Source of the DNA: an uncultured archaeon
Lineage (GTDB): Archaea; Asgardarchaeota; Lokiarchaeia; Sigyniarchaeales; SOKP01
Assembly (NCBI GenBank): GCA_964388035.1
Contig: CAYLZE010000091.1
Location: 1 to 20,827 of the forward strand
Direction of reading: 5' to 3'
Length of the DNA: 20,827 nt
Both the position numbers and the translations under genes were made by a program. The notes beneath the pieces were generated by a model. That model worked only from the letters and a program-made list of their open reading frames with translations. It had not been told where the DNA came from and did no database searches. How positions within the stretch are numbered: position 1 is the stretch's first letter; every line of letters starts with the position of its first letter. Shown one piece after another: positions 1 through 20,827 of the stretch.

Positions 1-1681
1 CTTGAAACACGACCCAATCAATAGCAGCAAGGGAATCGATAACGTCCGAAAAACCTGTGACATGCAATCCTGCAAAATTATACTTCGCTGTTCCTTCACT
101 AACATCAAGGCCTTTTTCAAAAGAACCAGCGATGGAAAAACTCATCAGGGGAGTTGGCTTTAGAACTCTATGTGCTTGCTGGTAGGCATTGGCAGTTAGC
201 ACGGACATTTCCACAATTCTGTTAAGAGCAATCTTATAGGCGTCCAAAATATCTTCCATTGACTTGTAATTGTCGGGATCTAAGGTTAAATTCGCATATT
301 TACTAACAATGGTATTATCTGTATTTAAAGCGAGCTCGAGTGCTTTAGGCAAGCTCAAAAAGATTGCTCCGGTATTATCATATGATGTCCCCGAAGTAGA
401 TAAGCCAACGCACCCCACGATGCCATAATTTCGGGCCTCTTCTAAGGGAATTCCGCAATGATTCATCAATCCTTTAATAATCAAATCATCATTATAAAGT
501 CCAATGACATTTTTTTCTTTGGAAAGGATTTGAGCAATGGATTCAAATAGTTTTTGGGGAGCATTCTCGTGTATTCGTACTACCAAATTTGGAGAGGGTA
601 CGCAAGCTTCGTCAAATGCTTGTAATGAAAGGTAAGTTAAGGGATTCGTTGCATCTTTTCCCTCTTTATCAACTCCTCCAATTAAGAAGTTTTGAGTGGT
701 AGCCATTCCTCCAAAATAATTCGTTGCTACCGAGTCGTATAATGCAATAATTTCATTCGTTTTTAAGAGTAAATTTTTAATTAATCTAAGCGTAATACCT
801 TGATCACCATTATAGTAAGGCATGAGATATTGATCAATCCGTCCGAACGAGATTCCGTGCTCAAAGTTTTCGACATGAAGTGCCATGTGGATAAACCAAA
901 TAAGTTGGATTGCTTCTTGAATGTTTGTTGCTGGATTTTCTGAGACATTCAAGCACGTTTCCGAGATTTTTTTCAATTCTGCTTTTCGAATAGGATCTCT
1001 TTCTTGAAGGGACATGATTTTAGCTTTCTCAGAATATCTTTTAGCATATTGGCTCAATGCATCGCAGACTATTACAATTGCTTTATAAAATGCAATTCTC
1101 TTATCTGATTGAGGGTCTTTAACCGATTCACCTTTAACCATTAATTGATCTATTTTTTCTTTTGCTAAATCGCTATATTTTCTCAATCCCTTGGAGAGAA
1201 GGCGAGGATAATCGATTACGGCGTGAGCAATTCCTCCTACTTCCGTAGATATATATGCACATCCGCTGTATTGGGTTTCAAACACGCCTTCAGGAGCTAT
1301 TTCTCTAGCATATGTTTCTACCCTAAAATTCTCATAAAAAGGAGCTAAGTCTTCCCTCATGATTTTAATATCTTCTGGTTTAACATTTATCGGATTGACA
1401 GGACGATTCGGAAGGAGTTCTAATTCATTGAGGATGCGAAATCCGCTCCCTTCCATGCGGGGGATTGCAACAGGCACCAATTTGTCTAAAGTCCCCACAA
1501 TCATCTCGTCAGGTCTTATGATGATAGGCAAGTTTTCTAAGGTTAATTTTAATCCCATTGCTTGATTGATTATCATTGGTTTACCCAATGAGTTATCCAA
1601 AGCTTTTTTATATTGAATGGGTGCAATTAGGGATATATTAGGGGTGCCCTTGACCAATTCTTCGAGTAATTTTTCAGTCAT
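1..1681 (-). CDS. Glycyl radical enzyme (PFL-like / glycerol dehydratase superfamily); 3' end lies outside the window
   Basis: My own translation of the minus strand. ATG at 1681 is open for about 560 codons to the window edge: MTEKLLEELVKG...IIIRPDEMIVG...GGIAHAVIDY...KRIAFYKAIVIVCDA...EAIQLIWF...HGISFGRIDQYLMPYY...QNFLIGGVDKEGKDATNPLTY...PNLVVRIH...YNDD...EEARNYGIVGCVG...KPTPLMS...GFSDVIDSLAAI. These are the ordered GRE family motifs. The C-terminal Gly-radical motif (RVxG) is not in the window. Confidence 0.93.
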   Translation of the reverse strand, partial: MTEKLLEELVKGTPNISLIAPIQYKKALDNSLGKPMIINQAMGLKLTLENLPIIIRPDEMIVGTLDKLVPVAIPRMEGSGFRILNELELLPNRPVNPINVKPEDIKIMREDLAPFYENFRVETYAREIAPEGVFETQYSGCAYISTEVGGIAHAVIDYPRLLSKGLRKYSDLAKEKIDQLMVKGESVKDPQSDKRIAFYKAIVIVCDALSQYAKRYSEKAKIMSLQERDPIRKAELKKISETCLNVSENPATNIQEAIQLIWFIHMALHVENFEHGISFGRIDQYLMPYYNGDQGITLRLIKNLLLKTNEIIALYDSVATNYFGGMATTQNFLIGGVDKEGKDATNPLTYLSLQAFDEACVPSPNLVVRIHENAPQKLFESIAQILSKEKNVIGLYNDDLIIKGLMNHCGIPLEEARNYGIVGCVGLSTSGTSYDNTGAIFLSLPKALELALNTDNTIVSKYANLTLDPDNYKSMEDILDAYKIALNRIVEMSVLTANAYQQAHRVLKPTPLMSFSIAGSFEKGLDVSEGTAKYNFAGLHVTGFSDVIDSLAAIDWVVFQ

Positions 1682-1772
1682 GATAAAAAATCATCATTTT
1701 TTCTGATATGAACTAAGTTAATCATGTATTTATTCCAATTTAATCTTAGTTCTTATGTTAAAAAAAATGAGG

Positions 1773-1786
1773 GGTTAATATTAACC
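1773..1786. promoter_or_regulatory. Perfect 14-bp palindrome GGTTAATATTAACC in the divergent GRE/polB intergenic region
   Basis: Read directly from the sequence; operator function is inferred. Confidence 0.4.
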
Positions 1787-1954
1787 AGCAATTAAATTCT
1801 TATTTTTCTCCCTCATTAAGTTTTTTTGAAGCTATTCTTATATTGAAATATGGCTTAGACAAAGTAATTGTAAAAAAAATAGATAATAAATAGATATTAT
1901 AGAATTTTATATTACTATGAAATTAAAAAAATCACACTATTAAGGTAATCATAA

Positions 1955-4879
1955 TTGGCTAAAAAGAAAAAAGCAAATGAGGGAGGAGAAAAAAAACAAA
2001 GCAATTTATTTGCTTTTACAGATTCAACTAAAGATACAACCTCTAAGAAAGAGAAAGCAGAACCTGAGAAAAAAAAGAAAAAGCCAGAAATTACCAAAAA
2101 AGAGCCAATAATTAAGGAAAAAGAGAAAGCTAAACCAAAAAAAGAAGTACGCAAAATAGAAAAAAAAGAAAAAGCAGAACAGACCATACCGATACCAGAG
2201 GATCTCTATTTTGAGGGAGATGATTCTCTTTTTGGTTTAAAAGAAGAAGAGATTGACTTACCTGAAGTTATGAGAGAATCCTTGAGTTCAAAATATATTC
2301 GTTATCTTATTGAGCGAAATGAAATAGTTACCAATTTAGAACGGGGATTATTATTGGACGTGGATTACGATGGAGGGCAAAATAAAGCGTATTGTAAATT
2401 TTATGATTTAGATACAGATGAGATAAAAATCTGGATTGATACCACGGACCATCATCCTTATTGTTTGAGTAAAATGCCCGTGTCAACATTAGAACAGAAT
2501 ATCGATCTAACTAACTACGATGGTTTTGATAGCATTGAAACGGTCAAGCGGATGGATTTATTAAAAGATGAAGTGATCGAACTTTCTAAAATTTATGGAA
2601 CCACCCCTTTAGATATAGGTGGGGCAGGAAAGAACATCCGCCAAATTATTGGCAGTAAAAATGCCTGGGAAGCAGATATCCGCTATCATTTAAATTATAT
2701 TTATGATTCGCAAATTATACCTGGATTAGTGTATAAAATTAAAAATGGAACCTTAGAAAAATTGGATTATCCTCATGATGATAGCGAATCTAAAAAGATT
2801 GCCGAGGAATTGAAAGCGATTTTTAAAGATGATAAAGCTGAAATTCAAGAATTTTCAGAAAATAATTTAGATATCTTCTTGACCCCCATTCCCAACGTAA
2901 AAAGAATGGCCATTGATATTGAGGTAAACATGGGACCTATAGATTACCAAATACCAGATCCCGTCCAAGCAAAGCAGAAAGTAATTAGCATTTCATTCGT
3001 AGCAAATGATGGATTGAAATTAGTTTACATGCTCGAACGCCCGGGATTTGATTTTCAACAACCCCATAAAAGATTTCCTACGGATGCAAAAGTCGTGTAT
3101 TTTAAGAAGGAAAAAGATCTTTTAATTGAAACATTTCGCTTGATGTGGAAATATCCCATAATTATTACATTTAATGGAGATAATTTTGATCTCAATTATC
3201 TTTTTCATCGCGCTAATAAATTTAAAATTGATCGGGATGTAAATCCTATTCAAGTAAAGAGAGGATTTGGTTTTTTATCCAAGGCAGAATGTGACTTGCG
3301 AAAAGGAATTCACCTTGATATCTTCAACTTCTTTTTTAATCGGAGCATTTCAGGATATGCATTTGGAGGGGCATATGAAAGTAGCTCATTGAATGATATA
3401 AGTGCAGCATTGCTTGGGCGTGAAAAATATCAATTCGAAGGAGAAATCCACGAATTGGAGTATGGAAATCTTTCTTGGTATAATTTGAAGGACTCCATTC
3501 TCACCCTGGAATTAACCCGATTTAATAATAATTTAGTATGGAATCTTATCATTCTTCTATGTCGCATTACTAAAATGCCCATTCACGAGATGGTAAGACG
3601 TCAGATTTCCACTTGGATTCAAAATATTCTCTATTTCGAACATCGCCGAAAGAGTTACATAATTCCCCGCCGTTCTGAGATTTCTGAAGTAAAACCCGGG
3701 GGATATTCCAAGGCAACTATTGAAGGAAAAACGTTCCAAGGAGCTTATGTCGTCCCCCCCATACCGGGCATTCATTTTGACGTGGTGGTCATGGATTTCG
3801 CCTCCCTATATCCCTCAATAATTAAAGAATACAATTTATCATACGAAACCGTGCAATGTCCTCATGAAGACTGTAAAGATAATTTAATTAAGGGAATCCC
3901 TTATCACGTCTGCACCCATAAAATGGGTATTTTTGCCTACGTGGTTGGCTTTTTTAGAGATATTCGAGTAAAGTATTTCAAGCCAAAATCGTCTGATCGC
4001 TCTTTATCGGAAGAAAGAAGAAGCTATTTTACTACAATCCAGCAAGCGTTAAAAGTGTTCATCAATGGGTCCTACGGCGTGTTTGGCTCGAAAAATTTTC
4101 CGTTATTTTGCTTGCCGGTTGCGGAAAGTACTACTGGAATCGGTCAATATTCCATAAAATCTACTATTAATAAAGCTAAAGAATTGGATGTGACCGTGCT
4201 CTACGGAGATACAGACAGTGTTTTCTTACTCAATCCCTCCCTAAAACAAAAAGAAGAAATAACTCAATGGACTAAGGACGAACTGGACTTAGACTTGGAA
4301 GTAGAAAAAACGTATCAATTTCTTGCGCTTTCCCAGAGAAAGAAGAATTATATTGGAATTTATAAAGATTCAAAATATGTGGATTTAAAAGGATTGGTGG
4401 CTAAAAAAAGCAATACCCCCGAATTTATTAAGAAAGTTTTCAATGAATTAATAGGGATCTTAAAAAATATCACGAATGAAGATGAATTCCAAAAAGCCAG
4501 AGCAGAGATCGTATCCATTATCAGAACCAACTTAAAAAAAATTGGGGACCCGGATGCCTTTTCATTAGAAGATTACGTTATCAACATAGGACTTCAAAAA
4601 GGATTAGATAAATACGTAAAACAGATTCCTCAACATGTCAGAGCTGCTCAAGATTTAAAAAAAATTACGGGAAAGGAATTTCAAAAAGGGGAGGTAGTTT
4701 CAATAATTAAATCAAAAGGTTCTGATGGAGCCAAGGTATTAGAACTAGCAAAATTACAGGATATAGATATAAAAAGCTATAAAAGTCTATTACAATCGGC
4801 TCTTGAACAAGTATTAGATGCCTTGGGTATTTATTGGGAAGAAATCAAGGGAGTAAAAAAGATGGATGCATTTTTTTAA
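1955..4879 (+). CDS. polB: Family B DNA polymerase, archaeal PolB1-like, with 3'-5' exonuclease
   Basis: ExoI AIDIEV, ExoII FNGDNFD, ExoIII YNLKD, motif A DFASLYPSII, motif B KVFINGSYG, motif C YGDTDS, KKNY. CPHEDC...HVC insert resembles PolB1. TTG start codon. Confidence 0.96.
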   Translation: MAKKKKANEGGEKKQSNLFAFTDSTKDTTSKKEKAEPEKKKKKPEITKKEPIIKEKEKAKPKKEVRKIEKKEKAEQTIPIPEDLYFEGDDSLFGLKEEEIDLPEVMRESLSSKYIRYLIERNEIVTNLERGLLLDVDYDGGQNKAYCKFYDLDTDEIKIWIDTTDHHPYCLSKMPVSTLEQNIDLTNYDGFDSIETVKRMDLLKDEVIELSKIYGTTPLDIGGAGKNIRQIIGSKNAWEADIRYHLNYIYDSQIIPGLVYKIKNGTLEKLDYPHDDSESKKIAEELKAIFKDDKAEIQEFSENNLDIFLTPIPNVKRMAIDIEVNMGPIDYQIPDPVQAKQKVISISFVANDGLKLVYMLERPGFDFQQPHKRFPTDAKVVYFKKEKDLLIETFRLMWKYPIIITFNGDNFDLNYLFHRANKFKIDRDVNPIQVKRGFGFLSKAECDLRKGIHLDIFNFFFNRSISGYAFGGAYESSSLNDISAALLGREKYQFEGEIHELEYGNLSWYNLKDSILTLELTRFNNNLVWNLIILLCRITKMPIHEMVRRQISTWIQNILYFEHRRKSYIIPRRSEISEVKPGGYSKATIEGKTFQGAYVVPPIPGIHFDVVVMDFASLYPSIIKEYNLSYETVQCPHEDCKDNLIKGIPYHVCTHKMGIFAYVVGFFRDIRVKYFKPKSSDRSLSEERRSYFTTIQQALKVFINGSYGVFGSKNFPLFCLPVAESTTGIGQYSIKSTINKAKELDVTVLYGDTDSVFLLNPSLKQKEEITQWTKDELDLDLEVEKTYQFLALSQRKKNYIGIYKDSKYVDLKGLVAKKSNTPEFIKKVFNELIGILKNITNEDEFQKARAEIVSIIRTNLKKIGDPDAFSLEDYVINIGLQKGLDKYVKQIPQHVRAAQDLKKITGKEFQKGEVVSIIKSKGSDGAKVLELAKLQDIDIKSYKSLLQSALEQVLDALGIYWEEIKGVKKMDAFF

Positions 4880-5094
4880 CCATTACCCCTTTAAAAATTT
4901 CATTTTTCAAATATTTGAATATTTTCTTTTTTGAAGCATGATGAAATAATATTTTAATTTAAGGATGATTCACATGTTGGCATTAATTCCGATCTTCGAA
5001 CAATTTTTCATGTCATAACATAAACTTATTTAATTTTACATGATTGATTACAAATAGCCCTTTTTTTGGTTAACAACTATTTGAAAGAACAATC

Positions 5095-6432
5095 ATGAAA
5101 GAACCTAGAGGAAGAGAATCATTAACTTCTGAACAGGAAACCACGGAATTGTCTTTTGATGATAAGCTCAAGAAATTTGGGATTAATAAAAGAGCGGCCA
5201 TGATCATTATTTTTTTATGCGTTTTCGTTGATGTGCTAGGATATTCCATGATCCTTCCATTATTACCGATTGTTGCAACCCAAACTTTTGGAGCATCAAG
5301 TTTCTTGGTAGGTGTCATGATTGCTTCAAATGCGCTAGCAACCTTCACTTTTGCTCCTTTGTGGGGAAAATTATCCGATAGGGTAGGAAGAAAGGGTCCC
5401 TTGATTCTCTCACAGGTGGGAACCTTAGCATCATTTTTAATTTTAGGTCTTTCAAATTCGATTGCCAACATCTTCTTTTCCCGAATTTTGGACGGCATGT
5501 TTGGGGGACAAGTCCCGATTATCAGGGCTTTTGTCACGGATATCACGGATGAAAAAGATCGTTCCACTCAAATGGGAAGATTTACGGCAGGGATGGCCTC
5601 GGGCATCATTCTTGGTCCGTCTATAGGTGGATTATTAGGAGAATTAAATTGGAGATTTCCTGCCTTCATTGCGACGGGACTTTCTGTATTTGCTATCCTT
5701 TTTACTCTTAAATTTCTCATGGAAAGCATGCCACGCGAGAGAAGATTAGCAATTAAAGAAAGAAAATCACTTAATCAAAAGAAACGAAAAATATTTTCTT
5801 ACATGACAGCTTTGGTAATCCTAAGATTAGCTGAAATCGTTTCATTTGCCATTGCTTTCAACATGGTTTTTTCCTCCTTCGCCTTAGTTCTCAATTTGCG
5901 CTATGGATTAACAATCGGAATGATTGGTATCTTTTCCACTTTTGCCGGATTAAACATGATTATTTTCGGAGGAGTTCTCATTAAACCCCTAACTAAAAAA
6001 TTCGGGGAGAAAAAGCTCCTCTTTTTTACATTGGGAGTGGCGTTCATGGTATTTATGAGCTTTCCCTTTCTCAATGAGGCTTGGACGTTATTCGTATTTG
6101 TTATTCCGTTCATGTTCATGCAAATCATTCTAAGAACGATAATTTTTACGAATCTTAGTAAAGGAGTAGAAGAGGATGAACAAGGAGTGGTATCGGGTTG
6201 GGCTGCAAACATGTTTTCCATAGCCCAAATTATCGCTCCCTTGATTGGATATTGGTTCTTAGATATTCAACAAGTCGCAATCCTTGGAATCACTCTTAAT
6301 GCTTACTTCCTTATAGGCATTTCTTGTACCATTGCTGTTTTAATTCTTTTAATCTTAATCATTTTTGATTTAAAGAATCATCCCGAGCATTTCCTCCAAG
6401 CTGAATTAAAGAGGGTTAACCTTGGGGATTAA
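5095..6432 (+). CDS. MFS transporter, DHA1/TetA-like drug:H+ antiporter family
   Basis: About 12 hydrophobic segments; VDVLGYSMILPLLP in TM1, motif A GKLSDRVGRK, SRILDG, antiporter motif C GIILGPSIGG. Confidence 0.88.
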   Translation: MKEPRGRESLTSEQETTELSFDDKLKKFGINKRAAMIIIFLCVFVDVLGYSMILPLLPIVATQTFGASSFLVGVMIASNALATFTFAPLWGKLSDRVGRKGPLILSQVGTLASFLILGLSNSIANIFFSRILDGMFGGQVPIIRAFVTDITDEKDRSTQMGRFTAGMASGIILGPSIGGLLGELNWRFPAFIATGLSVFAILFTLKFLMESMPRERRLAIKERKSLNQKKRKIFSYMTALVILRLAEIVSFAIAFNMVFSSFALVLNLRYGLTIGMIGIFSTFAGLNMIIFGGVLIKPLTKKFGEKKLLFFTLGVAFMVFMSFPFLNEAWTLFVFVIPFMFMQIILRTIIFTNLSKGVEEDEQGVVSGWAANMFSIAQIIAPLIGYWFLDIQQVAILGITLNAYFLIGISCTIAVLILLILIIFDLKNHPEHFLQAELKRVNLGD

Positions 6433-6545
6433 TTTAATAGTTTTTTTATATTAGATAAAACTATAAGAACACAAGGTTAATTTCTATTTTATATATTTTG
6501 AAAGAATTTTTTTTCTAATAAATCAAGATTGAAATTTAATAAAAA

Positions 6546-7565
6546 ATGAGTAAAGAAATAACAGAACCGTCCAACTTATTTGACGAGAAGGGCAGGCTTT
6601 TGGTCGAGGGTTGGGCGAGAAAGCCGATTTTAACGTATAATCGTGAAAAAGTTAAAGCAAAATGGCATCGCCTTAAAGAATGGGATAATTATGTCATAAT
6701 GCATCCCGATTATCAACTTGACATTACCATCGCTGATGTAGGATATTTAGGGCAAATCACGTTTAAATTCATTAATTTTAAAACACAGGAAAAATATAGC
6801 GATGGTATGCAAAAATTCTTCACGAAGGGAAGGTTAAATTTACCTCATAGTTCATTGGAGGGAGGTTTGGACTTTCACGAAGAAAGATTCGATTTAAAAA
6901 TTCAACGCTTGCCCGAGAAGAGAATACTTTCATTTAATTTTCCATCATTTGCTGGCAAAGGATTGAAAGGAGAGTTGATCCTTTATCAAGATCCTAATCA
7001 AGATTCCATTGTTAAGGTAAATCGCTATCCTGGAAAGCCAAAGCAATTTTATTATTCAGATAAAATCATATGGATGCCCGTGGAAGGATCTATATCTCTG
7101 GGAAATGAACAGCATGAATTTTCACCTAAAGATAGTTATTGTCGCTTGGATTGGGGAAGAGGGGTATGGCCTTATAAAATAAACTGGTATTGGGGCGCGG
7201 CATGCGGAAAAACGGAAGATGGTCATGATATATGGTTCAGTCATGGATATTCTTACGAAGATCCGAAATTACACGATAAAGACATGGTAGGATATGATGG
7301 GCGGGGATACAAACTTTGGAATATTCGATTTGATGTACCCGAAAATCCCATGGATCCATGGAAATTTAACAATGAAGAAGGAACGTTCGAAATGATCCTA
7401 ACACCTATTTATTATCATACAGATAAAATGAACCTAGTAATATTTTCATCCCGTTCTCTCATTGTCTATGGCTATTACAGTGGACACGTTATTTTAGATT
7501 CAGGTAAGAAAATTATCGTTAAAAACTTGCTAGGACACGCAGAAACCATTTATTGGCGCTGGTAA
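6546..7565 (+). CDS. DUF2804-like soluble protein of unknown function
   Basis: Motifs GWARKP, RLKEWD, LDWGRGVWPY..NWYW, PWKF and YGYYSG match my recollection of DUF2804; Trp/aromatic-rich. Confidence 0.72.
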   Translation: MSKEITEPSNLFDEKGRLLVEGWARKPILTYNREKVKAKWHRLKEWDNYVIMHPDYQLDITIADVGYLGQITFKFINFKTQEKYSDGMQKFFTKGRLNLPHSSLEGGLDFHEERFDLKIQRLPEKRILSFNFPSFAGKGLKGELILYQDPNQDSIVKVNRYPGKPKQFYYSDKIIWMPVEGSISLGNEQHEFSPKDSYCRLDWGRGVWPYKINWYWGAACGKTEDGHDIWFSHGYSYEDPKLHDKDMVGYDGRGYKLWNIRFDVPENPMDPWKFNNEEGTFEMILTPIYYHTDKMNLVIFSSRSLIVYGYYSGHVILDSGKKIIVKNLLGHAETIYWRW

Positions 7566-7574
7566 ATGATTAAT

Positions 7575-7645
7575 TTTTCATTCTTTTTTTCTTATTACAT
7601 TCTTCTATTTAAAAATATTAAGGTAAAAAAAGATTAACAAAAAAG
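7575..7645. terminator. Probable bidirectional oligo-T termination zone between convergent genes
   Basis: T runs on the + strand after DUF2804 and A runs (T on minus) after the hydrolase; consistent with archaeal U-tract termination. Confidence 0.35.
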
Positions 7646-7676
7646 TAAGTTGATAAAAGGTCAAATAACACCAAAT

Positions 7677-8402
7677 TCAAGCTTTTTTTTCTGATTTTTC
7701 CATTACTTTTACGATCTTTTTGATGACTTTATCATGGGTTAATACAAAACCAAACATCGTCCCAAAAGTTTTCAAAATAGATTTATGAAACTCTGGACTC
7801 CAAGATGAACAACAATCCTCAACGATAAAGGTTCCAAAACCATGATCAGAAGCTTCTCTTGCGGTTGCATATACGCAAAAATTTGTTAGGACTCCAGTTA
7901 CAAGAACAGTTTCGACTCCCATATTTTTTAGAAAGTATTCGAGTCTGGTTGAAGTAAAAGTCCCGCTCGTATTCTTCTGAAGAATAAAATCACCATTAAT
8001 TGGCTTTAACTCATCTATTATATCGGAACCATGATAAGATACATGCGGAAATATAACCTCCCCAGTAATTTTTTGTGCCAATTTATTTAATCCCTTTTTA
8101 CCTCGTGATAAATCGCTTCCATCTGGCATAAAACTCGAAAACTTTGTAAATATGATAGGAATTTCAACTTTTCGACAAAAATTGATCAATATTCTTAGGT
8201 TGGGAATAAGTTTTCTTTCCACGTCTTCAATGAAAAAATCTAAAATTCCTGGAGTAATACTATTGGCTGCTTTATATGCACCAAACTCTTTTTTAACTTG
8301 ATATTTTTGCATATCAACGATAATCAACGCAGTTTTCTTAGGTATAATTTTCCCCATTCGACTTTGAGTAATTTTATAGTATTTTTCAATTATTTCCTCC
8401 AT
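7677..8402 (-). CDS. Isochorismatase-family cysteine hydrolase
   Basis: Asp-Lys-Cys triad motifs ALIIVDMQ, LQKNTSGTF, TGVLTNFCVYATAREASDHGF; GAGG upstream of the ATG. Confidence 0.9.
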   Translation of the reverse strand: MEEIIEKYYKITQSRMGKIIPKKTALIIVDMQKYQVKKEFGAYKAANSITPGILDFFIEDVERKLIPNLRILINFCRKVEIPIIFTKFSSFMPDGSDLSRGKKGLNKLAQKITGEVIFPHVSYHGSDIIDELKPINGDFILQKNTSGTFTSTRLEYFLKNMGVETVLVTGVLTNFCVYATAREASDHGFGTFIVEDCCSSWSPEFHKSILKTFGTMFGFVLTHDKVIKKIVKVMEKSEKKA

Positions 8403-8538
8403 AAATCCTCATCTTATTTTCAATTATTTCAACAAATATTATAACATTGAAAAAAAAATAAATTGTGATAACTTCAATTCTAATACAACTTGAATGAGAA
8501 TCATTAATCCCATGAAGGTTTTTCAACTTAATTACTTA

Positions 8539-9627
8539 TCAAAAAAAGAGAAGACTCGATATCCACATTAATATCCCGCACGCTAAAGGATTTAAAATAT
8601 TATCATCGATTTTCAGACTTAATATATCGATTACTAAAAAGGTCAGAGCACCGATTAGAGCGATAAAGCTAATTTTAATTAGGTTAAGGGAAGGGGAAAA
8701 TACTATTAATGCAAGAACACTGATTAAAAAGGATACACCAAAACCAGCCAAATGCCCAATTATGGTCTTGTTATTATTCTTATCTACATGACAATTACCA
8801 AATTTTAGTCCGAAAACTGAGGCTGCTCCATCTCCAATTGTAGCTATTAATACAGTTGCTGCGAAAATTTCGAAAGGGAGAAAAAAAATAGGTTCAAAAG
8901 AGAGGACTAAGGAAGCAGGTCTTAAAAATTCAAAGTTCTCATTAGCTTTCATGGATTTATTAAGTAAATTAGTCACGTTATCGGGAACGAGATAAGTTAG
9001 ATTTCCTTTGTCAAATATGAAAGATAAGCGCAAGTAATCCAATATAGCAAACACCATGATACCAGAAAACCCCACCGTTAAAATTAGAAATTTTGCATAA
9101 TCTATACCACTTATCCCCCATAATTCATCTTGATGTAGCATTCCTTCCCATATTTGTGTTGCAAAAATCCATAAAAAGAGGATCATTAAAACAGGAAAAA
9201 GATGGAGAAGTTTTCTATGAATATCAATTTTTAATGATAACTGTCCCGAATTTCGTTGATCTATTTTCATTTGATTAAATTTGTCGGGATCAATGATTCT
9301 TTCTCGATTTTTCTTGATTTGGGGATTTTTCTTTACAATAAAACTTTCATATAAAAGGATTATTAGGATCATGCCTGGAGTAAGAATGCAAATGATTGTT
9401 GTAGATAATCCTTGAAACCATTTTATTTGGGGGGTATTATCAGGATAAAGGAAGGGATAAGTCATGCCAGCTATTATCCAAAGAACCACGATTATAATTG
9501 AGTTTAGAGAATTGTGATTTTTTGGAAATTTTCTTCTTAGGTGAATGGAATAATATAAATGGAGAACCCCATTTGCCATGAATAATAGAATTACCGGTAA
9601 TACAATGATATTAATGGTCATTTCCAA
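8539..9627 (-). CDS. CTP-dependent polyprenol/diacylglycerol kinase-like membrane protein (dolichol kinase / phytol kinase / Dgk1 family)
   Basis: HRKLLH, GDGAASVFG..FG, KT..G and terminal DDNI..P motifs in a polytopic protein. Start is TTG at 9627 or ATG at 9621. Confidence 0.75.
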   Translation of the reverse strand: MEMTINIIVLPVILLFMANGVLHLYYSIHLRRKFPKNHNSLNSIIIVVLWIIAGMTYPFLYPDNTPQIKWFQGLSTTIICILTPGMILIILLYESFIVKKNPQIKKNRERIIDPDKFNQMKIDQRNSGQLSLKIDIHRKLLHLFPVLMILFLWIFATQIWEGMLHQDELWGISGIDYAKFLILTVGFSGIMVFAILDYLRLSFIFDKGNLTYLVPDNVTNLLNKSMKANENFEFLRPASLVLSFEPIFFLPFEIFAATVLIATIGDGAASVFGLKFGNCHVDKNNNKTIIGHLAGFGVSFLISVLALIVFSPSLNLIKISFIALIGALTFLVIDILSLKIDDNILNPLACGILMWISSLLFF

Positions 9628-9733
9628 GATCCTTGTTGGTATGTGAATGAAATATCTTTATAACACAATTCTTAAAAGAATATTGCTCAATTATTAAAAT
9701 AATGAAACTAAAAATATATATGGATGTGAATGC

Positions 9734-10747
9734 ATGAAAGCAGCTTTATACGAAGGAAAAAAGCAAATTCGAATCATTGATGTGCCAAAACCAACCCCCG
9801 ATGAAAAAGAGTTGGTGGTAAAAGTGAAATATGCGGGAATATGCGGGTCAGATCTTGAGTTCTATAAAACGGGATTATGGCCAGCTAAAGGTATCCTCGG
9901 GCATGAAATAATGGGAACAATAGCGGAATTAGGTTCCCAGGTAGAAAAATGGAAAATTGGAGATCGAGTCACCATAGATTCTTCATTAAATTGCGGGAAA
10001 TGTTATTATTGTAAAAGAAATCTCACTAATTTGTGCGATAATGCAGAAGCAATAGGATTAGGCAGAGATGGAGGTTTTGCAGAATATATTAAATTACCTT
10101 TACAATGTCTCATTAAACTACCCGATCACATTCCTGATCATTACGGCACGGTTTTTGATCAAATTGGTACGGGTCTTCTGGCTCTTAGGAAAATTGGCTT
10201 CACCGTTGGGAGTACTGCTGTAATATTAGGAATGGGAACGTTGGGCCTCTTTTTATTACAATTACTAAAAGTTTCTGGAGTAAAAAGAGTGGTAGTTATT
10301 GAAAAATGTCCTTATCGTTTAAACGTGGCAAAACAATTCCTGCCCGATTTAGCCTTATCACGGGTTTCTCTTCCAAAAATAAAAAAAGTGGTTGGGAGAA
10401 TAGGTGCGGAATATGTTTTTGAGTGTTCGGGAGTGCCAACATTAGTGAACGCGGCACTTGATATTGCCTGCAAGAATGGAAATGTGGTCCAAGTGGGGTT
10501 ATGGGATAAACCTTTAGAAATAAATCTATTAAGATATGTAATGAATCAAATCAGAATTCAAGGGGTTATAGGATGCGTCCACGACGATCTTCTCCATGCA
10601 ATTGATTTAGTGGGTAGAAAATTGATTAATCCCGAACCAATCATAACAAGAATTATTCCCTTGGATAAAATTGTAGAGGAGGGATTTGAAAATGCCATTG
10701 ATCCAAATACGAAAAATATAAAGATCTTAGTAAATCCCGGATTATAG
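9734..10747 (+). CDS. Zn-dependent medium-chain dehydrogenase (butanediol/sorbitol/threonine dehydrogenase-like)
   Basis: GICGSD, GHE..G, structural Zn site CGKCYYC-x7-C, Rossmann GMGTLG, FECSG. Confidence 0.92.
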   Translation: MKAALYEGKKQIRIIDVPKPTPDEKELVVKVKYAGICGSDLEFYKTGLWPAKGILGHEIMGTIAELGSQVEKWKIGDRVTIDSSLNCGKCYYCKRNLTNLCDNAEAIGLGRDGGFAEYIKLPLQCLIKLPDHIPDHYGTVFDQIGTGLLALRKIGFTVGSTAVILGMGTLGLFLLQLLKVSGVKRVVVIEKCPYRLNVAKQFLPDLALSRVSLPKIKKVVGRIGAEYVFECSGVPTLVNAALDIACKNGNVVQVGLWDKPLEINLLRYVMNQIRIQGVIGCVHDDLLHAIDLVGRKLINPEPIITRIIPLDKIVEEGFENAIDPNTKNIKILVNPGL

Positions 10748-10941
10748 CTGATTAACTTTCTATGAACTAATCTTTACAATATCAATTTGATTTCATGATA
10801 CGAGAAAAGAGTTGATATTTTTAAAGCTCTAAATTTTAAATTTTATTATCAGAATTTTTATCTAAATCAATAACTTTTTTAAAGCAATGAATACTGTCAA
10901 TCGCGTGATATTATTAAATATTGTCTTGAATGTAATCTAAT

Positions 10942-11046
10942 TTAAGAACTCACTAATTCTCGTACAAATTTCTTCAAGTCGTAAAAAATGAAGAGGGTAA
11001 TCAAGGGAATGAATAAATGTGCATGAGACACAGCATAATTAAACAT
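10942..11046 (-). CDS. Putative 34-aa single-pass membrane microprotein (or truncated paralog of 14551..14766)
   Basis: My translation: MFNYAVSHAHLFIPLITLFIFYDLKKFVRELVSS*. The last 20 aa align without gaps to the stop codon of the 71-aa ORF, with 12 identities of which 6 use different synonymous codons. GTGAT lies just before the ATG. Confidence 0.55.
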   Translation of the reverse strand: MFNYAVSHAHLFIPLITLFIFYDLKKFVRELVSS

Positions 11047-11147
11047 TCTATCACATTATTATTTACTTACATGATATTTTAAAAATATTAATATTTTAAG
11101 CTCTAAAAAACCTAAAAAAATATAAATTTATTATTCTTTCGAAAGAT

Positions 11148-13022
11148 ATGAATCAAAAAAGTATTCAAGTCATTCCAAGACCAGAGTACCCCAGACCGAA
11201 TTTTGAGAGAAAAGAGAACTGGATAAATCTCAATGGGGAGTGGGATTTTTCATTTGATGATGATGATATTGGGCTAAAGGAAAAATGGTATAAACGAGAA
11301 AAGAAAGAAAAATTTGATAAAAAAATTGTTGTGCCCTTCTGTTATCAGAGTGAATTAAGCGGGATTGGAGATCAAAGCTTCCATGATACCGTTTGGTACC
11401 GAAAGGAATTTAATATACCTTCAAGATTCGAAAAAAATCGGATATTATTGCATTTGGGAGCAGTTGATTATTCTTGCTTGGTTTTTTTAAATAGTGAACG
11501 GGTAGGAAGCCATGAGGGAGGATATCTAGGTTTTACAATAGATATAACGGATTTTATTGTAAAAAACAATAATATTTTAGTCCTTCGTGTGGAGGATCCC
11601 TGTACGGACTTAGAGATCCCCCGAGGAAAGCAATACTGGTTTGAAAAGCTTACAAGTATATTTTATCCCCGTGTCTCCGGTATTTGGCAAACTGTATGGC
11701 TTGAATTTATCTCATTTAAATTTCATACAAAATGGATTAAAATTACGCCAGATATTGATAAATCTTTAATAATCGCGGAATGTGATGTGTCAGGTAAAGG
11801 GATTCCAGATTTAAAACTATCTGCTAAAGTTTTATTTAAAGATCAAGTCATTGCGAAAGAAGAACTAAACCTTAACTTTTTAGGAGATTTCCAGGCAAAA
11901 CAGGATAGAAAGATTATAAAATCCAAGGGAACACAGATACGCATTCAAAATCCTAGCCCCTTTAAATTTAAGATTAAAATTCCAAAAGATAATCTATATC
12001 TATGGAGTGTTCAATCACCCAATTTATATGATCTCTTGGTCACAATATATCATTCAGGAACTAAAGAAATTTATGACGAAGTTAAGTGCTATTTTGGCAT
12101 GAGAAAAATTTCACTGTCTGACGCGCCTACCGGAACTAATAAGCGAGTATTATTGAACAATAAACCAATTTATCAAAAATTATTTTTAGTACAAGGATAT
12201 TGGCCTGATGGATTATACACTGCTCCCTCTGATGATGCAATAAAACTTGACATTCAATATATAAAAGATTTTGGCTTTAACGGGTTAAGAACTCATCAAA
12301 AAGTCTTTGATCCGAGATTTTTGTATTGGTGTGATAAAATGGGGGTCCTAGTTTGGGGTGAAATAGGAAATGCATTCCAATTCTCTTCTAGAGCACAACT
12401 AAATATTATAAATGAATTTGCAGCAGAAATAAACCGAGATTATAACCATCCTTCCATTATAGCTTGGGCAGTATTAAATGAAGGTTGGGGAATACAAGGA
12501 GCACATCGAAACCCCGAGATGGCAGATTATACGGTTTCATTATATCACTTGATGAAATCCCTTGATCCTACAAGATTAGTTATTGATAATGATGGATGGT
12601 TTCACACGAAAACAGATTTATGTACCATTCATTTATATAACCGATATGAATTATTGGCGAAATCTTTGGAGGAAGAAAAAAAATTCGACTTGCGTTCTGC
12701 ATTTCCCACATATCTCGAACCTTATTCCTATGATAATGAACCCATAATTTATAGCGAGATTGGGGGATTTGGGCTTGAAATTGATGAGGAAAGAGAAGAA
12801 GGAGCTTGGGGATATAGTGTGGAAACGTCTTCTGATAAATTATTTGAAAAAGTAATAAACTTACTGAAACTATTCGATATGAGAAAAGACTGGATTCATG
12901 GCTTTTGCTATACTGAATTATATGATCAGTTTCAAGAAGTAAATGGTCTATTAACAATGCATAGGGAACCAAAATTTGCACCATCACGCCTTAAAGAAGA
13001 ATTAGATAAGTTATTCTATTGA
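11148..13022 (+). CDS. Glycoside hydrolase family 2 (beta-galactosidase/beta-glucuronidase-like)
   Basis: RPEYPRP..R..W.NLNGEWDF, HLGAVDY, H.GGY, RGKQ, SGIWQTVWLE, GFNGLRTHQK, NHPSIIAWAVLNE (acid/base Glu), SEIGG (nucleophile Glu), GFCYTELYD..QE.NGL. No signal peptide visible. Confidence 0.94.
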   Translation: MNQKSIQVIPRPEYPRPNFERKENWINLNGEWDFSFDDDDIGLKEKWYKREKKEKFDKKIVVPFCYQSELSGIGDQSFHDTVWYRKEFNIPSRFEKNRILLHLGAVDYSCLVFLNSERVGSHEGGYLGFTIDITDFIVKNNNILVLRVEDPCTDLEIPRGKQYWFEKLTSIFYPRVSGIWQTVWLEFISFKFHTKWIKITPDIDKSLIIAECDVSGKGIPDLKLSAKVLFKDQVIAKEELNLNFLGDFQAKQDRKIIKSKGTQIRIQNPSPFKFKIKIPKDNLYLWSVQSPNLYDLLVTIYHSGTKEIYDEVKCYFGMRKISLSDAPTGTNKRVLLNNKPIYQKLFLVQGYWPDGLYTAPSDDAIKLDIQYIKDFGFNGLRTHQKVFDPRFLYWCDKMGVLVWGEIGNAFQFSSRAQLNIINEFAAEINRDYNHPSIIAWAVLNEGWGIQGAHRNPEMADYTVSLYHLMKSLDPTRLVIDNDGWFHTKTDLCTIHLYNRYELLAKSLEEEKKFDLRSAFPTYLEPYSYDNEPIIYSEIGGFGLEIDEEREEGAWGYSVETSSDKLFEKVINLLKLFDMRKDWIHGFCYTELYDQFQEVNGLLTMHREPKFAPSRLKEELDKLFY

Positions 13023-13080
13023 AATTTTCTAGAAAGATCTAATCATAATATATTTCATTCTATTTTTATTCTTTAAATTA

Positions 13081-13116
13081 ATGCATTTAAATTACGTCAT
13101 AACGAAGTAAATGCAT
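13081..13116. repeat. Inverted repeat ATGCATTTA-N18-TAAATGCAT between GH2 and MFS
   Basis: Perfect 9-bp arms, with extra inner pairing CGT-CATA-ACG. Confidence 0.5.
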
Positions 13117-13145
13117 CATAAAAAAAAATATTAGGTGGATATAAA

Positions 13146-14480
13146 ATGAAAGAGAATCAAAATTCATCAAATGGAGAAGTTATAAAGGAGAAACGTGACG
13201 TAGTAAAAATCGGACGAAGAAATTTAGGAATCATGGTGATTTTAGGGTTAACTGGCCAAATTGCTTGGGCTGTTGAAAATACCTGGTTTAATACTTTTGT
13301 GTTTGACATGTTAACACCCGATCCCAGACCAATCGCATGGATGGTTGCAGTTAGTGCTGTAGCTGCGACGATTACAACTCTACTCATGGGCTCGCTTAGT
13401 GATCGGACATATACTAAAATGGGAAGGAGAAAACCATATATTCTATTTGGCTATATCTTATGGGGAATAGTTACTGCTATATTCCCATTAGTTGCTTTAA
13501 TTCAAGTAATCGGAATCGCCGTGGTAATGGTGGTTATCGTAGACGCAATAATGACTTTTTTCGGTTCTACAGCAAATGATGCCGCTTATAATGCCTGGAT
13601 AACTGATATTGGCCATCCTACTAATCGAAATCAGATTAACAGCATTAACACCGCTGCGGCTTTAATAGCTAACTTAATTGCTTTAGGTGTTGCGGGAATT
13701 ATTATTGATGCTTTTGGATATTTCACCTTCTTTTATATTTTAGGAGCCATCGTCTCGGTTGGTGGATTAATTGCAGGCTTAATGATTAAGGAGCCAGTAA
13801 TTCCCGAGGAAGAGCGAATGCCAACAAAAAAAGTCTTGAGTGATATCAAAGAATTAATCTCATTTCAAGATGTTAAAGAAAATAAAATATTATATCTTCT
13901 CTTCTTGAACATGGCACTCGGCGGAATCGCGTCGAACGTGTATTTCCCATACCTTTTCATTTACTTAGAACATTATCTGGGCTTCACTAAAACTATAATC
14001 AGTCTAATCGCTTTAGTGTTAATTGGAGGATCTACCATAGTAGTATTACTAATGGGATTTTTAATCGAAAAGACGAACCGCAAAACATTGTTAGTGGCTT
14101 ACACCATTATTGGAACAGTAGCTTTATTCACTTTTGCTTTTGTGGGAGATATTTTGTTTGTTGCTATTATTTACATGTTTTCTTTAGCTTTTTCTCAATT
14201 ATCTGTAGTTGTCCGGAATTCTTGGATGCAAGATAAATATCCTCAAGGAAACATCGGCAAGTTTCAGGGAGTTCGGTTGATCTTCATGGTCGGCATTCCG
14301 ATGGTTATTGGACCTTTTATAGGCTCTTTTGTCATCCAATTATATGGAATTCCGATTGTGATTGAGGAAGAAGCTGGTTTCATTCCCACCCCTCCCGTTA
14401 TAATCATTTCCGCCGTATTAAGTTTAATAGCATTAATACCCTTACTCTTTATAAAGAAATCAGAAGGAAGAATTATCTGA
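13146..14480 (+). CDS. MFS transporter, sugar/glycoside (GPH-like) type
   Basis: GQIAWAVEN, GSLSDRT..KMGRRKPYIL.G, STANDAAYNAWITD; about 12 TM segments; AGGTGG RBS; co-oriented directly behind GH2. Confidence 0.88.
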   Translation: MKENQNSSNGEVIKEKRDVVKIGRRNLGIMVILGLTGQIAWAVENTWFNTFVFDMLTPDPRPIAWMVAVSAVAATITTLLMGSLSDRTYTKMGRRKPYILFGYILWGIVTAIFPLVALIQVIGIAVVMVVIVDAIMTFFGSTANDAAYNAWITDIGHPTNRNQINSINTAAALIANLIALGVAGIIIDAFGYFTFFYILGAIVSVGGLIAGLMIKEPVIPEEERMPTKKVLSDIKELISFQDVKENKILYLLFLNMALGGIASNVYFPYLFIYLEHYLGFTKTIISLIALVLIGGSTIVVLLMGFLIEKTNRKTLLVAYTIIGTVALFTFAFVGDILFVAIIYMFSLAFSQLSVVVRNSWMQDKYPQGNIGKFQGVRLIFMVGIPMVIGPFIGSFVIQLYGIPIVIEEEAGFIPTPPVIIISAVLSLIALIPLLFIKKSEGRII

Positions 14481-14550
14481 AAACAATTAATATTTTTTAA
14501 ATATTCTTTTTCTTTTTAACTAATTTTAGGTGATTTAGACAGGGTTGAAG

Positions 14551-14766
14551 TTAGGAACTTGAGAATTCCTGCAGAACCTTCTTGAGATTATAGAAAATAA
14601 AGATCCCAATCAAAGCCATTATTCCTACAAATTTCCAAGAGAATGAAAAGAAGATGACGGGGTTAAAAAAAAATCCTATTAACTCAATTAATGCCAGATA
14701 AATGCCCGTGATTATCACTCCCAGTAAGACCATATTAATTTTATGGAATTGCGACATTTTTTTCAC
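14551..14766 (-). CDS. Small membrane protein (two hydrophobic segments, amphipathic C-terminal tail), unknown function
   Basis: Sits alone in intergenic space with no overlap of other genes. Two TM-length hydrophobic runs. Protein-level conservation with the ORF at 10942..11046. Start is GTG 14766 or ATG 14757. Confidence 0.68.
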   Translation of the reverse strand: MKKMSQFHKINMVLLGVIITGIYLALIELIGFFFNPVIFFSFSWKFVGIMALIGIFIFYNLKKVLQEFSSS

Positions 14767-15027
14767 GAAATTACATTATTTTGAACATGAAAATCATGTT
14801 TCCAGTTCAACTTAATAGAATTACTCCCAACATATTGTGCGCAAATGATCTATTTAAACTTGGATCTTAAAATTTAATAATATATTAAGCCCATAATTGA
14901 TGAGTTTTAGATTTTTTCAAAAAATCCAGGTTATAAATAAATACTTTATAAATAACGAAATTAAATAAGATGGAAATAATTAAATTTTTGAATTTTTGAT
15001 TTGAACAGTTAATTTTGAGCGTATTAT

Positions 15028-15681
15028 TTAAGAAATTTCAACGTAGTTGCCCGTAATCATGTAATAGATTTTCTCCGCCATTCTACAAGCATGATCGCCA
15101 CATCTCTCTAAATAGCGCGCAATCATGATATAATTTGAACATTCCGTGATATAAGAGGGTGTTTCCATCATGTAGGTTAAACACTCTCTAAAAATGCTCC
15201 ATCTTAATTTGTCCACTTCATCGTCCCTTTTATTGAAATCTTCCAATTTCTTAAAATCGGCTTTATCAAAAGCTTCCAGTACATCCGCGATCATGTCTTT
15301 AACATGTTCCCAAATATGCTGCAAGTTTATGAGATTTAGCTTGGTTGAAGGTTTCATGGGATAGCGAAGAACGATAACCGCAATATCTCTCCCATAACGC
15401 CCGATTCGATTTAAGGAGGTTGCCATAGTTAGAACACAAGCAATCCTTCTCAAATCGATTGCCATGGGCTGAAATAATGCTATTACTTTAAACGTTTTTT
15501 GTTCAATGCTGTTTTCATAGTCTCTGAGTTGGATTTTCTTCCCATCAATGATTTTGGCTAACTCGATATCCTGGTCATAAAGAACCTTTATGGAATCCCC
15601 CAATATTTGAGAGACGAATGTACCCATTTCTAAAACCAGATTTTTTAGCTCCACAATTTCCTTATGCAATTCTTTAACCAT
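15028..15681 (-). CDS. phoU: Phosphate signalling/uptake regulator PhoU
   Basis: Two PhoU repeats: FQPMAIDLRRI, LNRIGRY, RDDEVD, IARYLERCGDHACRMAEKIYYMITG; directly after pstB. Confidence 0.95.
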   Translation of the reverse strand: MVKELHKEIVELKNLVLEMGTFVSQILGDSIKVLYDQDIELAKIIDGKKIQLRDYENSIEQKTFKVIALFQPMAIDLRRIACVLTMATSLNRIGRYGRDIAVIVLRYPMKPSTKLNLINLQHIWEHVKDMIADVLEAFDKADFKKLEDFNKRDDEVDKLRWSIFRECLTYMMETPSYITECSNYIMIARYLERCGDHACRMAEKIYYMITGNYVEIS

Positions 15682-15814
15682 ACATTTTTCTCCAGAAGAT
15701 TACATTTGTAGTGATATTACAATTTTATCTTAATTTTTTTCAATCACTTAATACATGGAATTATAAAAATTCAAAAAAATAATAAAATTACGTTGATGAC
15801 AGTAAAAAATTCTT

Positions 15815-16657
15815 TCAGCCGAAACGCCCAGTTATATAATTCTCTGTTAATTGTTGCCGAGGGTTCTCAAATATTTGAGGAGTCTCCCCGAATTCAACCA
15901 GACGGCCAAGGTACATAAATCCAGTATAATCCGAAATTCTAGCGGCTTGTTGCATGTTATGTGTGACTATTGCTACGGTATACTTTTTCTTCAATTCATA
16001 CATGAGATCTTCGATTTTGCTTGTTGCTATTGGATCTAACGCAGAGGTGGGCTCATCCATTAACAAGACTTCCGGCTCAATTGATAAGGCACGAGCAATA
16101 CAGAGTCGTTGTTGCTGTCCACCACTCAACCCCATGGCTGAATCCTCTAACCGGTCCTTGACTTCGTCCCATAAAACCGCTAATTTTAAGCTTTTTTCAA
16201 CTATTTTATCCAATTGATCGATATCTGTGATTTTATGTAATCGTGGACCATATGCAACATTATCATAGACAGACATGGGAAATGGATTAGGTTTTTGAAA
16301 GATCATTCCGATTCTTTTTCTGACGTCAATAACATTCGTACCCTGAGCGTAGATGTTCTTGCCATGAAAATACACTTCTCCTTTAATCTTGCAACCATCA
16401 ATTATATCATTCATCCGATTAAATGTTCTAATTAAGGTAGATTTTCCGCATCCTGAAGGTCCAATAATGGCAGTAACCTTGTTTGTTTTCATAGGCATGT
16501 CCACATCTATAAGTGCTTGATTATCCCCATACCAGAGACTTAATCCTTTACATTCTATTATAGTTCCATTATCTTTTCCATTTTCTTCCATGCTTAAATC
16601 TTCTTGATTTTTTTCTTGATTAAAAACATGATTTTTAACAGATATTTTAAAATTCAT
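15815..16657 (-). CDS. pstB: Phosphate ABC transporter ATPase PstB
   Basis: Walker [75 protein letters not shown] precedes ATG 16657; an alternative start is 16591. Confidence 0.97.
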
Positions 16658-16661
16658 TTAA

Positions 16662-18617
16662 TTACCACCTATATTTTTTCTTGTAATAGTTTCGTATGTA
16701 TATAGCAAGTCCATAAATTATTATTATTAAAAGTAGAAGCACCAATGATGTAGCAGCAGCATTATTTTTTGCTTGATCCCCCGGAACAGTAGTTGCTAAA
16801 AAGAATAAATGTGTGGTCAAAGTTGGGACGGGATCAAAAGGCGATAAGGAACGCGCAATAAATGTGCCCCCAACTAAAAGGAGGGGTGCAGTTTCACCAG
16901 CAACTCTACCCATCCCCAAAATAATTCCGGTGATTACTCCGGGAAGTGCCGCTGGCAGTACGACTCGTGAGATACTTTGCCACTTTGTAGACCCTAACGC
17001 TAAACTTCCTTCTCGAAACGTTTGAGGGATAGATTTCACCGCTTCTTCTGCAGTTTTAATAATTGTCGGGAGGATTATGAGCCCCAGCGTGAGTTGAGCC
17101 GCAAGCAAGGATTTTTGTAAGTGGAAAATTATTAAGAAGAACGAATACCCGAAAAGACCGAATACTATCGAGGGAGTGCCGTTGAGATTTTCGATAGCCG
17201 AGCGTATGATTTTGGTTATTTTGCTATCATTCTTGGCATATTCCGAAAGATATACTCCCGCACATAAGCCGATAGGTACGGCAAACAAGATGGATCCAAA
17301 TATAACAAGAATGGTTCCCATGATGGCCGTAGAAATTCCTCCTTCCCTACCCATCGCCACGGGCGTTTCAATTATAAACGCGAGGGATAAATAGGGCGCT
17401 CCACGGACTACAAGATATCCTATAATTATACCTAATACAGAAAGGACAAAAACAACGGACGCATAGATTAGACCAAATATCACTTTTTGCTTATTCTTTG
17501 AATTCAATTTACCAAGTCCTTTCATGCCCAATAATATAAATATCACGACAATAGCGCTCCAAAAGATTCCAATCCAGGTATAAAATAGCCAAAGTAAGAA
17601 TCCGTATATCATTATATTAACGATAATAGAGCGATATTTCCGAACTTTTTCGGGCAAGGATATTGAAAATCGCCTCTTTTTTTTTTGCCCCGTGAACCTT
17701 TCTTGTATCCTTCCCGTGATGTAATTTGCAGACGTGTTAATGACCAAGGTAATAATAAAGAGGATGGCGCCTAATGCATAAAGGGCTTCAATATGGATGG
17801 GTTCGTACGCTTCAGGCATTTCAGTTGCGATCGTGCCTGTTATAGCCTTCAAGGAAGAAAACATGTTAGTGATCGGATTGGGGATCACAGCCGTATTCCC
17901 GATCACCATGGAAACGACCATTGTTTCTCCAATGGCTCTTCCCAACCCGAGAATAATGGCGGCAGTTATTCCAGAAAGCGCGGCAGGTAAGACGACACCC
18001 TTTATAGTTTGCCATTTAGTAGCACCCATCGCATACGAAGCCTCTCTATATTCTCTGGGTACCGCACTTATGGCGTCTTCCGAGACACTAACGATGGTGG
18101 GAATTGCCATTATTCCTAAAATAAACGAGCCCGAAAACCATGTATTGCCGGATTCCAAATTAAATGCTTGCATGAGAAGAGGATTAAAAAATACGATTCC
18201 AAAAAAGCCAAGTACCACGGAGGGTATTCCAGCGAGTAATTCCACGGCTCCTTTTAAATATTGTTTCATTTTAAAGGGTGCTATTTCTGATATGAAAATC
18301 GCAGTGGCAATTCCTAAGGGAACGGAGATGACGGTAGCTCCTATGGCCACTAAAAACGTTCCAATAATGATGGCAGAAGCACCAAACTTGTTGGTTTTTG
18401 GATACCATATTGTCCCAAAGAAAAAATCTCCGATATTATAGGACAGGAAAAATCCCATTGCTCGACTAAAAAGGAAAATGATGATGAAAAAGAGAATGAT
18501 AATAGCAATACTAGCAGTTATAAATAGGGTGCCTACAATCTTTTTATCCTTAGTCGATTCATTTCGAATATGGATTTCAATGAAATCTCCTTCTTCCTTT
18601 ACTTCTTCAATTGCCAT
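16662..18617 (-). CDS. pstC-pstA: Fused phosphate ABC permease PstC-PstA
   Basis: N-terminal half is PstC-like (ELLAGIPSVVLG, REASYAMGATKWQ, GLGRAIGETM). C-terminal half is PstA-like (GVYLSEY, LNGTPSIVFGLFG, REGSLALGSTKWQ, GRVAGETAPLL). Both are in one 651-aa frame. Confidence 0.94.
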   Translation of the reverse strand: MAIEEVKEEGDFIEIHIRNESTKDKKIVGTLFITASIAIIILFFIIIFLFSRAMGFFLSYNIGDFFFGTIWYPKTNKFGASAIIIGTFLVAIGATVISVPLGIATAIFISEIAPFKMKQYLKGAVELLAGIPSVVLGFFGIVFFNPLLMQAFNLESGNTWFSGSFILGIMAIPTIVSVSEDAISAVPREYREASYAMGATKWQTIKGVVLPAALSGITAAIILGLGRAIGETMVVSMVIGNTAVIPNPITNMFSSLKAITGTIATEMPEAYEPIHIEALYALGAILFIITLVINTSANYITGRIQERFTGQKKKRRFSISLPEKVRKYRSIIVNIMIYGFLLWLFYTWIGIFWSAIVVIFILLGMKGLGKLNSKNKQKVIFGLIYASVVFVLSVLGIIIGYLVVRGAPYLSLAFIIETPVAMGREGGISTAIMGTILVIFGSILFAVPIGLCAGVYLSEYAKNDSKITKIIRSAIENLNGTPSIVFGLFGYSFFLIIFHLQKSLLAAQLTLGLIILPTIIKTAEEAVKSIPQTFREGSLALGSTKWQSISRVVLPAALPGVITGIILGMGRVAGETAPLLLVGGTFIARSLSPFDPVPTLTTHLFFLATTVPGDQAKNNAAATSLVLLLLIIIIYGLAIYIRNYYKKKYRW

Positions 18618-18693
18618 TTCTTATACTTTCTTCTCATAAATTAAATTTTATAGAATAATTTTGTTTTATCCTCAAGAAAAGTAGAATATTTAA

Positions 18694-18734
18694 CCTTAAA
18701 AGCTTTAGATATATTCAATATATAATCTATATAG
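18694..18734 (-). promoter_or_regulatory. Candidate pstCA promoter: TATAT-repeat/palindrome block upstream of a TTTTAAGG TATA-like box
   Basis: CTATATAG (18727-18734) and ATATATT-C-AATATAT (18709-18723) lie just upstream of TTTTAAGG (18694-18701, minus), about 80 nt before the pstCA start. Confidence 0.35.
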
Positions 18735-18899
18735 TTTACTTAATTTCTCATTAATCATCTCAGATATGCGTTCATTTCCGGAAAGCTCTTTAGTGATTTT
18801 TTTAAATTCTATAGTAAGATTTTATGAATATAAATATGATTTTAAGATGGGAAAAAAAAAATTCACATATTAAATAAAAAAGTAGCAAAATATTACATC

Positions 18900-19562
18900 T
18901 CAGGAATTAGTCTTAATTAAAACGATGCTATTTATAATAAGTAATCCATAAAACGATAAAAGGAGCATCCACTCGTAGAACTTCACTGATGGAAAACCGA
19001 TAATCGCCAAAACAGCAATTATTGGAACGTCGATTATCATTAATACACCCATAAATTCATTTATGTCTGTAGGAAACTTTACAATAAGTAAACCATAGCT
19101 AATCATTGAAATTGTCCCTCCAATAATTGCAATTATTGAAATAATTGTATGGATAAGATTATTCACATCTTCCGTTATTATTCCGGTACAGAACATCCCC
19201 ATGAAAATCGTGAGCATTCCAATAAAACCAATGCTGCCTAATCTTAATTGTAATGGGGAGATGTCCGATAGTTCCTTGGATGCTAATCTACTTTTTATAT
19301 AGAATGTGATCGGGATAAAAAATGGACTCGAAATCACGTTTCCGATGGTTCTCATGTACGGAAATGGAGTATACTTTATGGAGCCCATATCACTGATATA
19401 ATTATCTATCATGTTATAACCATGAGGACCGAACTGAGCAATGATATAACCGATAATCAACGCCGAGAATGCCACGATAAACGCAATTATAGTTGAGATT
19501 TTAACGATTTTGGGACGAGTAATATATTCATGGATTTTATTAATTAGATTTTCACGTGCCAT
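18900..19562 (-). CDS. DUF998-like / Frag1-DRAM-like six-TM membrane protein
   Basis: GYNMIDNYISDMGS after TM1, G.ITED...IH, FYEW in the last TM; six hydrophobic segments. Confidence 0.68.
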   Translation of the reverse strand: MARENLINKIHEYITRPKIVKISTIIAFIVAFSALIIGYIIAQFGPHGYNMIDNYISDMGSIKYTPFPYMRTIGNVISSPFFIPITFYIKSRLASKELSDISPLQLRLGSIGFIGMLTIFMGMFCTGIITEDVNNLIHTIISIIAIIGGTISMISYGLLIVKFPTDINEFMGVLMIIDVPIIAVLAIIGFPSVKFYEWMLLLSFYGLLIINSIVLIKTNS

Positions 19563-19861
19563 TATTCTAATAATAGCGAAACATTAAAATCGTTTTTTAT
19601 GAGTGACAGTAATACAATAAAGTGGTGAAAAAAATGTTCCCGAGGGTTAACAATTCAAAAAAGATAAAATAATCAGTCCTTGCAGGTCCAATTTGGTTTG
19701 GGTTTTGAATTATTTTCATGCCACTTTTTCTCAGGGTTTTTTCAATATAAAAAAAATTAGTTCTTAAAAATTTACGACTAAAGAGAATTAAAAAACTTAA
19801 AAAAGAAGGTTTAAAAAAATAAAGAGTCAATTAAGTGTGAATTAGAATTAGAGAGCTTAAT

Positions 19862-20716
19862 TTATAATGCAACAAACCCTTCTTGGGCAACAATGCTCTG
19901 CCCTTGAGGCCCAAGCACAAAATTAATGAAAGCCGTTATATCTTTAGCCTTATCTGAACTTGGATCTTCAAAAGGCATGGTTAACAGATATAATTTTCGG
20001 GCAATGGGATATTTATCGGATTTTACATTTGCTGGCGTGCAAGCAATACCATTAACGGTTATCGCTTTTACATGAACATCAATATATCCGATACCTATAT
20101 ATCCAATAGCGTTTGGATTGGCTACAACCGCATCATACAAACCACCATTGGAGTTATATTCTTCAATCTTGGTCTGAAAAGCTTCATAGGTGGCACCTTC
20201 TAATCCAACTCTCACTTCGAAGGTTTCGCGCGTTCCAGAAGCGCTATCTCTTCCCATAACTACGACTGGGGCATCATTTCCACCAACTTGTTTCCAGTTA
20301 GTTATCTTGCCCTCGTAAATGTCCCGAATTTGAGAAATGGTTAAACCTTTTACAGGGTTATTAGGATTAACTATGACAGCTACTCCATCGCGAGCAAAAG
20401 GATGCTCTTGAATGCCGGGATATGTTGCTTTTTCGGAAGGTTTTACGGTTCGAGAAGCCATTCCAATATCGCTCGTGCCCTCACCGCAATCTTTCACCCC
20501 CACGCTAGAACCTCCACCGGTCACGGTGACATCGACGTCAGTTTGAATTTCTTCATAGGACGTGGCGCAAGTTTGAATGACAGGAAGGCAAGTGGTCGAC
20601 CCACTAATTTGCAAGGTTTTTGGCCTGGAGCTTAATGCAGAAATGATAATCCAACCCACTTCTAAGGCCGCGAGAATAATTATCACAACGAGAATTGTCT
20701 TCATGCGCTTTTCCAT
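19862..20716 (-). CDS. pstS: Phosphate-binding protein PstS with N-terminal membrane anchor
   Basis: ISGSTT, GGGSSVG, DIGMASR, DGVAVIVNP.NP, ITNWKQVGG, GRDSASGTRETF, AIGYI, YPIARKLY. Confidence 0.96.
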   Translation of the reverse strand: MEKRMKTILVVIIILAALEVGWIIISALSSRPKTLQISGSTTCLPVIQTCATSYEEIQTDVDVTVTGGGSSVGVKDCGEGTSDIGMASRTVKPSEKATYPGIQEHPFARDGVAVIVNPNNPVKGLTISQIRDIYEGKITNWKQVGGNDAPVVVMGRDSASGTRETFEVRVGLEGATYEAFQTKIEEYNSNGGLYDAVVANPNAIGYIGIGYIDVHVKAITVNGIACTPANVKSDKYPIARKLYLLTMPFEDPSSDKAKDITAFINFVLGPQGQSIVAQEGFVAL

Positions 20717-20827
20717 AGCATTTTACACCAAATTATTAATATGATTGAATTCCCCAATGATCAAGTTAATTATAGTTTTTTCTAAGTTTTTATTTTTCAA
20801 TAAATGTAGGCTTATTCAATAAAAAAA

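Follow-up and report, generated by a model that had tools for sequence, protein, structure and literature searches.

In bacteria, small membrane proteins such as AcrZ, KdpF, MgtS and SgrT bind transporters or sensors, and in plants and animals, microProteins, which are paralogs in truncated form, act on the full-length parent. Short copies of genes also arise as junction remnants: integrating DNA can displace the 3' ends of genes, and single-crossover insertions leave an intact and a 5'-truncated copy. Published cases that bear on such systems include small DUF1127 proteins that act on PhoR (PMC12501420) and homology-facilitated illegitimate recombination (PMC3240628).

We analysed a 20,827-nt stretch of DNA from an uncultured Asgard archaeon (contig CAYLZE010000091.1 of GCA_964388035.1, a genome bin with 7% contamination), referred to here in its entirety as the window. 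Two minus-strand ORFs of 34 and 71 aa lie on either side of a GH2-MFS sugar cassette, and an earlier note on this DNA had proposed that they encode paralogous membrane microproteins that may modulate the transporter. The features of the locus are as follows.

9734 to 10747, plus strand: zinc alcohol dehydrogenase (ADH; Pfam ADH_N/ADH_zinc_N), which closes the left syntenic block
10748 to 14550: lineage-specific junction of 3.8 kb, made up of spacer, truncated copy, GH2, MFS and spacer
10883 to 10945, plus strand: possible vestige of the C-terminus of a PF01663 enzyme, YCQSRDIIKYCLE against the conserved YCKITDIVPTLLK
10942 to 11046, minus strand: 34-aa ORF with an ATG start, holding the truncated copy
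10945 to 11016, minus strand: homologous part of the 34-aa ORF, 24 codons for the helix-2 end and tail (profile positions 49-72)
11148 to 13022, plus strand: GH2 glycoside hydrolase (Pfam Glyco_hydro_2_N/C)
13146 to 14480, plus strand: MFS transporter (Pfam MFS_1), separated by 70 nt from the intact small gene, to which it lies tail-to-tail
14551 to 14766, minus strand: intact gene for the small protein, of 71 aa if started at GTG or 68 aa if started at the ATG at 14757
15028 to 15681, minus strand: phoU (Pfam PhoU), immediately upstream of the intact small gene and reading in the same direction
beyond phoU to 20716: pstB, pstCA and pstS (Pfam ABC_tran, BPD_transp_1, PBP_like_2)

The intact gene and its phosphate neighbourhood

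Judged by its conservation, the 71-aa ORF is a genuine gene of a previously undescribed family of small, predicted two-helix membrane proteins. Orthologs were detected in four genomes (G013, G017, G001 and G005; E 3e-15 to 1e-3), and three metagenome proteins matched at E 1e-7 to 3e-6 in a search of 1.8e9 representatives. The family is characterized by a loop motif, NPxLFSSFSW, and a helix-2 end, YxLYN[IL]KK...E, both of which are present in the 71-aa ORF as NPVIFFSFSW and FIFYNLKK..E (FIFYNLKKVLQE); residues N35, S41, W44, N60 and E67 are invariant in the family alignment, A2. Hydrophobicity windows reach 2.49 for helix 1 and 1.99 for helix 2, as expected of two transmembrane helices, and the AF2 model (pLDDT 77.5) is a hairpin with helices at residues 3-34, 36-40 and 44-70.

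By these comparisons the family is small, patchy and restricted to Hodarchaeota-like Asgard archaea. Clear members occur in 5 of the 154 genomes of the order and on a few metagenome contigs, a rarity that fits ongoing loss. A word-based protein search with the 71-aa ORF returned no match, and comparison of the family with Pfam and NCBIfam gave no consistent match above threshold; with the long ORF conserved, the earlier description of an undescribed family holds. The top library match of the 71-aa protein, TctB (PF07331), scored 16.9 bits against a cut-off of 29.1. We rejected membership of TctB, as other family members match unrelated membrane families instead and the likeness is limited to a short stretch of hydrophobic helices. 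The locus thus defines a small-protein family missed by annotation, marked by two predicted helices, a phosphate neighbourhood and a Hodarchaeota-like Asgard range.

Phosphate genes (the PF01663 enzyme, PhoU, pstB or PiT) adjoin the family member in seven of the eight other loci, and the intact ORF in the window occupies the same kind of position, with phoU and pstBCAS upstream. The order of pstSCAB followed by the small gene is identical in G001, a sister species of the same genus, whose contig C14 is collinear with the window from pstS to the small gene; PhoU is likewise followed by the small gene on the contig of the metagenome protein P0003. The next gene on C14 encodes PF01663, a phosphodiesterase-like enzyme whose convergent gene is a conserved neighbour of the family. 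This neighbour is missing from the window locus, and the genome holds just a 39-42% paralog on contig C21.

From this gene context, the 71-aa protein may be a small membrane accessory of a phosphate-starvation cluster. It resembles the bacterial proteins that bind transporters or sensors in size class, in its predicted membrane hairpin or helix and in its proximity to transport genes, here for phosphate uptake. The family has no sequence relationship to those proteins, however. It is archaeal (Asgard), and its conserved neighbour is a convergent PF01663 gene instead of a transporter gene transcribed with it.

A shared C-terminus in the 34-aa ORF

Both ORFs are present as the earlier note described, and a gapless alignment of their final 20 residues to the stop codon has 12 identical positions. 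That stop-to-stop alignment stands for the last 20 residues, but homology does not extend over the whole short ORF: it covers 24 codons (10945 to 11016), and residues 1-10 are unrelated to the family. The window contains 547 stop-anchored 20-mers, which make 149,331 pairs; the two tails had the top BLOSUM62 score, 58, and the runner-up scored 33. Across the 5.47-Mb genome (145,601 stop-anchored 20-mers), the two tails were reciprocal best matches, with next scores of 32 and 40, and of 2e8 genome pairs drawn at random, just 19 scored 58 or more. In the six-frame translation of the genome, the motif F[IVL]FY[DN]LKK, close to the one that the earlier note had suggested for searches, occurs at two sites only, which are the two ORFs.

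With a profile built without sequences from the window, the short ORF shared second place among 211,613 six-frame pieces (E 0.17, or 0.027 once the window's sequence was added to the family profile). Coincidence among AT-rich hydrophobic ORF tails might be suspected in a genome of 33% G+C, all the more when the alignment is not significant at the DNA level. The scores above nevertheless refute it, with the genome's own sequence as the null, and the independent family profile also singles out the fragment; we consider the probability of a chance match negligible.

The resemblance is one of protein, as had been claimed, rather than a plain DNA repeat, which we ruled out. Local DNA alignment of the two regions scored 44, within the range of dinucleotide shuffles (38.7±6), and the 3' flanks of the two copies are not similar, with the top direct repeat, D1, at P 0.43-0.46. 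The two tails differ at 22 of 60 bases, distributed as 7, 3 and 12 over the three codon positions, with saturated synonymous sites (pS 0.87) and a pN of 0.24. When 22 changes were scattered at random, 12 or more identical residues were retained in 0.15% of trials. A simulation comparison favoured constraint on both branches by 6-10 fold, a statistic that draws on 20 codons only. No stops interrupt the 24 homologous codons, and the codon pattern points to constraint over most of the divergence but cannot date the truncation. This protein-level constraint suggests that the fragment belonged to a working gene until fairly recently, or is still used.

The short ORF retains the helix-2 end and tail motif (FIFYDLKKFVRE), which scored 16.1 bits on the independent profile compared to 18.5 for the tail of the intact gene, and has Asp where the family has an invariant Asn. 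It contains neither helix 1 nor the loop motif, and neither was found upstream in any frame; a hydrophobic in-frame piece upstream, IYIFLGFLELKILIFL, was considered as a helix-1 or loop remnant and dismissed, as it had no profile match. The best 19-residue Kyte-Doolittle mean of the short peptide is 1.53 compared to 1.99 for helix 2 of the parent. With just 12 consecutive hydrophobic residues and an unfavourable predicted insertion, the peptide is a weak transmembrane candidate. An SD-like GTGAT lies at -8 to -4 of the start, the modal position, giving a likelihood ratio of about 3.25.

The short ORF was found in one genome only. A second copy was not seen at the family loci of G001, G013, G017, G005 or L108, no genome of the order holds a second clear family member, and a tail-like stretch before the L108 family gene was discarded at a score of -0.9. 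The only other short family form found, an independent one in G004, is 5'-truncated, with no start codon before the helix, and still scores 23.5 bits, indicating that truncation scars can stay recognisable. The proposed division of the family into one-helix and two-helix versions is not supported, as a single truncated copy lies behind it and the G004 form has no start codon.

The sugar cassette and the break in synteny

Synteny with G001 ends at both borders of the 3.8-kb junction. The G001 contig C58 is collinear with the window from PolB to ADH, with an ADH ortholog of 72% identity, and diverges thereafter, a different gene following there. Orthologs of the cassette genes lie elsewhere in G001, on contig C62 (about 78% for GH2 and 82% for the MFS), where GH2 is within an island of roughly 10 kb; the genes on either side of this island are direct neighbours on contig C28 of G000. 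The MFS gene of C62 is upstream of GH2, and so the order of the cassette is permuted compared to the window. The position of the GH2-MFS cassette is specific to this lineage; an exact look-up of the MFS for closer relatives found none, and the top relative of the cassette among metagenome sequences reaches no more than 70% identity. The locus shows no integrase, transposase or att-like repeat, and the cassette is not bounded by inverted or att-like repeats. The spacer upstream of GH2 had no homology to the same spacer in G001 (C62), G019 or L045. A tandem-duplication model was set aside, as the ADH-to-GH2 spacer contains no MFS or GH2 remnants.

That the two ORFs form a functional membrane pair that brackets and modulates the cassette is suggested by adjacency, in one genome only, and by the broader precedent that some small membrane proteins bind transporters. 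However, none of the nine GH2 ortholog loci, including that of the same genus, and none of the 61 loci of metagenome MFS relatives holds a family ORF; the 61 include L045, which has the same GH2-then-MFS order. Family members adjoin phosphate genes instead, in the proportion given above, and the adjacency to the cassette arose in this lineage only. The postulated link to sugar transport is contradicted by these counts, and we regard a modulator pair, an idea drawn from analogy, as highly improbable. The 34-aa ORF and the MFS transporter are not a two-member system; on present comparisons, a rearrangement scar is more likely than a sugar-transport regulator. What had looked like a pair of paralogous microproteins around a transporter is better read as the footprint of a rearrangement, which calls for caution in hunting microproteins in AT-rich DNA and marks the exact entry point of the sugar cassette into the phosphate locus. 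Nothing in this locus opens a long-standing question.

Origin of the short ORF

On balance, we favour the reading that the small gene once had a second copy, of which the 34-aa ORF is what survived a 5' truncation, probably as a non-functional scar, though we hold this with limited confidence. The fragment is truncated compared to its full-length relatives, lacking helix 1 and the best-conserved loop motif, with the invariant Asn changed to Asp and weak hydrophobicity. It also lies at a rearrangement break, in the only stretch where synteny within the genus is broken, beside a cassette that occurs elsewhere and in another order in G001. The lineage would have lost the PF01663 neighbour, with the GH2-MFS cassette now in its place and, at the far end of the insert, a second copy reduced to its last 24 codons. 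Either the insertion cut one of two neighbouring copies, or incoming DNA brought a 3' end of the gene with it and displaced the resident one. The tails diverged under protein-level constraint, and the fragment may accordingly have belonged to a working gene of full length (a paralog or the copy of a related strain) for most of its history and have been cut relatively late. The layout is that of known junction remnants: where synteny breaks in this lineage, an intact copy is followed by an insert and then, in direct orientation, by a copy cut at its 5' end, which likewise lacks the start and first two thirds of the gene. The locus differs from them in having no mobile-element signature of the kinds listed above and in copies that are only 63% identical in DNA, which implies either that some time has passed since the event or that the tails derive from different gene copies. 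Of the earlier alternative, that the short copy is an internally deleted relic of an old duplication, the relic part comes closer to our reading, while the truncation is at the 5' end rather than internal.

Several observations count against a scar. The codon pattern is unlike that of a fragment neutral since the copies split, its tail scores nearly as well as that of the intact gene, the ORF is open with an ATG and a well-placed GTGAT, and a late truncation requires the extra assumption that a second full-length copy once existed or that a donor strain was involved. The first three of these observations argue for a working microprotein derived from the 3' end of the two-helix gene, for example as a partner or competitor of its parent, as do similarity that stops exactly at the stop codon with dissimilar flanks and a Bayes factor of 6-10 against neutrality since the split, with amino acids kept at saturated synonymous sites. 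Nonetheless, the ORF occurs in one genome with no sign of conservation, and its site is a rearrangement junction, the sort of place in which one expects scars; both helix 1 and the most conserved motif are missing from it, the invariant Asn is changed, and its 12-residue hydrophobic stretch is poorly suited to insertion. Late truncation of a full-length copy explains the codon signal equally well, the G004 remnant also stays family-like without a start codon, and the statistics rest on 20 codons. We therefore treat a working microprotein as a lesser possibility, and birth of a living, selected gene by truncation, as a single-helix peptide of the last 24 codons plus 10 new N-terminal codons, as doubtful.

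If that doubtful case were true, the peptide might pair or compete with its parent in the membrane of the phosphate-starvation cluster. By analogy with plant and animal microProteins, it would be a paralog shortened to one interaction-prone helix of its parent, and thus a prokaryote-side case in which a truncated paralog regulates its parent; expression would make it a neat example of a gene born by truncation. A single-step origin in the insertion event itself (for example by long target duplication), followed by neutral drift that left an old relic, would be the simplest single event, with direct repeats flanking the insert and a 7/3/12 pattern near the expectation for one neutral and one constrained branch. 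It is disfavoured by the simulation comparison, by the near absence of profile-score loss in the tail and by protein similarity that is retained where DNA and flank similarity are not significant, and we judge it quite unlikely.

Next to the favoured truncated remainder, positions 10883 to 10945 may represent a remnant of the C-terminus of the PF01663 enzyme, an assignment that is suggestive only; such a remnant facing the fragment would speak for a scar. The candidate scores 6.0 bits, a level reached by 0.05-0.09% of genome pieces. A chain of weak matches to this C-terminus in the spacer was rejected (chained score P=0.34), and only its best block stood out (best HSP P=0.006 among 4000 GC-matched segments). 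The vestige and the truncated copy run towards each other, with overlapping stop codons. If real, the vestige looks far more decayed than the adjoining fragment, a further point against a scar.

Two small ORFs with a shared C-terminal end

The window is an entire contig (C91) of 20.8 kb, from an assembly of 5.47 Mb with 33% G+C. On it, two minus-strand ORFs lie on either side of a GH2-MFS cassette.

Features around the cassette
10942..11046, minus strand: short ORF, 34 aa, ATG start
11148..13022, plus strand: GH2, between the short and long ORFs
13146..14480, plus strand: MFS transporter, between the short and long ORFs
14551..14766, minus strand: long ORF, 71 aa, GTG start
10748..14550: stretch non-syntenic with the same-genus sister species G001 (spacer, short copy, GH2, MFS)

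As the earlier note had described, an ungapped alignment of the two C-termini that runs to the stop codon has 12 identities over its 20 residues. We used BLOSUM62 to score all stop-terminated 20-residue stretches, irrespective of frame. The pair scored 58, compared to 33 for the runner-up among 149,331 pairs within the window, and the two copies were reciprocal best matches among 145,601 such stretches genome-wide, the next matches scoring 32 and 40. Of 2e8 genome pairs drawn at random, just 19 attained 58, and true repeats are presumably among those 19. The core motif of the tails had no other site in the six-frame translation of the genome. The resemblance exceeds chance, and coincidence is an exceedingly improbable explanation for it. 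The aligned tails differ at 22 of 60 bases (7, 3, and 12 at the three codon positions), with a saturated pS of 0.87 and a pN of 0.24 (Nei-Gojobori). DNA-level similarity between the copies was not significant, in agreement with the proposal that this is a protein-level resemblance rather than a plain DNA repeat. Their 3' flanks are unrelated, the similarity ending at the stop codon. These results show that the short ORF is partially homologous to the long one.

The long ORF and its phosphate gene neighborhood

The long ORF is a genuine gene and belongs to a family not previously described. Searches of whole genomes recovered orthologs in G013 (E 3e-15), G017 (1.5e-11), and G005 (4e-14), as well as in G001 (1e-3; 8e-19 by profile). 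Clear members occur in 5 of the 154 genomes of the order, and an exhaustive phmmer search of 1.8 billion representatives added only three; named records assign members to MAGs of Hodarchaeota and Promethearchaeota. The family alignment has two hydrophobic helices, with the loop (NPxLFSSFSW) and the end of helix 2 (YxLYN[IL]KK..E) conserved, and the AlphaFold model of the long ORF is a helical hairpin (pLDDT 77.5). Pfam and NCBIfam gave only scattered sub-threshold membrane matches. The family is new to these libraries; small two-helix membrane proteins as such are a known kind. A full member, 56% identical to a Hodarchaeota protein, also lies at the end of a contig labelled Saccharibacteria (CAZJBH010000010.1); the other genes there are bacterial-type LeuRS, TatD, and MetRS, which suggests chimerism or misbinning of the contig, or transfer.

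The genomic company of the family is phosphate genes, not sugar genes. In G001, G013, G017, and two further loci (L111, L112), the small gene converges at 15-48 nt on a PF01663 gene (type I phosphodiesterase/alkaline-phosphatase superfamily); in G005, one gene separates the two. The small gene follows phoU-pstB-pstCA-pstS in the window, pstSCAB in G001, and phoU on the contig of the metagenome protein P0003, and it adjoins a DUF47-PiT pair in G017. The earlier note had instead proposed that the two ORFs bracketing the cassette may modulate the MFS transporter. The surroundings (several kb) of GH2 orthologs from nine relatives contained no family ORF (0/9), and none was found near any of 61 metagenome relatives of the MFS (0/61), so the predicted sugar-transport association did not hold, and a transporter-modulating pair is very unlikely.

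Further observations concern these phosphate genes. Between pstB and the small gene, phoU is present in the window and on the P0003 contig, and G001:C14 has a 434-nt gap with no phoU (L023 9677..10109). The window encodes a pstC-pstA fusion (16662..18617, minus strand; a single ORF of 651 aa containing two BPD_transp_1 stretches), as does G001 (650 aa). A DUF998/Frag1-like membrane ORF (18900..19562, minus strand) sits between pstS and pstCA in the window, with none there in G001. Besides the window pstS, a pstS N-terminal piece at the end of another contig of the assembly (C111 2..190), 81% identical to pstS of G001, may represent either a second pstS or a duplicate at the contig end.

The cassette and the short copy at a synteny break

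One G001 contig (C58) shares the gene order of the window between PolB and alcohol dehydrogenase and diverges right after the latter; on another (C14), collinearity spans pstS through the small gene, which is followed by the PF01663 gene. Because collinearity reaches both of its sides, 10748..14550 is the only non-syntenic stretch. The GH2 and MFS of G001 (~78% and ~82% identical to those of the window) are located elsewhere, in opposite order, inside an island of ~10 kb; the genes that flank it adjoin each other on C28 of our assembly. The GH2-MFS cassette is a lineage-specific arrival, and the truncation of the short copy is located at this synteny break. No ortholog of the PF01663 neighbor was found in the assembly, only a 39-42% paralog on C21.

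GH2 precedes MFS in the window and at L045, one of the 61 MFS relatives, and MFS precedes GH2 in G001 (L036, C62) and G019 (L038, C76). An isochorismatase-family gene (7677..8402, minus strand) is missing from the otherwise collinear G001:C58 and G013:C80 and is therefore another small lineage-specific insertion. A 362-aa membrane-like ORF without a Pfam match (8539..9627, minus strand) is shared with G001 and G013, where it is syntenic and 50-53% conserved, and is also present in G017.

The family profile matched the short ORF only at LFIPLITLFIFYDLKKFVRELVSS (10945..11016; profile positions 49-72), and its ten N-terminal residues and all sequence up to the GH2 start were unrelated to the family in all frames; helix 1 and the loop motif are therefore missing from the short copy. 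The claim of two paralogs thus stood for the C-terminal homology, but not for the rest of the protein. The best 19-residue hydrophobicity is 1.53, compared to 1.99 for the parent helix 2, and a family-invariant Asn is replaced by Asp. Since its tail is closer to the long copy (12/20 identical) than that of the G001 ortholog is (8/20, counted from the family alignment), the two copies diverged later than the two species. None of the relatives examined has a second copy.

A plus-strand piece is convergent with the short copy, their stop codons overlapping, and reads YCQSRDIIKYCLE...NLI, compared with YCKITDIVPTLLK...[SN]LI at the conserved end of the PF01663 enzyme. Against a profile made from five enzyme C-termini it scored 6.0 bits, a level that 0.05-0.09% of genome pieces attain, and its best block had P=0.006 against GC-matched genomic segments; a multi-block chain to the enzyme C-terminus was not significant. 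This piece is possibly a vestige of the old neighbor. If so, it and the short copy would be leftovers of an ancestral pair in which the enzyme converged on the small gene.

Origin of the short ORF

We infer that the rearrangement bringing GH2-MFS to this site cut a second copy of the small gene, and that the short ORF is what remained of that copy; on balance, it is probably a remnant. The cassette could have inserted into one copy of a pair; alternatively, the arriving DNA could have brought its own 3' end of the small gene. Both options are kept because the window has no integrase and no repeat bounding the cassette, and no relatives closer than those compared were found. Junction scars are of a known kind.

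When 22 changes were scattered at random, 0.15% of trials kept at least 12 identical residues and 0.005-0.015% kept a score of at least 58; in simulation, constraint on both branches was favored 6-10 fold over a model in which one branch had been neutral from the split onward. When window sequences were left out of the profile, the short tail scored 16.1 bits and the intact tail 18.5. An SD-like GTGAT lies at -8..-4 of the short ORF, and such words precede 12.9% of long ORFs compared to 4.0% of short ATG ORFs. The codon, profile, and SD evidence argue against an old, freely drifting relic, and a neutral relic formed long ago in one step is quite unlikely. By the same evidence, the short ORF could be a working microprotein or a piece recently cut from a copy that had been full-length and functional; that copy may have been a paralog or have come in on DNA of a related strain. 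A working truncated paralog is possible, though we tend to doubt it. As a caution, another 5'-truncated family piece, in G004 (L118 1468..1638, minus strand, G004:C266), retains the loop, helix 2, and tail (23.5 bits). It lies in frame after the stop of a histone-fold gene, and since no start codon precedes its helix, a tail can remain family-like even without a usable start; this piece represents a remnant or, alternatively, an extension made by read-through.
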